This document shows, piece by piece, positions 1 through 33,927 of a stretch of DNA of 33,927 bases. The translations under genes and the position numbers were made by a program. Each line of letters starts with the position of its first letter. Positions within the stretch are counted from its first letter, which is position 1. The notes beneath the pieces were generated by a model. It was not told the DNA's origin, made no database searches, and was given only the letters and a program-made list of their open reading frames with translations. This DNA comes from Patescibacteria group bacterium. GTDB taxonomy: Bacteria > Patescibacteriota > Patescibacteriia > UBA1558 > UBA10009. The stretch spans positions 1 through 33,927 of the forward strand of contig DATDUR010000096.1 in assembly GCA_035290305.1 (NCBI GenBank), read 5' to 3'.

Positions 1-162
1 AACCCGGCCAGCATCGCTTCAGCCGTTAAAAGATTGGCGTCTTTGCCCGATAAAGAACGGGAGTCAATCAAGCGGACTGCCTTGAATTTAGTCAGGGAAA
101 AATACGATTGGGACATTATCGCCGAAAAAATGTCGGAATTATTTAAGCAATTAACCGTTTAA
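1..162 (+). CDS. glycosyltransferase, C-terminal fragment (5' end outside window)
   Basis: Frame 1 is open from the window edge to TAA at 160-162 (...LVREKYDWDIIAEKMSELFKQLTV*). The tail resembles the C-terminal helix of GT-B/GT4-type enzymes, and it heads a glycan cluster. Only 53 aa are visible, so the family call is weak. Confidence 0.5.
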   Translation, partial: NPASIASAVKRLASLPDKERESIKRTALNLVREKYDWDIIAEKMSELFKQLTV

Positions 163-167
163 ACGAT

Positions 168-1454
168 ATGAAAATTACCGTAGTCGGCTCCGGCTATGTC
201 GGCCTGGTTACCGCGATTGGCCTGGCCGAGTTGGGGCATATCGTTTACGGAGTGGATATTGACGCCGAAAAAATCGCCAAGCTTAAACGGGCGGAAGTTC
301 CTTTTCACGAGCCCGGCCTGGAAGAGCTGTTAAAGAAGAACTGTAAGGCCGGCCGGCTTAAGTTTACCGATAAACTAGGGTCAGTCATTAACTCCAGCGA
401 GTTTATTTTCATCTCCGTGGGCACGCCGCCGCAACCGGACGGCAGCGCCGATTTAAGTTTTGTTAAAAAGGCGGCCCGGGATATTAACCGTTGCGCCAAA
501 GCGGGCAAAATCACGGTGATAAAAAGTACCGTACCGGTGGGTACGGGAAAAATGCTGGAAAAGATTTTAAATAAAAACCGCGGCCGCGTTTTTAAAGTCG
601 TTTCTTGTCCGGAATTTTTAAGGGAGGGCAGGGCGGTTTACGATTTTTTTAATCCGGACAGAATCGTGGTCGGCGCGACCAGGGAGTCAATCGGTTATCG
701 GGTCATGAATTTATTCTCAAAAATCAAAACCCACAAGCTGATCACCGCCAGAGAGACCGCCGAACTGATCAAATACGCTTCCAACGCTTTTTTGGCCACC
801 AAAATTTCTTTCATCAACGAAATCGCCAACTTGTGCGAACGGGTGGGGGCGGACGTGGACGAAGTGGCCAAAGGCATGGGCCTGGATAACCGCATCGGTC
901 CGAAATTTTTAAAAGCCGGCATCGGTTACGGCGGCAGCTGTTTCCCTAAGGATATTCGGGCGCTTAAACAACTGGCCGGCGGCAGCGGTTATAACTTCCG
1001 CTTATTGAAATCGGTCATTGAGGTTAACAATAAACAAAGAAAATTTTTCATTGAAAAAATCAAAAAAGAACTGGGCAGCCTGAACCGCAAAACCGTGACC
1101 GTTTTGGGCCTGGCTTTTAAGGACAATACCGATGACATCAGGGAATCGGCCGCTTTGGACATTGTTAAGGCTTTAAAAAAAGCCGGGGCTAGAGTTAAAG
1201 TTTATGACCCCGAGGCTATGGTCAACGCCAAATGCGCCTTGGGCAAAAACGCCATTTTTTGCGATTCCCCCTATTCGGCGCTGGAGAAGTCCTCGGCCCT
1301 GATTATCGCCACGGAATGGCCCATTTTTGGCGATTTAAACTGGTCTAAAGTAAGGGTACTAATGAAACAGCCGTTTATTTTTGACGGCAAAAACATGATT
1401 GACCGGCAAAAAATCGCCAAGTTCAGATTTAAATATTTCGCCGTCGGCAAATAA
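168..1454 (+). CDS. ugd: UDP-glucose 6-dehydrogenase
   Basis: 428 aa with an N-terminal Rossmann motif VVGSGYVG and the catalytic-Cys motif GYGGSCFPKD. Length is typical of the UDP-glucose/GDP-mannose dehydrogenase family. Confidence 0.95.
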   Translation: MKITVVGSGYVGLVTAIGLAELGHIVYGVDIDAEKIAKLKRAEVPFHEPGLEELLKKNCKAGRLKFTDKLGSVINSSEFIFISVGTPPQPDGSADLSFVKKAARDINRCAKAGKITVIKSTVPVGTGKMLEKILNKNRGRVFKVVSCPEFLREGRAVYDFFNPDRIVVGATRESIGYRVMNLFSKIKTHKLITARETAELIKYASNAFLATKISFINEIANLCERVGADVDEVAKGMGLDNRIGPKFLKAGIGYGGSCFPKDIRALKQLAGGSGYNFRLLKSVIEVNNKQRKFFIEKIKKELGSLNRKTVTVLGLAFKDNTDDIRESAALDIVKALKKAGARVKVYDPEAMVNAKCALGKNAIFCDSPYSALEKSSALIIATEWPIFGDLNWSKVRVLMKQPFIFDGKNMIDRQKIAKFRFKYFAVGK

Positions 1455-1457
1455 TTT

Positions 1458-2123
1458 ATGAATAATCAACTTACCATAATCATTCCCTGTTTTAACGAAC
1501 AGGAAACAATCGCCCAAGTAATCAACGGCGTCAAAGATTTCGGCCGGGTGGCGGTGGTTGACGACGGTTCCACGGACCAAAGTTTTGAACGGGCCCAAGC
1601 CACGGGCGTTAAAGTTTTAAGGCATCTGATTAACCGCGGACAGGGCGCGGCTTTGGAAACGGGGGACAGGTGGGCGCTGGAAAACGGAGCCGAGACGGTG
1701 GTTCATTTTGATTCCGACGGCCAGCACCAGGCCGAGGAAATTCCCAAACTGATTGAACCGATTATTAAGGGCGAGGCCGAAATAGTTTTCGGTTCCAGAT
1801 TTTTGAATAAAAACCATAAAATGCCCTGGCTGAAAAAATGGCTGATTTTAAAACCGGCCGTTAAATTCCAGAATCTCTTGCTCGGCACCAATCTATCCGA
1901 CACTCATAACGGCTTTAGAGCCGTCTCCCGCCGGGCTTTGGAAAAAATAAAAATTACCCAGGACGGCATGGCCCACGCTTCGGAAATCGTTGAACAGGCG
2001 GTTAAGGCCAATCTTAAATACGTGGAAGTTCCGGTTAAGATAGTCTATAATGACTTTGGCCAGGGCTTTGGCTCGGGCTTGAAGATTTTAAGGGATTTGA
2101 TTTTCGGAAAATTTAACAAATAG
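1458..2123 (+). CDS. family 2 glycosyltransferase, polyprenyl-phosphate sugar synthase-like (GtrB/DPM1-like)
   Basis: 221 aa with GT-A motifs IIIPCFNE, VDDGSTD and DSDGQH. Small size and the adjacent DUF2304-like membrane partner are typical of lipid-carrier-charging GT2 enzymes. Confidence 0.88.
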   Translation: MNNQLTIIIPCFNEQETIAQVINGVKDFGRVAVVDDGSTDQSFERAQATGVKVLRHLINRGQGAALETGDRWALENGAETVVHFDSDGQHQAEEIPKLIEPIIKGEAEIVFGSRFLNKNHKMPWLKKWLILKPAVKFQNLLLGTNLSDTHNGFRAVSRRALEKIKITQDGMAHASEIVEQAVKANLKYVEVPVKIVYNDFGQGFGSGLKILRDLIFGKFNK

Positions 2124-2126
2124 CTT

Positions 2127-2471
2127 ATGAATTATCTGCCATTGCAAATCATCATCGGCATTTTCGTCTTATTGGTGGTTTTCAGGTTAAGTAAAAAATT
2201 CAAGGAAGGTGGTTTGAAAACTTCGGAATTTATCGGCTGGCTGTTAATCTGGATTATCGCGCTGGTGGCTTTCTGGCTGCCGCAGAGCACCTCTTATCTG
2301 GCCGGCCTGTTCGGCATCGGCCGGGGAGTGGACCTGGCTTTGTATCTGGCCGTTTTAACCCTGTTTTACCTGATTTTCCGCCTTTACCTCAAGCTGGACA
2401 AACAGCAGAAGGATTTGACCAAAATCGTCAGGCACATTTCGCTTAAAGACGAAGATAACCGGGATAATTAG
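2127..2471 (+). CDS. small membrane protein, DUF2304-like GT2 partner
   Basis: 114 aa with 3-4 hydrophobic helices, a GIGRGVDLALYL segment and a basic C-terminal tail. It lies 3 nt after the GT2 stop. Confidence 0.75.
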   Translation: MNYLPLQIIIGIFVLLVVFRLSKKFKEGGLKTSEFIGWLLIWIIALVAFWLPQSTSYLAGLFGIGRGVDLALYLAVLTLFYLIFRLYLKLDKQQKDLTKIVRHISLKDEDNRDN

Positions 2472-2472
2472 G

Positions 2473-3522
2473 ATGAAAAAAGTCGCCGTCATCATTGTTA
2501 ATTACAACGGAAAAAAATATCTCCCCAACCTGTTCGGGAGTATTTTTAAGTATCCGCCCCAAAAGGCCGGTTGGGAGATAATCGTGGTGGATAATAATTC
2601 CGCTGACGGTTCCGATTTATGGCTGATTAAAAATTATCCCAACCTCACCCTGTTAAAGCAGGAAAAAAATCTGGGTTTTGCCGAGGGCAACAACGTCGGC
2701 ATCAGATACGCGGCCCAGCACGGTTTTGATTACGTGATGCTCTTAAACCAGGATATTATCGTAACGGAAAATTATCTGGACCGTTTGGCGGAAACGGCCG
2801 AAAGCGATGAGCGGATAGCCGCCGTTCAGCCGAAAATTATGCTTTATCCCGACAAAGAATTGGTTAACAGCGCGGGTAATATTATACATTTTTTAGGCTT
2901 TGGTTATACCAGGGGACATAAGCTGCCAAATTCCAAATTCCAAATTACCGATTCCCAAGTGAATTACTGCTCCGGAGCGGCGGTTTTGTACAAACTGGCC
3001 GTTTTAAAAAAGGTCGGGCTGTTTAACGGCGACTTTTTTATGTATCACGAGGATTTGGATTTAGGCTGGCGGTTAAGCCTGGCCGGCTACCAAAACGTCA
3101 TCAATCCGGCGGCCGTGGTCTATCACCAGTATGAATTTTCCCGCAGCATTAAAAAATTTTATTACATGGAAAGAAACCGCTACCTGACTATTTTCCAGAA
3201 TTACCGCTTAGGCACCATCCTGCTGATTCTGCCGGCCCTGGTTTTTATGGAACTGGGTTTGTTCGCCTGGTCTTTTAAAAACGGCTGGTGGTCGGAGAAA
3301 ATCAGGGTCTACGCTTATTTTTTGAACCCTTTTAACTGGAGCAGGCTTTTGAGAGTCAGGAAAAACGTTCAAAGGTTAAGGGTTAAAAAAGACCGGGCCG
3401 TGGTCAGGCGTTTTTCCGGCAAGATAGAACATCAGGAAGTCAACGGTCCGCTACTGACTTCCGTGGTTAATCCCGTTTTTAATTTATACTGGCAGGTAAT
3501 GAAGAATTTAATTTTATGGTAA
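2473..3522 (+). CDS. family 2 glycosyltransferase (rhamnosyltransferase-like)
   Basis: 349 aa with motifs VAVIIVNYNG, VVDNNSADGS, LNQD and HEDLDLGWR, plus a C-terminal hydrophobic segment. Confidence 0.9.
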   Translation: MKKVAVIIVNYNGKKYLPNLFGSIFKYPPQKAGWEIIVVDNNSADGSDLWLIKNYPNLTLLKQEKNLGFAEGNNVGIRYAAQHGFDYVMLLNQDIIVTENYLDRLAETAESDERIAAVQPKIMLYPDKELVNSAGNIIHFLGFGYTRGHKLPNSKFQITDSQVNYCSGAAVLYKLAVLKKVGLFNGDFFMYHEDLDLGWRLSLAGYQNVINPAAVVYHQYEFSRSIKKFYYMERNRYLTIFQNYRLGTILLILPALVFMELGLFAWSFKNGWWSEKIRVYAYFLNPFNWSRLLRVRKNVQRLRVKKDRAVVRRFSGKIEHQEVNGPLLTSVVNPVFNLYWQVMKNLILW

Positions 3523-4673
3523 AAAACGACAAGCGTCTAAAAATCGCCCAGATAGTTTCCACCTTTCCGCCGTATCGCGGCGGCATGGGCAACGTGGCTT
3601 ACCACCTGACGGACAGCCTGTCCCGGCTGGGCTACGAGGTGGTGGTGTTTACGCCCAAAACCAAGTTGTCGGACGTTAACATGCAAAGCTATTTTAAGAT
3701 TCACAAATTACTGCCCCAGTTTAAGTTCGGCAACTCGGCCATTGTGCTGCAGTTGGCTTATCATCTCTTAAAATTTGACCTGGTCCATCTGCATTACCCT
3801 TTTTTGGGCGCTTCTTTGGGCGTAATTCTGGCCAAGCTAATAAGAGGCAAAAAAATAAAATTCATTCTGCATTATCACATGGATTTGGTGGGCCAAGACT
3901 GGCGTTCCTTCGTCTATAAATTTTATAACTGGATTTTTTTAAGCTCTTTGATTAAATTTTCCGACTATGTCATCACCACCTCCGCAGACTATCTTAAAAT
4001 GTCATTGCTCGGAAAATATTATTTTAAAAATGAAGATAAGTTTGAAATCATACCTAACGGGGTGGATTTGGACTATTTTAAACCCAGGCACAAAGATTCT
4101 TTACTGATGACCAGGTATAAATTGCACGATAAAAAAGTGATTTTATTCGTCGGCGGTTTGGACAGCGCCCATTATTTTAAGGGGGTGAATTACCTGCTGA
4201 AAGCTTTTGAGCGGCTGAAACGGGAGGACGTCAAGCTGATTATCGTGGGCGAAGGCAATCTTAAATCGGTTTACGAAGATATGGTGGATTCCTCCGGCTT
4301 AAACCATCAGGTTATTTTCATCGGTTACGTTCCTGACCAGGAACTGGTTAAATATTACAATTTATGCGATTTATTGGTTTTGCCCTCAATTGATAAAAGC
4401 GAAGCTTTCGGCATGGTGTTGCTTGAGGCCATGGCCTGCGGCAAGGCGGTTTTGGCCAGCAGCCTGCCGGGCGTCCGACAGGTGGTGGAAGTAAACGTCA
4501 ACGGCCGGTTATTTAAACCCAAAGACGCGGACAATCTGGCCAGCCACCTGAATAGGCTGTTGGACGATAAAAACGATTTGGTTAATTTCGGCGCCAACGG
4601 CCGGAAAATCGTGGAAAAAGATTACAGCTGGAAAACAATTACCGAAACTCTGCTTAAAATTTATCAAAGCTAG
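3516..4673 (+). CDS. GT4-type (GT-B fold) glycosyltransferase
   Basis: 385 aa. The C-terminal half carries SEAFGMVLLEAMACGKAVLAS (E-x7-E type motif). It overlaps the upstream gene by 7 nt. Confidence 0.9.
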   Translation: MVKNDKRLKIAQIVSTFPPYRGGMGNVAYHLTDSLSRLGYEVVVFTPKTKLSDVNMQSYFKIHKLLPQFKFGNSAIVLQLAYHLLKFDLVHLHYPFLGASLGVILAKLIRGKKIKFILHYHMDLVGQDWRSFVYKFYNWIFLSSLIKFSDYVITTSADYLKMSLLGKYYFKNEDKFEIIPNGVDLDYFKPRHKDSLLMTRYKLHDKKVILFVGGLDSAHYFKGVNYLLKAFERLKREDVKLIIVGEGNLKSVYEDMVDSSGLNHQVIFIGYVPDQELVKYYNLCDLLVLPSIDKSEAFGMVLLEAMACGKAVLASSLPGVRQVVEVNVNGRLFKPKDADNLASHLNRLLDDKNDLVNFGANGRKIVEKDYSWKTITETLLKIYQS

Positions 4674-5858
4674 ATGAAGTTTTTTATTATTAATAATTTA
4701 TTTGAGCCCTACAGCCGCGGCGGCACGGAAAGGGTGGTTAAGATAATCAGCCAATCGCTGGCCAAACGCGGCCAGGTCGTTTTAATTACCAGTAGTCCTC
4801 ATCAGGACAAAGTTGAAGAAAAAGACGGCTTGAAAATCTGCCGCTTTAAGCCGAAAAATTTTTATTATCCCTTAGACGACCAGGCCCAGTCTTATTTTAA
4901 AAAATTTTTTTGGCACCTTAGGGACTTGGGAGCTTGCGGTTTAAGGCGCAAGCTTAAAAAACTCATTAAAGAGGAAAAGCCCGACGTTATTTTAACCCAT
5001 AATTTAAAAGGCTTGGGTCTGGGCCTTTTTAGAACCGTCCGCCAGTCAAAAATCTTGCATTGCCATACTCTGCACGATTATCAATTGCTGGAACCGCACG
5101 GCTCCATGTTCAGGAACGGACGCAATTCCAAGATGAAGGGATTTTTCTATCAGCTTTACCGGCTGATTACCAGACGGCTGATCAACAGTCCCGAGGCGAT
5201 TATTGCTCCTTCCAAATTCGTTCTGGATAAACATCTGACTTATGGCTTTTTTAAAAAGTCGGTTAAAAAGCTGGTTCTGCCCAACCCCGTGGCAGTGAAT
5301 TTTCCCCTTCTCTTCCGCCAAAAATCGGATTATTTAAGAGTTGTTTATCTGGGGCAGGTGGAAGAACATAAAGGCGTGGAATTTTTAACGGACGCCTTCA
5401 GGCGATTCAACGACCGCCGTTTTAAACTGGATATTTACGGCGGCGGCAGCCGGCTGAAAAACGTTAAAACTCTGGCTGAAGGCGGCCAAAGAATTACGGT
5501 TCACGGCCCCATCGGTTATGAAAAATTGGATGAGCTTTTCGCCCAAACCGACGTTTTAGTCGTACCGTCCGTTTGGTGGGAAAATTCGCCAACGGTGATT
5601 TACGAGGCCTATCTTCACAAGGTGCCGGTAATCGTTTCCGACGCCGGCGGCGCCAAGGAACTGGTAATAAACGGACAAACCGGCTGGCTTTTTAAATCGG
5701 GCGATACCCAGGACCTCATAGAGAAGCTTAAACTGGCCTTAAGGGAAAAAATCACCCTGCCGCAGATGGGCCGGAACGGCTTTAATCTGATTGACGATTT
5801 TATGGCCGATAAATATGGCGCTAAAATAGTTGACTTATGCCGGCAATTGAAAAGCTGA
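4674..5858 (+). CDS. GT4-type (GT-B fold) glycosyltransferase
   Basis: 394 aa with an N-terminal RGGTERV and C-terminal WWENSPTVIYEAYLHKVPVIVSDAGGAKE. The start codon directly follows the upstream stop. Confidence 0.9.
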   Translation: MKFFIINNLFEPYSRGGTERVVKIISQSLAKRGQVVLITSSPHQDKVEEKDGLKICRFKPKNFYYPLDDQAQSYFKKFFWHLRDLGACGLRRKLKKLIKEEKPDVILTHNLKGLGLGLFRTVRQSKILHCHTLHDYQLLEPHGSMFRNGRNSKMKGFFYQLYRLITRRLINSPEAIIAPSKFVLDKHLTYGFFKKSVKKLVLPNPVAVNFPLLFRQKSDYLRVVYLGQVEEHKGVEFLTDAFRRFNDRRFKLDIYGGGSRLKNVKTLAEGGQRITVHGPIGYEKLDELFAQTDVLVVPSVWWENSPTVIYEAYLHKVPVIVSDAGGAKELVINGQTGWLFKSGDTQDLIEKLKLALREKITLPQMGRNGFNLIDDFMADKYGAKIVDLCRQLKS

Positions 5859-6721
5859 ACGACTGCTTAAAAGAAAAATGCGGCTTTAAGGACGGCCTTT
5901 TTTATTATCTGCCGAAAGTTTCCGATTTTTTGAAAAAAGAAATTGATTTTCACGACCGGGTGAGCGGGGCAGAAGAGGAAATTCACCAGTTAAAGGCTTT
6001 GAGGAACAAATTTTATCATCAATGGTTTAAAAAATACATTTATCAACTGCCGCCTGATTCTTTAATCATGGAAATCGGCGCCGGTTCGGGTTTTGATTTA
6101 ATTCCGATTTTAGAGCGGGGTTACCGGCTGATTGCCTGCGACATCAGCGAAGCCTCGGTCAGATTCATTAAAAACAAATTGGCCGGACTTAAAATATCCG
6201 GCCAGATAAGCTATCTGGTGGCCGACGGCCAGAATTTGCCTTTGCCCGACAATTCCGTTGACTGCCTTTTCCTGGCGGCTTCGCTGCATCATTTTGAAAA
6301 TCAGGCGGATTTGCTTTCGGAAATTTTGAGAATTTTGAAAAAAAACGGCCGGCTGATTTTCGCCATGGAACCGTCAAAATTCATGATGGGTTTTACCAGG
6401 CTGTTCAAGAATTCAAAAAAACTGCGCCTGCATCAGGGCCATTCCGAAGCCGACGAAAGCCATGCCGGCTACGGCCAAAAAGACTTTACGGCCTTAATAA
6501 GGGAAAATAACCTGTCCAAAATTAAAATCAAAAGAGTCTGGCTATTGCAGGGTTTTATCCATTACGGCCTGGAGGCGATTTTTAGACTCTTCAAATTAAA
6601 AAAACGGCTTAAATTGCCGCGGATTATTGAATGGCCGTTGTTGATACTGGACGAAATCTTACTGAAAATACCTCTGCTTAACGCTCTGAATTTTCATTGG
6701 GTGGTTATTTTGAATACCTGA
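5837..6721 (+). CDS. class I SAM-dependent methyltransferase
   Basis: 294 aa with motif I EIGAGSGFD, an acidic loop ACDIS, and post-I/II segments VDCLFLAASLHH and NGRLIF. It overlaps the upstream gene by 22 nt. Confidence 0.85.
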   Translation: MPAIEKLNDCLKEKCGFKDGLFYYLPKVSDFLKKEIDFHDRVSGAEEEIHQLKALRNKFYHQWFKKYIYQLPPDSLIMEIGAGSGFDLIPILERGYRLIACDISEASVRFIKNKLAGLKISGQISYLVADGQNLPLPDNSVDCLFLAASLHHFENQADLLSEILRILKKNGRLIFAMEPSKFMMGFTRLFKNSKKLRLHQGHSEADESHAGYGQKDFTALIRENNLSKIKIKRVWLLQGFIHYGLEAIFRLFKLKKRLKLPRIIEWPLLILDEILLKIPLLNALNFHWVVILNT

Positions 6722-8810
6722 AAATGTAATTTTTGGCGTCAATGGCGTACCACTGGTCGGCGATTTCTTTTTCCGCCGCTATTTTTTCGGCGGCGTCAAA
6801 CCAATAATCGTTTAAAACAAAATAAACGTCGTTAATGCCGGTTAAATATCTGGCCGTGGCAATGATGTCGGGGGTCGGCTGTTTGCCGTAAGCCAGATTT
6901 TCGTATAACTGGTAAAGGCGGCTGCCGGTCGGCACCGGGTAAAAATAATAGCCGTTATAATAATATTTAAAGCCCAGCTCCCTAATGGCCGCGGCCGAAA
7001 CCGGCTGGGCAGCCAAAACGACATAAGGCTGGTTTTGTTGAATCCGTTCAATGAAATTAACGGTCTTAACGTCCACGGCCGAGGTGGAATAGCCGTGGTC
7101 TTCAACGATTTTATCCACCCGGGGATAGCTAAGATAAAAAGAAAGGCTTATGGCCAAAGACAGCAGGATAAAGGAGAGAAAAACCATCAGCGACTTTTGT
7201 TCCGTCAGCTTTTTATAAAATAGATAAAAAGTTATCAGAATAAAGGGCGCGAGCATGTAGACGGCCAGTTTAAAAATCCTGTCCGGGTAAGTAAGCTGTT
7301 CGTAGGAAACCAGCGACAAAAAGGAAATCATGCCTTTAACCAGCAGAAAATTGGCCAAAAGGACGATAAAGCCGAACAAATAAACGGCGTATCTTTTCAA
7401 CTGCCTGTGTTTGTAAATAAAGAAAATCCCCACTATGGCCAGGGCAATGACCAGAAAAATTAAATTATAGCCGAAGTCATAAATTAAATCGGTAAAGGAA
7501 ACGAATTTACGGTAGTAAAAATCAAAGTTTAAAGAATCAAGAAACTGAATGATGTTGGACCACCAGTTTGAGCGCAGGGAAACCTTTAACTGCGACAAGG
7601 TCAGGGAATTTACGATGAAGGCGATCGGCAGGGCCAGAGCGCCGAGGATAATCACTTCCCAGAGCATTGACTGGTGCAGAATGACCGGCAGTTTGAATTT
7701 AGTCTTCCAATGCTGGTAAAGGGCCAGGACGATAAAATAAAACAGCAGGGGTATTCCGGAAATGGGATGGATAGCAATGGTCATCAGAGTTAATATTCCC
7801 AGCGGCCAGAGCGAAGCTTGGGGATGAGTGATGTAATAAAGGGATAAAAGCACGGTCAGCAGGAAAAACAAATTGGCCAGAGCCTGGGGCGTGGTGGAAA
7901 TAAAATCGCCAAAGGGGAAAATTAAAAAGCTTAAAGCCAGCAGTAAGACCAAGCCCGGCTTAGCCTTAAAATTATCTTTAAAAGCGTAAAAAATGGTGGC
8001 CGGCAGATAAACGGCCGCGGTTAGAGGCACCAGGATTTTATCCAGCAGTTCAAGGGAAACATTTAACAGCCGGTGGATGAAAATAATCAGGCTGTACTGG
8101 CCGATGTAATAAAACGGTTTGGGCAAGAGGGTGCCGTTGGCCAGAATCAGCTGAAGGTTGGTCCGGTGGATAAACGGATCATAGTCAAAACCGATTCGGT
8201 AAACTATCCAGGCCGCGGAAAAACTCAAAAAACAGTGCAGGACGATAAAGAAGAGCGGCCAAGAGGTGCCGGCCGAACGGATGATAAAGAATAAACAGAG
8301 GGTGGCGAAAAAGTAAAGATAAAAAATTTCCGGCGGCAGAATTTCCCAGGGCGAGCGGATGCTCTGGCTGGTCTGGGAATTAAAAAGGATGTAAACGATA
8401 ACGATAAAAAACAGGAGGTAAAGGACGGTTAGGGGATTGAATTTGAATCGTTTACGGAAAAATCTCGGGCTAATTTCAAAAACCAGGGGAAATCTCTTAA
8501 CCGCCAAAGTCAAACCCAGGGCCAGTAGTCCCAAAGTGGCGTAAAAAACGGCGGCATTAAGATAAGACAGGTAAAAAGCCAGCGTGCCGATTAAACCGGC
8601 CGCGACCGTTAAAAACAGCAAGCCGTAGATAAATTTACAGGTCCAGGAATTTTTTAAAAACAGATAGTTGCCCAAAGCCAGGCTGTTTAAAATCAGATAT
8701 AACAAGCCGGCCCAGAACAAAAGCCGGCCGTCAGGCCCGGCTAAAAGCAGCACGGCGATTAAAATCAGGTTGAAGGCCAAAAACCTTTTGTAATTAAGGT
8801 TGATTAACAT
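6705..8810 (-). CDS. large polytopic membrane protein with C-terminal soluble domain (possible GT-C-type transferase or polymerase)
   Basis: 701 aa. About 560 aa are almost continuous hydrophobic helices, followed by a roughly 140-aa hydrophilic Tyr/Ala-rich tail. I recognise no catalytic motif. Its 3' end overlaps the convergent methyltransferase gene by 17 nt. Confidence 0.75.
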   Translation of the reverse strand: MLINLNYKRFLAFNLILIAVLLLAGPDGRLLFWAGLLYLILNSLALGNYLFLKNSWTCKFIYGLLFLTVAAGLIGTLAFYLSYLNAAVFYATLGLLALGLTLAVKRFPLVFEISPRFFRKRFKFNPLTVLYLLFFIVIVYILFNSQTSQSIRSPWEILPPEIFYLYFFATLCLFFIIRSAGTSWPLFFIVLHCFLSFSAAWIVYRIGFDYDPFIHRTNLQLILANGTLLPKPFYYIGQYSLIIFIHRLLNVSLELLDKILVPLTAAVYLPATIFYAFKDNFKAKPGLVLLLALSFLIFPFGDFISTTPQALANLFFLLTVLLSLYYITHPQASLWPLGILTLMTIAIHPISGIPLLFYFIVLALYQHWKTKFKLPVILHQSMLWEVIILGALALPIAFIVNSLTLSQLKVSLRSNWWSNIIQFLDSLNFDFYYRKFVSFTDLIYDFGYNLIFLVIALAIVGIFFIYKHRQLKRYAVYLFGFIVLLANFLLVKGMISFLSLVSYEQLTYPDRIFKLAVYMLAPFILITFYLFYKKLTEQKSLMVFLSFILLSLAISLSFYLSYPRVDKIVEDHGYSTSAVDVKTVNFIERIQQNQPYVVLAAQPVSAAAIRELGFKYYYNGYYFYPVPTGSRLYQLYENLAYGKQPTPDIIATARYLTGINDVYFVLNDYWFDAAEKIAAEKEIADQWYAIDAKNYIFRYSK

Positions 8811-8874
8811 ACTGATATTTTATCATAAAAAAGATTATTTAGCATTAGTAAAATATTCTTTAAACTGATATAAT

Positions 8875-10521
8875 ATGCTAAAGATTATTTATTTTATGAA
8901 GGCTAACTCGTCTAAGCTGACATTTTTGATTTTTGGCGTAATTTTTTTTGTTTTATATTCTTATCTGGCTTTTAACACCGCGGTCTCCTGGACCGGCTCT
9001 CCCAAGCTGATTCAGAACTCGCCGGATGAAACGGCCAACCTTTATTTCAGCCATCTTTTTTCCCAAAGCGGCCGGTTGGCTTTTACCGAACCGGCTAACC
9101 AAATTGCCGTCGACCTGGTGGCGCCCCGAAGCATGAGAGTCATCGGAGGCCAGACCGCGCCGGCCGGCTTTTTGGGTCTACCCATCATTTACGGCAGTTT
9201 GGCCAAGATTGCCGGCGCGGGAGCCATGCCTTTTTTCACGCCGCTGTTGGCCATTCTGGCGCTCGGCTTTTTTTACTTTTTAATCAAAGAACTGTTTAAC
9301 GAAAAAATCGCTTTTTTATCGGCCGCTTTCGCTTTTATTTTCCCGGGCTGGTGGTATTACGCGGCCAGAGGGATGCTGCCCAACGTGGCTTTCTTATCTT
9401 TCTTTATTATTGCCTTTTACTTTTTTATCAGACTGCTTAAACAGCCAAAAATCTTTTACTACCTGTTGTTCGGATTTTTTCTGGCCTTAAGTTTGATGGT
9501 CAGGACTTCCGAAATCGTCTGGACTTTGCCGCTGCTGTTGATTTTAACTTTGCTTAATTTTAAAAAAATCAACTGGCTCCGTTTCGGGCTAAGCGTGCTG
9601 TTGTTTATTATCTGCTTTTTTCCGGTATTTTATTACAATTTCCAGATTTACGGCAGTCCGCTTTCCATCGGGTATGGCCTGACGCGGGATTTTAGCGGCC
9701 AAAATTTGGTTCAGCAGGGTCTTAACCTGTCCCAAAAAATTCTCCTGCCTTTCGGTTTTAATCCGGGCCTGGCCCTAAAAAATTTCTATAATTATACCGC
9801 GGGCATCTTTCCCTTATGGACCCTGTTATTCGGCTTAGGTTTGCTTATCTCAATCCTCTACAGAAAACTAATCAAGCCCGATAAAAGAAAAACGTTTTAT
9901 CTATATTTACTGCTGCTGATATTTTTTGGGGGGTATCTGGTGATTTACTACGGCAGCTGGTCTTTTCACGACCATCCCGACCCGGCCGCCGTAACCATCG
10001 GCACGTCTTATATCAGATACTGGCTGCCGCTTTATCTGTTCAGCCTGCCTTTATTAGCCATCGTTCTTGATTTCTGCTTTCAGAAAAAGAAAAATCTCAA
10101 CCGTTTATTGACGGTTTACATTTGGTTGGCCCTGTTTTTTACTTCTTATCAACTGGCGGTTTTGGATCCGTCCGAAGGCATTTTACAGGTTCAAAAAAAC
10201 ATTGCCGGCTATCAATCCCTGGCCGCCGACGTAATTAAACGGACTCCGGAGAACGCCGTCATCATTGCCGAAAGAATGGATAAGGTCTTTTGGCCGGCCA
10301 GAAGCGTCATTTACGCCTTAAACCGCGATTATGATTATGTTAGAATAAAAGAACTTATAACGAACGGCTGGCCGGTTTACTGGTTTAGTTTTACTTTAAC
10401 GGATGAGAGCAGAAATCTTATCAATCAAAACAGTTACGCCAAGTTCGGTTTGAGGGCAGAGAAGTCCGTTCTGGATTTTAACAATCAAAGTTTATACCCC
10501 ATAAATATTATTACTAACTAG
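8875..10521 (+). CDS. GT-C fold glycosyltransferase (ArnT/PMT, GT39/GT83-like)
   Basis: 548 aa and multi-pass. The acidic motif SPDETANLYF lies in the first loop after TM1, as in GT-C enzymes, and there is a C-terminal soluble domain. The true start may be ATG 8896, because a TGATATAAT box abuts ATG 8875. Confidence 0.8.
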   Translation: MLKIIYFMKANSSKLTFLIFGVIFFVLYSYLAFNTAVSWTGSPKLIQNSPDETANLYFSHLFSQSGRLAFTEPANQIAVDLVAPRSMRVIGGQTAPAGFLGLPIIYGSLAKIAGAGAMPFFTPLLAILALGFFYFLIKELFNEKIAFLSAAFAFIFPGWWYYAARGMLPNVAFLSFFIIAFYFFIRLLKQPKIFYYLLFGFFLALSLMVRTSEIVWTLPLLLILTLLNFKKINWLRFGLSVLLFIICFFPVFYYNFQIYGSPLSIGYGLTRDFSGQNLVQQGLNLSQKILLPFGFNPGLALKNFYNYTAGIFPLWTLLFGLGLLISILYRKLIKPDKRKTFYLYLLLLIFFGGYLVIYYGSWSFHDHPDPAAVTIGTSYIRYWLPLYLFSLPLLAIVLDFCFQKKKNLNRLLTVYIWLALFFTSYQLAVLDPSEGILQVQKNIAGYQSLAADVIKRTPENAVIIAERMDKVFWPARSVIYALNRDYDYVRIKELITNGWPVYWFSFTLTDESRNLINQNSYAKFGLRAEKSVLDFNNQSLYPINIITN

Positions 10522-12021
10522 ATGAAAAGATTATTTTCACAATTAGCCTTAATCTCCAGGATTATCATTATTATTCTGCCTTTTTTTATTTTGGGCATAT
10601 TGGTGGCAAAAGATTTGGTGCCGGGCGGTCATCTGGAATTCACCTATGATTTTTCCACCGATTCGCCGGTTGTTACCAATCTGTTTCCGGCCAACCGCCT
10701 GTCCGAAATCAACCGGGTCAATAACACGGATTCTTACTGGCAGCAGCTAGAGGCGGAGCCGGTTTATTTTGAGACCAGGCTGCCGCAAAAATTTGAGACG
10801 GCCGAGGTGGAGCTGGTTTACCAGAATAAAAGCCAGCCGTTAATCCAGGTGGGTTTAAGGACTTTAGGCGAGAACGAGTGGAATTATTACTTTAAACCTC
10901 TGGAAAATCAGCTCTTGGACCGTTTGGACTGGTTTAAACTGGAGTCCGAAGACGGCACCATCTGGCAAAAGCAGAAAAAATACCTTAGCTGGCCGCAATT
11001 TTTGGACAATTTTGACAGTTTAAAAAACCTGGCCGCTTATGATTATCCGCTCCAAAGAAAATTCACCATGCCCGACTATCGGCCGGCCGATCAACTTACC
11101 GTGATTGACAGGACCATCCGGGGCCGGCACAGCTTCTATACTTACATTAAAAACGAGCCTCTGGACTTCACTTTTACGGTTCAGGACATCAACCGCAGCC
11201 AAGGTCCGGATTTTTTAACGATTAACGTTTACAACGAAGCTAACGACAGAATCTATCAGAAACAACTTGGCGATGACGGCTACATTTCCAATCTGGATCC
11301 GGCCAGCGACCCCCGCGAGGTAAGCCTTAAAATCAACGGCCTGCCCGAAGGGGTTTACCGGCTGGAGCTGGAATGCGAAGACGAGTTTTTCTTCAGGCGG
11401 ATAACCACCAGGCAACAGTACCTTACTTTCATCAACCGGATTTATCTGGCCGACAGCCCGGAGTACGCCGACGGTTTTGTGGACCTGGATTATTCGCCGG
11501 TGAGCCTCTATAACACCATTCCGCGCCTAGGTTTTGAAACTTCGCATCCCGAAGGCCTGCAAACGGTGGGTATCGGCACTACACAAAGCCTGACTTTAAG
11601 CGAAATCCATAAAAATTATTTTATCACCGCTTTGGCAGTGCCGGCCGTGATTCAGTCGCCCAAAAACGACCTCAAAATTTTCGGCCGCGGCCTGCTGGCT
11701 TTTTCCAAAACCATGTATTTTAATCCGGAAATTTACGAATTGCGGGATTTCTTTATCAGCGACCAGACCGATTATCTGATTTCCGAATATCAAACGCCGG
11801 CCATTCTGGAAAACGGCTGGAAAAAGAACAGCGTCAAATTTGATTTGCAAAACGCCGAAATCGTCAACCGTAAATTAAGGTTCGCCTTGAGTATTCCCGA
11901 GTTGAACAGCTCGGCCGAAACCATTCCGCTCAAAAGCATTAAAATAACTTTGGACAAAGAACCCCTAAGCTACCAAGAAATTATCGCCAAAATATTTAAA
12001 TACGTAAGGGAGAAATTTTAA
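10522..12021 (+). CDS. N-terminally anchored extracytoplasmic protein, function unknown
   Basis: 499 aa with a single N-terminal hydrophobic helix (IIIIILPFFILGILVA) followed by a hydrophilic domain. The start directly follows the stop of the GT-C gene. Confidence 0.75.
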   Translation: MKRLFSQLALISRIIIIILPFFILGILVAKDLVPGGHLEFTYDFSTDSPVVTNLFPANRLSEINRVNNTDSYWQQLEAEPVYFETRLPQKFETAEVELVYQNKSQPLIQVGLRTLGENEWNYYFKPLENQLLDRLDWFKLESEDGTIWQKQKKYLSWPQFLDNFDSLKNLAAYDYPLQRKFTMPDYRPADQLTVIDRTIRGRHSFYTYIKNEPLDFTFTVQDINRSQGPDFLTINVYNEANDRIYQKQLGDDGYISNLDPASDPREVSLKINGLPEGVYRLELECEDEFFFRRITTRQQYLTFINRIYLADSPEYADGFVDLDYSPVSLYNTIPRLGFETSHPEGLQTVGIGTTQSLTLSEIHKNYFITALAVPAVIQSPKNDLKIFGRGLLAFSKTMYFNPEIYELRDFFISDQTDYLISEYQTPAILENGWKKNSVKFDLQNAEIVNRKLRFALSIPELNSSAETIPLKSIKITLDKEPLSYQEIIAKIFKYVREKF

Positions 12022-12090
12022 ATTAATTTAAAAATTTATAATTCTAAGATTAAATTGAAATTGAAAATTTAAAATTATAAATTAATTAAT

Positions 12091-12501
12091 ATGTTCGGAT
12101 TTGAAACAACCAAACGAAAAAGAAACCGATTCTTTAAATATCTGGGCTTCTGCGCGGTGGAAGTGAGCCGGACGGCTTTTGTAGTATCGGTTATCAGCTA
12201 TGTTGTTTATCTGGCTCTGGAAAATTTCAAAACCGGCCTTATCAGCAATTATTTTGATTTAAACATCCTGCTGCTCGCGGCCGCCTTATCCGGTTTAATC
12301 ATTATTTTATTTAACGAAGAAACGAAAAACCGGCGTCCCCGCCGGAGAATTTTTACGGCCGTTATTTTGGCTTTGGCCGTGGCGATTTACAGTTATCAGG
12401 AGTTTAATAATCTGGGCAAAATCAGCTATTTATTGACGATTTTAACGGCATTGACAATCTTCTCCATTATTGCCATATTAGATAGACAAAACTATGATTG
12501 A
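12091..12501 (+). CDS. small membrane protein, unknown function
   Basis: 136 aa with 3-4 hydrophobic helices and a central RRPRRR loop. Its end overlaps the rfbC-like start by 8 nt. Confidence 0.6.
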   Translation: MFGFETTKRKRNRFFKYLGFCAVEVSRTAFVVSVISYVVYLALENFKTGLISNYFDLNILLLAAALSGLIIILFNEETKNRRPRRRIFTAVILALAVAIYSYQEFNNLGKISYLLTILTALTIFSIIAILDRQNYD

Positions 12502-12970
12502 CGGCGTAAAAATCAAACAGCTCAAACCTCTAACGGACGACCGCGGTCTGCTGATGGAGTTTTTGCGCGATGACGATGAAATCTTCCAGAAATTCGGCCA
12601 GGTTTACATGACTTTAGTCAAACGGGGCCTGGTTAAAGCCTGGCATTTTCACGAAAAACAGGACGATTATTTTGTTTGCCTGGAAGGCCGGGCGCTGGTG
12701 GCTTTGCACGACATGCGCAAAGATTCTCCGACTTACGGTCAAAGTCAGGATTTTAAGCTGGCCGCTCCGGAATTGGAAGGGGAGCATCTGCTGATTAAAA
12801 TCCCCAAAGGCGTGGCTCACGGTTTTACGGCCCTTGACTGCGAGCAGGCCAAAATCGTCAACATACCCACGCAAAAATATAACTATGATAATCCCGATGA
12901 AATCCGCTTTCCCTGGAACGATCCGTCAATAAATTACCGCTGGCCGGAGGAAGTGAAAGACGGGGGCTAA
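12494..12970 (+). CDS. rfbC: dTDP-4-dehydrorhamnose 3,5-epimerase-like cupin (short form)
   Basis: 158 aa with the RmlC-like pattern DDRGLLMEF...VKAWHFH...VCLEGRALVALHDMRKDSPTYG...IPKGVAHGF. It is shorter than classical RmlC. Confidence 0.82.
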   Translation: MIDGVKIKQLKPLTDDRGLLMEFLRDDDEIFQKFGQVYMTLVKRGLVKAWHFHEKQDDYFVCLEGRALVALHDMRKDSPTYGQSQDFKLAAPELEGEHLLIKIPKGVAHGFTALDCEQAKIVNIPTQKYNYDNPDEIRFPWNDPSINYRWPEEVKDGG

Positions 12971-13052
12971 TTTTGAATTTCCAATGTCCAATCAAACCCC
13001 AAATTATCAAGATTAAATTGAAAATTTTAGTTTTAATAATTATTTCCAGCTT

Positions 13053-13457
13053 ATGGACTGCATCTTTTGCAAAATCGTGGCCGGGGAACTGCCTGCCTAT
13101 AAAATTTACGAAGATAAAAGATTTTTGGCTTTTCTGGACATCAATCCGGTTAATAAAGGCCATGTTTTGGTTATTGCCAAAGAACATTATCAAAGCTTTG
13201 CCGAAACGCCCCACGACGTTTTAAAAGACCTGATTGTAAAAATTCAGGACGTCAGCAAGGCCATGACCGAAGCCTTGGGCCTAAAGGGCTTTAACGTGGT
13301 TAACAATAACGGCGCCGTGGCCGGACAATTAGTGGAACATCTCCATTTCCACATCATTCCGCGGCTAGCCGGAGACAATCTGCACCCCTGGCCGGGCAAG
13401 ACTTTTAGCGATGAAGAAATGAAAAGAACGGCCGAAAATATCAGTAAACAACTATAA
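13053..13457 (+). CDS. HIT (histidine triad) family protein
   Basis: 134 aa with CIFCKI near the N-terminus and the histidine triad HLHFHIIPR. Confidence 0.92.
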   Translation: MDCIFCKIVAGELPAYKIYEDKRFLAFLDINPVNKGHVLVIAKEHYQSFAETPHDVLKDLIVKIQDVSKAMTEALGLKGFNVVNNNGAVAGQLVEHLHFHIIPRLAGDNLHPWPGKTFSDEEMKRTAENISKQL

Positions 13458-13458
13458 G

Positions 13459-14430
13459 ATGAATGTCTTGGTTTACGGTTCAATGGCTTACGACCAGATT
13501 ATGGATTTTCCGGATAGTTTTGACCGGCACATCCTGCCATCGGAAATAAAAAAACTTAACGTCAGCTTTACGGTTTCGGAATTCAAGCAGACTTTCGGCG
13601 GCACGGCCGGCAACATCGCTTACAATCTGGCTTTGTTGAAAATCAAGCCGGTTCTGCACGCTGCGGTCGGACGGGATTTTGACAGATACGAGAGCAGATT
13701 TAAAAAATTGGGCATTAACATATCCGGCGTAAAAAAATATCCCCGGACCATTACCGCTTCGGCTTACATCATTACCGATAAAAAAGACAATCAGATTACC
13801 GGTTTTTTTCCCGGCGCTTTGATTTTTAAAGCCAAAAAACCGTCGGTCAAAAAAGGGGATTTAGCCATTATTGCTCCGGGCAACGCTCTGGAAATGCTGG
13901 AACTGGCCGACTACTACTACGACAAAAAAACTTTTTTTATCTTTGACCCGGGCCAGCAGATTATCAACTTTACCAAAAACCAGCTGCGGCAAACGATTGA
14001 GAAGGCTTCGCTTTACGTGGTTAATGATTATGAATTGTCGCTGACCAAGAAAATCACCGGTTATGACCAGGCGACCATTTTAAAAAAAGCGGGCATCTTG
14101 ATTACCACTTTAGGCGCCCAGGGTTCCGTCATTGACCTGAATTTTAAAAATCAGACCGCCAGAGTCAAAATCAGACCGGCCAAACCGGTTATCGCCAAAG
14201 ACCCGACCGGTTCCGGCGACGCTTACCGGGCCGGACTGATTAAAGGCCTGGTCTTAAATCAACGCTTATTAAAGAAGCCTCTAAAACTGCCCTGGCTTAC
14301 CATCGGCCAGCTGGCCAGTCTGGCCGGCACTTACGCGGTGGAAAACTACGGCACCCAGAATCATCAGTATACTTTTGAACAATTTAAAACAAGATATTTT
14401 AAAGAATTTAAGTTAAAATTAACAAGATAA
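13459..14430 (+). CDS. PfkB-family carbohydrate/nucleoside kinase (adenosine kinase candidate)
   Basis: 323 aa with GGTAGNIAYNL and the C-terminal PfkB signature DPTGSGDAYRAG. The adenosine kinase idea rests only on adjacency to ahcY. Confidence 0.88.
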   Translation: MNVLVYGSMAYDQIMDFPDSFDRHILPSEIKKLNVSFTVSEFKQTFGGTAGNIAYNLALLKIKPVLHAAVGRDFDRYESRFKKLGINISGVKKYPRTITASAYIITDKKDNQITGFFPGALIFKAKKPSVKKGDLAIIAPGNALEMLELADYYYDKKTFFIFDPGQQIINFTKNQLRQTIEKASLYVVNDYELSLTKKITGYDQATILKKAGILITTLGAQGSVIDLNFKNQTARVKIRPAKPVIAKDPTGSGDAYRAGLIKGLVLNQRLLKKPLKLPWLTIGQLASLAGTYAVENYGTQNHQYTFEQFKTRYFKEFKLKLTR

Positions 14431-14445
14431 CCCATTAAAAATAAC

Positions 14446-15702
14446 ATGAGGTACGACATCAAGAACGTCAGACTGGCGAGCCAAGGCAAAAAAAAGATTG
14501 TCTGGGCCGAAAAACAAATGGACGTTTTAAGGCAGATCAGCGAAAGATTTGCCAAACAAAAACCTTTAAAAGGCAAAAAGATAGCGGCCTGTTTGCACGT
14601 GACTTCGGAAACCGCCAATTTAATGCGGACTTTAAAGGCCGGCGGCGCCAGCGTGGTTTTATGCGCTTCCAATCCTTTGTCCACCCAGGACGAGGTGGCG
14701 GCCAGCTTAGTCAAAGATTACGGCATTCCGGTTTTTGCCATAACCGGCGCCACCCGCCAGCAATATTACCGGCATATCAACGCCGCTTTGGATATTAAAC
14801 CTAATTTAACCATGGATGACGGCGCCGATTTGGTTTCGGTCATCCACACCAAAAGAAAAAATCTGGTCAAAGGCATCTTGGGCGGCACCGAAGAGACCAC
14901 CACCGGCGTCATCAGGCTGAAAGCCCTGGCCGCTCAAAAAAAACTGTTATATCCGATAGTGGCCGTCAACGACGCCCAGACCAAGCATTTTTTTGACAAC
15001 CGCTACGGCACGGGCCAGTCCACCCTGGACGGCATTATCCGCGCGACCAACATTCTGTTGGCCGGCAAAACGGTCGTGGTGGCCGGCTACGGCTGGTGCG
15101 GCCGCGGTTTTGCCGCCAAAGCCAGGGGCCTGGGCGCCAAAGTGATTGTCACCGAAGTGGACCAGCTAAAAGCCCTGGAAGCGGTCATGGACGGTTTTGA
15201 AGTGATGACTATGCTTAAAGCCGCGCGCTTGGGAGACATTTTCTGCACTCTGACCGGTGATATTAAAGTCGTCGGGAAGGAACACTTCGCCAAAATGAAA
15301 GACGGCGCGGTGGTCTGCAACTCCGGACATTTTGACGTGGAACTGGACTTGGTGGCCCTTAAAAAAATGTCCAAAAAGGTTTATGAAGCCAGGCGTTTCG
15401 TGGAAGCCTACCAGTTAAAAAACAACCGGGTGATAAACGTGCTTGCCGGCGGACGGCTGGTTAATCTGTCGGCGGCCGAGGGCCATCCGGCCTCGGTCAT
15501 GGACATGAGCTTTGCCAACCAGTCTCTGGCCGCGGAATTCGTGGTTAAAAACCATCAACGGCTGGAAAATAAAGTTTACGACGTAACCAGCCAAAACGAC
15601 GATTACATCGCCAAAGCCAAACTTAAATCGCTTGGGGTGGCCATTGATAAACTTACTCCCGAACAACAAAAGTATTTAAACAGCTGGGAGATGGGAACGT
15701 AG
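14446..15702 (+). CDS. ahcY: adenosylhomocysteinase
   Basis: 418 aa with EETTTG, the NAD-binding motif GYGWCGRG and the tail EQQKYLNSW. Short bacterial/archaeal type. Confidence 0.95.
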
Positions 15703-15728
15703 TTGTAAATTTTTAATGAATTTAAAAA

Positions 15729-16736
15729 ATGAATATCTTAGTTACCGGCGGTGCCGGGTTTATCGGTTCAAACTTCATCAGGCATATTCTGAAAAAATAT
15801 CCTGATTTCAGCGTGACCAATCTGGACAAGCTTACTTACGCCGGCAATCTCAATAATCTTAAGGACCTGGAAGGCAACGCCAACTATAAATTCATCAAAG
15901 GGGACATCGCCGACAAGCGGACGGTCTTTAAAATTTTAAGATTCAATAAAATAGACGCCGTGATTAATTACGCGGCCGAAACCCACGTGGACCGCTCCAT
16001 TCTGGATCCGGACGCTTTTGTTAGAACCGACGTCATCGGCACTTATAACCTGCTGGAAGGCGTTAAGGAATTCAAAATAGCCAAATTCATCCAGATTTCC
16101 ACCGATGAAGTCTACGGCAGTATTGATAAGGGTAAATTTACCGAGGAATCGCCGCTGTTGCCCAATAGCCCCTACAGCTCCTCCAAGGCGGCCGGGGATT
16201 TACTCTGCCGTTCTTACGTTAAAACTTACGGCTTGCCGGTCGTCATTACCCGCTCCTGCAACTGCTACGGACCGTTCCAGTATCCGGAAAAGTTAATTTC
16301 CCTGTTTATCACCAATCTGCTGGAAGATAAAAAAATACCTCTTTACGGCCGGGGTTTAAACGTCCGCGAATGGCTCTACGTGGCCGACCACTGCAACGCC
16401 GTTGATTTCATCCTGCACAAGGGCGAAGCGGGCGAGATTTACAACATCGGTTCGGGCGTGGAAAAAAAGAACTCGGAAATAACCGGACTTATTCTGGAAC
16501 AACTGGATAAAGGAAGCGAGATGATTGAATACATCAAAGACCGTCCGGGCCATGATTTAAGATACGCTCTCAATGCCCGCAAACTTGAAAAGCTCGGCTG
16601 GCAGACGGAATTTGATTTTGAACGGGCCATCAAGGAAACGGTCCGCTGGTACAAGCAGAACGACTGGTGGTGGCGGCCGCTTAAATCCGGAGAATACTTG
16701 GAATATTACAAAAAGCAATATAAGATTGCCTTATGA
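15729..16736 (+). CDS. rfbB: dTDP-glucose 4,6-dehydratase
   Basis: 335 aa with TGGAGFIGSNF, the SDR YxxxK motif (YSSSKAAGD) and DRPGHDLRYA. Confidence 0.95.
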   Translation: MNILVTGGAGFIGSNFIRHILKKYPDFSVTNLDKLTYAGNLNNLKDLEGNANYKFIKGDIADKRTVFKILRFNKIDAVINYAAETHVDRSILDPDAFVRTDVIGTYNLLEGVKEFKIAKFIQISTDEVYGSIDKGKFTEESPLLPNSPYSSSKAAGDLLCRSYVKTYGLPVVITRSCNCYGPFQYPEKLISLFITNLLEDKKIPLYGRGLNVREWLYVADHCNAVDFILHKGEAGEIYNIGSGVEKKNSEITGLILEQLDKGSEMIEYIKDRPGHDLRYALNARKLEKLGWQTEFDFERAIKETVRWYKQNDWWWRPLKSGEYLEYYKKQYKIAL

Positions 16737-17566
16737 AGCTTCTACTGCTCGGAGCGGGCGGCATGCTCGGACACGCTTTGGCCAGGGAACTGGCCGATTA
16801 CGACATGGTCGTCGGCGACTTGCCGGATTTTGACCTTACCGACTTTAAAAATTTGAACGAAAAAATCAGGCAGATTAAACCCGAGGTCTTAATCAATTGC
16901 GCCGCTTACACCGACGTTGACGGCTGCGAACAAAACGCCGAAGCCGCCGAACGGGTTAACGGCGAGGCCCTGTCTAATCTGGCGAAAATCTGTTCCGAAC
17001 TGGACGTTATTCTGGTGCACTACAGCACCGACTATGTTTTTGACGGCGGGCAGGAAAAAGGAATTGAAGAAAATCACCCGCCCGAACCGGTCAACGAATA
17101 CGGCCGAAGTAAATATCTGGGCGAACAACGCCTGGCTGCCGGTTGTGATAAATATTATTTAATCAGAACTTCGGGGCTTTATGGAGAAAACGGCAAAAAT
17201 TTCGTTGACGCCATTCTGGAGGCCGCTCAAACCAAACCGGAAATAAAAGTCGTCAACGACCAATTTACCGCCACCGCTTACACGAATGATTTAGCCAAGG
17301 CCACGCGGGAAATCATTGAACAACGGCCGGCTTTCGGCATTTACCACCGAACCAACGGCGGCTCCTGCAGCTGGTATGAATTCGCCCAAAAAATAAAAGA
17401 GCTGGCCGGCTTTAAGGCCGAAATTATTCCCGTGAGCTCGGCCGACTATCAGCGCCCGGCCCAAAGACCAAAATTTTCCAAATTAATCAATACTAAATTA
17501 AAAGAACTAAGGCCCTGGGAGCAGGCTCTGAAAGAATATTTAAGTAAAAAGATGATTAAACTCTAA
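16733..17566 (+). CDS. rfbD: dTDP-4-dehydrorhamnose reductase
   Basis: 277 aa with GAGGMLG, STDYVFDG and YGRSKYLGE. The ATGA start/stop overlap with rfbB suggests translational coupling. Confidence 0.92.
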   Translation: MKLLLLGAGGMLGHALARELADYDMVVGDLPDFDLTDFKNLNEKIRQIKPEVLINCAAYTDVDGCEQNAEAAERVNGEALSNLAKICSELDVILVHYSTDYVFDGGQEKGIEENHPPEPVNEYGRSKYLGEQRLAAGCDKYYLIRTSGLYGENGKNFVDAILEAAQTKPEIKVVNDQFTATAYTNDLAKATREIIEQRPAFGIYHRTNGGSCSWYEFAQKIKELAGFKAEIIPVSSADYQRPAQRPKFSKLINTKLKELRPWEQALKEYLSKKMIKL

Positions 17567-17571
17567 TTCAA

Positions 17572-18294
17572 ATGAAAGGAGTAATTTTAGCCGGCGGTTT
17601 GGGCACGCGCCTTTACCCCTTAACTTACGCCACCAACAAGCATCTGTTGCCGGTTTACGACAAACCGATGATTTTCTATCCCATTAACACTCTGGTGAGC
17701 GCCGGTGTGACCGAGGTTTTGGTGGTGACCGGCGGGCCGCACGCCGGCCATTTTTCAAGGGTCTTGAAAAACGGCAAGGAGCTGGGCCTTAAACATCTGG
17801 AGTACGCTTTTCAGGAAGGGGAGGGCGGTATCGCCGCGGCCCTGGCTCTGGCCGAAGATTTTGCCGATAACGGCCCGATTGCCGTAATTTTAGGTGATAA
17901 TACCACTGATGCTGACATTGCTCCCCAAATTAAGGATTTTAAAGACGGCGCCTGCATCTTTCTTAAAGAAGTGCCCGACCCCGGGCGTTTCGGCGTGCCC
18001 GTCTTTGAAGGAGATAAAATCGTCAGGATAGAAGAAAAGCCGGCTCGCCCCCAAAGCAACTATGCCGTAACCGGTCTTTATCTTTACGACGCGAAAGTTT
18101 TTGACTGCATTAAAAAAATAAAACCCTCCGACCGGGGAGAGTTGGAAATTACCGACGTTAATAATTTTTACATCAAAGAAGGCAAACTGCGCTGGTCGGT
18201 TTTGGAAGGCTTCTGGAAAGACGCCGGCAAGTTTGAAACGCTCTTTGAAGTGAATCAGTACTGGTATGATAAAAGAACGAGGAATGACGAATAA
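17572..18294 (+). CDS. rfbA: glucose-1-phosphate thymidylyltransferase-like sugar nucleotidyltransferase (short form)
   Basis: 240 aa with MKGVILAGGLGTRLYPLT...NKHLLPVYDKPMIFYP, matching the RmlA N-terminal signature. Confidence 0.85.
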   Translation: MKGVILAGGLGTRLYPLTYATNKHLLPVYDKPMIFYPINTLVSAGVTEVLVVTGGPHAGHFSRVLKNGKELGLKHLEYAFQEGEGGIAAALALAEDFADNGPIAVILGDNTTDADIAPQIKDFKDGACIFLKEVPDPGRFGVPVFEGDKIVRIEEKPARPQSNYAVTGLYLYDAKVFDCIKKIKPSDRGELEITDVNNFYIKEGKLRWSVLEGFWKDAGKFETLFEVNQYWYDKRTRNDE

Positions 18295-18303
18295 AGAATG
18301 ATG

Positions 18304-18333
18304 TCCGCCAAAGGCGGATGCGCCTCTGGCGCA
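18304..18333. terminator. two back-to-back short GC hairpins between convergent genes
   Basis: TCCGCC-AAA-GGCGGA (18304-18318) is followed at once by TGCGCC-TCT-GGCGCA (18319-18333). Stems are 6 bp and there is no strong U tract. Confidence 0.35.
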
Positions 18334-18357
18334 AATGATGAATTTACTTATTATTTT

Positions 18358-19698
18358 TTACTGAATCACCGCGCCATAAAATCCCTCTTCATTATTAATC
18401 CGGCCAACGAAGAATAATTCTTGGCCCTTTTCATCTTCGGTGATAAAATCGGTTTTGCCAGCCTCCAAGTCAAACAGCTCATAAACGTTTCGGCGGTCGC
18501 GGCTGTCCAACTCGTAAATTTTTAACTTGCCGGAAATAACGGCAAAAATATAATCCCCGTTGGGATGCCAGAAGGCGTAATTTATCTGCTGGCTGGTCCG
18601 TTCCAGCAAAATGCTTTCATCGCTGTCCGGATAATAAGCCCACAGCTCGGAATTGTTCCAATAAAGCAGGCCGTTGTTCAACCAATTGAAAGACTGCAGG
18701 TTCTTAATAAACGACTTAACCGGCTTGTTCTGGTTATCGGGCTCAATAATGTAAACCTGGTTCTGCGAAGCGTCTTTAAGCATCAACAAACTATCGTTTA
18801 AGCTGAAAAATTCGTATTCATCGCTTAAAGGCAGGCTGAAAATAGGCTCGGCCTTTTCTTTTTGCCATAAAGACAGATAAGCCTTGTCCCTATTTTTTGA
18901 AATAAAAATCAGGCCGTTTGGCAGGGGATAAAAATCAATAATCTCGTCCTCCGTCAGCAAGGTCGTTTCCCGCGATAAAATGTTTATTTTATGCAGACCG
19001 CGGCTGTTTAAACCGTAGATGACGTTGTCGTTAAAGAAATCCCATTTAACGTCGGTAAAATTAAACGGGGAAATTTTGGACAGCTTATTGTAATAAGAAG
19101 GATCGGCCGCGTCCAAAATCAAATAATCCAAACCGTATTTAACGGCCAGCTTCCGGGAATTGGAAGACCAGGCGGTAACGGACGGAAGATAAAACTCCGG
19201 CAAATTCAAAAGTTCCGTAAAATCCTCGGTCAAGACGTCATATTTCCACAGCTGATAACCGGCCGCGGTTTTTTCCAGCAGGGCAATCCCCAGGCCGTCC
19301 GGGGAGGGGACAAAGCCCGTAAACTCGCCGGCCAGTTTTTGGGAAAAGTCAAACTCCGATTTAAACAGGGAAATATTTTCAATAAAAGTGGTTTTTTGGC
19401 TGGAGACGGGCAAATCTTTGGACCAGCTGAAATAACCCTCTTGGCCGATGCTCACGTTGTAAGTTTTGGGCAAAAGCCGGGTCAGCCGGTTGGGAGTCTG
19501 TTTTTTAGTCGGCTGGCCGTCCAAATAAATATCCGCGTTTTTGGGATAAGATTTAATAAAAAAAATTCCGGTTTTTTCCAGCCGGTTTTTTTGGAAATTA
19601 TATTTATAGCCCAGCGTATGGAGAATTACAACGGGGGAAGCTACCAAAAAAATCAGGACAAAAGCCAGGGTTAAAAATCTGCGGGAACGGACATTCAT
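18358..19698 (-). CDS. PEGA-domain protein with N-terminal membrane anchor and repeat-rich (beta-propeller-like) C-terminal region
   Basis: ATG at 19698 gives MNVRSRRFLTLAFVLIFLVASP (anchor). A PEGA-like segment follows (ADIYLDGQPTKKQTPNRL...YNVSIGQEGYFSW). The ORF track starts at TTG 19764, but that codon lies upstream of a minus-strand TATAAT box at 19736-19741. Confidence 0.8.
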   Translation of the reverse strand: MNVRSRRFLTLAFVLIFLVASPVVILHTLGYKYNFQKNRLEKTGIFFIKSYPKNADIYLDGQPTKKQTPNRLTRLLPKTYNVSIGQEGYFSWSKDLPVSSQKTTFIENISLFKSEFDFSQKLAGEFTGFVPSPDGLGIALLEKTAAGYQLWKYDVLTEDFTELLNLPEFYLPSVTAWSSNSRKLAVKYGLDYLILDAADPSYYNKLSKISPFNFTDVKWDFFNDNVIYGLNSRGLHKINILSRETTLLTEDEIIDFYPLPNGLIFISKNRDKAYLSLWQKEKAEPIFSLPLSDEYEFFSLNDSLLMLKDASQNQVYIIEPDNQNKPVKSFIKNLQSFNWLNNGLLYWNNSELWAYYPDSDESILLERTSQQINYAFWHPNGDYIFAVISGKLKIYELDSRDRRNVYELFDLEAGKTDFITEDEKGQELFFVGRINNEEGFYGAVIQ

Positions 19699-19773
19699 AA
19701 ATGGTTGATGAAACGGCTTAAAAATGATAGAATGGATTATATTAAAAAATAAGCCGATTATCAATATAATACA

Positions 19774-21081
19774 ATGTCTTACTACTTAATTCAAGGAGAC
19801 AAAAAATTATCCGGCAGCGTCAGGGTCAACTCCACTAAAAATTCGGCCGTGGCTCTGTTATGCGCTTCGTTGATTAATCAGGGCACGACCGAGTTGTTTA
19901 ACTTTCCGGATTTGGAAGAAACCAGGCGAATCATTAAAGTCCTGGAAAGCCTGGGGGTGGAATTAAAATGGAAAGGCCCAAGGCGGCTGTTGATAAAACC
20001 GCCTAAAAATCTGCGGCTGGATAAAATAGATTATAAAACCGCTTCCAAAACCAGATCGGTTTTACTGCTTTTGGGTTCGCTGGTCCACCGCCAGAAAAAA
20101 TTCAGGCTGCCGCGCTCGGGCGGCTGCAAGCTGGGCTTAAGGACAGTTAAACCGTACGTCTACGCTTTTGAAAACTTCGGCATCAGGATAAAAACCCTGG
20201 CCAAATATTACAACGTTGACGCGACCAGAAAAAAACCGGCCTCCGAAATCATCCTTTACGAATCGGGCGATACCGTCACCGAGGCCGTCTTAATGGCCGC
20301 CTCTTTGTTTAAAAACGAAACCACGGTTAAATACGCTTCGGCCAACTACCAGGTTCAGGAAATCTGTTTCTTTCTGTCCAAGTTGGGAGTTAAAATAACC
20401 GGCCTCGGCGGCACCACGCTGGTTATTCGCGGCGTCGGGCGAGTCAACAAAAACGTTAAATATCAGCTGGCCGAGGATCCGATTGACGCCATTTTGTTTA
20501 TCGCCCTGGCCGCCACCACCAATTCCGCCATCACCATTAAAGGCTGTCCCATAGATTTTCTGGAGCTGGAACTGTTAAAGCTCGCCAAGATGGGTTTTAA
20601 GTACGAAATTTTAAGGCGGTATTTTTCCAAAAATAAAAAAACCAGGCTGGTGGATATCAAAACCAAGCCGTCCAAGTTAAAAGCTCTGGCCGAAAAAATT
20701 TACGCCCGGCCTTATCCCGGCCTGAATATAGACAACCTGCCGTTTTTCGTGCCGATTGCCACCCGGGCCAAGGGCACCACTCTGATTCACGACTGGGTTT
20801 ACGAAAATCGGGCCATTTATTATAACGAGCTGGCCAGGCTGGGGGCTAAAATCACCCTGGCGGACCCGCACCGCGTTTTTATTGAGGGTCCGACCAGATT
20901 AACGGGCACGGAAATAGTCTGCCCGCCCGCTTTGCGCCCCTCCATCATCATTTTAATCGCCATGATGGCCTCAAGAGGCAAATCCATTTTACGAAACATT
21001 GAAGGCATTGACCGCGGTTATGAAGACCTGGAAAATCGTCTTAAAAATTTAGGCGCCAAAATAAAAAGAATTAACGATTAA
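19774..21081 (+). CDS. murA: UDP-N-acetylglucosamine 1-carboxyvinyltransferase
   Basis: 435 aa of EPSP/MurA fold, with the active-site loop RSGGCKLGLR and the C-terminal IDRGYEDLENRLKNLGA. Confidence 0.94.
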   Translation: MSYYLIQGDKKLSGSVRVNSTKNSAVALLCASLINQGTTELFNFPDLEETRRIIKVLESLGVELKWKGPRRLLIKPPKNLRLDKIDYKTASKTRSVLLLLGSLVHRQKKFRLPRSGGCKLGLRTVKPYVYAFENFGIRIKTLAKYYNVDATRKKPASEIILYESGDTVTEAVLMAASLFKNETTVKYASANYQVQEICFFLSKLGVKITGLGGTTLVIRGVGRVNKNVKYQLAEDPIDAILFIALAATTNSAITIKGCPIDFLELELLKLAKMGFKYEILRRYFSKNKKTRLVDIKTKPSKLKALAEKIYARPYPGLNIDNLPFFVPIATRAKGTTLIHDWVYENRAIYYNELARLGAKITLADPHRVFIEGPTRLTGTEIVCPPALRPSIIILIAMMASRGKSILRNIEGIDRGYEDLENRLKNLGAKIKRIND

Positions 21082-21087
21082 AATCGT

Positions 21088-22374
21088 ATGGAAGAAAATT
21101 CAAATAATAATCTTCTAAATAATCCCAGCCACCCCTTAAGCCGCCGACCGAATTTTCGGGCGGTCGTTTACGGCGGCATCGTTCTCTTAATGATTATCAG
21201 TTTTTCCATCGGCATCGTGGTGGGCGTTAATAAAAAAATCGCCGACTCGGGAACAAGCGCGCCCGAAGTGGGCCGGGTTATCAATACCGACAGCCTGCCC
21301 GACTACTTGACCAAGGACGTTAATTTCAAACTCTTCTGGAAAGTCTGGGACACGATTAAAAACAAATTCATCGATAAAAACCAGCTCACCGACGCCCAGC
21401 TTTTTTACGGCGCCATGGCCGGCGTGGTCGACAGTCTGGGCGATCCCTATTCCGTCTTTTTAAATCCCCAGACTTCCGAGGAATTCAGCGACGAACTTAA
21501 CGGCAAATTCGAAGGCATCGGCGCCGAAATCGGCATCCGCAATAACCAGCTTACCATCATCTCGCCTCTGCCCGAATCGCCGGCCGAACAAGCCGGCCTT
21601 AAGGCCCTGGATAGAATCATTGGCATTGACGGCTTGGAAACAACCGGCATGTCTTTAGACCAGGCCGTCTCCTTAATCAGGGGCGATAAAGACACGGAAG
21701 TTATTTTAACCGTCACCCGCGACGGACTGAATGAGTCCAAGGAAATCAAAATTATCAGGAATACCATTAAAATAATCAGCGTCAACTGGACGGATAAAAA
21801 CGGCATCGCTTACGTCAAATTAACCAATTTTAATTCCGACACCAGCGCCAAATTTTTGGAAGTGGCCAATGAAGTCATTAACAGTTCGCCCAAAGGCGTT
21901 ATTCTGGATTTAAGGAACAACCCCGGCGGTTATCTGGAAACGGCGGTGGACATTGCCGGCTACTGGATTAAAGAGGGCCAGGTGGTGGTGCGCGAAGAAT
22001 TCAGCAATGCCGAGCAGAATCAGGAATACGTTTCCAATGGTAAGGGCCAGCTGGCCGATTTTAAGACGGTGGTTTTAGTCAACGGCGGCTCGGCTTCGGC
22101 TTCGGAAATCGTGGCCGGCGCTCTGCAGGATTACCAACTGGCCACGGTGGTGGGCGAAACCACTTTCGGCAAAGGCTCGGTTCAGGAACTGGAAAATCTT
22201 TCGGACGGTTCGGCCATCAAGCTTACCATTGCCCGCTGGCTGACGCCCTACAGCCGGACCATTGACAAAAATGGCATTCAACCGGATTTTGAGTTAAAAT
22301 TAACGGAAGAAGATATTAACGAAAACAAAGATCCCCAGCTGGACAAAGCTCTGGAAATAATTAACCAGGAATAA
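21088..22374 (+). CDS. S41 family C-terminal processing peptidase
   Basis: 428 aa with an N-terminal anchor, a PDZ segment (SPAEQAGLKALDRIIGIDG), the catalytic-Ser region GGSASASEI and the Lys region TFGKGSVQ. Confidence 0.93.
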   Translation: MEENSNNNLLNNPSHPLSRRPNFRAVVYGGIVLLMIISFSIGIVVGVNKKIADSGTSAPEVGRVINTDSLPDYLTKDVNFKLFWKVWDTIKNKFIDKNQLTDAQLFYGAMAGVVDSLGDPYSVFLNPQTSEEFSDELNGKFEGIGAEIGIRNNQLTIISPLPESPAEQAGLKALDRIIGIDGLETTGMSLDQAVSLIRGDKDTEVILTVTRDGLNESKEIKIIRNTIKIISVNWTDKNGIAYVKLTNFNSDTSAKFLEVANEVINSSPKGVILDLRNNPGGYLETAVDIAGYWIKEGQVVVREEFSNAEQNQEYVSNGKGQLADFKTVVLVNGGSASASEIVAGALQDYQLATVVGETTFGKGSVQELENLSDGSAIKLTIARWLTPYSRTIDKNGIQPDFELKLTEEDINENKDPQLDKALEIINQE

Positions 22375-22385
22375 AAGTATAATAT

Positions 22386-22835
22386 ATGAAAATCTTGTTA
22401 ATTCAAAACGTTGACCGGGTCGGTAAAAAAGGCGAGGTTAAAGAAGTGGCCAACGGTTTTGCCGGAAATTTTTTATTTCCCCGCGGCCTGGCCGTGATAG
22501 CCACCGAGCGGGTGATGGCGGAAAATAAAATCAGACAAGACAAGGTTATTCACCAATCTGTTTCTAAAAAAGATGATCTGGGAAAAAACCTTAATCGCCT
22601 GAAAGATAAAACCGTTACAACCAAGGTCAAAGCCTCGGCTAAGGGCACGCTGTTTCAATCAATCGGCTCTAAAGAAATTGTCCGTCTGATTGAGGCGCAG
22701 CTTAAAATTTCCCTGCCGGAAAAAGCCGTTAAACTGGACAACTCTCTTAAAGAATTGGGAGAACATCAGCTCAAAGCCGCTGCCGGAGATAAAGCCGTTA
22801 ATTTTAAATTAAAAATAGAACCAGATGGTCAATAA
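22386..22835 (+). CDS. rplI: 50S ribosomal protein L9
   Basis: 149 aa starting MKILLIQNVDRVGKKGEVKEVANGFAGNFLFPRGLAV, a typical L9 N-domain. Confidence 0.93.
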   Translation: MKILLIQNVDRVGKKGEVKEVANGFAGNFLFPRGLAVIATERVMAENKIRQDKVIHQSVSKKDDLGKNLNRLKDKTVTTKVKASAKGTLFQSIGSKEIVRLIEAQLKISLPEKAVKLDNSLKELGEHQLKAAAGDKAVNFKLKIEPDGQ

Positions 22836-24525
22836 AAACATTAAAACCAAATACATCTTCGTTTCCGGCGGCGTCTTGAGCGGCCTGGGCAAGGGCGTCT
22901 GCGCCGCCTCCATCGGCTTTCTGCTGGAAAACCGCGGTTATAAAATCGGCGTTATTAAATGCGAAAATTACCTCAACGTGGATTCCGGCACCATTAATCC
23001 CATTGAACATGGCGACGCCTTTTTATGCGAAGACGGCCTGGAGGCCGACATGGACCTGGGCACTTACGAACGCTTTTTAAACCGCGAAATGGGCCATCGC
23101 AATTTCACCACCATGGGCCAGATTTACAAAACCGTGATTGACCGCGAACGGTCCTTTGGCTACAACGGCGAGGACGTGGAAGCCATTCCCCACATTTCCG
23201 ACGAAATCATCGCCCGAATCCAGGAAGCGGGCCAGGACAACGAGATTATCATTATTGAACTGGGCGGCACGGCCGGCGAATACCAGAACATGCTTTATTA
23301 CGAGGCCTGCCGCATTATGAAGGCCGAACTACCCGGACAGGTTTTAAACGTCCACGTCAGCTACGTGCCTTTGCCCGCGCACATTGGCGAACCCAAAACC
23401 ATGCCCACCCAGCTGTCCATGAGAACGGTTATGAGCATGGGCATTTTGCCGGAGTTTTTGGTTTTAAGAAGCGCGGCCACGCTGGATAAAAGACGGCGCT
23501 ACCTCTTGGGCCTTAAAACCAGCGTGCCGGGCGACAACGTCATCATGGCGCCGGATTTGGACAGCATTTACGAACTGCCGCTACTTTTTGCCAAGCAGGA
23601 ATTTGATAAAAAAATCCTTAAATATTTCAAGTTGCACTTAAAGACCCCTCGCCTGGGCGAATGGGCGAAGTTAATCAAAAAAATCAAAATTCAGAAAAAT
23701 AAATCAATTAATATCGTGATTGCCGGCAAATACATCAGCACCGGCGATTATGAACTTTACGATTCTTACGCCGCTTTGATTGAAGCGATTAAACACGCCT
23801 GCTGGCATTTAAACCTTAATCTTAATTTGCGCTTTGTTAATACTGAAGACATAGAAAAAGAGGGCAGCAAGCTGATCGGCAAGCCCGACGGGCTGATTGT
23901 GCCCATCGGCTGGGGCCACCGCGGCGCCGAAGGCAAAATTTCGGCCATCAGATACGCCCGGGAAAAGAAAATTCCTTATCTGGGCCTGTGCTACGGCATG
24001 CAGCTGGCCTGCGTGGAATTTGCCCGCCACGTGGTCGGTTTGTCCGACGCCAACAGCGTGGAAATAAATCCGGAAACCAAAAATCCGATTATCCACGACA
24101 TTCCCATGGACACCAGATACCAGGTGATAAAAGGCGAGGGCACTTCCATGCGTTTGGGCGCTTACGACTGTTATCTCTTGGAAAATTCCCAGGCCGGCAG
24201 AATTTACCTCAAAGCCGGCGAAGGCAGACTGCTTTCCGAGGTCCAAAAGAAAAACGCCAAAATCAAGGCCAAGGGCAGTATCAAAATTTCCGAAAGGCAC
24301 CGGCACAGATACGAATTCAATAACGACTATCGCGAAATTCTGGAAGATAACGGCCTGATTATTTCCGGCACTTCCGCCGACGACTTTTTCGTGGAAATGA
24401 TAGAATTGCCCAAGAAAATGCATCCGTTTTTCATCGCCACCCAGGGCCATCCGGAATACAAATCCAAACCCCTGCATCCTCATCCGATTTTCATTGAATT
24501 CTTAAAAGCCGGTTTAAAAAAATAA
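22825..24525 (+). CDS. pyrG: CTP synthase
   Basis: 566 aa with KYIFVSGGVLSGLGKG and the glutaminase domain motifs LGLCYGMQ and HRHRYEFN. It overlaps rplI by 11 nt. Confidence 0.97.
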   Translation: MVNKNIKTKYIFVSGGVLSGLGKGVCAASIGFLLENRGYKIGVIKCENYLNVDSGTINPIEHGDAFLCEDGLEADMDLGTYERFLNREMGHRNFTTMGQIYKTVIDRERSFGYNGEDVEAIPHISDEIIARIQEAGQDNEIIIIELGGTAGEYQNMLYYEACRIMKAELPGQVLNVHVSYVPLPAHIGEPKTMPTQLSMRTVMSMGILPEFLVLRSAATLDKRRRYLLGLKTSVPGDNVIMAPDLDSIYELPLLFAKQEFDKKILKYFKLHLKTPRLGEWAKLIKKIKIQKNKSINIVIAGKYISTGDYELYDSYAALIEAIKHACWHLNLNLNLRFVNTEDIEKEGSKLIGKPDGLIVPIGWGHRGAEGKISAIRYAREKKIPYLGLCYGMQLACVEFARHVVGLSDANSVEINPETKNPIIHDIPMDTRYQVIKGEGTSMRLGAYDCYLLENSQAGRIYLKAGEGRLLSEVQKKNAKIKAKGSIKISERHRHRYEFNNDYREILEDNGLIISGTSADDFFVEMIELPKKMHPFFIATQGHPEYKSKPLHPHPIFIEFLKAGLKK

Positions 24526-24618
24526 TAAATCAGGGACGCCGCCCCTATTTCCCCTCCTTAGTAAGGAGGGGATTAAGGGGAGGTTATATCATCCGTATTT
24601 CTCCATAAAAAATAACCT

Positions 24619-24644
24619 ACCCGTTTATAAAGACGGGTTTTATT
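24619..24644 (+). terminator. weak intrinsic terminator after pyrG
   Basis: ACCCGT-TTATAAAG-ACGGGT (6-bp stem) followed by TTTATT. It is preceded by a 9-bp GC hairpin, CCCCTCCTT-AGT-AAGGAGGGG, at 24551-24571. Confidence 0.4.
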
Positions 24645-24671
24645 GACATTCGGGTTAAAAAATAGTATATT
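24643..24671 (+). promoter_or_regulatory. sigma70-like promoter upstream of the tRNA-Gln fragment / GIY-YIG / tRNA-Gln unit
   Basis: TTGACA (24643-24648), a 17-nt spacer, then TATATT (24666-24671). The tRNA-like sequence starts about 20 nt downstream. Confidence 0.5.
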
Positions 24672-24690
24672 TTTTCAGTTGAAACTTTAT

Positions 24691-24787
24691 TCGGGGGTCG
24701 TCCCTCGGCCGTAGCCCATAGCCGGGCACGGCCTACGGGCAGCTCGCCCATAGGGCTATGCCCGAGGGAGGCTAATGGTAGGACACC
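24691..24787 (+). pseudogene. remnant of tRNA-Gln 5' part (nt 1-27), split by a 70-nt insertion
   Basis: 24691-24702 plus 24773-24787 are identical to nt 1-12 and 13-27 of the intact tRNA at 25062. The 4 upstream nt (TTAT) are also shared. There is no anticodon loop, T arm or 3' acceptor strand. Confidence 0.8.
24703..24772 (+). repeat. 70-nt GC-rich palindromic insertion (three-way-junction-like) in the D-arm position of the tRNA remnant
   Basis: Closing stem CCCTCGG/CCGAGGG is continued by GTAGCCC/GGGCTAT. It encloses two small hairpins, GCCG-GGCA-CGGC and GGGC-AGCTC-GCCC. The segment is absent from the intact tRNA copy. Confidence 0.6.
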
Positions 24788-25061
24788 TTATAATAATAAG
24801 ATGAAAAGCGATTTATATTATATTTACGTTTTGCTTAGTTTAAAAGATAATAATCTTTATATTGGATGTACTTCAAATTTGGATAAAAGGTTAAAATATC
24901 ATAATCAAGGAAGGGTAAAGTCAACACAAAATAGAAGACCTTTTAAATTAGTTTACTTTGAAGAATATACTGACAAGTACTTAGCTTTTAAAACGGAAAG
25001 GTCTTATAAAACAGCTAAAGGTAAAAGAATCTTAAAATCTAAAATAAAAAATAATACTTAT
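24788..25061 (+). mobile_element. AT-rich GIY-YIG ORF module inserted between duplicated tRNA-Gln 5' segments
   Basis: It is bounded by 31-nt direct repeats (the left copy is interrupted), is strongly AT-rich relative to its flanks, and carries one small nuclease-family ORF. Confidence 0.4.
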
Positions 25062-25076
25062 TCGGGGGTCGTCTAA
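24801..25076 (+). CDS. GIY-YIG nuclease family protein (small, UPF0213-like)
   Basis: 91 aa with YYIYVL...LYIGCTSNLDKRLKYHNQG...YFEE, the GIY/YIG-Arg-Glu pattern. The last 5 codons and the TAA (25074-25076) are encoded by nt 1-15 of the tRNA-Gln gene. Confidence 0.82.
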   Translation: MKSDLYYIYVLLSLKDNNLYIGCTSNLDKRLKYHNQGRVKSTQNRRPFKLVYFEEYTDKYLAFKTERSYKTAKGKRILKSKIKNNTYSGVV

Positions 25077-25135
25077 TGGTAGGACACCAGGTTTTGGTCC
25101 TGGTAATAGGGGTTCGATTCCCTTCCCCCGAGCCA
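25062..25135 (+). tRNA. tRNA-Gln (anticodon UUG), CCA encoded
   Basis: Hand-folded cloverleaf. Acceptor stem TCGGGGG/CCCCCGA with the U1-A72 pair typical of bacterial tRNA-Gln. D loop AATGGTA. Anticodon stem CCAGG/CCTGG with loop TT-TTG-GT. T arm AGGGG-TTCGATT-CCCTT, discriminator G and CCA. Confidence 0.9.
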
Positions 25136-25180
25136 ATAACTTTGAAAATTAATTCAAATCTTTACTAAAGATTTAACTGT

Positions 25181-25648
25181 ATGAATAGTAATATAAAATT
25201 TTCTGAGAACCTTATAAAAGGCAAGGTAGCTGAAGTAATCTTTGAACAGATGTTTAGAGAATCCGGAAAATTTACGATTTTGAAATCTGGTTATGAATAT
25301 ATCTTTCCGGAGTTAGCTCAATACAAACAGTTGCCAAGAGTAGAATTGATGCTTCAGAATATTAAAGATATCCCTGATTTTATTCTAATTTCAGATGATA
25401 AAAGGAAAGTTTATTTAGTGGAAGTAAAATATAGAACAAACTTAGTAAATAAAGAGATTTTAAAAATGGCAGAAAAGACACTAAAAGCATGGAATCACTC
25501 CTGCTTATTTGTCGCTTCACCTGATGGTTTCTATTTTGGACCTTGTAATACCATAGTTAACAATGGCGGCAAAATCGAACTCTTTAAATGGATAAATAAT
25601 GAAATCCAAAACGAGTATCTTAAATTGCTTAAAAAATTTGAAAAATAA
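25181..25648 (+). CDS. hypothetical protein with PD-(D/E)xK nuclease-like motif
   Basis: 155 aa. An N-terminal helix with Glu (KVAEVIFEQMF) is followed by IPDFILISDDKRKVYLVEVKYR (D ... E-x-K spacing). The gene is AT-rich and ends at a strong terminator. Confidence 0.65.
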   Translation: MNSNIKFSENLIKGKVAEVIFEQMFRESGKFTILKSGYEYIFPELAQYKQLPRVELMLQNIKDIPDFILISDDKRKVYLVEVKYRTNLVNKEILKMAEKTLKAWNHSCLFVASPDGFYFGPCNTIVNNGGKIELFKWINNEIQNEYLKLLKKFEK

Positions 25649-25662
25649 AAAAATAATAATTT

Positions 25663-25694
25663 CCGCACGTATTCACTTTACGTGCGGTTTTTTT
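25663..25694 (+). terminator. intrinsic terminator
   Basis: CCGCACGT-(9 nt)-ACGTGCGG forms a perfect 8-bp stem followed by T7. Confidence 0.7.
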
Positions 25695-25723
25695 ATCTCT
25701 TAAACCACTTTTAAAATTTCTTT

Positions 25724-26098
25724 CTAACCTATAGTTGCTGGAGCGGACAAAATGCCGTCGCTTTTTTTCTTAACGATGGTGCCGTGAATTAAACGAAACG
25801 CAGGACGACCTTCCGGTTTATAAATCATCGGCGCGCCGATTAAAGCCTGGCAATGAGTACATTTAAGACCGGGAAAATTGGATGATTTACTGACGGAATG
25901 GGAGCGTCCCGCAAGACTCTCCGGCGCATGTATCCGATTAAGATACAAGCGAAAGAGGTTTCCCGGACCATCTTTTTGATAAAGAAGCAGCCAATGCCGG
26001 CAATGGGAACAATAGATGTTGTAGAAAGCAGAGCTCCCGCCACGAAAGCTCATGTATTTGTCTCGTCTAAGTTTAAACTCTTGTTTGTCTTTTTTCAT
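25724..26098 (-). CDS. zinc-ribbon-like protein with internal duplication, unknown function
   Basis: 124 aa with two CxHC knuckles (YCSHC, KCTHC), each followed 14-17 aa later by FRL. It starts 15 nt downstream of the PilB-like ATPase stop on the same strand. Confidence 0.65.
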   Translation of the reverse strand: MKKDKQEFKLRRDKYMSFRGGSSAFYNIYCSHCRHWLLLYQKDGPGNLFRLYLNRIHAPESLAGRSHSVSKSSNFPGLKCTHCQALIGAPMIYKPEGRPAFRLIHGTIVKKKSDGILSAPATIG

Positions 26099-26113
26099 TT
26101 GAGGAAATGATTG

Positions 26114-27307
26114 TTAAACTTTTAAAATCTCCTCAACGGAAGTAAGGCCGTTTAGAGCTTTGTGGAGAGCGTCCTGATTAAAAACAAGCATCTCTTCTTT
26201 AAGGGCGGCTGATTTTATTTTTTCCAATTCAGCGCTGGAGAGGATTGACTTAACAATCGCCGGAGTCATTTCCAAAAATTCAAAAACGCCGAGGCGGCCC
26301 AGATAACCGCCGTTGGAACATCGTCCGCAACCCCTGCCATAATAAAACTTCAATCCTTCGGTTGTTTCCAAATCAAAACGTTTTTTAATCTCGCTTAAAG
26401 TTTTTTTATCCGGTTCAGCCGCAACGGAACAATGCGGGCAGATTTTTCTGACCAGCTTCTGGGCAACGATTAAGCTTGCCGATTCGACAATGGCGGCGGG
26501 GGAGAGTCCTAAAGAAATCAGTCTTTTGAGAGCCGAATAAACGCCTGCGGCGCTTAAAGAAGCTAAAACCAGCTTACCGTTAAGAGCGGCTTGGACGGCT
26601 AAGTTGGCGCTGGACTTATCTCTTATCTCGTCAATCATGATAATGTCCGGGTCCTGGTTTAAAAAGGAAGATATGGCCAAACTTAAAGTCAAACCCGATT
26701 CGGGATTAATCTGACATTGATTAACGCCGGGCAGACGATAAACAATCCGTTCCTCTACGGTGGAAATGTTGACTTCCGGCCGGTTTAAATCGTTTAAAAG
26801 CGAATAAAGAGTGCTGGTTTTACCGTTGCCGGCCGAAGCAGCAAATAAAATCAAACCGCGCCCCCTGGCGGTTTTTTGTTCCAAAAGCATTGCCAGTTCT
26901 TGAGGCAGGCCCAAGTCTGCCAAAACCAAATTTTTATCGCTTTCGTTTAAAAGACGGATGACCGCCTTTTCTCCCCGGGTCACCGGCATAATCGAAACCC
27001 TGAAAGATATTCTATAATCGGGCGAGCTTACCTTAAAACGGCCGTCCTGGGGCAGGCGATGTTCGTCAATTTTTAAACCGGCTAAAATTTTTATTCTTTT
27101 TAACAAACCGGCCTCAAGCTCTTTGGGCAGGCTCAAAACTTCCTCCAAAACGCCGTCAAGCCTGTGCCGGACTACGAGATTTTTTTCAGTCGGTTCAAGG
27201 TGAAGGTCGGAAGCGTTTTTTAAAACCGCGTACTCCAACAAAGTATCCAGCACCCGGACCACCGGCAGGCCTTGAATTTGTTCGAGCTTAAGTTTATCTT
27301 GGATCAT
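26114..27307 (-). CDS. GspE/PilB-family secretion/pilus ATPase, short and divergent
   Basis: 397 aa with the N2-domain motif RLPQDGRF, Walker A AGNGKTS, Walker B DIIMIDEIRD and the tetracysteine CPHC...CGRC cluster. The Asp box and His box are degenerate (see findings). Confidence 0.9.
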   Translation of the reverse strand: MIQDKLKLEQIQGLPVVRVLDTLLEYAVLKNASDLHLEPTEKNLVVRHRLDGVLEEVLSLPKELEAGLLKRIKILAGLKIDEHRLPQDGRFKVSSPDYRISFRVSIMPVTRGEKAVIRLLNESDKNLVLADLGLPQELAMLLEQKTARGRGLILFAASAGNGKTSTLYSLLNDLNRPEVNISTVEERIVYRLPGVNQCQINPESGLTLSLAISSFLNQDPDIIMIDEIRDKSSANLAVQAALNGKLVLASLSAAGVYSALKRLISLGLSPAAIVESASLIVAQKLVRKICPHCSVAAEPDKKTLSEIKKRFDLETTEGLKFYYGRGCGRCSNGGYLGRLGVFEFLEMTPAIVKSILSSAELEKIKSAALKEEMLVFNQDALHKALNGLTSVEEILKV

Positions 27308-27334
27308 AATATTTCGACGAAATTCATTTAATTT

Positions 27335-27343
27335 ATTATAACA
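27335..27343 (-). promoter_or_regulatory. candidate extended -10 promoter for the PilB-like gene
   Basis: The minus strand reads TGTTATAAT, about 27 nt upstream of ATG 27307. There is no convincing -35. Confidence 0.3.
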
Positions 27344-27351
27344 TAATGTTT

Positions 27352-27426
27352 GCGTATATCTGATGTCCCGCGTTAGCGGGATATGGGCGCAGGCTCGCCG
27401 GAGGCGAACCGGAGCCAGATATACGC
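27352..27426 (+). other. 75-nt GC-rich structured element (three-way junction), abutting the left inverted repeat
   Basis: A perfect 11-bp closing stem GCGTATATCTG/CAGATATACGC encloses two hairpins: ATGTCCCGC-GTTA-GCGGGATAT, and GGCT..CCGG-AGGCGAA-CCGG-AGCC. Confidence 0.5.
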
Positions 27427-27498
27427 TGTTAGCTGATGTAGTTAAAAGTTTTTATCCCGACGTAAAGTCGGGACATTATTTAGGGCTATTTTTTATTT
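27427..27498. repeat. left 72-nt inverted repeat (IR-L) of the cassette
   Basis: Its reverse complement matches 30262-30333 at 68/72 positions by hand alignment. It contains the hairpin TCCCGAC-GTAAA-GTCGGGA. Confidence 0.88.
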
Positions 27499-27499
27499 T

Positions 27500-27528
27500 T
27501 TGAAACTGTACTATGTGATTAATATTAT
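27500..27528 (+). promoter_or_regulatory. candidate sigma70-like promoter for the kinase gene
   Basis: TTGAAA (27500-27505), a 17-nt spacer, then TATTAT (27523-27528), immediately inside IR-L. Confidence 0.45.
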
Positions 27529-27592
27529 AAATTAAAATAAGTTAAAATTCAACCCTCAAAGTTTTTTCTTAGGCTTTAGATTATTTTTTAAA

Positions 27593-28597
27593 ATGACAAA
27601 CATTCCTATTTTTGATAAAATAGCATTAAGCTATATAAAGCCATTTTTTATGAAAAATTATCTATTACGAATCAAAAAAATCAAGAAACAATTCGCTATT
27701 TCCAAAGAAGAGCGTTTTGTAGCCGCTCCCAACGGCACTAATTATAAAGTTTTCCTTTCAAATAATTATGTTATCCGTTTTCGAGACAACAACCCCAAAC
27801 TTTTATCAAGAGAGGCAAATTTTTTGAAACAACTTAATCATGCGCTAATACCAAAAGTTTTGTGGTGCGGAGAAATTGATCAACTATTTTTTATGGTTGA
27901 AAATCGACTTCCTGGGAAAACAATAAATTTAGTTTGGAAAAATCTCTCAGTAAGCAATAAAAAGAATATCATTGAACAAATTGTTGAGTTTTTGCAGTAT
28001 CAGAAAATTCAAACAAAAGATTATGTCTATTCAGTAAAGACGGGTAAAAAATATGAAAGATTTTTGGATTATCTTACAGATGGCTTAAAGCAAAAAGCTA
28101 CTAGTATTAAAAAATTTAAACAAACAAATAAAATAATGGGAGACTTATTATTAATTGTTAACGATCCAGAAGTTAGAAATTTGTTCACTAATAAAACAAA
28201 ATCTACTTTAGTCCACGGCGATCTTATTATTCATAATCTGCTTACAGATGGAAAAAATTTAACGGGAGTTCTTGATTGGGAACTGGCATTATGGGGCGAT
28301 CCTGACTATGACCTTTTTCGCCTCTTTTATTATCAAGGATGTGCGAAAGCCTACCAAGAACAGGGAGTCGATGAAACATTTGAATCTGATTATATGGATA
28401 GGTTAATCGCAACGATTTTGAAGTCTGACTTTATAAAAAATAAAAAATTATTCCAGAGAAAATATCAATTAGTGCGCGCTATTTTTTATCTCAATGCGCT
28501 TTATTGGGCAACAAGCTCAGATAGCCCGGAAAAAAATATCAATGAAATTATAGTACAATGGGATAAAAAAAGCGGGACCAAATACTTGCGTACTTAA
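27593..28597 (+). CDS. phosphotransferase enzyme family (APH/choline-kinase-like) protein
   Basis: 334 aa with the catalytic loop VHGDLIIHNLL and the Mg-binding segment GVLDWELALWGDPDYDL. The gene is very AT-rich. An alternative start is Met20 (27650). Confidence 0.85.
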   Translation: MTNIPIFDKIALSYIKPFFMKNYLLRIKKIKKQFAISKEERFVAAPNGTNYKVFLSNNYVIRFRDNNPKLLSREANFLKQLNHALIPKVLWCGEIDQLFFMVENRLPGKTINLVWKNLSVSNKKNIIEQIVEFLQYQKIQTKDYVYSVKTGKKYERFLDYLTDGLKQKATSIKKFKQTNKIMGDLLLIVNDPEVRNLFTNKTKSTLVHGDLIIHNLLTDGKNLTGVLDWELALWGDPDYDLFRLFYYQGCAKAYQEQGVDETFESDYMDRLIATILKSDFIKNKKLFQRKYQLVRAIFYLNALYWATSSDSPEKNINEIIVQWDKKSGTKYLRT

Positions 28598-28603
28598 TCC
28601 CGC
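28565..28603 (-). terminator. intrinsic terminator of the rSAM-peptide operon, embedded in the 3' end of the convergent kinase gene
   Basis: The minus strand reads GCGGGA-TT-AAGTAC-GCAA-GTATTT-GG-TCCCGC followed by T7. It begins 8 nt after the small ORF's stop codon. Confidence 0.6.
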
Positions 28604-28611
28604 AGGCCGCA

Positions 28612-28707
28612 TTATTTGCAGCCAGTTCGTTTACCCGGGAAAGATGCTCCCGACGGCAGGGGCATAACCCTGGCGATCTTGATCTTCTTGATCTTGATCT
28701 TCTTCAT
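28612..28707 (-). CDS. candidate RiPP precursor peptide, 31 aa (absent from the ORF track)
   Basis: Translation is MKKIKIKKIKIARVMPLPSGASFPGKRTGCK*. An AAAGGAGGTGA SD ends 7 nt (AGGAGG core 9 nt) upstream of the ATG. The ORF starts 16 nt after the rSAM stop on the same strand and is followed by a terminator. Confidence 0.6.
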   Translation of the reverse strand: MKKIKIKKIKIARVMPLPSGASFPGKRTGCK

Positions 28708-28723
28708 CTTGTCTCACCTCCTT

Positions 28724-30178
28724 TCATAATGTACAGGTTTGGCAATTACCTACTGCCGCAGTTCCGTTTGACCGAAGATATTCTACGGCAAGCGCTTCTG
28801 TGACCCTGCGATAAAAATCGCACATGTCGTCAAAAAATTTTTGTTGACCCTCGACCGCTGAGCGAGAGACGACCTCTCTGGTAACATGACATTGTCCACC
28901 ACAGGGTCCTTCTATCTCGCAGCCGGAACAGTACGCATCTGTTCCAGGGAAACGGCTGGCAACTATTTGTACCAAATTACCCCTTTCCTCGAATATTTCA
29001 TCAAAACTGTCTATGTGACCGACTGTCGTGGTAGTGTGGCTACAGATTTTAATACTGCCATCCACATTGAATTCAAGGGTTTTGCCCTGAACGGCAGCAC
29101 AAAACGCGTGATCTCCAGACAAGAGGCTTTCTGATGTCAGATTACGGAATGGAGAATCCCACGTTCCAAAGAAGTTGATACCGTGTTCGTTGGCGTACTT
29201 TTTGAGTCGCATGAGTTTTGCAATTCGCTTCTCAACCGGAACGTGAACTAGACCAACGAGATTATAATCGAAGGCGATCGAAGTCATTTTTCTTTCAATC
29301 GCCAAATCAAGAACGTCTGTGTCGACGAGTTCGAAGTTGCCTCTTGTAACTGTGATGCTGAATCCGTCGAGGGGATAGCCAATCTCTACCAAGAGATCAA
29401 ATTTCTCAAGGATGCGAGCAAATGTTCCCTGTCCGCCCTTTGTTACACGGATGGCATCATTAGCTGTATGGGTGCCGTCAAGTGAGGTTGCAATACGGAC
29501 TTGATACCTCTTGAATATCTCGGCGATCTGTCTAGTCATGAGTACTAAGTTTGTATTAATGGCGAACTCAAACGAGAGATCGTCCATTTTGCTACAGTAT
29601 TCCAACACCCGCTCAATAACGGGCCAGTTGACCAGTGGTTCTGCGTTTCCGAAATGGATATTACCATGGGTTCTTCCTTACTCCCTCGTCAACGCAATGT
29701 ATTGGTCTACACATCGTTTTGCAGTTTTCCAAGTCATGTTAAGTTGCGGAGCCGTTTGTTGATATAAAGGCAACGCCTGGTCAGAGTTGGTTTTGGGCTG
29801 GAAGTGAATGCAGTGTGTGCATTTGAAGTTACACGAATCGCTGATTGCGAGGCCCATTCGATCAACCGTCCGTCGCTCTTGCACCTGGGCGAGTTGCTGT
29901 GTTTTTTTCTCTTGCAGGAATTTTTTCTCATCAAAGCCGGATTCGACAAGAAAAAAAATTTCCGCGAACTCTTGAATAGTACCTTTGGGGTCTTCGTCGC
30001 ACATTTTAGAAACTTCCTCCACAGTAGTTAATTGTCTGAAGAAATCTAAAAATTGAAGACCTTCATTATTGACAATCCTGGGATTGCCATACAGCGTGTG
30101 ATAAACCATTGCCATTTCTGATTTAGAATCAGAAATGATGCGGAGATTCGGGGATAACTGATATCTTTGTTTTTTCAC
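28724..30178 (-). pseudogene. radical SAM/SPASM peptide maturase with N-terminal RRE-like domain, interrupted by one in-frame TAA
   Basis: GTG start at 30178, 8 nt after an AAGGAGG SD. A roughly 90-aa PqqD-like N-domain precedes CNFKCTHC (CxxxCxxC). TAA at 29678-29680 is in the same frame as the downstream ORF (29608-28724), which continues IHFGNAEPLVNW and ends with the SPASM motif CSGCEIEGPCGGQC. The protein would be 483 aa if read through. Confidence 0.85.
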
Positions 30179-30219
30179 GTTTCTATCCTCCTTGCTTTTG
30201 ATGTTAAAGAACTGCTGAT

Positions 30220-30249
30220 ACCTTATCACTACCCCCCCCATTTTGTAAA
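30220..30249 (-). promoter_or_regulatory. candidate promoter of the rSAM operon with a G8 tract in the spacer
   Basis: The minus strand reads TTTACA (30249-30244), an 18-nt spacer containing GGGGGGGG (30239-30232), then TGA-TAAGGT (extended -10, 30228-30220). The match to consensus is weak. Confidence 0.25.
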
Positions 30250-30261
30250 GGGCTTTGTCAT

Positions 30262-30333
30262 AAATAAAAAATAGCCCCAAATAATGTCCCGACTTTACGT
30301 CGGGATAAAAACTTTTAATTACTTCAGCTAATA
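30262..30333. repeat. right 72-nt inverted repeat (IR-R) of the cassette
   Basis: It matches the reverse complement of 27427-27498 at 68/72 positions and contains the hairpin GTCCCGAC-TTTAC-GTCGGGAT. Confidence 0.88.
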
Positions 30334-30341
30334 TTGGATAT

Positions 30342-30381
30342 GAGAACATTAGAATATGAGAACATGAAAACATTAGAACAT
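30342..30381 (+). repeat. five contiguous 8-bp tandem units
   Basis: GAGAACAT TAGAATAT GAGAACAT GAAAACAT TAGAACAT, with consensus (G/T)A(G/A)AA(C/T)AT. The array lies directly outside IR-R. Confidence 0.8.
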
Positions 30382-30414
30382 TGCCAAATCCCGGTTTTTA
30401 AAAAGGCTAATATT

Positions 30415-30423
30415 TGCTATAAT
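30415..30423 (+). promoter_or_regulatory. candidate extended -10 promoter, possibly giving a leaderless mRNA
   Basis: TGCTATAAT, followed by 7 nt (TACCTCC) and then ATG 30431. There is no SD. Confidence 0.3.
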
Positions 30424-30430
30424 TACCTCC

Positions 30431-30784
30431 ATGAGACAACTGGCAAATCTTCTGAAAATCAAACAACTGGCCCTGCCCTTGCTGGCGGCATTGCTGTTTA
30501 ACGCCCTGGTTTGGCTGATTATCACCTGGCGCCTGCCCATCAGCGCCGCCTGGATACCCCTGCACTACAACTCTTACTTCGGCATTGACTGGATCGGCCC
30601 CTGGGCCAATATCATTTATTACCCTTTAATTGGACTGGCCATTATCGCCATCAATACCATCCTGCTGATTGTCATCAACGACAATAAAAACGTTTTGAGC
30701 GTCAGCCTGGCCTGGTCGGCGGTGGTTGTCCAGTTGTTTTTGATTACCAGCTTATTAACTTTAATCATTCACTATTTCAGCTAA
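30431..30784 (+). CDS. small membrane protein upstream of mraY
   Basis: 117 aa with 3-4 hydrophobic helices. Its stop directly abuts the mraY start. Confidence 0.65.
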   Translation: MRQLANLLKIKQLALPLLAALLFNALVWLIITWRLPISAAWIPLHYNSYFGIDWIGPWANIIYYPLIGLAIIAINTILLIVINDNKNVLSVSLAWSAVVVQLFLITSLLTLIIHYFS

Positions 30785-31837
30785 ATGGACTCTTTTGTCA
30801 TCACTAAAATCTTCGCCTTAACGGCTTGTTCGTTTATCCTGGCCATGGCCCTAACGCCGCTTTTGACCCATTATCTCTACAAATACAAACTTGGCAAACA
30901 AATCAGGTTAAGCGAAAAATCGCCGATTTTTTCCAAACTTCATCATAAAAAGCAGGGCACGCCGACTATGGGCGGCGTTATCATCTGGTTGACGGTCTTG
31001 GTCGTGGCCCTGGTTTTTTTCTATCTGGCCAAGCTTTTCCCCGAAACTTTTTTTGCCCGGCTGAACTTTTTAACCAGGCCGGAAACTTTATTGCCGTTGG
31101 GAGTTTTCATCTGCTCGGCCGTGGTCGGGCTGATTGACGACCTCTTGGGAGTAAAAGGCATCGGCCCGAACGGCGGCGGTTTAAACATGAAACATCGTTT
31201 GTTGATTTACACGGCTATTGCCAGCGTCGGGGCTTTTTGGTTTTACTACAAACTGGACTGGGACGTGATGCACGTGCCGTTTCTGGGCAATTTTGAGATT
31301 GACTGGTGGTATATACCCATCTTCATCTTCATTATCGTGGCCAGTTCTTTTTCGGTCAACGAAACCGACGGGCTGGACGGCCTGGCCGGCGGCACCCTCT
31401 TAACCTGTTTTGCCGCGCTGGGCGCCTTCTCCTTTATTTTAGGGAAATATGACCTGGCTACTTTCTGCGGCGTGATTGCCGGGGCCCTGCTGGCTTTTTT
31501 GTGGTTCAACATCAACCCGGCCAGATTCTTTATGGGCGACACCGGCGCTATGTCTTTGGGCGTAACTCTGGGCATCGTGGCCATGCTCACCAATACGGCC
31601 CTGCTCCTGCCGATTATCGGCTTTGTGCTGGTGATGGAATCTCTGTCGGTTATTATCCAGCTTACCGTTAAAAAACTGGGCCACGGCAAAAAAGTCTTTT
31701 TATCCACCCCGATTCATCATCATTTTGAAGCCATCGGCTGGTCCGAACCCAAAATCGTCATGAGATTCTGGGTTATTTCCGGAGTCATGGCCGTGGCCGG
31801 ACTGATTATCTTTTTAATTGACAAAGGCTGGTATTAA
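30785..31837 (+). CDS. mraY: phospho-N-acetylmuramoyl-pentapeptide transferase
   Basis: 350 aa, polytopic, with KQGTPTMGG, NETDGLDGLA, MGDTGAMSLG and PIHHHFE. Confidence 0.96.
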   Translation: MDSFVITKIFALTACSFILAMALTPLLTHYLYKYKLGKQIRLSEKSPIFSKLHHKKQGTPTMGGVIIWLTVLVVALVFFYLAKLFPETFFARLNFLTRPETLLPLGVFICSAVVGLIDDLLGVKGIGPNGGGLNMKHRLLIYTAIASVGAFWFYYKLDWDVMHVPFLGNFEIDWWYIPIFIFIIVASSFSVNETDGLDGLAGGTLLTCFAALGAFSFILGKYDLATFCGVIAGALLAFLWFNINPARFFMGDTGAMSLGVTLGIVAMLTNTALLLPIIGFVLVMESLSVIIQLTVKKLGHGKKVFLSTPIHHHFEAIGWSEPKIVMRFWVISGVMAVAGLIIFLIDKGWY

Positions 31838-31876
31838 CTTAATTTCAAATTTTCAATTTTTAATTTTAAAACTTCA

Positions 31877-33208
31877 ATGGGATTAACTGATTTGACAAAC
31901 AAAAAAATCGCATTATTGGGATTGGGCCTGGAAAATTATTCCCTGGCCCGTTGGCTTTTAAAGCATAGGATTAACTGCCGGTTGACCGTTTTGGACGCCC
32001 GCTCTAAGCGGGATTTAAAAAAATTGCCGGCTGAAAAAATCAACTATGTTTTGGGCAAAAATTACGACCGCGGACTTACGGATTATGACATAATAGTACG
32101 CGCTCCGGGCTATCCTCAAAAAAGCGAAGCTTTAGTTAAAGCCAAATCAGCCGGGGTTAAAATAACCTCGGCCATTAATCTGTTTTTTGAGCTTTGTCCG
32201 ACAAAAAACATTATCGGAGTAACCGGCACCAAAGGCAAGGGCACGACCGCCAGCCTGATTCAGCACTTGCTTAAAAAAGCCGGTCAAAAAGTTTTTCTGG
32301 GCGGCAATATCGGCATCGCTCCTTTTGATTTTATTGATAAACTGGATAAAAAATCCTACGCGGTGCTGGAACTTTCCAGCTTTCATCTTGAAGACATTGA
32401 ACATAGTCCTCACCTGGCCGTTGTTACCAATTTCTACGCCGAACATCTGGCTCCGGCGGATCCGGTTAACCCCAATTACCACCCAAGTTTAAAAAACTAC
32501 TGGTCGGCCAAACTGAAGATAGCCTTTTTTCAGAACTCCGGGGATTTTCTGATTGCCAATCAAAAATTAAAAGCGCGCCTTAAAAATTCCGGCCTCAAAT
32601 CCAACATCCGCTACTTTGGCAAAGCGGACTTAAAATCAAAGCTCTTAGGCGAACATAATAAAGAAAACGTAGCCGCGGCCGTCTTGGCCGCCCGACTTTT
32701 AAAAATAAAACCGGCGATAATCAAGCGGGCGGTCGGCGATTTTAAAGGGCTGGAACACCGGCTGGAGCCGGTTAAAACCGTCGGGGGCGTTAAATTCTAC
32801 AACGATTCCTTCGCCACCACGCCGGAAAGTTCAATGCTGGCCTTAAAATCATTTAAAGAACCGATTATTTTGTTATGCGGCGGAGCCGATAAAAAATCCG
32901 ATTTTAAAAAATTCGCCGCCGCCATAAAAAAAAGAGTCAAATTCGTCGTCCTCTTAAACGGCCGAGCCACGCCGCGGATTAAAAAAGAACTGTTGAAAAT
33001 AAAATTTCCGCAAAATAAAATGAAACTGGTTTTTAACGTTAACCAGGCCGTTCACCAGGCTCAAAATCACGCCGCGGCGGGGGAGATAATCCTGCTTTCC
33101 ACCGGCTGCGCCAGCTTCGGCCTGTTTAAAAATTATAAGGAACGCGGCCGCCTTTTTAAACAGGCGGTTAAAAATCTTAAAAATGAAAAAAAGAAATTAT
33201 TTAAATAA
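31877..33208 (+). CDS. murD: UDP-N-acetylmuramoylalanine--D-glutamate ligase
   Basis: 443 aa with the Mur ligase P-loop GVTGTKGKGTT, plus GLEHRLE and NDSFATTPES. Confidence 0.95.
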   Translation: MGLTDLTNKKIALLGLGLENYSLARWLLKHRINCRLTVLDARSKRDLKKLPAEKINYVLGKNYDRGLTDYDIIVRAPGYPQKSEALVKAKSAGVKITSAINLFFELCPTKNIIGVTGTKGKGTTASLIQHLLKKAGQKVFLGGNIGIAPFDFIDKLDKKSYAVLELSSFHLEDIEHSPHLAVVTNFYAEHLAPADPVNPNYHPSLKNYWSAKLKIAFFQNSGDFLIANQKLKARLKNSGLKSNIRYFGKADLKSKLLGEHNKENVAAAVLAARLLKIKPAIIKRAVGDFKGLEHRLEPVKTVGGVKFYNDSFATTPESSMLALKSFKEPIILLCGGADKKSDFKKFAAAIKKRVKFVVLLNGRATPRIKKELLKIKFPQNKMKLVFNVNQAVHQAQNHAAAGEIILLSTGCASFGLFKNYKERGRLFKQAVKNLKNEKKKLFK

Positions 33209-33927
33209 AATCAAAGAACTCCTGTCTAAACCGTTTGCTTATCAGCATTACCATCATCCGCCTGATTATGTTTTTATCATAACTTTAGGTTTAATTATTT
33301 TTTTCGGCCTGATAATGCTGTCTTCGGCCAGTTCGGTTCAGGGCTTCCAGAAATTCGCGGACAGCTACTGGTTTTTTAAGCACCAGCTGTTCAAAGGGCT
33401 GATTCCGGGCCTTATCGCTTTTTACATCGCTTCCCAGATAGATTACCGCGTCTGGAAAAAACACGCCTTTACCATGCTGCTGGTAAGCGTCGGCCTGTTG
33501 ATTCTGGTTTTTATCCCGGGTCTGGGCGTAAGCTACGGCAAAACTCAAAGCTGGCTGCAATTCGGCCCCGTGGGCTTTCAACCCACGGAGATAGTCAAGC
33601 TGACTTTTTTGATTTATCTGGCCACCTGGCTGGAAAGGCGGGGCGAGCGGGGCTTAAAAGATCCCCAGTACGGCCTGCTGCCTTTTTTATTCGCTCTGGG
33701 CGTCATCAGCTTTTTAATTTTGGCCCAGCCCGATACGGGCAGTTTGATGATTATCATCGCCATCAGCCTGATGGTTTACTTTCTGGCCGGCGCGCCGCTT
33801 AAACACCTTTTGGGCATTATCATCGGCGGACTGCTGATTCTGTTTATCGCCATTCAAGTAACCCCTTACCGGCTGGACAGGATTACCGCCTTTTTTAATC
33901 CGGCCGCGGATCCCCAGGGCATCGGCT
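33183..33927 (+). CDS. ftsW: SEDS-family peptidoglycan polymerase FtsW (3' end outside window)
   Basis: The frame is open from ATG 33183 to the window edge, so it is not in the ORF track. Translation is MKKRNYLNKIKELL...LIMLSSASS...GFQPTEIVKLTFLIYLA...QPDTGSL. It follows murD as in dcw clusters and overlaps murD by 26 nt. Confidence 0.9.
   Translation, partial: MKKRNYLNKIKELLSKPFAYQHYHHPPDYVFIITLGLIIFFGLIMLSSASSVQGFQKFADSYWFFKHQLFKGLIPGLIAFYIASQIDYRVWKKHAFTMLLVSVGLLILVFIPGLGVSYGKTQSWLQFGPVGFQPTEIVKLTFLIYLATWLERRGERGLKDPQYGLLPFLFALGVISFLILAQPDTGSLMIIIAISLMVYFLAGAPLKHLLGIIIGGLLILFIAIQVTPYRLDRITAFFNPAADPQGIG

Follow-up and report, generated by a model that had tools for sequence, protein, structure and literature searches.

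A GIY-YIG nuclease gene and a palindromic element at the 5' end of a rebuilt tRNA-Gln gene in Patescibacteria: a probable homing-type cassette

The closest described counterparts of the locus reported here come from fungal mitochondria, where mORFs with a replacement gene terminus are found in Glomus atp6, atp9, cox2 and nad3 and in Allomyces macrogynus atp6, for which the same source cites the original work (PMC3630166). In phage T4, the gene for the GIY-YIG homing endonuclease SegB lies in the tRNA gene cluster (PMC2330249; reviewed in PMC2988022). Seg genes spread by cutting the allele that lacks them and co-converting the flanking DNA. A third point of reference is the UPF0213/YhbQ-like proteins, whose structure is solved and whose function is orphan; we found no report of genomic mobility or tRNA linkage in the literature on UPF0213 proteins. 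Here we describe a module of three parts, namely a UPF0213-like nuclease ORF, a palindromic element that we call H, and a copy of the 5' part of a tRNA. This module is apparently new to the literature, and searches on GIY-YIG with tRNA-Gln, CPR, YhbQ, UPF0213 and palindromic elements of Patescibacteria returned no account of it.

The module lies in a 33,927-nt stretch of a Patescibacteria contig, the whole of which we call the window. All features described are on the forward strand. A sigma-70-type promoter (24643-24671; TTGACA at 24643-24648, a 17-nt spacer, TATATT at 24666-24671) agrees with the consensus at 11 of 12 positions and ranks top among promoter-like sites in 24300-25800. It is followed by a leftover 5' tRNA fragment in two parts. 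The first (24687-24702) is TTAT plus tRNA-Gln nt 1-12, an exact 16-nt copy of 25058-25073, and the second (24772-24787) is nt 12-27, the D arm, an exact 16-nt copy of 25073-25088. Between them lies H (24703-24771), a GC-rich palindromic insert of 69 nt and 72% GC. The two 16-mers, which have one C in common, add up to the contiguous 31 nt at 25058-25088 (TTAT plus nt 1-27), the second copy of the repeat, which belongs to the functional tRNA. An ORF for a 91-aa GIY-YIG nuclease (24801-25076) occupies the AT-rich segment of 274 nt at 24788-25061, in which the element-specific DNA (24788-25057) has 23% GC against 45% for the whole window. Its final five codons and TAA stop are tRNA nt 1-15, so that ORF and tRNA overlap by 15 nt. 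The intact tRNA-Gln(UUG), with encoded CCA (25062-25135), was found by ARAGORN and matches Rfam RF00005 with 62.3 bits (threshold 29 bits; E 1.2e-12); it is the sole tRNA of the window. Thus the preliminary description, which had named a near-consensus promoter ahead of tRNA nt 1-27, a 31-nt direct repeat, an AT-rich segment encoding a 91-aa GIY-YIG protein and a complete tRNA-Gln(UUG) downstream, was accurate on each of these features. Chance does not account for the repeat: by our own arithmetic, each of two exact 16-mers, correctly ordered inside 1.2 kb, would turn up at random about 1e-4 times. Nor is it an assembly artefact, since the arrangement is identical in nine further metagenome contigs from several samples.

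Comparison with relatives indicates how the locus arose. L174 is a relative (pyrG 93% identical in amino acids, 85% nucleotide identity across 2.3 kb) in which the identical promoter, with an identical leader, directly precedes an uninterrupted tRNA-Gln at a distance of 24 nt. The locus therefore arose by insertion rather than by decay of a tandem duplicate, an alternative that the preliminary description had raised and that fails on this comparison. The alignment of L174 with the window stops exactly at tRNA nt 12 (24702) and picks up again at 25058. In L178, a second empty site, pyrG is followed by one intact tRNA-Gln. A conserved site is thus filled in some genomes and cleanly empty in others: the ancestral order is pyrG, terminator, promoter, tRNA-Gln, and the derived order is promoter, tRNA nt 1-12, H, tRNA nt 12-27, GIY-YIG ORF, complete tRNA-Gln. 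The rebuilt tRNA is identical to the empty-site allele over the 42 nt visible. It had been suggested that an element bearing a tRNA 5' part of its own entered at nt 27/28. Insertion as such is borne out by both empty sites, but nt 12/13 is equally possible as the site. One event at nt 12/13, bringing H, nt 13-27 and the ORF with a 16-nt repeat on each side, explains the locus as well as two events do, with H at 12/13 and the ORF at 27/28. We favor a tRNA 5' part carried by the element because the in-frame fusion of ORF to tRNA is kept across the family; local duplication is possible.

Does the rebuilt tRNA still depend on its old promoter? This promoter originally belonged to tRNA-Gln; it now precedes the leftover tRNA piece and then the ORF of the nuclease, and lies 390 nt upstream of the intact tRNA. 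No terminator was detected between the two, which makes dependence of tRNA-Gln on read-through plausible. The AT-rich ORF contains weak promoter-like sites.

The genes around the module are rplI, pyrG, a 155-aa ORF, a zinc-ribbon ORF, a T2SSE ATPase and APH. Duplication of the 5' end without an integrase, as first described, holds: Pfam and neighbor contexts revealed no integrase or recombinase domain among these neighbors, the GIY-YIG gene is the lone ORF between the repeats, and the window contains no tRNA 3' remnant downstream. The 155-aa ORF (25181-25648; 29.5% GC) has weak sub-threshold Pfam matches to BsuBI_PstI_RE and TnsA-N (PD-(D/E)xK-type), and is followed by a bidirectional terminator (25663-25687). 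The AT-rich region runs on beyond the tRNA into this ORF. We rejected it as a cassette component and place it probably outside the module; its family has 389 CPR homologues, and a tRNA was absent from both contexts examined (2 of 2). A group I intron was likewise rejected, as no intron family was matched in Rfam at E up to 10 and the downstream tRNA is complete without splicing. Permissive Rfam searches of 24000-25800 and of the L001 variant found the tRNA alone and no intron, ribozyme or known sRNA; a match to BTnc060 was dismissed (E 1.3-2.5; 20 bits against 229). Folding of the leftover fragment with H gave a z-score of -1.9, which could not be told apart from the effect of composition. As a side observation, the host of the window is an ultra-small groundwater bacterium (Patescibacteria/CPR).

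The window protein is a UPF0213/Slx1-like catalytic domain and a predicted nuclease. It matches Pfam PF01541 over residues 6-75 (60.6 bits, cut-off 22.6; E 1.8e-16), and Y9, Y20, G22, R30, H34 and E66 are invariant across 31 homologues. From their spacing, which is like that of I-TevI Y6/Y17/R27/H31/E75, we take these residues to be the catalytic ones of the motif, namely the Tyr of GIY, the Tyr and Gly of YIG (Tyr-x-Gly) and the conserved Arg, His and Glu. The AF2 model (pLDDT 89.4) has a three-stranded sheet plus helices in an alpha/beta GIY-YIG fold; its top Foldseek matches are the Slx1 nuclease domain (7cq2, 6sei; prob 1.00) and 1zg2, and its fold similarity to I-TevI is weak. The early assignment to the UPF0213-like proteins is confirmed by the homologue profile, which matches the PDB sequences 1zg2 at 2.9e-11 and 1ywl at 9.4e-11. 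Homologues are 78-120 aa long, in keeping with the catalytic domain of about 80-110 aa that makes up UPF0213/YhbQ-like proteins. At 84-91 aa and with no further Pfam domain, the proteins lack a DNA-binding module of the kind found in I-TevI and Seg proteins. The element does not look phage-derived because H had no match in the viral contigs scanned, the protein had no match in PHROGs and three weak ones in phage genomes (37-42% identity), and NCBIfam returned a sub-threshold group I intron endonuclease match alone (TIGR01453 at 19 bits, far short of its cut-off of 56).

How widespread is the arrangement? The close family, by which we mean homologues 45-75% identical from many Patescibacteria/CPR lineages, comprises 53 distinct ORFs, 42 of which lie at tRNA-Gln (CUG 24, UUG 18) and 7 at tRNA-Glu; the other 4 are at contig ends. 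All homologues with enough flanking sequence (49/49) abut an intact tRNA-Gln or tRNA-Glu. GIY-YIG ORFs at many loci without tRNA duplication, which the preliminary description had named as counter-evidence, did not turn up in this survey of close homologues. In about two thirds of them the ORF stops within the tRNA D loop, at nt 13-15 (offset -14/-15) or, at Glu loci, at a D-loop TAG (-21), and the C-termini of many proteins read C/S-G-V/I-V, for which tRNA nt 1-12 provide the codons. All but one have a partial upstream 5' tRNA copy split by H; the duplicated part ranges from nt 6 to nt 49 between loci. At Glu loci the fragment between H and ATG is Glu-type, and D-arm changes in the rebuilt tRNA were seen in L186 alone. 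A 48%-identical GIY-YIG at tRNA-Ser (L123) has the same architecture. Identical proteins offered no second setting, P0019 and P0007 each occurring in one context.

Strict synteny with tRNA-Gln/Glu in many lineages, together with a conserved protein and intact catalytic residues, could also be expected of a non-mobile host gene. Under this explanation the nuclease has a cellular role tied to tRNA-Gln/Glu (processing, repair or toxin/defense), selection holds it by the tRNAs, and the fragment and H are debris of an old local duplication. We regard this as very improbable. The clean empty sites in close relatives argue against it, as does the strongly foreign composition of the ORF, and the gene is missing from most CPR genomes, with 43 loci in a scan of one genome per species across 185,579 species by a single peptide pattern. 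Moreover, the cassette occurs at two unrelated loci, L129 and L060, which are 100% identical over the H array, nt 12-25, the ORF and tRNA nt 1-21. Past nt 21 they differ, with distinct tRNA-Gln bodies and unrelated flanks; the right junction could lie anywhere from the stop codon to nt 21, as nt 1-21 may be common to both. ORF-deleted remnants exist as well. In L093 the ORF is internally deleted, leaving a decayed derivative, and in L109, L116 and L074 it is gone while H, fragment and tRNA remain. Filled/empty polymorphism within populations and incongruent phylogenies, which would also speak against a host gene, are partly seen. In the protein tree the Glu-linked ORFs form one clade nested within the Gln-linked ones, and CUG and UUG isoacceptors are interspersed. 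One element at different sites, sporadic spread among relatives and decayed copies are what is found in homing genes. In five loci (L074, L077, L134, L027, L028) the leftover fragment is unlike the intact tRNA at acceptor positions, and the intact tRNA pairs 7/7.

The insert that splits nt 1-27 had been described as a 70-nt insertion. It is present, at 69 nt or 70 counting the duplicated C, and is a conserved and integral component of the module rather than a side event. It consists of a 42-nt copy of a conserved palindrome in orientation A (24703-24740 plus 24768-24771) with a 27-nt copy (24741-24767) nested in the 3' arm of the outer one. The arms CCTCGGCCGTAG...CTACGGGC/GAGG fit a consensus that recurs ahead of almost every homologous ORF and at no fewer than 120 sites in metagenomes. 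H is thus a palindromic DNA element in its own right, dispersed in CPR genomes, with a 27-nt unit in both orientations (types A and B). It behaves as MITE- or RPE-like repeats do, since this short palindrome occurs at many unrelated sites and in frame in protein genes; in the 19 cases inside long protein ORFs, just two stop-free frames per orientation are used. Rickettsia palindromic elements, MITE and REP repeats and yeast mitochondrial GC clusters likewise occur in both orientations, nest, form arrays and are tolerated in frame in protein genes. Within tRNAs, H lies at nt 12/13 or nt 4-6, and at nt 9/10 in tRNA-Ser. Its flanks are always C...C; these bases could belong to the element or represent a 1-nt duplication. 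In modules of type A the nt 12-27 piece invariably stands between H and the ATG, and this fragment may be the source of a Shine-Dalgarno-like AGGA for most family ORFs. H as a removable intron of functional tRNAs was rejected: deleting H in silico gains two tRNAs by ARAGORN (L028 and L029), and both are decayed full-length resident tRNAs, interrupted by H, beside the intact tRNA of the cassette.

Are H and the nuclease parts of one system? Of the 53 modules, 52 contain H at a distance of 7-33 nt ahead of the ATG, with both orientations and several tRNA coordinates represented; elsewhere in these loci its background density is about one copy per 250 kb. The placement of H would fit a structure-specific GIY-YIG nuclease that acts on an extruded H hairpin or cruciform, so that H and ORF form one element. 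Dispersed copies of H, including those in frame, would be non-autonomous derivatives mobilized in trans, and the tRNA 5' region would be a mere safe harbor for the master copy. The tandem arrays and self-nesting of H at modules point the same way, as does the conserved sequence of the stem, in which even a G.G mismatch is fixed; this speaks for DNA, and not RNA structure, as what is recognized. So do the true dispersal of the 27-nt unit and a protein that has no DNA-binding domain and whose closest fold is the structure-specific nuclease Slx1. We nevertheless consider this reading unlikely. The ORF lies outside the H arms, so H is not an internally deleted form of an ORF-bearing element; 75 of the 120 H sites lie on fragments devoid of both a GIY gene and a tRNA-Gln/Glu gene; and H occurs once in the 34-kb window. 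By itself the reading also leaves the exclusive tRNA-Gln/Glu location and the 5' duplication unaccounted for. A bolder form would make the GIY-YIG of about 84 aa and H a new two-component mobile system of CPR bacteria. The nuclease would recognize or cut H or its landing sites and mobilize 27-nt units genome-wide, in-frame sites included. The master copy would parasitize the promoter and 5' end of tRNA-Gln/Glu, with related clades doing likewise at tRNA-Ser, tRNA-Leu, tRNA-Trp and tmRNA. We hold this version to be doubtful too.

Instead, we propose as the probable explanation that a selfish homing-type cassette invaded the 5' part of tRNA-Gln and restored its target. The nuclease would cut or nick tRNA-Gln/Glu genes in their common D arm, ATCGTCTAAYGGT(T)AGGAC, at or near nt 12/13. 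Repair of the break would then copy the cassette-bearing locus, with the tRNA sequence on either side of the ORF as the homology and nothing more needed. As the cassette ends in its own tRNA 5' copy, the essential tRNA would be rebuilt downstream and the native 5' end would stay by the promoter as a dead fragment. In this way the cassette would gain a strong promoter that the host could not turn off. ORF and tRNA are probably co-transcribed, and an RNase P cut at the tRNA 5' end would take away the ORF's stop codon, so that tRNA maturation and synthesis of the full-length nuclease would compete for one transcript. The most likely function of H, inside the leftover fragment, is to mark and destroy what remains there of the target or cleavage site; it may also tune expression.

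Some observations sit less easily with the homing-type cassette. Since the rebuilt tRNA is identical to the empty-site allele over 42 nt, the cassette-bearing locus should stay cleavable; the leftover copy in the window is interrupted by H. The Glu-type fragment in Glu loci means that copying from a donor needs either later correction or an origin of the duplication on the spot. The protein tree, which is poorly resolved, has H types A and B intermingled, and H has therefore been either re-acquired repeatedly or exchanged, which plain homing does not predict and which counts against it. To our knowledge, sequence-specific homing by a lone GIY-YIG catalytic domain of about 84 aa has no precedent. 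Moreover, homing requires donor and recipient DNA in one cell.

Could the repeat have been made during insertion? In a transposition-like event, nicks staggered by about 25-31 nt, one just upstream of tRNA nt 1 and the other near nt 27 on the opposite strand, would be joined to the ORF segment and filled in, leaving a long target-site duplication of the recipient's tRNA 5' part. At most loci the two copies agree fully over nt 1-12 and nt 12-25 in a sequence particular to the lineage, with the Glu-type D loop at Glu loci, and the repeat exceeds the tRNA by 4 nt (TTAT) in the window and by 7 nt in L099, all of which this explanation would predict. We rate it as improbable, however. A duplication reaching upstream of the tRNA is unsupported, as identity beyond nt 1 is mostly 1-2 nt, which a T/A bias at positions -1/-2 accounts for, and the duplicated length varies. 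The frame between ORF and tRNA nt 1 is conserved in homologues 45-75% identical, which indicates a junction that was inherited and not remade. We know of no GIY-YIG enzyme that makes cuts staggered by about 25-31 nt.

Integration of the Campbell type has a different appeal. A circular ORF intermediate would recombine with the tRNA gene at an attachment site formed by tRNA nt 1 to about 27, through nuclease-stimulated homologous recombination of the host or an unnamed recombinase, in a mirror image of classical tRNA islands. Direct repeats of the tRNA 5' part do stand on each side of the ORF, and recombination between the 16-nt repeats would precisely restore the wild type, in line with the sporadic distribution. 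But the lack of an integrase or recombinase in or near the cassette weighs against it, and a shared stretch of 25-30 nt is at the margin of what RecA-type recombination can use. In addition, a crossover within nt 1-27 would make the H of the left copy the recipient's, yet the H arrays of L129 and L060 travel with the ORF. We think integration of this kind very improbable.

Why would such a cassette matter? If the homing-type account is right, a mobile gene can hold an essential RNA gene without intron or integrase, by rebuilding its 5' end and seizing its promoter. The host could not silence the nuclease without losing tRNA-Gln, and could be rid of it by precise recombination of the 16-nt repeats alone. 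A stop codon inside a tRNA would set RNase P processing against translation of the nuclease, which could be a new form of expression control. For UPF0213/YhbQ-like mini GIY-YIG proteins, selfish nucleases in tRNA genes would be a possible and testable role. A 27-nt GC-rich palindrome that spreads in CPR genomes, also in frame, and is linked to a nuclease offers a possible handle on how palindromes move. Were the two-component system true, UPF0213, a large family of about 20,000 clusters and still an orphan, would acquire a biological role for the first time, and an enzyme would be identified for in-frame palindromes of the RPE-like kind. On the practical side, these modules yield pseudo-fragments of tRNAs as well as chimeric tRNAs, which can lead the annotation of tRNAs and the binning of CPR metagenomes astray.

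Among known systems, classical tRNA islands and prophages, with a tyrosine integrase and an attachment site at the tRNA 3' end, resemble the window in that the tRNA is regenerated and direct repeats flank the insert. However, the window has neither a recombinase in the island nor a tRNA 3' duplication at its distal end; it duplicates the 5' end, its cargo is one 0.27-kb ORF, and the tRNA is parted from its promoter. UPF0213/YhbQ-like proteins (1zg2, 1ywl) and the Slx1 domain are like the window protein in sequence, fold, size and catalytic residues, but Slx1 partners Slx4 and carries a zinc-finger domain, which the window protein lacks. H is short, GC-rich and dispersed like Rickettsia palindromic elements, MITE/REP repeats and yeast mitochondrial GC clusters (MITEs are reviewed in PMC10969869). 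Unlike RPE, MITE and REP, it belongs to another sequence family, has CPR hosts and a unit of just 27 nt (9 codons), has no known transposase and is tightly coupled to one nuclease gene family.

The Seg genes of T4-like phages share with the window a GIY-YIG gene among tRNA genes and no intron. They sit between genes without duplicating part of a tRNA, and they encode proteins of more than 200 aa with DNA-binding domains, which the window protein lacks; their activity is shown experimentally, whereas the window nuclease is predicted from sequence and model. The mORFs come closer. Like the window, they place a free-standing endonuclease ORF within an essential gene, a GIY-YIG in the case of atp9, and the element supplies the displaced gene end, so that the gene stays functional and the native end persists nearby as a duplicate that is not expressed; the ORF may lie in phase with its host gene, and element and rebuilt gene are co-transcribed (PMC3630166). 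Compared with mORFs, the polarity of the window is mirrored, the 5' end being duplicated while the native 5' fragment stays with the promoter. Its target is a bacterial chromosomal tRNA gene and not a mitochondrial protein gene, its nuclease is a catalytic domain of about 84 aa without the DNA-binding modules of organellar homing endonucleases, and the H palindrome is a near-constant third component of the module.

Downstream of pyrG (22825-24525) in this Patescibacteria (CPR) bacterium, which comes from groundwater metagenomes, the terminator-like hairpin of pyrG (24619-24638) precedes a near-consensus promoter (24643-24671; TTGACA, 17-nt spacer, TATATT). The promoter is followed by TTAT and tRNA-Gln nt 1-12 (24687-24702), a 69-nt insert of 72% GC (24703-24771), tRNA nt 12-27 (24772-24787), and an AT-rich segment of 23% GC (24788-25057) containing most of a 91-aa GIY-YIG ORF (24801-25076; PF01541, 1.8e-16). 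Last comes an intact tRNA-Gln(UUG) at 25062-25135, detected by Rfam at 62 bits. We therefore confirm the order of parts given in the preliminary description, and its 31-nt direct repeat is real: the two 16-mers at 24687-24702 and 24772-24787 exactly reproduce the contiguous 25058-25088. The ORF, at 23% GC versus 45% for the window, is compositionally foreign. Domain annotation of the neighboring ORFs revealed no integrase or transposase near the cassette. The same protein is encoded on ten metagenome contigs, nine of which have exactly the arrangement of the window.

To polarize the arrangement, we compared contigs encoding close pyrG homologues. In one of these, L174 (pyrG 93% identical in amino acids; 85.4% nucleotide identity over 2.3 kb), the terminator hairpins, promoter and leader are as in the window, and directly after them stands TCGGGGGTCGTCTAATGGTAGGACACCAGGTTTTGGTCCTGG, an uninterrupted tRNA-Gln. 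The alignment ends at 24702 (tRNA nt 12) and restarts at 25058, where 46/46 positions are identical; over the 42 nt available for comparison, the rebuilt tRNA of the window is the same as this empty allele. Two further relatives, L178 and L179 (pyrG 81%), have pyrG followed by one intact tRNA-Gln(UUG). The ancestral order was therefore promoter then tRNA-Gln, and the window arrangement is an insertion into it. Decay of a tandem tRNA-Gln duplicate was rejected, since all three relatives have a single uninterrupted tRNA-Gln. The core of the earlier interpretation, an inserted element with the tRNA rebuilt downstream, thus holds, with L174 as the empty site. The finding extends beyond the preliminary description: it is a family-wide module of a leftover tRNA 5' fragment, a GC-rich palindromic hairpin (H), a mini GIY-YIG ORF and a rebuilt tRNA.

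A profile of homologues of the GIY-YIG protein matched solved UPF0213 proteins (1zg2, 2.9e-11; 1ywl, 9.4e-11) and, weakly, Slx1. The AlphaFold model, a confident one (pLDDT 89), had the Slx1 nuclease domain and 1zg2 as its top structural matches, with a weak match to I-TevI. Y9, Y20, G22, R30, H34 and E66 are invariant among homologues, and we found no DNA-binding domain in the protein. At E<=1e-3, the wider short GIY-YIG family comprises 20,038 clusters, and no more than about 8 of these are as close as the tRNA-Gln/Glu clade. Our literature search returned no published link of UPF0213/YhbQ proteins to mobility or tRNA genes.

We surveyed related GIY-YIG ORFs at 43 loci fetched from species-representative genomes, with further loci added by a metagenome scan, and found that the tRNA 5' duplication recurs. 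Among 53 distinct close-family ORFs, 24 lie directly upstream of or overlap tRNA-Gln(CUG), 18 do so at tRNA-Gln(UUG), 7 are at tRNA-Glu (UUC 4, CUC 3) and 4 are at contig ends; none (0/53) is located anywhere else. Close homologues (45-75% identity) are mostly ~84 aa long, and many terminate in CGVV, SGVV or CGIV; tRNA nt 1-12 encode these residues, and the D-loop TAA comes next. Most Gln loci have their stop codon at tRNA nt 13-15 and Glu loci have it at the D-loop TAG; at the other close-family loci it lies 1-7 nt 5' of the tRNA. A partial 5' copy of the local tRNA, split by H, precedes the ATG in all modules but one (L029). Type A modules, which include the window and all Glu loci, run nt 1-12, H, nt 12 to about 25-29, ATG, and type B modules run nt 1 to 4-6, reversed H, nt 5-7 to 11-15, ATG. 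The distance from the end of H to the ATG is 7-33 nt in both types (medians 18 and 15.5 nt), and in Glu loci the fragment in this interval is of the local tRNA type. A 48%-identical GIY-YIG ORF at tRNA-Ser(GCT) shares this layout (L123:765-1178; nt 1-9, reversed H, nt 10-16, ORF, intact tRNA). The linkage between GIY-YIG and tRNA genes may extend well past the Gln/Glu clade.

More distant short GIY-YIG ORFs were also seen beside tRNA-like genes, with tRNA-Leu(UAA) 7 nt downstream (L049:3001-3327), tRNA-Trp about 120 nt upstream (L050, L052) or a tmRNA gene 177 nt downstream (L038:3001-3803). A second, distant GIY-YIG clade (37-52% identity) lies ~100-150 nt downstream of cassette-bearing tRNA-Gln genes (L068:7740-7997, L099:1542-1748, L129:395-646, L077:13-111), and therefore some tRNA-Gln genes have nuclease genes on both sides.

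The hairpin H consists of C|CCTCGGCCGTAG, a loop and CTAYGGGCGAGG|C, and its stem has a fixed G.G mismatch. Its minimal unit is 27 nt, or nine codons; in the window, the 69-nt insert combines a 42-nt H and, within the 3' arm of that copy, another of 27 nt. An exact-pattern metagenome scan found at least 120 sites. By context, 34 of 120 are in GIY modules, 11 are at tRNA-Gln/Glu without the ORF and 75 have unrelated flanks; the pattern had 0 matches in viral contigs. Many of the unrelated copies, of either orientation, fall within long ORFs that encode different proteins (L054, L056, L061, L067, L082, L087, L102 with two copies, L113, L115, L120, L131 and others). They are always in one of two stop-free frames and encode xLGRSPTGEA, xLA(H/R)RATAEG, ASPVGLRPR or PSAVALRAR. 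Copies are also found inside other copies of H and in tandem arrays. H is therefore a DNA-level palindromic element. It behaves like the Rickettsia palindromic elements (RPEs) and represents an RPE-like palindrome of CPR bacteria that occurs in frame; our literature search found no prior description of it. In the DNA flanking the modules H occurs about once per 250 kb, and at the modules themselves about once per 60 nt, an enrichment far above chance. H is thus either part of the moving unit or attracted to the site.

Several observations, the empty sites of the relatives among them, point to mobility of the module. Two loci, L129 and L060, share a 100% identical stretch that starts with the H array, spans the ORF and reaches tRNA nt 21; beyond it they have different tRNA-Gln(UUG) bodies and unrelated flanks. 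An identical cassette was thus recently present at both. In a neighbor-joining tree of limited resolution, the Glu-associated ORFs form one clade inside the Gln-associated ones, CUG and UUG isoacceptors are intermixed, and so are H types A and B. All four target tRNAs have the D-arm sequence ATCGTCTAAYGGT(T)AGGAC in common. Decayed modules include L093, which retains the first and last codons of an ORF like that of L015, and L109, L116, L074 and L095, which retain fragment, H and tRNA and have no ORF. At L028 and L029, a full-length tRNA-Gln that is interrupted by H and otherwise decayed adjoins the intact tRNA of the cassette; ARAGORN detects it only after in silico removal of H. At L028, L027, L074, L077 and L134 the leftover fragment differs at acceptor positions from the intact tRNA, which pairs 7/7, and therefore the two pieces have different histories. 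D-arm changes in the rebuilt tRNA were found only in L186, where the intact tRNA-Gln(CUG) (2740-2816) differs from the leftover copy (2422-2497) by C9G, by C12G with the compensatory G23C, and by A24T; the ORF tail is still CGVV, via synonymous GTC-to-GTG changes. These changes may represent target-site immunity evolving in the host tRNA.

Inverted repeats of 8-12 nt flank the intact tRNA at L028:3240-3345, L029:3240-3336 and L123:1070-1190 (e.g., TTCTGCGCAAAG...CTTTGCGCAGAA). They would lengthen the acceptor stem and may serve as a signal for processing or be left over from recombination. The tenth contig with the window protein, L001, is a strain variant (99.95% identical outside an additional block 3' of the tRNA). 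At L001:10336-10522, the variant of window 25136-25180, AAATATTTTAA stands after the tRNA and a 45-nt flank, and next comes a structured, GC-rich block of ~108 nt, which starts with the local T arm in inverted form. Beyond this block lie a tRNA 3' remnant with mutations (GGGTTCCATTCCCTTCCCCCGAGCCA) and the flank once more. Rfam gave no match to the block, and a 93%-identical counterpart follows another tRNA-Gln(CUG) (L142:2190-2262). One possible reading of the block is a resident tRNA that has died and been filled by hairpins; another is a further type of element, located 3' of the tRNA.

Elsewhere in the window, a low-GC (29.5%) 155-aa ORF (25181-25648, + strand) has sub-threshold PD-(D/E)xK-type matches (BsuBI/PstI RE, TnsA-N). 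Its CPR family is large and uncharacterised, with 389 matches at 53-63% identity in varied contexts. The next ORF, a 124-aa zinc-ribbon-like one (25724-26098, - strand), is absent from the variant contig L004. Just 3' of the pyrG stop, 24539-24583 is a GC-rich imperfect palindrome with 22-nt arms, 82% complementary (CCGCCCCTATTTCCCCTCCTTA/TAAGGAGGGGATTAAGGGGAGG); L174 retains part of it, and its sequence has no relation to that of H. Further low-GC patches at 27201-28400, 12001-12400 and 30001-30400 (30-37% versus the 45% mean) may be other foreign insertions.

How might such a module move? Sequence comparison demonstrates that an insertion occurred and in which direction, that it recurs at tRNA-Gln/Glu genes, that the ORF joins the tRNA in frame at a conserved junction, and that one identical cassette was recently present at two loci. 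We propose that the nuclease would break tRNA-Gln/Glu genes in their common D arm, where the position of H makes nt 12/13 the leading candidate. Repair would copy H, nt 13-27, the ORF and nt 1-12 from a filled locus, using the tRNA sequence itself as homology, and would yield a rebuilt tRNA plus a dead 5' fragment stranded at the promoter. A nuclease-plus-palindrome system, transposition with a long target duplication and Campbell-type integration are all live alternatives, because filled loci would have to escape cleavage and an 84-aa domain would have to achieve specificity, and because of the local type of the Glu fragment, the interspersion of types A and B, and the L001 block.

Under the proposed break and repair in the D arm, the promoter would be captured. 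The ORF and tRNA are likely co-transcribed from it, since a sequence scan found no terminator between 24671 and 25062, although weak promoter-like sites lie inside the AT-rich ORF. In the window, the nuclease ORF lacks its own stop codon and ends at the TAA formed by tRNA nt 13-15. Because this stop sits inside the tRNA, a transcript cut by RNase P at 25062 would become a non-stop message. This suggests that nuclease expression is self-limiting, and it may be coupled to tRNA processing and tmRNA rescue.

On this analysis, we classify the module as a putative homing-type, target-restoring element with a free-standing endonuclease. It is unusual in its 5' polarity, tRNA target, promoter capture, nuclease without a DNA-binding domain and near-obligatory palindrome. 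Endonuclease ORFs of fungal mitochondria carry a replacement C-terminus for atp6, atp9, cox2 or nad3 (PMC3630166), and the mechanism proposed here would be the mirror image of these. The different histories of fragment and intact tRNA resemble the foreign and native termini of the fungal mORFs.

What the first reader, a model, noticed from the sequence alone, without database searches (positions are those of the whole stretch)
27427..30333. 2.9-kb cassette bounded by 72-nt inverted repeats, carrying a RiPP-like module but no recombinase
27427-27498 and 30262-30333 are inverted repeats with 68/72 identity, and each contains a 7-8 bp hairpin. Three genes lie between them: an AT-rich APH-type kinase (+), a radical-SAM/SPASM enzyme (-) and a 31-aa ORF (-). 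These genes look unlike the surrounding ones. The rSAM gene and the small ORF carry the only canonical AGGAGG ribosome-binding sites in the window. The cassette sits between a PilB-like gene and the mraY-murD-ftsW block. It contains no transposase or integrase, and I could find no target-site duplication. Both repeats face inward, each as hairpin, then T-rich stretch, then promoter-like hexamers. They could therefore be transposon-like ends of a non-autonomous element, recombination sites, or duplicated insulator/promoter modules. A peptide-modification module in such a compact genome would be unusual.
Basis: partly seen in the sequence, partly recalled or inferred. Interest (0 to 1): 0.8.

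Follow-up and report, generated by a model that had tools for sequence, protein, structure and literature searches.

The report
Repeated operon heads flanking peptide-modification cassette
The inverted repeat is real: it is two copies of a conserved ~80-base hairpin element that sits just upstream of the promoters of peptide-modification operons in these tiny groundwater bacteria. It brackets a horizontally acquired three-gene cassette and does not look like a pair of transposon ends.

Summary
Arms 27419-27498 and 30262-30341 are 80 nt and 91% complementary, the only long repeat in the window, and five independent assemblies span both.

The cargo is a conserved Patescibacteria module: an APH-type kinase, a 31-aa peptide and an RRE-bearing radical-SAM/SPASM enzyme. 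Each enzyme has more than 200 homologues. All nine loci examined keep the same convergent arrangement, each in a different neighbourhood.

Relatives, including the closest one recovered (MraY 76%), have pilB directly next to the 117-aa/mraY genes. The cassette is therefore an insertion.

The arms belong to a sequence family:
- Orthologous copies flank the module in four other genomes.
- Further copies head other peptide-modification operons.
- None occurs in 1.2 Mb from 80 related genomes.
- Each arm lies immediately upstream of a conserved promoter.
- The hairpin shows compensatory changes and faces inward with a T-tract.

There is no target-site duplication. The most similar module (86% DNA identity) lacks the arms, and so do others.

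Best reading: duplicated operon-head elements, meaning an inward terminator/insulator plus a T-rich upstream tract. These heads also form the junctions of a shuffled cassette array. Transposon ends and recombinase sites are not excluded.

In this window the rSAM gene carries a strain-specific nonsense codon.

The parts
27320..27366 (-). Truncated, degenerate outward-facing type-1 arm. It reaches to within 13 nt of the pilB start codon (27307) and contains TGTTATAAT (27335-27343, - strand), a possible extended -10 for pilB.
   Evidence: It aligns to type-1 arms of L104 and L107 with score 48-54, against a shuffle mean of 17-19 and a maximum of 31. BLAST finds 24/24-nt-class matches.
27363..27416 (+). 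Junction spacer: GATGT, hairpin 1 (27363-27384), ATATGGG, hairpin 2, CAGATAT. It is orthologous to the spacer between arms in L098, L104 and L107.
   Evidence: Fold z-score -2.8 on + and -5.3 on -. Sequence comparison with L098, L104 and L107.
27417..27503 (+). Left arm (kinase side). Box 1 is GTTAGCTGATGTAGTTAAAAGTTTTT, the hairpin is at 27455-27473, and box 2 is ATTATTTAGGGCTATTTTTTATTTTTT.
   Evidence: The covariance model gives 80.2 bits, E 6.7e-13.
27500..27528 (+). Promoter-like site for the kinase (TTGAAA-17-TATTAT), abutting the arm's T-tract. A conserved leader follows, to 27592.
   Evidence: Promoter scan 10/12. Position and sequence are conserved in L098, L104, L107 and L096.
27593..28597 (+). 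APH-family kinase, 334 aa, 31% GC. It carries the catalytic HGDxxxxN motif (LVHGDLIIHN).
   Evidence: Pfam APH 1.3e-17, 64.8 bits against a cut-off of 23.2. 221 homologues that co-occur with the rSAM.
28572..28603 (-). Strong terminator-like hairpin plus T7 after the 31-aa ORF. It overlaps the 3' end of the convergent kinase gene.
   Evidence: Terminator scan: 14 pairs.
28612..28707 (-). 31-aa precursor-like peptide MKKIKIKKIKIARVMPLPSGASFPGKRTGCK with an AGGAGG ribosome-binding site.
   Evidence: The same ORF, in the same position and with the same RBS, is present in all 7 loci checked. Consensus MKKIKIKKIKIA[KR]VxPLxSGASFPGKRTxCK.
28724..30178 (-). Radical-SAM/SPASM peptide maturase with an N-terminal RRE-like domain, 484 codons, GTG start, AGGAGG RBS. 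In this window it is interrupted by an in-frame TAA at 29678-29680.
   Evidence: CNFKCTHC and CSGCEIEGPCGGQC motifs are present. Nearest structures are TigE 8VPO (E 1.7e-35) and CteB 5WGG. L085, L087 and L091 read CAA (Gln) at the stop position.
30220..30251 (-). G-rich promoter box CCTTTACAAAATGGGGGGGGTAGTGATAAGGT (-35-like TTTACA, TG-extended -10-like TAAGGT) for the rSAM-peptide operon.
   Evidence: Conserved upstream of the rSAM in L096, L098, L104 and L107, and upstream of two other peptide operons (L104 4044-4075; L107 about 7575-7610).
30257..30344 (-). Right arm (rSAM side), hairpin at 30287-30305.
   Evidence: The covariance model gives 81.3 bits, E 3.9e-13.
30340..30381 (+). Five 8-nt tandem units (ATGAGAAC/ATTAGAAT) just outside the right arm, in the remaining upstream region of the 117-aa gene. 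They are not part of the conserved module.
   Evidence: family D1. They have no counterpart in other loci.

Best explanation
The 2.9-kb 'cassette' is one copy of a three-gene peptide-modification (RiPP-type) module that is widespread in Patescibacteria. It comprises an RRE-bearing radical-SAM/SPASM enzyme plus a 31-aa precursor on one transcription unit, and a convergent APH-family kinase on the other.

It sits as a roughly 3.0-kb insertion (about 27320-30344) in what is, in relatives, a short divergent pilB / 117-aa-mraY intergenic region.

The inverted repeat is not a pair of transposon termini. It is two copies of an ~80-nt structured 'operon-head' element with this layout: conserved box, GC hairpin of variable sequence, conserved box, T-tract. 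Each copy is placed immediately upstream of, and pointing at, the promoter of one transcription unit. Because the two units converge, the two heads are inverted.

Inferred function: the hairpin plus U-rich tail acts as an inward-facing intrinsic terminator that insulates each unit from read-in transcription. The T-tract acts as an UP-like upstream promoter element, and the conserved boxes may be a shared operator.

In other genomes the same heads occur back to back as type-1 arm, ~60-nt spacer, type-2 arm. These composites form the junctions between neighbouring peptide cassettes. The window's left flank is such a junction, with its outer arm decayed. Homologous recombination between these repeated junctions, together with horizontal transfer, most plausibly accounts for duplication, loss and relocation of cassettes.

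Shown: the repeat, its family, its position relative to promoters, hairpin covariation, conservation of the module, empty sites in relatives. Inferred: terminator/insulator/UP activity, the recombination role, the chemistry of the peptide.
For: (1) The module is conserved. All nine loci fetched through rSAM or kinase homologues have rSAM, then a small ORF, then a convergent APH, in nine different neighbourhoods. The rSAM has 208 homologues and the kinase 221, with overlapping contigs.

(2) It is an insertion. About 30 of 80 relatives keep pilB(-) ... p117(+)-mraY without it. The closest relative recovered (L110, MraY 76%) has only 184 nt between the two genes.

(3) The arms are a family. Orthologous IR arms flank the module in L098 (71 nt, 94%, 2760 nt apart) and in L104 and L107. 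L109 has an arm on the kinase side only.

(4) The arms head operons.
- L104 3954-4031 precedes the same G-rich promoter and a 46-aa ORF.
- L107 7705-7624 precedes that promoter and a 41-aa Cys-rich peptide, an rSAM/SPASM, a PqqD-like protein and a 203-aa protein.
- The two arm subtypes track promoter type.

(5) Specificity. The covariance model finds only the two window arms in 1.28 Mb of window plus relatives. It finds 17 arms in 130 kb of module-bearing loci, all beside peptide cassettes.

(6) Structure. 90% of cells are paired, against 40-53% when the partners are slid. 5 of 6 inner-helix pairs show double changes. There are 12 G.U pairs on the inward-reading strand, against 2 that would be G.U on the other strand. 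The scan calls both arms terminator-like, facing inward.

(7) The same design recurs with unrelated sequence. L094 has an 89-nt repeat with a GC hairpin ahead of both units. L096 has hairpin plus T-tract directly upstream of the same promoter.

(8) Arms that head no operon are decayed: window 27320-27366 and the outer arms of L098.
Against: No expression data exist. Terminator, UP-element and operator roles are inferred from sequence alone.

A terminator upstream of divergently arranged neighbours has little obvious read-in to stop in this window, since pilB and p117 both point away.

Some intact arms head no gene (L107 5229-5311; L104 5640-5743). A purely regulatory role does not explain these.

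Arms within a genome are more alike (91-96%) than orthologous arms between genomes (about 75-87%). This needs gene conversion or recent duplication.

Only nine module-bearing loci of at most 21 kb were examined. I could not search whole genomes for further arm copies or for a recombinase acting in trans.
Confidence: 0.58

Rival explanations
1. The arms are terminal inverted repeats of a non-autonomous, MITE-like or composite transposon that carries the three genes and is moved in trans by a transposase encoded elsewhere.
For: Cargo without a recombinase is bounded by long IRs. The module lies in different neighbourhoods in every genome. The arm-spacer-arm composites of about 230-270 nt look like MITEs, and intact arms can sit where they head no gene. 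The module's GC content is constant across hosts of 32-45% GC. The nearest non-self homologue is 86-88% identical for rSAM and APH, against 78% for MraY, which suggests horizontal transfer.
Against: - There is no target-site duplication in the window or in L098.
- The arms point their T-rich ends inward at promoters, at a fixed short distance.
- Arm subtype follows promoter type.
- The closest module (L094, 86.5% DNA identity) shares only the genes. L096 shares genes and promoters but not arms. So the unit of inheritance is not bounded by the arms.
- No arm was found away from a peptide cassette in 1.4 Mb.
- No transposase was found in any locus examined.
Confidence: 0.14
2. The arm-spacer-arm junctions are sites for a site-specific recombinase (integron-, Xer/pdif- or invertase-like). 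They allow whole peptide cassettes to be captured, exchanged or duplicated as units.
For: In L107 two cassettes lie side by side, each bounded by inverted arms and separated by a conserved ~60-nt spacer of fixed polarity. In L106 one cassette is tandemly duplicated with the junction. The window, L098 and L104 all have such junctions at the module's edge. The hairpin is maintained by covariation, as in attC sites.
Against: No recombinase gene lies in or near any of the loci. The spacer has no recognisable dif- or attC-like core. Ordinary homologous recombination between 230-nt repeats explains the tandem duplication equally well. The G.U bias points to RNA rather than DNA structure. Modules without arms exist.
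Confidence: 0.12
3. The arms are transcribed 5' leaders or the 3' ends of small RNAs. Transcription would start in the spacer, and the hairpin/U-tract would act as a conditional attenuator (riboswitch-like) that co-regulates all operons of the pathway.
For: The hairpin plus U-rich tail reads inward, and G.U pairs are tolerated only on that strand. The spacer folds stably. The same element precedes several functionally related operons.
Against: Good sigma-70-like promoters with conserved TTGACA/TATTAT hexamers lie downstream of the arms, not upstream. The GC-rich spacer has no promoter-like hexamers. No Rfam family matches even at a permissive threshold. The conserved boxes are A/T-rich and largely single-stranded, so no aptamer-like fold is evident.
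Confidence: 0.1
4. The repeat is a chance match or an assembly artefact (a chimeric join or a mis-collapsed repeat).
For: Two assemblies break inside the cassette, at window 29773-29936.
Against: The 80-nt repeat at 91% has 0 expected by shuffling. Three other assemblies span both arms and both flanks. The breaks coincide with a real 344-nt deletion polymorphism, not with the arms. Orthologous IRs exist in other genomes.
Confidence: 0.01

Closest known systems
Radical-SAM/SPASM RiPP clusters with an RRE-bearing maturase: cyclopropylglycine synthases TvgB/TigE (PDB 8VPO, PMC10878394) and thioether formers CteB (SCIFF, 5WGG) and PapB (ranthipeptides)
   Same: The enzyme has an N-terminal RRE-like domain, a CxxxCxxC motif and a SPASM Cys cluster. 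It aligns over residues 23-435 to TigE (E 1.7e-35) and over 31-295 to CteB. The best NCBIfam hits are PapB, RumMC and SCIFF maturases. A short precursor gene is adjacent. The peptide has a repetitive Ile/Val-containing stretch (KIKIKKIKI, with variable repeat number in L101), like TvgA/TigB, and one Cys near the C-terminus.
   Different: All NCBIfam scores are far below family cut-offs. The GYW motif that defines cyclopropyl synthases is GTW here, conserved in 104 of 120 homologues. The precursor lies downstream of the enzyme and is only 31 aa. An APH-type kinase is an obligate partner. The module has no transporter or protease. Every taxon name attached to a homologue is Patescibacteria.
MITE-flanked or IMU-type composite structures: short IS-derived inverted-repeat elements bracketing resistance genes or integrons and mobilised in trans. 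This comparison rests on my own knowledge.
   Same: Cargo with no recombinase is bracketed by two copies of a short repeated element. The composite arm-spacer-arm units are MITE-sized and palindromic.
   Different: There is no target-site duplication. The arms are tied to promoters and to one functional class of operon. No arm was found away from a peptide cassette in the DNA examined. The closest modules lack the arms.
pdif modules of Acinetobacter plasmids and integron attC cassettes. This comparison rests on my own knowledge.
   Same: Gene modules without their own recombinase are delimited by short structured sites. In arrays the sites alternate in orientation (pdif) or form hairpins (attC). 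Cassettes can be duplicated or exchanged.
   Different: There is no XerC/D-like or attC-like core and no integrase or Xer association. The sites are ~80 nt and double (two arms plus a spacer). Each cassette carries its own promoters. The locus is chromosomal.
Intrinsic terminators used as insulators, and UP elements upstream of -35 hexamers. Also repeated intergenic palindromes that carry regulatory signals, such as Neisseria Correia elements and enterobacterial REP/BIME. This comparison rests on my own knowledge.
   Same: A GC hairpin followed by a U-rich tract. An A/T-rich tract abuts the -35 hexamer. The same small structured element is re-used at several intergenic sites.
   Different: The element is restricted to the heads of peptide-modification operons rather than being scattered. 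It has two subtypes matched to two promoter types. Its activity is untested.

Membership tests
Non-autonomous TIR transposon (MITE-like or composite) | Terminal inverted repeats at the very ends of the mobile unit | tested here: inconclusive
   Long IRs are present. However, homology with other genomes extends beyond the left arm to about 27320. In the closest module, homology stops inside the arms, at the genes (L094).
Non-autonomous TIR transposon (MITE-like or composite) | Target-site duplication flanking the ends | tested here: not met
   No direct repeat abuts the arms in the window. The 51-nt direct repeats in L098 are the conserved junction spacer, not duplicated target.
Non-autonomous TIR transposon (MITE-like or composite) | Multiple dispersed copies at unrelated sites, and a cognate transposase in the genome | tested here: inconclusive
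   No arm was found away from a peptide cassette in 1.4 Mb held. The exact core pattern gave 0 hits in genome contigs and viral contigs, and only this organism in metagenome contigs. No transposase lies in any locus. Whole genomes of arm-bearing organisms could not be searched.
Intrinsic (rho-independent) terminator | GC-rich stem-loop followed directly by a U-rich tract on the transcribed strand | tested here: met
   The scan calls both arms, facing inward: 7 bp with 5 GC pairs, tail CATTATTT then T6. The stem is kept by compensatory changes, and G.U pairs occur only on the inward strand. Termination activity itself is not testable here.
Radical-SAM/SPASM RiPP maturase | CxxxCxxC radical-SAM motif, SPASM auxiliary-cluster cysteines, RRE domain, adjacent precursor peptide | tested here: met
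   CNFKCTHC and CSGCEIEGPCGGQC are present. Pfam Radical_SAM is above its cut-off. The alignment to TigE and CteB starts at residue 23-31, inside their RRE domains. The 31-aa ORF is conserved in 7 loci. In this window the gene is broken by a TAA.
Cyclopropylglycine synthases (TvgB/TigE family) | Strictly conserved GYW motif whose Tyr ligates auxiliary cluster I (PMC10878394) | tested here: not met
   The aligned position reads GTW. FFGTWD occurs in 104 of 120 homologues.
Ranthipeptide / sactipeptide maturases (PapB, SCIFF CteB, RumMC) | Score above the NCBIfam family cut-off; Cys-rich precursor | tested here: not met
   The best score is 91 bits against a cut-off of 340 (PapB). All families fall far below their cut-offs. 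The precursor has a single Cys.
APH / protein-kinase-like phosphotransferases | Pfam APH domain above threshold; catalytic HGDxxxxN loop and a downstream Asp | tested here: met
   PF01636 scores 64.8 bits against a cut-off of 23.2. LVHGDLIIHN and VLDWE are present. The protein falls below the cut-off of every named resistance or thiamine-kinase family, so the substrate is unknown.
Integron cassette / pdif module | attC or XerC/D-type core site and a linked integrase or Xer system | not tested
   No recombinase gene lies in any locus. I ran no formal attC or dif model search. By eye the spacer has no such core.

The most novel reading that the evidence does not exclude
The arm-spacer-arm units are the attachment and exchange sites of a previously unrecognised cassette system in Candidate Phyla Radiation bacteria. 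Under this reading, self-contained peptide-modification cassettes (precursor, radical-SAM enzyme, accessory kinase or protease, own promoters) are captured, duplicated and passed between genomes at structured ~230-nt junctions, by a recombinase encoded elsewhere or by a hairpin-dependent mechanism. This would be an integron- or pdif-like logic for natural-product genes in ultra-small genomes. A linked possibility is that the product is a new RiPP class made by a GTW-motif relative of cyclopropyl synthases together with a kinase.
Probability: 0.15. Interest if true: 0.8.

Novelty: new variant of a known kind. Interest (0 to 1): 0.55.

Why it matters
Patescibacteria have tiny genomes and are thought to live attached to other cells. 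This work shows three things about them.

First, they widely share a compact peptide-modification module: more than 200 homologues, always an rSAM enzyme, a 31-aa basic peptide and a kinase.

Second, the module moves between lineages. Its base composition stays the same in hosts of 32-45% GC, and its proteins are more similar between genomes than MraY is.

Third, it comes with its own portable control heads: an ~80-nt structured element plus a promoter. These heads are re-used for other peptide operons and form the junctions of cassette arrays.

That yields a concrete, testable unit for two open questions: what small molecules these uncultured bacteria make, and how gene cassettes are kept insulated and shuffled in genomes with almost no classical mobile elements.

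The enzyme family is also a defined sister group (GTW instead of GYW) to the recently described cyclopropylglycine synthases, with an obligate kinase partner. That suggests chemistry not yet described.

Tried and rejected
- Exact-pattern scans for the arm core (TATCCCGACN5GTCGGGACATTA). There were 0 hits in 185k species genomes and in IMG/VR. The single metagenome hit is the same organism. Two conserved-box patterns also gave 0 hits in viral contigs. So there is no evidence for a phage vehicle or for a high-copy repeat. These exact patterns miss diverged copies.
- Rfam at gathering and at permissive thresholds gave only tRNA-Gln and noise.
- I looked for an empty site within the same population. 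All 12 contigs from the population carry the cassette. Empty sites were found only in more distant relatives.
- Target-site duplication: none at any plausible boundary.
- Inversion switch: rejected, because both promoters lie inside the arms, so flipping the segment would change nothing.
- Alternative genetic code for the in-frame TAA: rejected, because sister contigs read CAA there and all other genes read normally in table 11.
- The kinase as a separately acquired gene, suggested by its low GC: rejected, because it is 30-33% GC and linked to the rSAM in all nine loci.
- Literature searches for this module, for kinase-plus-SPASM RiPPs and for MITEs in Patescibacteria found nothing relevant in the held library.

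Full report
**1. The observation**

The inverted repeat is real and slightly longer than reported. Arms 27419-27498 and 30262-30341 are 80 nt and 91% complementary, with a 70-nt core at 67/70. It is the only long repeat in the window. Its 29-nt core occurs twice, against none in 100 shuffles.

Each arm contains the hairpin TCCCGAC-GTAAA-GTCGGGA followed by a T-rich tract, and both arms read inward.

Between the arms lie three genes:
- An APH-type kinase on the + strand, 27593-28597 (Pfam APH 1.3e-17).
- A radical-SAM/SPASM gene on the - strand, 28724-30178.
- A 31-aa ORF on the - strand, 28612-28707.

AGGAGG correctly placed before a start codon occurs only at the two minus-strand genes. There is no recombinase and no target-site duplication.

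The region is not a chimera. Three other assemblies span both arms and both flanks at 99.1-99.9% identity.

Two corrections to the finding:
- The rSAM frame in this window has an in-frame TAA at 29678-29680.
- Only the kinase is compositionally deviant, at 31% GC. The rSAM gene is 45%, like the window.

**2. The cargo is a conserved, widespread module**

The intact rSAM (allele from contig L085) has 208 homologues at E<=1e-10, up to 86% identical. The kinase has 221 homologues, up to 88% identical, on many of the same contigs. Every taxon name attached to either set is Patescibacteria.

Nine loci fetched through these homologues all show the same arrangement: rSAM, then a small ORF, then a convergent APH. 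Each locus sits in a different neighbourhood.

The small ORF is a real gene. It is present with the same ribosome-binding site in all seven loci checked, with consensus MKKIKIKKIKIA[KR]VxPLxSGASFPGKRTxCK and one extra KI unit in L101.

The enzyme has:
- The CxxxCxxC and SPASM cysteine motifs.
- An N-terminal RRE-like domain.
- As nearest solved structures, TigE (the methyl-cyclopropylglycine synthase, 8VPO, E 1.7e-35, residues 23-435) and CteB (5WGG) (PMC10878394).

The GYW motif that defines cyclopropyl synthases is GTW here, in 104 of 120 homologues. All NCBIfam RiPP-maturase scores are far below family cut-offs. It is therefore an uncharacterised sister family.

A peptide-modification module is thus not unusual in these compact genomes.

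**3. It is an insertion at this locus**

Among 80 species-representative relatives found through MraY, about 30 keep pilB(-) upstream of the 117-aa gene and mraY. None has the kinase or the rSAM there. Five have a ~610-aa ORF of the protein-mannosyltransferase (PMT/ArnT) type, judged by eye from its N-terminal sequence, at the same spot.

The closest relative recovered from a 5.8-billion-protein search (MraY 76%) has a type II/IV secretion ATPase and the 117-aa homologue only 184 nt apart. The same mraY-murD-ftsW-murG-murC-murB run follows, and there are no arms.

All twelve contigs of this organism's own population carry the cassette.

Two observations point to horizontal spread:
- The best non-self MraY is 78% identical, while the module proteins reach 86-88%.
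- The module keeps about 45% GC (rSAM) and about 30% GC (kinase) in hosts of 32-45% GC.

**4. What the arms are**

Orthologous arms flank the module in L098 (71 nt, 94%, 2760 nt apart) and in L104 and L107. L109 has one on the kinase side only.

They share two conserved boxes:
- GTTATCGGAAATAATTAAAAGTTTTT
- ATTATTTGGGGCTATTTTTTATTTTT

These boxes lie on either side of a hairpin whose sequence differs between genomes but stays paired. On a 12-arm alignment:
- 90% of cells pair, against 40-53% when the partners are slid.
- 5 of 6 inner-helix pairs show changes on both sides.
- G.U pairs (12) occur almost only on the inward-reading strand (2 on the other).

Caveat: the arms fall into few lineages, so the independent events are few.

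Each arm ends 0-25 nt upstream of a conserved promoter:
- On the kinase side, an A/T-rich promoter, TTGAAA-17-TATTAT.
- On the rSAM side, a G-rich one, TTGACA...GGGGGGGGTAGTGATAAGGT.

The arms come in two subtypes that track these promoters.

The same arm plus G-rich promoter heads other peptide operons:
- A 46-aa Gly/Lys-rich ORF in L104.
- In L106-L108, a 41-aa Cys-rich peptide with a second rSAM/SPASM, a PqqD-like protein and a 203-aa protein.

A covariance model of the arm gives a clear contrast:
- Only the two window arms in 1.28 Mb of window plus relatives.
- 17 arms in 130 kb of module-bearing loci, all beside such cassettes.

No Rfam family matches.

**5. Junction architecture**

In L107 the arms occur back to back: type-1 arm (reversed), a ~60-nt spacer (GATGT, hairpin, ATATGGG, hairpin, CAGATAT), then a type-2 arm. 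This composite sits between two cassettes, each of which is therefore IR-bounded. In L106 one cassette is tandemly duplicated together with the junction.

L098 and L104 have such composites on both sides of the module, with the outer arms decayed. This produces 51-211-nt direct repeats outside the IR.

The window's left flank has the same structure:
- A truncated outward type-1 arm at 27320-27366, with alignment score 54 against a shuffle maximum of 31.
- The spacer at 27363-27416.
- The inward arm.

Module-derived sequence therefore runs from about 27320, 13 nt from the pilB start codon, to 30344.

**6. Why not transposon ends**

- There is no target-site duplication.
- Homology between genomes is nested rather than bounded by the arms. 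L094 (86.5% DNA identity, the closest) shares only the genes. L096 shares genes and promoters. L098, L104, L107 and L109 share the arms as well.
- Arm-less modules show the same design with other sequences. L094 has an 89-nt repeat with a GC hairpin ahead of both units. L096 has a hairpin and T-tract abutting the same promoter. L101 has an unrelated 245-nt IR.
- This recurrence points to a function at operon heads, plus turnover by recombination.
- Against that, intact arms that head nothing (L107 5229-5311, L104 5640-5743) and the MITE-like composites keep a mobility or recombination role alive.

**7. Mechanism proposed**

I put this at about 0.58. Each arm is an inward-facing terminator/insulator. 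Its T-tract serves as an UP-like element for the promoter just downstream, and the conserved boxes may be a shared operator. The IR exists simply because the two units converge. The repeated heads also serve as homology for cassette duplication, loss and exchange. All activities are inferred, not shown.

Rivals are a TIR transposon moved in trans (0.14), site-specific cassette recombination (0.12), a transcribed leader or sRNA (0.10) and artefact (0.01).

**8. Verdict**

What is new:
- The Patescibacteria-wide rSAM-peptide-kinase module.
- Its GTW enzyme family.
- The cassette-specific structured head and junction element.

Novelty: new variant of a known kind. Interest: 0.55.

Noticed in passing
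window 29678-29680 and 29688; L085, L087, L091: The rSAM gene carries a strain-specific nonsense codon. The window has TAA where three sister contigs have CAA (Gln), and there is a neighbouring M/T difference. The gene is inactivated or truncated in the window's strain but intact in others.
   Followed up: yes
window 29849-30192; L082 1-111 and L089 1341-1371: A second population variant deletes about 344 nt. It joins the promoter (...GGTAGTG) to codon ~110 of the rSAM gene and removes the -10, the RBS, the start codon and the RRE domain. Two other assemblies break at 29773-29936, probably because of this polymorphism. The rSAM gene seems to be decaying in this population.
   Followed up: partly
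window 30340-30381: Five tandem 8-nt units (ATGAGAAC/ATTAGAAT) lie immediately outside the right arm, upstream of the 117-aa gene. They have no counterpart in other loci and their function is unknown.
   Followed up: no
window 27335-27343 (- strand): The decayed outward arm next to pilB reads TGTTATAAT, an extended -10-like motif about 28 nt upstream of the pilB start. The insertion may have supplied pilB's present promoter.
   Followed up: no
window 24500-25700: This is an AT-rich stretch (31-37% GC). It holds a GIY-YIG nuclease gene (24801-25076) that overlaps tRNA-Gln (25062-25135) by 15 nt, followed by a 155-aa ORF with weak restriction-endonuclease/TnsA-like hits. It may be another small acquired segment next to a tRNA.
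   Followed up: no
L107 5286-7428; L106 2907-7390: A second peptide cassette uses the same arm and G-rich promoter. It comprises a 41-aa Cys-rich peptide (MNQQNKAVVAKFSVLKGSMPKLTPMRMATLKCAGQCTCRCK), a 342-aa rSAM/SPASM, an 85-aa PqqD-like protein and a 203-aa protein. It is tandemly duplicated in L106. Homologues of the 203-aa protein sit next to the kinase in L096 and L101.
   Followed up: partly
L104 3954-4278: A 46-aa Gly/Lys-rich ORF (MGKKNTPTRGPSKHGGWGGKRASKGGGLSTTKSGGKSGTSGGGKKK) has the same arm, promoter and RBS type as the rSAM operon. An M16 peptidase gene separates it from the module.
   Followed up: no
rSAM homologues P0001-P0120; window about 29150 (FFGTWD): The whole enzyme family has GTW where cyclopropylglycine synthases have the Tyr-ligand motif GYW. 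The precursor's KI repeats vary in number between genomes, which recalls the repeat substrates of TvgB and TigE.
   Followed up: partly
all nine module loci: The kinase gene is 30-33% GC and the rSAM gene 42-49% GC in every genome, whatever the host GC (32-45%). The two halves of the module keep very different compositions while travelling together.
   Followed up: partly
L004-L079 (relatives), upstream of mraY: Many relatives have an ORF-free 0.6-1.1-kb gap between pilB and the 117-aa gene. Five (L010, L017, L019, L020, L078) have, at the same spot, a ~610-aa ORF that by eye resembles a PMT/ArnT-type glycosyltransferase; I ran no family search on it. The site appears to be a recurrent place for gene gain.
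   Followed up: partly
L094 3937-5217: Another rSAM/SPASM gene (350 aa) is followed by a 69-aa ORF ending in WSDGWSDSWSDSWSDAV. This repeat-type precursor candidate lies 2 kb from the module.
   Followed up: no

Follow-up and report, generated by a model that had tools for sequence, protein, structure and literature searches.

A conserved 31-residue peptide encoded beside an RRE/radical-SAM/SPASM enzyme in CPR bacteria: a candidate RiPP-type substrate

In CteB, the three-Cys site of auxiliary cluster I (Aux I) binds a Cys of the substrate. TigE is a methyl-cyclopropylglycine synthase, residues 3–85 of which form an RRE according to its crystal structure (PMC10878394). The cyclopropyl synthases share a strictly conserved GYW motif; its tyrosine, Tyr339 in TigE, ligates Aux I, and the Y339A, Y339F, and Y339C variants of TigE are inactive (PMC10878394). 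A third relevant group is that of APH-like kinases, for which phosphorylation of a Thr in RiPP precursors has been proposed, the precursors in question having conserved Thr and Cys residues close to the C-terminus (bioRxiv 10.1101/2020.12.17.423248).

The genomes of CPR bacteria (Patescibacteria) are tiny and contain very few biosynthetic systems that can be recognised as such; the peptide chemistry of these bacteria is almost unstudied. The locus described here lies in a patescibacterial contig and was analysed within a window of 33,927 nt, by which we mean the whole stretch of DNA under study. It comprises a radical-SAM (rSAM) maturase gene, a short peptide gene 16 nt downstream of it, and a convergent gene of an APH-family kinase. 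In our opinion, the 31-residue peptide is the substrate of the RRE/radical-SAM/SPASM enzyme; we place the probability of this reading at roughly 0.7.

The peptide gene and its conservation

The peptide gene occupies positions 28612..28707 of the minus strand (31 codons; the coordinates include the stop codon) and encodes MKKIKIKKIKIARVMPLPSGASFPGKRTGCK. The start codon, ATG, occupies 28707-28705, and the stop codon, TAA, 28614-28612. The Shine-Dalgarno (SD) core GGAGG (28717..28721, minus strand) is located 9 nt ahead of the ATG within AAAGGAGGTG, which lies directly 3′ of the rSAM stop codon; 16 nt separate this stop (TGA, 28726-28724) from the peptide ATG. On the other side, an intrinsic terminator (28565..28603, minus strand) starts 8 nt past the TAA and consists of a hairpin (28572-28603; 14 pairs, 6 of them G-C, with a 4-nt loop) followed by a T7 run (TTTTTTT, 28565-28571). 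The hairpin folds with an energy of -22 kcal/mol (z = -4.2), none of 200 shuffles was equally stable, and the pairing is kept by compensatory changes at 8 of the 14 pairs across 14 loci. The initial annotation had read the same start, SD distance, spacing from the maturase stop, and terminator at 28612-28707, and all of its coordinates and features were reproduced when the sequence was re-read. The hairpin overlaps the last codons and the stop of the convergent kinase gene and therefore probably terminates both transcripts. The peptide gene is attached to the rSAM enzyme gene both transcriptionally and translationally.

It should be noted that a 31-codon ORF is by itself little evidence, since chance short ORFs are many: 78 ORFs of at least 25 aa overlap positions 25000-33927. 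GGAGG-N4-10-ATG sites, for their part, number only three in all over both strands of the 34-kb window, and the peptide start is one of them. The SD site together with the coding conservation of the ORF across lineages is far above chance expectation.

Related loci were drawn from genome contigs, metagenome contigs, and exact-protein look-ups. The occurrence of a conserved small ORF beside homologous maturases had been set beforehand as a test, and a homologous ORF was found 3′ of the rSAM stop in all 16 further distinct members of the family whose sequence continues beyond this stop. Five more contigs, which represent duplicates or same-species copies, likewise carry the peptide ORF. One locus (L015) was left out of the assessment as too short, and in L014 (enzyme identity 38%, GC 64%), which is probably outside the maturase family, no GKRTxC-type ORF was found. 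Among the loci that carry the ORF, identity of the rSAM enzyme to that of the window ranges from 34 to 86%. Nearly all of their peptide ORFs are 31 codons long, and most are equipped with a GGAGG-type SD and a hairpin plus T-run terminator.

The consensus of the peptides is MKKIxIKKIKIxKVxPMxSGxxxxG[KR]RTxCK. Residues 1 to ~14, in which Lys alternates with Ile (or Val), are proposed as a candidate leader; residues 15–24 form a variable linker, and residues 25–31 make up the invariant core GKRTxCK. The KKIKI unit of the N-terminal part is duplicated by a 15-nt tandem repeat. The C-terminal motif G-[KR]-R-T-x-C is kept in every homologue, and the 31-residue forms end in K and contain a single Cys with no conserved acidic partner. 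The range of variation can be seen from the peptides of L004 (MKKIVIKKIKIKKVKPLLSGTSSTGKRTSCK), L094 (MKRIDIQSITIAEVKPMTPSIAMAGKRTGCK), the Taylorbacteria locus L089 (MKIKTKKIRISKLTPPRGGSEHFGRRTSCK; enzyme identity 53%), L092 (MIKIAAAVLRPIAKPPTSSASEGKRTSCK; 50%), and L016 (MKKVRSEKVVCMAGKRTNCCH; 34%), the last from a lineage with a GC content of 28% in which UGA is read as sense. The KI repeat is lost in the distant members L016 and L092, whereas GKRTxC is never lost.

Conservation at the amino-acid level was checked in 13 distinct 31-codon peptide genes compared pairwise, and it held. Differences at codon positions 1, 2, and 3 number 670, 462, and 1331, respectively, the third position thus varying 2–3 times more than the first two, and the median dN/dS (Nei-Gojobori) is 0.19. 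At G25, K26, R27, T28, C30, and K31, pairwise differences are exclusively synonymous (30–53 per codon, with no non-synonymous ones). The bias in codon positions and the dN/dS value indicate that the region is protein-coding and under purifying selection. It could otherwise be supposed that the region is only the 3′ UTR of the rSAM gene with its terminator and that the ORF arose by chance. Such a reading could draw on the abundance of chance ORFs and on the fact that most gene callers skip this one, as seen from the absence of 7 of 10 peptides from a collection of 15 billion proteins. However, the frame, the 31-codon length, the start, the stop position, and the SD are all conserved, and the amino-acid motif persists where enzyme identity has fallen to 34%, the GC content is 28%, and the genetic code differs. 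We regard the non-coding explanation as practically negligible. The peptide gene is real and subject to purifying selection, and the rSAM-peptide pair is physically coupled across CPR lineages that differ in their other neighbours.

A Walker-A-like (P-loop) reading of the segment SGxxxxGK(R)T was also considered and rejected: the upstream Gly is not kept in L016, L092, and L094, and the extra Arg breaks the motif.

The initial annotation had not recognised the peptide as a member of any named precursor family, and the databases agree. The peptide has no match in Pfam, NCBIfam, or PADLOC. An exact look-up in the 15-billion-protein collection retrieved 3 of 10 peptide sequences, all unnamed, and a phmmer scan of 1.84 billion representative proteins returned 4 clusters, all of them unnamed, stand-alone peptides of 31 aa. 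A literature search found no description of the peptide core motif or of such a system in CPR bacteria. The combination of rSAM enzyme, peptide, and kinase thus appears to be undescribed so far. Since most gene callers miss the peptide gene, the pairing is invisible to annotation-based mining.

The radical-SAM maturase and its possible reaction

The maturase gene (28724..30178, minus strand) starts with a GTG at 30178 and has 484 codons, with one in-frame TAA. Its product matches the radical-SAM family PF04055 at E = 1.9e-12. The CX3CX2C motif reads CNFKCTHC in the window, and C116, C120, and C123 are invariant in 19 aligned homologues. Equally invariant in these homologues is a 7-Cys SPASM motif (C-x13-G-x4-C ... 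CxxCx5Cx3C ... C), with C360, G374, C379, C417, C420, C426, C430, and C453 as the fixed positions. Homologues of the maturase fall into 207 protein clusters, and each cluster bearing a taxon name is assigned to Patescibacteria.

A structure was modelled with AlphaFold for an intact homologue, P0001, which is 86% identical to the maturase of the window (pLDDT 82.7). The N-terminal domain of the model is strand-rich with three helices (residues 5-37 form strands and 38-73 three helices, followed by a strand, 77-79, and a helix, 85-100), and as modelled it is an RRE-like winged helix. Thus, the RRE-containing rSAM/SPASM enzyme that had been claimed to lie upstream of the peptide is borne out in each of its parts, namely the RRE-like domain at the N-terminus, the radical-SAM core, and the SPASM domain. 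In a Foldseek search, TigE (8VPO) was the first match of the model, with TM values of 0.76/0.82 over 474 columns, which span the full length, at ~21% identity, followed by CteB and then by ChlB, SuiB, and anSME. A profile search of PDB sequences gave a similar order, with E = 6e-58 for TigE vs 1.5e-20 for CteB. The nearest characterised enzyme is accordingly a cyclopropyl synthase, which forms C-C bonds, and not a thioether synthase, a relationship that was not visible to the initial annotation.

NCBIfam models matching the maturase include PapB (91.1 bits vs a cut-off of 340), the SCIFF maturase TIGR03974 (75.6 vs 425), RumMC (88.1 vs 720), QhpD, and CcpM, all of them far below their cut-offs. 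Models of PqqE and MftC are absent among the 25 NCBIfam matches listed.

The position that distinguishes the maturase from TigE is the Aux I tyrosine. G338-Y339-W340 of TigE aligns to G338-T339-W340 of the maturase, and GTW is invariant in the maturase family. Because the tyrosine of GYW is replaced by Thr, a three-Cys Aux I site remains in the maturase. Judged by sequence, the clade is sister to the cyclopropyl synthases, yet it lacks the motif by which they are defined. Three Cys ligands at Aux I and Thr in place of the tyrosine of TigE suggest that the open position is probably occupied by Cys30 of the peptide.

The initial annotation had proposed a RiPP precursor/maturase pair, and the proposal finds support in the co-conserved ORF, its dN/dS of 0.19, and the architecture of the enzyme. 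With the peptide as substrate, the reaction could be envisaged as follows. The Lys/Ile(Val) N-terminus, residues 1 to ~14, would dock as a β-strand on the winged-helix RRE of the enzyme, and the invariant C-terminal segment G-[KR]-R-T-x-C-K would enter the active site. There, the thiolate of Cys30 would bind the open iron site of Aux I. The 5′-deoxyadenosyl radical would then abstract a hydrogen, and Cys30 would join a nearby carbon, with Thr28 as the likeliest partner, so that the product of the rSAM step would be one small thioether ring. This assignment of the reaction to a Cys30 thioether is tentative, and we hold it at somewhat less than even odds. Several observations stand against it or against the substrate reading as such. 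TigE, the closest characterised enzyme, acts on Ile and makes no thioethers; the NCBIfam models of thioether maturases all score far under cut-off; many antimicrobial RiPPs show the opposite of the pattern found here, in which the core is invariant and the N-terminus varies; and the C-terminal motif might serve for recognition and not as the site of reaction.

On another view, the peptide is indeed the substrate, with the chemistry being TigE-like. The enzyme would then form C-C bonds or cyclopropanes on the conserved Ile/Val residues of the N-terminal KI repeat, or perform another Cys-independent radical reaction on the core, such as epimerisation or the alteration of a Lys, Arg, or Thr residue, and the GKRTxCK tail would be a motif for recognition or for the kinase. 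Among solved relatives of the maturase, TigE is the closest by a wide margin; the substrates of the TigE/TvgB family consist of repeats in which a Val or Ile is conserved; and in the peptide the changes at I4, I6, I9, I11, and V14 are mostly synonymous or conservative, while the KKIKI unit is a tandem duplication. Yet the tyrosine essential to cyclopropyl synthases is an invariant Thr throughout the maturase family, it is the KI repeat and never the GKRTxC motif that distant members have lost, and the peptide has no motif of the T-[VI]-G type. TigE-like chemistry therefore seems to us distinctly unlikely.

The convergent kinase, the flanking repeat, and the broken maturase genes

The kinase gene (27650..28597, plus strand) is convergent to the peptide gene and encodes a protein of 315 aa that matches the APH family (PF01636) at E = 1.3e-17. 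It is the only further gene conserved around the rSAM-peptide pair, the other flanking genes varying by locus. L016 apart, the kinase stop lies 14–98 nt from the peptide stop in each distinct locus whose sequence extends far enough downstream. The kinase homologues form 226 clusters, many of them with longest contigs equal in size to those of the rSAM clusters, and the two families are of matching size (207 vs 226 clusters). The motifs HGDxxxxN and DWE are invariant, and from its sequence the kinase looks catalytically active. A fold search with the kinase model retrieved only the generic small-molecule APH fold, weakly (TM ~0.5), with no clue to the substrate. PADLOC defence models gave only weak generic matches for the components of the module (pVip, at 5.8e-07, for the radical-SAM core; PD-T4-6, at 7e-05, for the kinase).

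According to the mechanism favoured here, in which the maturase acts on the peptide, the kinase would phosphorylate either the peptide, with Thr28 as the obvious acceptor, or the product derived from it. By analogy with the APH-like TsaC of thioamitides, whose precursors likewise have a conserved Thr and a Cys towards the C-terminus, phosphorylation of Thr28 possibly takes place alongside the Cys30 cross-link. A different scheme would give the kinase the leading part: Thr28 would be phosphorylated and eliminated to dehydrobutyrine, Cys30 would add to it to yield a methyllanthionine-type T-x-C ring of the kind made in class V lanthipeptides and thioamitides, and the rSAM enzyme would carry out a different, secondary step. 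TsaC and cacaoidin-type clusters provide a precedent, the kinase is co-conserved with its catalytic motifs intact, and Thr28, preceded by two basic residues, is invariant together with Cys30. Against this scheme, neither a HopA1-like nor any other lyase or cyclase is conserved in the surveyed neighbourhoods; HopA1 (PF17914) in particular is found neither in the 7 neighbourhoods with Pfam calls nor in the window. Moreover, the kinase model resembles nothing except small-molecule APH enzymes, and L016 retains the rSAM enzyme and the peptide but has a convergent 398-aa membrane protein in place of the kinase. Phosphorylation is thus not obligatory for the rSAM-peptide pair, and we consider the kinase-led scheme improbable. 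It should be noted that the lack of a kinase in this distant locus also counts against the main reading in the form in which it includes phosphorylation.

The in-frame TAA that the initial annotation had reported in the maturase is present at 29678..29680 of the minus strand. It is codon 168, at which homologues have CAA (Gln) within the sequence REQGRTHG. Three contigs from other samples (L100–L102) are >99.9% identical to the window, matched over 2.9-3.2 kb. Over the compared length, L100 and L101 differ from it only at 29680 (TAA vs CAA) and at 29688 (Thr165 in the window, Met in these contigs), and L102 has one further base difference; L099, in turn, shares the TAA of the window. The presence of CAA in contigs so closely identical indicates that the TAA of the window is a strain-level null allele, which, like the conserved kinase, lay outside what the initial annotation could show. 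As far as can be told from the gene, the strain of the window probably makes the peptide without radical-SAM modification.

Other, independent lesions are found elsewhere. L093, which is of the same species as the window, has two additional A in an A-run; L011 has a TAA at a Gln/Glu position; L012 has lost one nucleotide from the codon for the first Cys of CX3CX2C; and L097/L098 have a +1 insertion at Trp150, the corresponding protein being found on 13 contigs. Thus, the rSAM gene is broken in five independent alleles, and each of these loci that includes the peptide region has the peptide ORF intact. The TAA of L011 raised the question of programmed recoding of the maturase TAA, which was rejected because the >99.9%-identical contigs have CAA, because the peptide and kinase genes themselves terminate at TAA, and because other lineages bear frameshifts and not stops.

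The five broken alleles with an intact peptide ORF speak against the main reading, and they suggest that the peptide may have a role independent of the enzyme. Taken to its conclusion, this would make the peptide a small basic protein (a regulator, a nucleic-acid binder, or a partner of the kinase) that is co-transcribed with the rSAM gene and is no substrate at all. An invariant core is what a defined binding function would give, and the genes are accompanied by no conserved protease or exporter. However, the adjacency to an RRE-bearing maturase persists down to 34% identity in unrelated neighbourhoods, which is typical of enzyme-substrate pairs. In addition, no second copy of the peptide exists elsewhere in the window, and the 4 clusters retrieved from 1.84 billion proteins consist entirely of stand-alone peptides of 31 residues. 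A non-substrate role is, in our opinion, very improbable. For a peptide processed by the maturase, the lack of a conserved protease or exporter in the surveyed neighbourhoods suggests that the product may act inside the cell.

The module of the window is flanked by an inverted repeat of ~80 nt, with one arm at 27419..27498 (plus strand), upstream of the kinase gene, and the other at 30262..30341 (minus strand), upstream of the rSAM gene. The arms are 91% complementary, and two copies are found in the window vs 0 expected. The arm at 27419..27498 holds a hairpin (TCCCGAC-GTAAA-GTCGGGA) with a T-rich tail. The idea that the repeat is a conserved regulatory RNA common to the rSAM and kinase genes was rejected. 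The repeat is present on both flanks only in the species of the window and in L012, and an Rfam search gave no significant match; it is therefore a lineage-specific feature and not one of the family. Whether the repeat is to be counted as part of the module is uncertain.

The module is spread over more than 200 enzyme clusters in Kuenen-, Taylor-, Wolfe-, and Buchananbacteria and in a UGA-recoded lineage. This wide spread, together with the invariant seven-residue core, implies one conserved molecular function, unlike that of a strain-specific bacteriocin. A more far-reaching proposal, which we regard as doubtful, is that of a CPR-specific three-gene module producing a small molecule (such as a cofactor or signal) that is derived from the peptide, may be phosphorylated, and remains inside the cell, by an undescribed T-x-C radical chemistry. 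In this proposal, the enzyme clade would be a relative of the cyclopropyl synthases that has exchanged the Aux I Tyr for Thr, and the null alleles of the enzyme would represent on/off variation in the population. The maturase adjoins the only known peptide cyclopropyl synthases but is without their essential Tyr, and its reaction would show the effect of a ligand switch. The system is experimentally tractable, since the peptide has 31 residues with one Cys and one conserved Thr and since a null allele occurs in nature.

Comparison with known systems

The TigE/TvgB systems (RadicalSAM.org cluster 1-1-201) share with the present locus the RRE/radical-SAM/SPASM architecture and a short precursor gene adjoining the enzyme gene; the short Ile/Val-rich repeats of the precursors may perhaps be compared as well. 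They differ in having GYW where GTW is invariant here, at ~21% identity. Their precursors contain repeats such as TVGG and TIGSVS, whereas the peptide described here has a KKIKI duplication with conserved Ile/Val, which is not a T-V/I-G motif and is lost in L016 and L092. A single-copy invariant GKRTxCK tail, a co-conserved kinase, and CPR hosts further distinguish the present system.

The ranthipeptide/SCIFF systems (CteB-CteA, 5WGG; PapB-PapA) and the sactipeptides resemble it in the RRE/radical-SAM/SPASM architecture and in the three-Cys Aux I site, CteB being the second structural match. Models of PapB, RumMC, and the SCIFF maturase are among the best NCBIfam matches, and the precursors have an essential Cys near a Thr. 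Here, in contrast, there is one Cys and not several, with neither a CX3D/E nor a six-Cys pattern and with no conserved acidic acceptor.

Thioamitide and class V lanthipeptide systems (TsaC/LxmK) likewise combine a PF01636 phosphotransferase with a short peptide that has a conserved Thr and a Cys near the C-terminus. The present locus, however, has no HopA1-like partner, cysteine decarboxylase, or cyclase; its Cys is not C-terminal; and its kinase is convergently transcribed and paired with a radical-SAM enzyme.

Finally, PqqA/PqqE/PqqD and MftA/MftB/MftC are similar in that the precursor is very short and the reaction motif at its C-terminus invariant, in having an RRE-dependent rSAM/SPASM enzyme that processes it, in lacking a dedicated exporter, and in being lineage-wide rather than strain-specific modules. 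Unlike these pathways, the locus includes no peptidase or downstream tailoring genes, and neither E-x3-Y nor GVY is related to GKRTxCK. That null alleles of the maturase are frequent, moreover, speaks against an essential cofactor. On the basis of these sequence comparisons, the system is best described as a putative rSAM/SPASM RiPP-type pair that is set apart from those known by its spread in CPR bacteria, its invariant single-Cys core, its co-conserved APH kinase, and a Tyr-less enzyme clade that stands beside the cyclopropyl synthases.

Inverted repeat enclosing the module

In the window, the entire kinase-peptide-rSAM module is enclosed between two arms of an inverted repeat (27419-27498, plus strand; 30262-30341, minus strand), each about 80 nt long and 91-96% identical. 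Both arms sit in divergent intergenic regions, are oriented toward the module, and contain the hairpin TCCCGAC-GTAAA-GTCGGGA followed by a T-rich tail. This repeat likewise occurs at both flanks of the module in the related locus L012; all other loci of the family lack it, and a search of Rfam returned no significant match. The repeat could be a lineage-specific promoter/operator, or it could represent the leftover ends of a mobile cassette.

Immediately adjoining one arm is an array of approximately five copies of an 8-nt unit (ATGAGAAC, read on the plus strand; 30340-30381), which lies between the rSAM gene and a divergent 117-aa membrane ORF (30431-30784).

On related contigs, gene callers place a 46-aa ORF over one arm (27363-27503, plus strand) and lengthen the rSAM ORF by 57 codons across the other (30179-30373, minus strand), giving 541-aa calls. 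The "peptide" containing KSFYPDVKSGHYLGLFFI, common to both calls, is a by-product of the inverted repeat. The rSAM gene's GTG start at 30178 is preceded by an AAGGAGG site of its own, and it agrees with the start of the homologues.

Kinase overlap and neighboring genes

In the window, the terminator hairpin downstream of the peptide gene (28565-28603) shares sequence with the convergent kinase gene, whose final codons and stop it overlaps. Thus, the conserved C-terminal tail of the kinase (..KKSGxKYLxT) is encoded in part by a conserved RNA stem, and is subject to dual constraint.

Beyond the module, a PilB/GspE-type ATPase gene (26114-27307, minus strand) encodes only 397 aa, and its alignment begins at about position 100-180 of full-length family models; the protein therefore is without the usual N-terminal domain. 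A 91-aa GIY-YIG-type ORF (24801-25076; Pfam call on the identical gene in the related contig L099) terminates within the start of tRNA-Gln(UUG) (25062-25135). This stretch (24801-25135) is within a region of low GC, about 28-35% versus 45-50% in the flanks.

Variation of the maturase across the family

The most distant family member is L016, metagenome contig Ga0247608_10008185, from an organism of 28% GC in which long ORFs emerge only when UGA is treated as a sense codon (table 25). The peptide of L016, MKKVRSEKVVCMAGKRTNCCH, is down to 21 residues with three Cys, and a 398-aa convergent membrane protein occupies the place where the kinase would be.

Independent inactivating lesions of the rSAM gene were identified in five alleles from four lineages (the window, at 29678-29680; L011; L012; L093; L097/L098), two being CAA/GAA-to-TAA stops and three frameshifts. 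The window's own species carries two distinct null alleles as well as intact ones. At the lesioned loci, the peptide ORF is unbroken wherever its region is present. These data suggest that the rSAM enzyme is under relaxed selection or subject to on/off variation.

Follow-up and report, generated by a model that had tools for sequence, protein, structure and literature searches.

A RiPP-type radical SAM maturase family of Patescibacteria, with one copy probably disabled by an in-frame stop codon on an inserted cassette

What would a radical SAM gene with a stop codon in its middle have done in a member of the Patescibacteria, and which of the genes around it belong with it? The window, meaning the whole stretch of DNA analysed here, is 33,927 nucleotides long (contig DATDUR010000096.1, assembly GCA_035290305.1), and its relevant features are collected in Table 1. 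A first-pass annotation had read one minus-strand frame as a three-part enzyme acting on a ribosomal peptide. We consider it probable that the locus is a RiPP module on an inserted cassette, consisting of an RRE-radical SAM-SPASM maturase, a 31-aa precursor and an APH-fold kinase, and that the maturase is broken in this copy; intact, it may form a Cys-Thr thioether. The kind of enzyme is known; this variant of it is uncharacterised and is inactivated here, and the cassette is previously undescribed.

The maturase frame runs from a GTG at 30178 to a TGA at 28724 on the minus strand, and its start is credible: a Shine-Dalgarno sequence, AAGGAGG, precedes it by 7 nt, and the homologues share this start position. 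The three-part layout holds up, with an N-terminal winged-helix RRE, a CxxxCxxC radical SAM barrel and a 7-Cys SPASM domain in the AF2 model (pLDDT 88), matches to the radical SAM model PF04055 (48.1 bits, cut-off 29.5) and the SPASM model TIGR04085 (31.8 bits, cut-off 27), and a full-length match to TigE; the Pfam SPASM model PF13186 does not match the protein. The annotation had staked its reading on an RRE fold within residues 1-90, and one is predicted there, residues 5-79 being arranged as beta-beta-beta-alpha-alpha-alpha (strands 12-17, 22-27 and 31-36; helices 38-45, 53-59 and 65-73; pLDDT 84-95 over residues 1-110). Its description of this domain as PqqD-type survives for the winged-helix RRE fold and the alignment to the RRE of TigE and fails for the PqqD model PF05402, which finds no match in residues 1-105 at E<=10. 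Because that model misses the domain, we call it an RRE on the strength of its fold and its homology to TigE. The cluster motif at residues 116-123 and the GGE-like motif, within IHFGNAEPLVNW (residues 174-185), are encoded as annotated. Both are invariant in 31 homologues, as are all seven SPASM cysteines, four of which lie in CSGCEIEGPCGGQC (residues 417-430; 28889-28930). The first SPASM spacing, given earlier as C-x19-C, is in fact C-x18-C (C360, C379).

Table 1. Features of the maturase module and of the cassette that carries it, in window coordinates.
Feature	Position	Strand	Remarks
Whole cassette, ~2,985 bp	27344..30332	.	ATTA on both sides; absent at the orthologous site in L207
Structured 71-nt extension, kinase-side end	27348..27418	+	long hairpin CGTATATCTG...CAGATATACG with inner hairpins; z = -4.56
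Inverted-repeat arm B	27419..27498	+	91% complementary to arm A; upstream of kinase promoter
Kinase promoter, TTGAAA-17-TATTAT	27500-27528	+	downstream of arm B
APH-fold kinase gene	27593..28597	+	likely start by homology ATG 27650, giving 315 aa; HGDLIIHN and DWE motifs
Terminator-like hairpin and T-run	28572..28603	-	after peptide gene; overlaps 3' end of kinase gene
31-aa precursor peptide, MKKIKIKKIKIARVMPLPSGASFPGKRTGCK	28612..28707	-	motif survives synonymous codon changes
Peptide Shine-Dalgarno, AAAGGAGGTGA	28714-28723	-	precedes peptide gene
rSAM/SPASM maturase frame	28724..30178	-	484 codons and stop; in-frame TAA inside
SPASM domain, C360, C379, C417-x2-C420-x5-C426-x3-C430, C453	28769..29125	-	homologue alignment, TigE profile match, TIGR04085
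Invariant G338-T339-W340	29159..29167	-	occupies the G-Y-W position of cyclopropyl synthases
GGE-like SAM-binding motif HFGNAEP, residues 175-181	29636..29656	-	downstream of TAA
In-frame TAA, codon 167	29678..29680	-	homologues mostly Gln; CAA in near-identical contig L085
CxxxCxxC cluster motif CNFKCTHC, residues 116-123 (C116, C120, C123)	29810..29833	-	invariant in 31 homologues
RRE-like winged-helix domain, residues ~1-100	29879..30178	-	AF2 secondary structure; aligns to TigE RRE; Foldseek alignment 468 columns
Putative rSAM promoter, TTTACA-(G8 tract, 30232-30239)-TGATAAGGT	30220..30249	-	predicted from conservation
Inverted-repeat arm A, hairpin TCCCGAC-GTAAA-GTCGGGA	30262..30341	-	upstream of rSAM promoter

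The maturase belongs to a large and uncharacterised family, widespread among Patescibacteria (CPR), with 345 cluster representatives (50% identity) at E<=1e-30. Full-length homologues are 482-484 aa long and 50-85% identical, and all those named come from Patescibacteria; a sister clade in cyanobacteria and ANME-1 shares 39-41% identity, and a distant CPR clade has G-S-W in place of the invariant G-T-W. Long fusion proteins within the family (peptidase-like, decarboxylase, double rSAM) offered no clue to the clade of the window. In Patescibacteria, whose genomes are tiny and in which few natural-product genes have been recognised, the family represents a widespread RiPP system. Among the best-ranked literature matches listed for Patescibacteria, radical SAM, RiPP and SPASM, Patescibacteria are nowhere mentioned, and a search for 'candidate phyla radiation' together with 'ranthipeptide' returned, among the matches listed, only a bioinformatics pipeline paper.

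Placement among the sactipeptide, ranthipeptide, PqqE and MftC relatives, as first suggested, is not sustained by any family model: the maturase family reaches no NCBIfam cut-off, its scores being 91 bits for PapB (cut-off 340), 88 for RumMC (720), 82 for QhpD (453), 77 for CcpM (500) and 76 for SCIFF (425), and the sacti- and ranthipeptide maturase models likewise stay below cut-off for an intact homologue (P0001). With no model at cut-off, the chemistry of the known families cannot be transferred. The thioether maturases (CteB/SCIFF, TIGR03974, PDB 5WGG; PapB, NF047865; RumMC; QhpD) are nevertheless the top NCBIfam matches, at 75-91 bits against cut-offs of 340-720 bits, and they resemble the window enzyme in having an RRE, either fused or as a partner, together with a SPASM domain and Cys-containing cores; they differ in that the core here offers just one Cys and one candidate acceptor, which is no more than one or two residues away. 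The best match by both structure and sequence is TigE (PDB 8VPO), whose profile aligns over the full length (E 1.5e-59), taking in the crystallographic RRE residues 3-85, and whose Foldseek TM scores are 0.79/0.85. TigE and TvgB share with the window family the arrangement in three domains (an RRE, a partial TIM barrel and a SPASM domain holding Aux I and Aux II), a conserved G-x-W at the same position and, in all likelihood, a short adjacent precursor peptide as substrate. They differ in sequence (TigE is only ~20% identical), in the end of the SPASM motif (GGC or GLC, against GQC here) and in their clusters, which as described have no kinase partner.

Directly downstream of the maturase, on the same strand, lies the gene for the 31-aa precursor, a further point in favour of a RiPP maturase. 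The pattern G-[KR]-R-[TM]-x-C-K followed by a stop recurs in 26 ORFs (25 loci and the window), with synonymous codon changes at each position of the motif and each of the three stop codons in use. Precursors end in an invariant G-K/R-R-T-x-C-K; the Ile/Val positions vary, and the C-terminal heptad carries all the invariant positions. No hydroxyl residue other than Thr is conserved throughout the peptides; Met takes its place in one of the two precursor copies at L031 and L034. In the cyanobacterial/ANME-1 sister clade the precursor lies upstream of the enzyme and ends in R-[AV]-T-C-Q-R-R-[SN], so that the spacing of Thr and Cys is T-x-C in CPR and T-C in cyanobacteria. A small peptide ORF is the sole partner common to all clades. 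At 20-34 aa these precursors are among the shortest known. Gene calling routinely misses the peptide or puts it in the wrong frame; the 36-aa product annotated at 7452-7562 of L001, for example, is a wrong-frame call. No paper was found to contain the core strings GKRTGCK, KRTGCK, GKRTSCK, GKRTECK, ATCQRRS or VTCQRRS.

Might the maturase instead be a SPASM enzyme outside RiPP biosynthesis, such as an enzyme of a cofactor pathway or a protein maturase like anSME, with the small ORF beside it fortuitous? Anaerobic sulfatase maturases (TIGR03942, PDB 4K36-4K39) do share the radical SAM and SPASM core with two auxiliary clusters, and both the anSME model and the anSME structures match significantly. 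The matches are weak, however: 62 bits against a cut-off of 349, and TM 0.57/0.73, well under the values for TigE. These enzymes lack an RRE (Foldseek aligns ~385 of 484 residues) and act on a protein rather than on an adjacent peptide, whereas the window family has a fused RRE and a small ORF that is conserved across clades with synonymous variation. We regard this possibility as effectively refuted; the first-pass annotation, too, had argued against anSME.

That annotation also called the module minimal, which is true of the distant CPR clade only. In the clade of the window a convergent APH-family kinase is a conserved partner: the order rSAM gene, 30-34-aa peptide, convergent APH-fold kinase is kept in relatives at 47-85% identity, and the kinase is found downstream at every such locus with enough downstream flank (L001-L003, L005-L013 and L015-L020). 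Neither the distant CPR clade nor the cyanobacterial clade has it. The characterised enzyme that it matches best is hygromycin B kinase, in the region of the catalytic loop (E 3e-6), and PADLOC returned only weak generic matches for the kinase and the rSAM protein.

In the window the TAA at codon 167 falls after the Cys triad and before the GGE-like motif, so that the coding sequence is interrupted ahead of the GGE-type strand and the ORF listing divides the region in two (29678..30373 and 28724..29608). The 484-aa enzyme therefore cannot be made from the assembled sequence; the kinase and peptide genes are intact. A contig 99.6% identical to the window, L085, has CAA at this site, yet carries a +2 frameshift of its own. 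Two further relatives have lost the frame and kept an intact peptide and kinase, L011 by a stop at codon 7 and L019 by a frameshift near residue 149. With independent disabling lesions in these three relatives, loss of the maturase gene recurs. Here the lesion is recent, since the window copy deviates at only one (D306N) of 94 near-invariant columns. We also considered relaxed selection, of which there is no sign, intact homologues deviating to the same extent; recoding of TAA, which is not credible because TAA is the commonest genuine stop in the window and closes 22 of its 33 ORFs; a functional split gene, in which the next in-frame start after the TAA, GTG 29608, would leave the GGE strand deleted; and a disruption hot spot before M148, where several database proteins begin exactly, the one checked (P0104/L086) being cut by its contig end.

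It is also possible, but in our judgement unlikely, that the maturase is intact in the organism and the module functional, the TAA being either a minority allele or an error of sequencing or assembly. Codon 167 differs from that of L085 by a single C-to-T change, the differences between the two contigs are clustered, consensus sequences from metagenomes may blend strains, and damaging substitutions are not in excess elsewhere in the protein. But the stop arises by substitution and not by a homopolymer indel, no other in-frame start would bring back the GGE strand, and the lesions in L085, L011 and L019 are independent of this one. On these comparisons the window maturase is probably a recent pseudogene or a loss-of-function allele, and a base-call error is the less likely explanation. 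Repeated breakage of the maturase with survival of the kinase, in a module that is mobile, suggests that episymbiotic bacteria gain and lose it, and perhaps that some cheat as "immunity-only" carriers.

How would an intact enzyme of this family work? Our best guess, which we infer from sequence comparisons, is Cys-Thr thioether chemistry, because the top NCBIfam matches (PapB, RumMC, QhpD, CcpM, SCIFF) all form thioethers, because one Cys and one Thr of the core are invariant, and because the Tyr ligand of TigE is absent. CteB has a three-Cys Aux I that leaves a site open for the substrate Cys. In the same manner, Aux I of the window family would have three Cys ligands only, with Thr339 at the position of the ligating Tyr of TigE, so that a site might be free for the thiolate of the core Cys. 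The Lys/Ile-alternating N-terminal part of the peptide, KKIKIKKIKI, may bind the RRE as an added beta-strand while the invariant core G-K/R-R-T-x-C-K enters the barrel. The CxxxCxxC cluster would then cleave SAM, the 5'-deoxyadenosyl radical would take a hydrogen from the core, and the thiolate held at Aux I could close a Cys-Thr thioether of the sacti or ranthi type, Aux I and Aux II carrying the electron away. The kinase might phosphorylate the K-R-T site or give self-protection. Three observations speak against thioether formation: the nearest solved relative forms C-C bonds (cyclopropane), a Thr-Cys spacing that differs between clades would be awkward for one conserved cross-link, and the Met for Thr in one precursor copy at each of L031 and L034 would not fit it.

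The first of these objections can be taken further, in that the maturase could be a cyclopropyl synthase like TigE and TvgB, converting Ile/Val of the N-terminal K-I/K-V stretch to (methyl)cyclopropylglycine with GKRTxCK as a recognition follower. TigE is by far the best solved relative, and the peptide has a short Ile/Val-rich repeat in its N-terminal part, much as the known substrates repeat conserved Val/Ile, for example in TVGG and TIGSVS (PMC10878394). However, the G-Y-W motif is reported to be strictly conserved in and specific to cyclopropyl synthases, its Tyr ligates Aux I, and the TigE variants Y339A, Y339F and Y339C are inactive (PMC10878394). In all 31 sequences aligned, G338-T339-W340 lies where TigE has G338-Y339-W340, and the distant clade has Ser there. 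The window precursors also lack the T-V/T-I-G repeat of TigE and TvgB substrates and share a single C-terminal GKRTxCK, the Ile/Val positions being free to vary. Identity to TigE is also low, and we think cyclopropane formation improbable. Because the family adjoins the cyclopropyl synthases and yet lacks their essential Tyr, it offers a natural test of the role of the Aux I ligand, and it is a likely source of new radical chemistry.

The kinase might alternatively act before the maturase, phosphorylating the Thr so that the rSAM enzyme works on a phosphopeptide, or the phosphorylated peptide might itself be the final product. K-R-T is a typical basophilic kinase site. The strict co-occurrence of kinase and rSAM gene in the 47-85% identity clade, the intact HGDxxxxN and DWE motifs, and the standing of Thr as the sole conserved hydroxyl residue all suit such a role. 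But Thr is equally invariant in clades without the kinase, the kinase is at best a remote relative of any characterised enzyme, and it is kept where the rSAM gene is broken, which an immunity role fits at least as well. We find this order of events doubtful. Any action of the kinase on the peptide is a proposal, against which its absence from the distant CPR and cyanobacterial clades counts, and the thioether reading remains the one we prefer.

To judge from comparison of related sequences, the rSAM-peptide-kinase module is the cargo of an apparently non-autonomous insertion bounded by inverted repeats. At the empty orthologous site in L207 the ATPase gene and the gene for a 117-aa protein lie 146 nt apart, the flanking genes matching their window counterparts at 81% and 83% identity. 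This single junction pair has ATTA on both sides of the insert against one copy in L207; a 9-bp duplication reading CCAACATTA needs one mismatch per copy. Each arm is 80 nt long. At least 120 metagenome loci carry an arm 24-mer, ~55 of them with inward-facing pairs 0.6-5.5 kb apart around unrelated cargo, often a second rSAM/SPASM family. The putative rSAM promoter, which a consensus promoter scan did not report, is also conserved where cassettes carry other cargo, with a G-tract whose length varies between loci. Twenty arm-bounded cassettes were inventoried, and among the Pfam domains of ten representative cargo proteins there was no transposase or recombinase (four of the ten had no Pfam match). 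Rfam found only a tRNA-Gln in the window and nothing at E<=1 in three arm-bearing loci. Two other readings of the ends were set aside. As plain terminators or insulators the arms are insufficiently explained, because both host neighbours are transcribed away from the cassette and exact conservation of the 24-mer in so many loci is unexpected for ordinary terminators. The other reading likens the AAAC|GTTA junction to an integron attC, but its core sites fail to match GTTRRRY/RYYYAAC.

The cassette is a candidate for a new mobile element whose ends flank other rSAM modules too. We entertain, as a bold and rather doubtful possibility, that CPR bacteria harbour an undescribed class of transposase-less cassettes, with long hairpin inverted repeats and an insulated promoter whose poly-G spacer varies in length, that preferentially shuttle rSAM RiPP modules from genome to genome, and that the GTW enzyme modifies an R-T-(x)-C core by neither a known thioether type nor cyclopropane formation, which would make it a new RiPP class, with the kinase kept as immunity once the maturase decays. 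Among described elements, mobile insertion cassettes (MICs) and cargo-carrying non-autonomous IS derivatives come closest, MIC231 of Bacillus cereus being an example. They resemble the window cassette in having passenger genes between inverted-repeat ends, a transposase-free interior and the same ends around different cargo, and perhaps also in a short flanking duplication. The window cassette differs in its long ends (80-150 nt), each with a covarying hairpin and the exactly conserved 24-mer, in the extra 71-nt hairpin at one end, in the bias of its cargo toward rSAM/SPASM modules, and in an arm whose outward-insulated promoter has a poly-G spacer of variable length.

The radical-SAM (rSAM) gene proves to be both a recognizable maturase gene and, as assembled, a broken one. 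Translation of its minus-strand frame returns the motifs listed in the first-pass annotation, namely CNFKCTHC at residues 116-123, IHFGNAEPLVNW at residues 174-185, and SPASM cysteines arranged as C360-x18-C379, C417-x2-C-x5-C-x3-C430 and C453. The intact protein described there does not survive, as the same translation reads ...QYIALTRE-stop-GRTHGNIHFG... and ORF calling splits the region in two at an in-frame TAA (table). The first in-frame start past the TAA is GTG 29608, from which the SAM-binding HFGNAEP strand would be lost; the first-pass observation is therefore confirmed only in part, and the 484-aa enzyme cannot come from the gene as assembled. A reassigned codon is not credible because TAA is the most used stop in the window, ending 22 of its 33 long ORFs.

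Coordinates of the features (window positions unless a compared locus is named; a slash within a sequence marks a junction)
Feature	Position	Strand	Detail
Low-GC segment	24750-25650		GC 0.28-0.35
tRNA-Gln(ttg)	25062-25135
T2SSE ATPase gene	26114-27307		397 aa
Insert	27344/27348 to 30328/30332		about 2,985 bp
Left junction			...CAGATATACGCAAACATTA/TGTTATAATAAATT...
Right junction			...CTCATATCCAATATTA/GCTGAAG...
Empty site, L207			...CTCATATCCAACATTATGTTATAATAAATT...
Arm B	27419-27498
Kinase gene	27593/27650-28597	+
Precursor gene	28612-28707	-	MKKIKIKKIKIARVMPLPSGASFPGKRTGCK
Precursor, L002		rSAM strand	...STVKAMTSSSSMGGKRTGCK
Precursor, L003		rSAM strand	MKIKTKKIRISKLTPPRGGSEHFGRRTSCK
rSAM gene	28724-30178	-	484 codons plus stop
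Enzyme tail	28727-28753	-	residues about 476-484
GAG TAA GGA	29683-29675	-	TAA at 29678-29680
ORFs called in rSAM region	29678..30373; 28724..29608
Promoter G8	30232-30239
Arm A	30262-30341
8-nt repeats	30340-30381		ATGAGAAC/ATTAGAAT type
Gene right of cassette	30431-30784
ATPase to 117-aa gene, L207	371-516		146 nt
8-nt repeats, L207	about 410-470		one more unit than window
Direct repeats, L015	3626-3905; 6829-7106		280 nt
Direct repeat, L001	5741-5791; 8729-8779		51 nt
Direct repeats, L009	3561-3626; 6542-6607		66 nt
rSAM stop, L011	2654-2674		codon 7
rSAM frameshift, L019	about 4448		near residue 149
Lesion stretch, L085	about 1,005-2,219
Called 36-aa product, L001	7452-7562		wrong frame
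Precursor gene, L001	7462-7566
Precursor genes, L025-L029, L032, L038	about 3400-3890		upstream of rSAM gene, 34-56 aa

An ENA groundwater scaffold (L085) matches the window across about 1,850 bp apart from seven differences, among them ATG for the window's ACG. Because it reads CAA at the window's TAA and has its own +2 A insertion, which frameshifts the rSAM gene in an A-run near 29215 with four SNPs clustered just downstream, these near-identical strains carry different disabling lesions. A base-call error at the TAA is a rather unlikely alternative in our estimate. Any inactivation of the window copy was recent, because D306N is its sole deviation in 94 near-invariant columns and intact homologues have no fewer. 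Independent lesions occur in two GTDB representatives as well (L011, an early stop; L019, a frameshift), which both keep undamaged peptide and kinase genes. These relatives' lesions resemble a loss of production in which the immunity gene is kept, and we consider repeated maturase decay with retention of the kinase worth following up. The L085 contig breaks off within the peptide gene and does not reach the kinase gene.

There is nothing unusual in the architecture itself. PF04055 is the sole Pfam match of the enzyme (48 bits; cut-off 29.5), TIGR04085 (SPASM) passes on the C-terminal 149 residues (31.8; cut-off 27), and PF05402 (PqqD) finds no match in the N-terminal 105 residues. With 31 homologues as input, AlphaFold2 gives a confident model (pLDDT 88, pTM 0.87) that places strands 12-17, 22-27 and 31-36 and helices 38-45, 53-59 and 65-73 ahead of the barrel, a predicted winged-helix topology of a RiPP recognition element (RRE). 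Against the PDB, the family profile matches 8VPO far best (E 1.5e-59, query 3-465, chain 4-458), followed by CteB (5WGG, 1e-21), ChlB and anSME (1e-6), and Foldseek gives 8VPO a TM of 0.79/0.85 across 468 columns and anSME 0.57/0.73 across about 385. 8VPO is TigE, a RiPP cyclopropyl synthase; its crystal structure shows an RRE at 3-85, a radical-SAM domain at 108-332 and a SPASM domain at 352-469 (PMC10878394). The proposed RRE, radical-SAM and SPASM layout is thus borne out, and the reading as a RiPP maturase stands because the best placement is with TigE, not anSME, and an RRE fold is predicted; in its mode of action the enzyme resembles rSAM/SPASM maturases with a fused RRE. Most aligned homologues have a C-terminal tail of the form ...N-R-Q-x-C-x-[LFV]-stop, which contains Cys and looks like the precursor core; the window enzyme ends in GNCQTCTL, and the TigE tail sits in the RRE groove. 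Such a tail could serve as a pseudo-substrate or regulate the enzyme itself.

The enzyme lies outside every named family. It stays below all NCBIfam cut-offs (bits/cut-off: PapB 91/340, RumMC 88/720, QhpD 82/453, CcpM 77/500, SCIFF 76/425, anSME 62/349), as do the intact homologue P0001 and one cyanobacterial relative. Cyclopropyl synthases are defined by a strictly conserved G-Y-W motif, in which Tyr339 of TigE binds the fourth iron of an auxiliary cluster of the SPASM domain (Aux I), and Y339A/F/C variants are inactive (PMC10878394). In the HMM alignment, G338-Y339-W340 of TigE lines up with G-T-W, invariant in 31 of 31 aligned homologues; cyanobacterial and ANME-1 relatives also have G-T-W, and more distant CPR relatives G-S-W. 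A search of 1.84 billion representatives returned 345 at E<=1e-30, about 130 of which outscore the TigE-like entry, and at the Tyr339 position these have T or S, F, Y and others. The T or S mostly goes with a GQC end of the Cx2Cx5Cx3C motif, and the window enzyme thus belongs to a coherent GTW/GQC clade, sister to the cyclopropyl synthases and outside them. Whereas Tyr339 ligates Aux I in TigE, the window enzyme has Thr at the same place; the Cys ligands of Aux I in the enzyme are three only (C360, C379, C430), and C156 is kept in the close clade only. This natural Tyr-to-Thr replacement at Aux I is worth following up.

The candidate substrate is encoded between the rSAM and kinase genes, in a small ORF that has a strong Shine-Dalgarno sequence. 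In the peptide, a variable N-terminal part of alternating Lys and Ile(Val) precedes an invariant C-terminal core. The peptide is translated and under selection, because across 15 distinct 31-codon ORFs G-K-R-T-x-C-K is held through synonymous codons (GGC/GGT/GGA, AAA/AAG, CGA/AGA/CGT/CGG, ACT/ACC/ACA/ACG, TGC/TGT); all three stop codons are found among these ORFs. Precursors of 20-32 aa, mostly 20 (e.g. MRKVKSEIKLSMAGKRTECK) and sometimes in two copies, occur in more remote CPR clades (34-48% identity; Peribacteria, Saccharibacteria, Absconditabacterales). A cyanobacterial/ANME-1 set (39-41% identity, G-T-W), whose precursor gene lies upstream and whose peptides end in ...[KNS]R[AV]TCQRR[SN], seems to form a sister family of RiPPs that shares the basic-Thr-Cys core; in one of its loci, L029, ORFs for hydrophobic, membrane-like proteins lie downstream of the rSAM gene. 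The precursors have no NCBIfam match and their core strings are absent from the searchable literature. This uncharacterized CPR-wide precursor family is worth following up. The true GKRTxCK peptide is mostly left unannotated, and in L001 the gene caller's product overlaps it in the wrong frame.

The module had also been described as minimal, which overlooks the convergent APH-family kinase gene. It follows the rSAM gene in L001, L002 and L003 (81%, 64% and 53% identity), whose surroundings are unrelated, and is a conserved partner in every GTDB locus of 47-85% identity with enough downstream flank. Nine distant CPR loci have no gene in common except the rSAM gene, and no kinase turned up in them by tblastn. 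HGDLIIHN and DWE are retained in the kinase, its likeness to characterized APH enzymes is remote only, and phosphorylation of the K-R-T site or self-protection are roles to consider. In most loci (window; L001-L019) its gene is lower in GC than the neighbouring rSAM gene, by 5-16 points.

As to chemistry, the leader would bind the RRE in the manner of CteB and TigE, and the precursor core would enter the barrel, where a 5'-deoxyadenosyl radical would take a hydrogen from it; a Cys thiolate, possibly held at the open Aux I site, would then be joined to Thr. Such a Cys-Thr thioether is our best guess, if a tentative one that we hold somewhat short of an even chance. Every top-scoring named family forms thioethers, and Cys and Thr are the sole invariant non-basic, non-Gly side chains of the core. 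However, the nearest solved enzyme forms a C-C bond, Thr-Cys spacing varies by clade (T-x-C vs T-C), and Met replaces Thr in one of the two precursor copies of L031 and L034. The change could instead be an intra-residue or oxidative one on Thr or Cys.

Kinase, peptide and rSAM genes together form a precise insertion, and its uninterrupted site is seen in L207. On that contig the one relative at 81% identity (P0272) of the short T2SSE ATPase on the left side of the cassette is divergent from a 117-aa gene, itself 83% identical to the gene right of the cassette. Junction alignments delimit the insert (table), which is flanked by ATTA on both sides and possibly by a 9-bp duplication with one mismatch per copy, and which encodes no transposase or integrase. 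An 80-nt inverted repeat, 91% complementary (94% for the equivalent arms of L001), brackets the three genes, with one arm upstream of each convergent unit. Direct repeats flank the cassette in L015, where they are the duplicated 3' end of a response-regulator gene, in L009, and outside the arms in L001, and suggest site-specific or homology-driven integration. These repeats and the GC split between kinase (about 29%) and rSAM gene (about 42-48%), found in most loci whatever the flanking GC (0.28-0.49), are further signs of insertion or horizontal spread.

The arms belong to a wider element family, and the cargo-carrying cassette is what we consider above all worth following up. The inner arm 24-mer ATTATTTRGGGCTATTTTTTATTT has at least 120 exact matches in metagenome contigs (L087-L206, e.g. 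L092, L109, L115, L120, L140, L158, L166). Allowing up to 4 mismatches, about 55 of these loci contain inward-facing arm pairs 0.6-5.5 kb apart, some in tandem. The rSAM/kinase module is present in few of 80 loci examined by tblastn (L087-L166; both genes in 4, one alone in 3 more). Twelve arm pairs hold a different, unrelated rSAM/SPASM enzyme (PF04055 plus PF13186) along with a methyltransferase, a PqqD-like or a transglutaminase-like protein, and other pairs carry unrelated genes. Of 116 distinct arms, 114 have a hairpin of 5 bp or more immediately before the 24-mer, and the 41 different stems of this hairpin (e.g. GTTTTGC/GCAAAAC, ATCCGC/GCGGAT, TCCCGCC/GGCGGGA) amount to compensatory variation; the arms have no Rfam match. 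One arm type has next to it a conserved, promoter-like TTGACA-AAAT-G(n)-TAxTGATAAGGT (TTGACA...G(n)...TGATAAGGT), whose G-run spans 5-10 nt across loci (including L011, L099, L105, L109, L117 and L120). Copies that are otherwise almost the same (L109/L168 vs L120; L201 vs L011) have runs one G apart in length, which suggests slipped-strand phase variation but could also reflect homopolymer sequencing error.

Immediately beyond arm A, the host intergenic region contains tandem 8-nt repeats. The window ATPase is a short form without the N-terminal T2SSE_N domain that is present in nearly all listed homologues of 560-590 aa, and the protein database holds two close relatives only (100% and 81% identity). 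Farther left, the low-GC segment, with a GIY-YIG nuclease gene, the tRNA gene and a small protein with a weak BsuBI/PstI restriction-endonuclease domain match, may be another acquired segment.

Follow-up and report, generated by a model that had tools for sequence, protein, structure and literature searches.

Organisation of the maturase cassette

The DNA analysed here (referred to as the window) is a stretch of 33,927 nt, corresponding to positions 1 to 33,927 of contig DATDUR010000096.1 (assembly GCA_035290305.1) of a Patescibacteria group (CPR) bacterium, an ultra-small inhabitant of groundwater. On its minus strand, the window contains a peptide maturase gene of 484 codons, which extends from a GTG at 30178 to a TGA at 28724 and represents the single maturase copy in the genome. 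The GTG at 30178 was identified as the true start codon, as it is preceded by an AAGGAGG ribosome-binding site (RBS) and orthologues start at the same place. The sole lesion of the gene is an in-frame TAA at codon 167 (29678-29680). The minus-strand ORFs 29678-30373 and 28724-29608, which the initial annotation had placed in the same frame, were indeed shown to share one frame with this TAA (29680-29678) as their only separator, the sequence across it reading ...DQYIALTRE-TAA-GRTHGNIHFGNAEPLVNW.... Moreover, a tblastn comparison with the intact orthologue P0001 aligned residues 1-484 in a single frame with exactly one stop and zero frameshifts, which upholds the further claim that no other lesion is present.

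The 5' part of the gene (29681-30178, minus strand) comprises the GTG with its RBS, an RRE-like N-terminal domain and the cluster motif CNFKCTHC (codons 116-123; 29833-29810), and is predicted to yield a truncated product of 166 aa. The 3' part (28724-29677, minus strand) contains 317 codons plus the TGA, and encompasses the GGE-like motif FGNAEPL (codons 176-182; 29653-29633), the remainder of the radical SAM barrel and the Cys-rich SPASM region; it is undecayed and 100% identical to the corresponding part of the intact allele P0124. The stop was thus correctly placed between the Fe-S and GGE-like motifs in the initial annotation, in which the codons following the stop had also been described as conserved in appearance: over the 23 codons that separate the stop from the next potential start codon (GTG at 29608), the sequence is identical to P0124 and fits the family consensus. 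No RBS-led in-frame start was found between the stop and the GGE-like motif. At the C-terminus (window positions 28727-28750), the protein carries a conserved tail, ...RSNGTAAVGNRQTCTL, which is common to most close orthologues. The NCBI record splits the gene into products of 223 and 311 aa, and a 287-aa C-terminal product is also recorded in JGI/IMG; the two ORFs should be annotated as one disrupted gene rather than as two genes.

Downstream of the maturase gene, an intact 31-codon precursor-like gene (MKKIKIKKIKIARVMPLPSGASFPGKRTGCK; 28611-28706, minus strand) starts 16 nt after the maturase stop codon. Such a 31-codon ORF sits 15-40 nt downstream of the maturase in most loci that reach past the maturase gene, including loci at which the maturase is broken. 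The deduced precursor peptides follow the consensus MKKIxIKKIKIxKVxPLxSGxSFxGKRTGCK, with divergent peptides at two distant loci. The next gene (27650-28597, plus strand) is convergent and intact, and encodes an APH-family kinase of 315 aa when counted from the second ATG. A convergent APH-type kinase gene was observed at most loci with enough flanking sequence, and no stop or frameshift was identified in it at any locus covering it. The maturase, the 31-aa precursor and the APH-type kinase together constitute a three-gene accessory cassette.

A 70-nt repeat is located upstream of the kinase gene (27429-27498, plus strand), with its inverted partner in the maturase leader, upstream of the maturase gene (30262-30331, minus strand). 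The two copies, which are the only ones in the genome, are identical at 67 of 70 positions, contain a CCCGAC-GTAAA-GTCGGG hairpin followed by a T-rich tail, and are placed in the same orientation relative to the kinase and maturase genes, respectively. A promoter or leader common to both genes is one possible role of the repeat, and delimitation of the cassette ends is another. Among 80 relatives of the same order, the maturase was present in four, two of these being fragments, and its closest homologues were found in differently named CPR groups.

Assignment of the maturase to the radical SAM superfamily is based on its CX3CX2C motif and on a PF04055 (Radical_SAM) match above the gathering threshold (48.1 bits versus a cut-off of 29.5), which, with the stop read as X, covers residues 112-270 and so spans the stop. 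In an alignment of 26 orthologues, the cysteines C116, C120 and C123 were invariant, as were C360, C379, C417, C420, C426, C430 and C453. The Cys-rich C-terminal motif, the alignment to the SPASM region of PDB entry 8VPO and the adjacent 31-codon ORF identify the enzyme as a SPASM peptide maturase. A protein search returned 232 relatives at identities of up to 85%, and the majority of the best 120 have lengths of 460-500 aa; all named relatives in this search derive from Patescibacteria/CPR metagenome bins. Within NCBIfam, radical SAM/SPASM peptide maturases were matched below threshold only, and no curated equivalog cut-off was reached. The best of these was PapB (NF047865; E-value 7.7e-26), and membership of this ranthipeptide maturase family was rejected, as the score of 91.1 bits compares with a cut-off of 340. 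With scores far below every curated cut-off, the maturase is, as judged from profile comparison, a member of no curated family.

The closest solved structure is that of TigE (PDB 8VPO; profile E-value 1.4e-56 over residues 3-464), followed by that of CteB (5WGG). In cyclopropyl synthases, as described in PMC10878394, the tyrosine of a GYW motif ligates auxiliary cluster I and is needed for activity. The aligned motif of the present family is GTW (G338, T339 and W340, all invariant; about 29157-29165 of the window), and identity as a cyclopropyl synthase (TigE/TvgB) was consequently rejected. The presence of GTW in place of GYW suggests that auxiliary-cluster ligation, or the chemistry performed, may be different.

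Codon 167 in orthologues and in sister assemblies

As the initial annotation had proposed, orthologous loci were compared at the interrupted codon. Across 34 loci, codon 167 is CAA in 18 and CAG in three, the remainder being other sense codons, and all close lineages carry CAA or CAG (Gln). As these close orthologues agree, the TAA is deduced to have arisen from CAA by a C>T transition, P0124 having Q at this position. Eight nucleotides upstream of the stop (29688, minus strand), the window carries a second derived SNP, ATG>ACG (Met164Thr), at a codon that is ATG in 29 of the 34 loci; this SNP was paired with the TAA in every contig examined. By this comparison, the window haplotype is distinguished by the derived transitions Met164Thr and Gln167stop, which are separated by 8 nt. 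A templated origin of the linked pair was rejected, as the derived 15-mer has no second copy in the genome.

Pairwise dN/dS values, with those of pairs involving the window included, are roughly 0.06-0.27 and mostly 0.1-0.15; these estimates are rough, with dS being saturated for distant pairs. Such values indicate that the maturase was under purifying selection until very recently, including on the branch leading to the window.

The protein cluster that holds the fragments encoded by the window has seven members, whose contigs were compared base by base with the window. Two of these carry ACG/TAA at 29688/29680: ENA contig k141_511924 of ERZ27254852 (L030), which matches the window at 100% identity over 4125 nt apart from a 379-nt deletion, and a Logan contig of SRR3989339 (L031), which is 100% identical over 1471 nt and starts exactly at 29848. 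The other five, which derive from sister groundwater samples, carry ATG/CAA and are ~99.9% identical to the window, with about one difference per kb. Three of these five encode the enzyme without interruption, namely L032 (ENA ERZ27254750; six differences from the window in 6783 nt) and L033 (SAMN03842446), both specifying P0124, and L034 (SAMN03202995), which specifies P0125 and has a leader shortened by about 39 nt. The remaining two are L035 (SRR2177950), which carries the 379-nt deletion, and L001 (SAMN03202999), which has two additional nucleotides in an A-run; this run lies where four SNPs, most of them synonymous, are clustered. Scans of metagenome and genome contig collections for exact copies of either allele gave no match, although records of this genome or of its nearest neighbours may be missing from these collections. 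On the evidence of the seven contigs, the population is nearly clonal and the TAA is an SNP specific to one strain within it. Its reproduction by different assembly pipelines argues against an assembler or consensus artefact; the three TAA-bearing assemblies possibly draw on the same or overlapping read sets, and their agreement excludes an artefact of the assembler but not one specific to the sample.

Additional knock-outs within and beyond the population

The 379-nt deletion removes positions 29848-30226 (minus strand), and with them the RBS, the start codon and codons 1-110 of the maturase. The junction, at which ...ATGGGGGGGGTAGTG is joined to CAATCAGCG..., is identical in L030 (positions 1-130), which has the TAA background, and in L035 (positions 1470-1560), which has the CAA background. 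That L031 starts exactly at 29848 is expected if deleted and undeleted forms coexist in SRR3989339. The two additional nucleotides of L001 (at about 29215-29219) may reflect strain mixing rather than a real frameshift, and are counted here as a possible frameshift only.

The maturase leader is an indel hot spot. It contains a G8 tract at 30232-30239 (within 30206-30242 of the window), and L034 (at 1850-1920) lacks about 39 nt around this tract and retains both the RBS and the gene. Clustered, mostly synonymous SNP patches were also observed in sister contigs that are otherwise identical: in L001 at ~2120-2165 (window 29180-29219), in L034 at 149-629 (window 31351-31831) and in L035 (window 28480-28528). 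Such patches point to a more divergent strain that either recombined with these or was assembled together with them.

Among 20 species representatives, the maturase is intact in 18 and broken in two (L012 and L020), neither at codon 167. In L012, codon 7 is altered from CAG to TAG. In the genome bin L020, an additional A is present inside the TGG of codon 150, and the same +1 A was found in 13 Hainich groundwater contigs (L002-L005:3950-3965; L020:3440-3455), some with a coverage of more than 1000 according to the contig name. In this Hainich lineage, the remainder of the maturase as well as the precursor and kinase genes are all intact. A programmed +1 frameshift was rejected for this allele on the reasoning that ACA-TAG-G offers no good tRNA re-pairing, and the allele was treated as a pseudogene. 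The patchy presence of the maturase (four of 80 relatives), together with the breaks in two of 20 species representatives, indicates that the gene is dispensable.

Further breaks were found outside the species set, among examples that had been picked for shortness and are biased for this reason. Among short Logan/ENA contigs, the reading frame is shifted near codons 85-105 in L027 and near codon 113 in L029, and 5' truncations were observed in L036 and L037, with homology starting at codon 100 and codon 77, respectively. In both truncated loci (L036:150-490 and L037:1-67), unrelated sequence takes the place of the first 76-100 maturase codons; that of L036 is very GC-rich and may represent an inserted element. 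A suspected break in L028 was dismissed as a contig edge. The idea that the breaks share a conserved position between the Fe-S and GGE motifs, derived from matches of 326-337 aa starting with 'MTWETAK', was likewise rejected, as the breaks differ in kind and place.

The variety of these lesions raises the question of whether the maturase is repeatedly and selectively knocked out, with the precursor and kinase genes being kept. In favour of this reading are, within one population, the nonsense allele, the 379-nt deletion on both SNP backgrounds and the possible frameshift, and, in other lineages, the fixed +1 frameshift, the TAG at codon 7 and the 5' truncations. An excess of maturase breaks over kinase breaks is not significant, as the counts in the unbiased species set (two of 20 versus none of about 15) are too few. 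Selective knock-out is considered improbable. If true, it could reflect a maintained polymorphism, for example one in which non-producers exploit producers of the modified peptide or in which strains are spared the burden of an oxygen-sensitive Fe-S enzyme, or it could point to a function of the peptide and kinase that does not need the maturase. The occurrence of many different knock-outs of one gene, both within a population and across lineages, is nevertheless worth keeping as a side point.

Origin of the stop codon and comparison with known systems

The TAA is best explained as a genuine, very young nonsense allele (CAA>TAA, Gln167stop) that segregates in the population, rather than as an assembly error or a case of recoding, and this reading is assigned a probability of about 80%. 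Two of the options put forward in the initial annotation, a fresh nonsense mutation and population heterogeneity, are thereby combined: the ancestral codon is CAA, TAA was recovered in two further assemblies, and CAA with an intact gene was recovered in 99.9%-identical sister contigs. The locus displays the attributes of a nascent pseudogene, i.e. one stop in a 484-codon frame, orthologues under selection, and intact versions (P0124 and P0125) in contigs that are 99.9% identical.

Under this reading, translation would end after 166 residues. The resulting fragment would retain the domain presumed to recognise the peptide (RRE-like) and the CX3CX2C loop, and would be devoid of the GGE-like SAM-binding strand, the remaining barrel and the SPASM clusters, leaving the enzyme presumably inactive. 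The TAA strain would then be unable to modify the 31-aa peptide, which would stay unmodified. Near-identical strains in the sister samples keep the CAA and an intact gene, other members of the population carry different knock-outs, and the TAA allele would represent an early stage in the loss of a dispensable accessory gene.

The alternative that survives best, although it is unlikely, is that the window is a chimera of haplotypes. In this scenario, TAA and ACG exist only on the haplotype with the 379-nt deletion, where they arose secondarily and neutrally after the gene had been inactivated, and the window is a stitched assembler path in which a full-length/CAA strain was joined to a deleted/TAA strain. 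Indeed, the full-length 5' part in combination with TAA (P0121) is known from the window's own contig alone, the other complete TAA contig having the deletion. The deletion with TAA in L030 and with CAA in L035 can be ordered as full-length/CAA, deleted/CAA and deleted/TAA without any recombination, and the end of L031 coincides exactly with the deletion junction, which would be expected from the presence of both forms in SRR3989339. Furthermore, the distance of 160 nt between the junction and the SNPs exceeds the k-mer sizes given in the contig names (k141 for L030 and k127 for L035). However, a chimera requires that, at two successive bubbles, the assembler followed first the minority and then the majority path, and recombination among co-occurring strains would yield the same four combinations. 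No marker separates the haplotypes, given that on the 3' side L030 and L031, and on the 5' side L035 and L001, match the window at 100% identity.

A sequencing or consensus error, in which case the organism would truly carry CAA and an intact gene, is very improbable. The window is a single base away from an intact allele and the consensus of a metagenome-assembled genome can contain errors, but the same two linked substitutions, ACG and TAA, occur in three assemblies generated by different pipelines (NCBI MAG, k141 ENA and Logan). The TAA assemblies are, moreover, 100% identical over 1.5-4.1 kb, and two changes 8 nt apart are atypical of such errors. This option of the initial annotation is accordingly disfavoured.

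Genome-wide recoding of TAA had already been regarded as unsupported in the initial annotation, and it was rejected here on the basis that TAA is in use as a terminator and release factors are kept. Of 610 frames with 150 codons or more, 420 (69%) terminate in TAA, making it the main terminator of the genome, and the two UAA-reading release factors were both identified, RF2 as a complete gene scoring above the cut-off and RF1 as a C-terminal piece at a contig end. No tRNA with the anticodon UUA was detected among the 23 tRNAs found in the genome, which is 84% complete. The other in-frame pairs with a single TAA between them that were inspected, by eye alone, proved to be adjacent genes or antisense shadow frames.

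A programmed read-through or recoding site at codon 167 was rejected as well, since the stop is not conserved and neither a suppressor tRNA nor an RNA element was detected. TAA at codon 167 was seen only in L030 and L031, which represent the window's own strain, all other lineages examined having a sense codon; conserved in no orthologue, the stop also differs in position and kind from the breaks of other lineages. No Rfam match was obtained around the stop at E<=1, and the RNA fold of this region is unremarkable (z-score -1.26), with no stable structure. In addition, the haplotype is 2 nt from an intact one, too recent a separation for a recoding signal to have evolved. Functional read-through of this individual stop, for example by a near-cognate tRNA-Gln, or assembly of the two fragments into an active split enzyme is thus the least probable explanation: near-cognate reading of UAA by tRNA-Gln(UUG) (gene at 25062-25135) would restore the wild-type Gln, and the 3' part of the maturase is undecayed, but nothing suggests such reading above background, the undecayed state follows from the youth of an allele 2 nt from an intact one, and the 3' fragment is without an RBS-led start ahead of the GGE-like motif.

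With the TAA interpreted as a young nonsense allele, its strain is to be scored as a non-producer of the modified peptide, and the CAA allele of the sister contigs is the one to use for expression of the maturase/peptide/kinase system. The case would illustrate strain-level gene loss in CPR bacteria at a stage where intact and broken alleles still coexist.

The maturase/peptide/kinase system is undescribed, and comparison with characterised systems reveals both shared and distinct features. Like TigE and other radical SAM cyclopropyl synthases, the maturase has an RRE-like N-terminal domain, a CX3CX2C motif, a GGE-type motif and a SPASM region; unlike in TigE systems, the precursor is Lys-rich, ends in GKRTGCK and has no TIGSVS-type repeats, and the maturase carries GTW rather than GYW. 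With the ranthipeptide and sactipeptide maturases PapB and CteB, the system has in common a precursor with a single Cys near the C-terminus. As regards decoding, some CPR bacteria use code 25, and TAG or TGA is recoded in some phages. The present locus resembles programmed read-through and alternative codes in having an in-frame stop within a conserved gene of a CPR bacterium, but the stop here is TAA, the main terminator, and is strain-specific, with no recoding element or suppressor found. The closest parallel is that of an ordinary nonsense polymorphism or nascent pseudogene, in which one transition creates a stop and the intact allele persists in near-identical strains, with the remainder of the gene undecayed, a patchy distribution, and repeated loss or breakage in relatives. 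The locus departs from this pattern in that several maturase knock-outs (nonsense, 379-nt deletion and possible frameshift) occur in one ~99.9%-identical population, and in that these lesions spare the adjacent genes for the precursor and the kinase. A fresh nonsense allele of an accessory gene is biologically ordinary.
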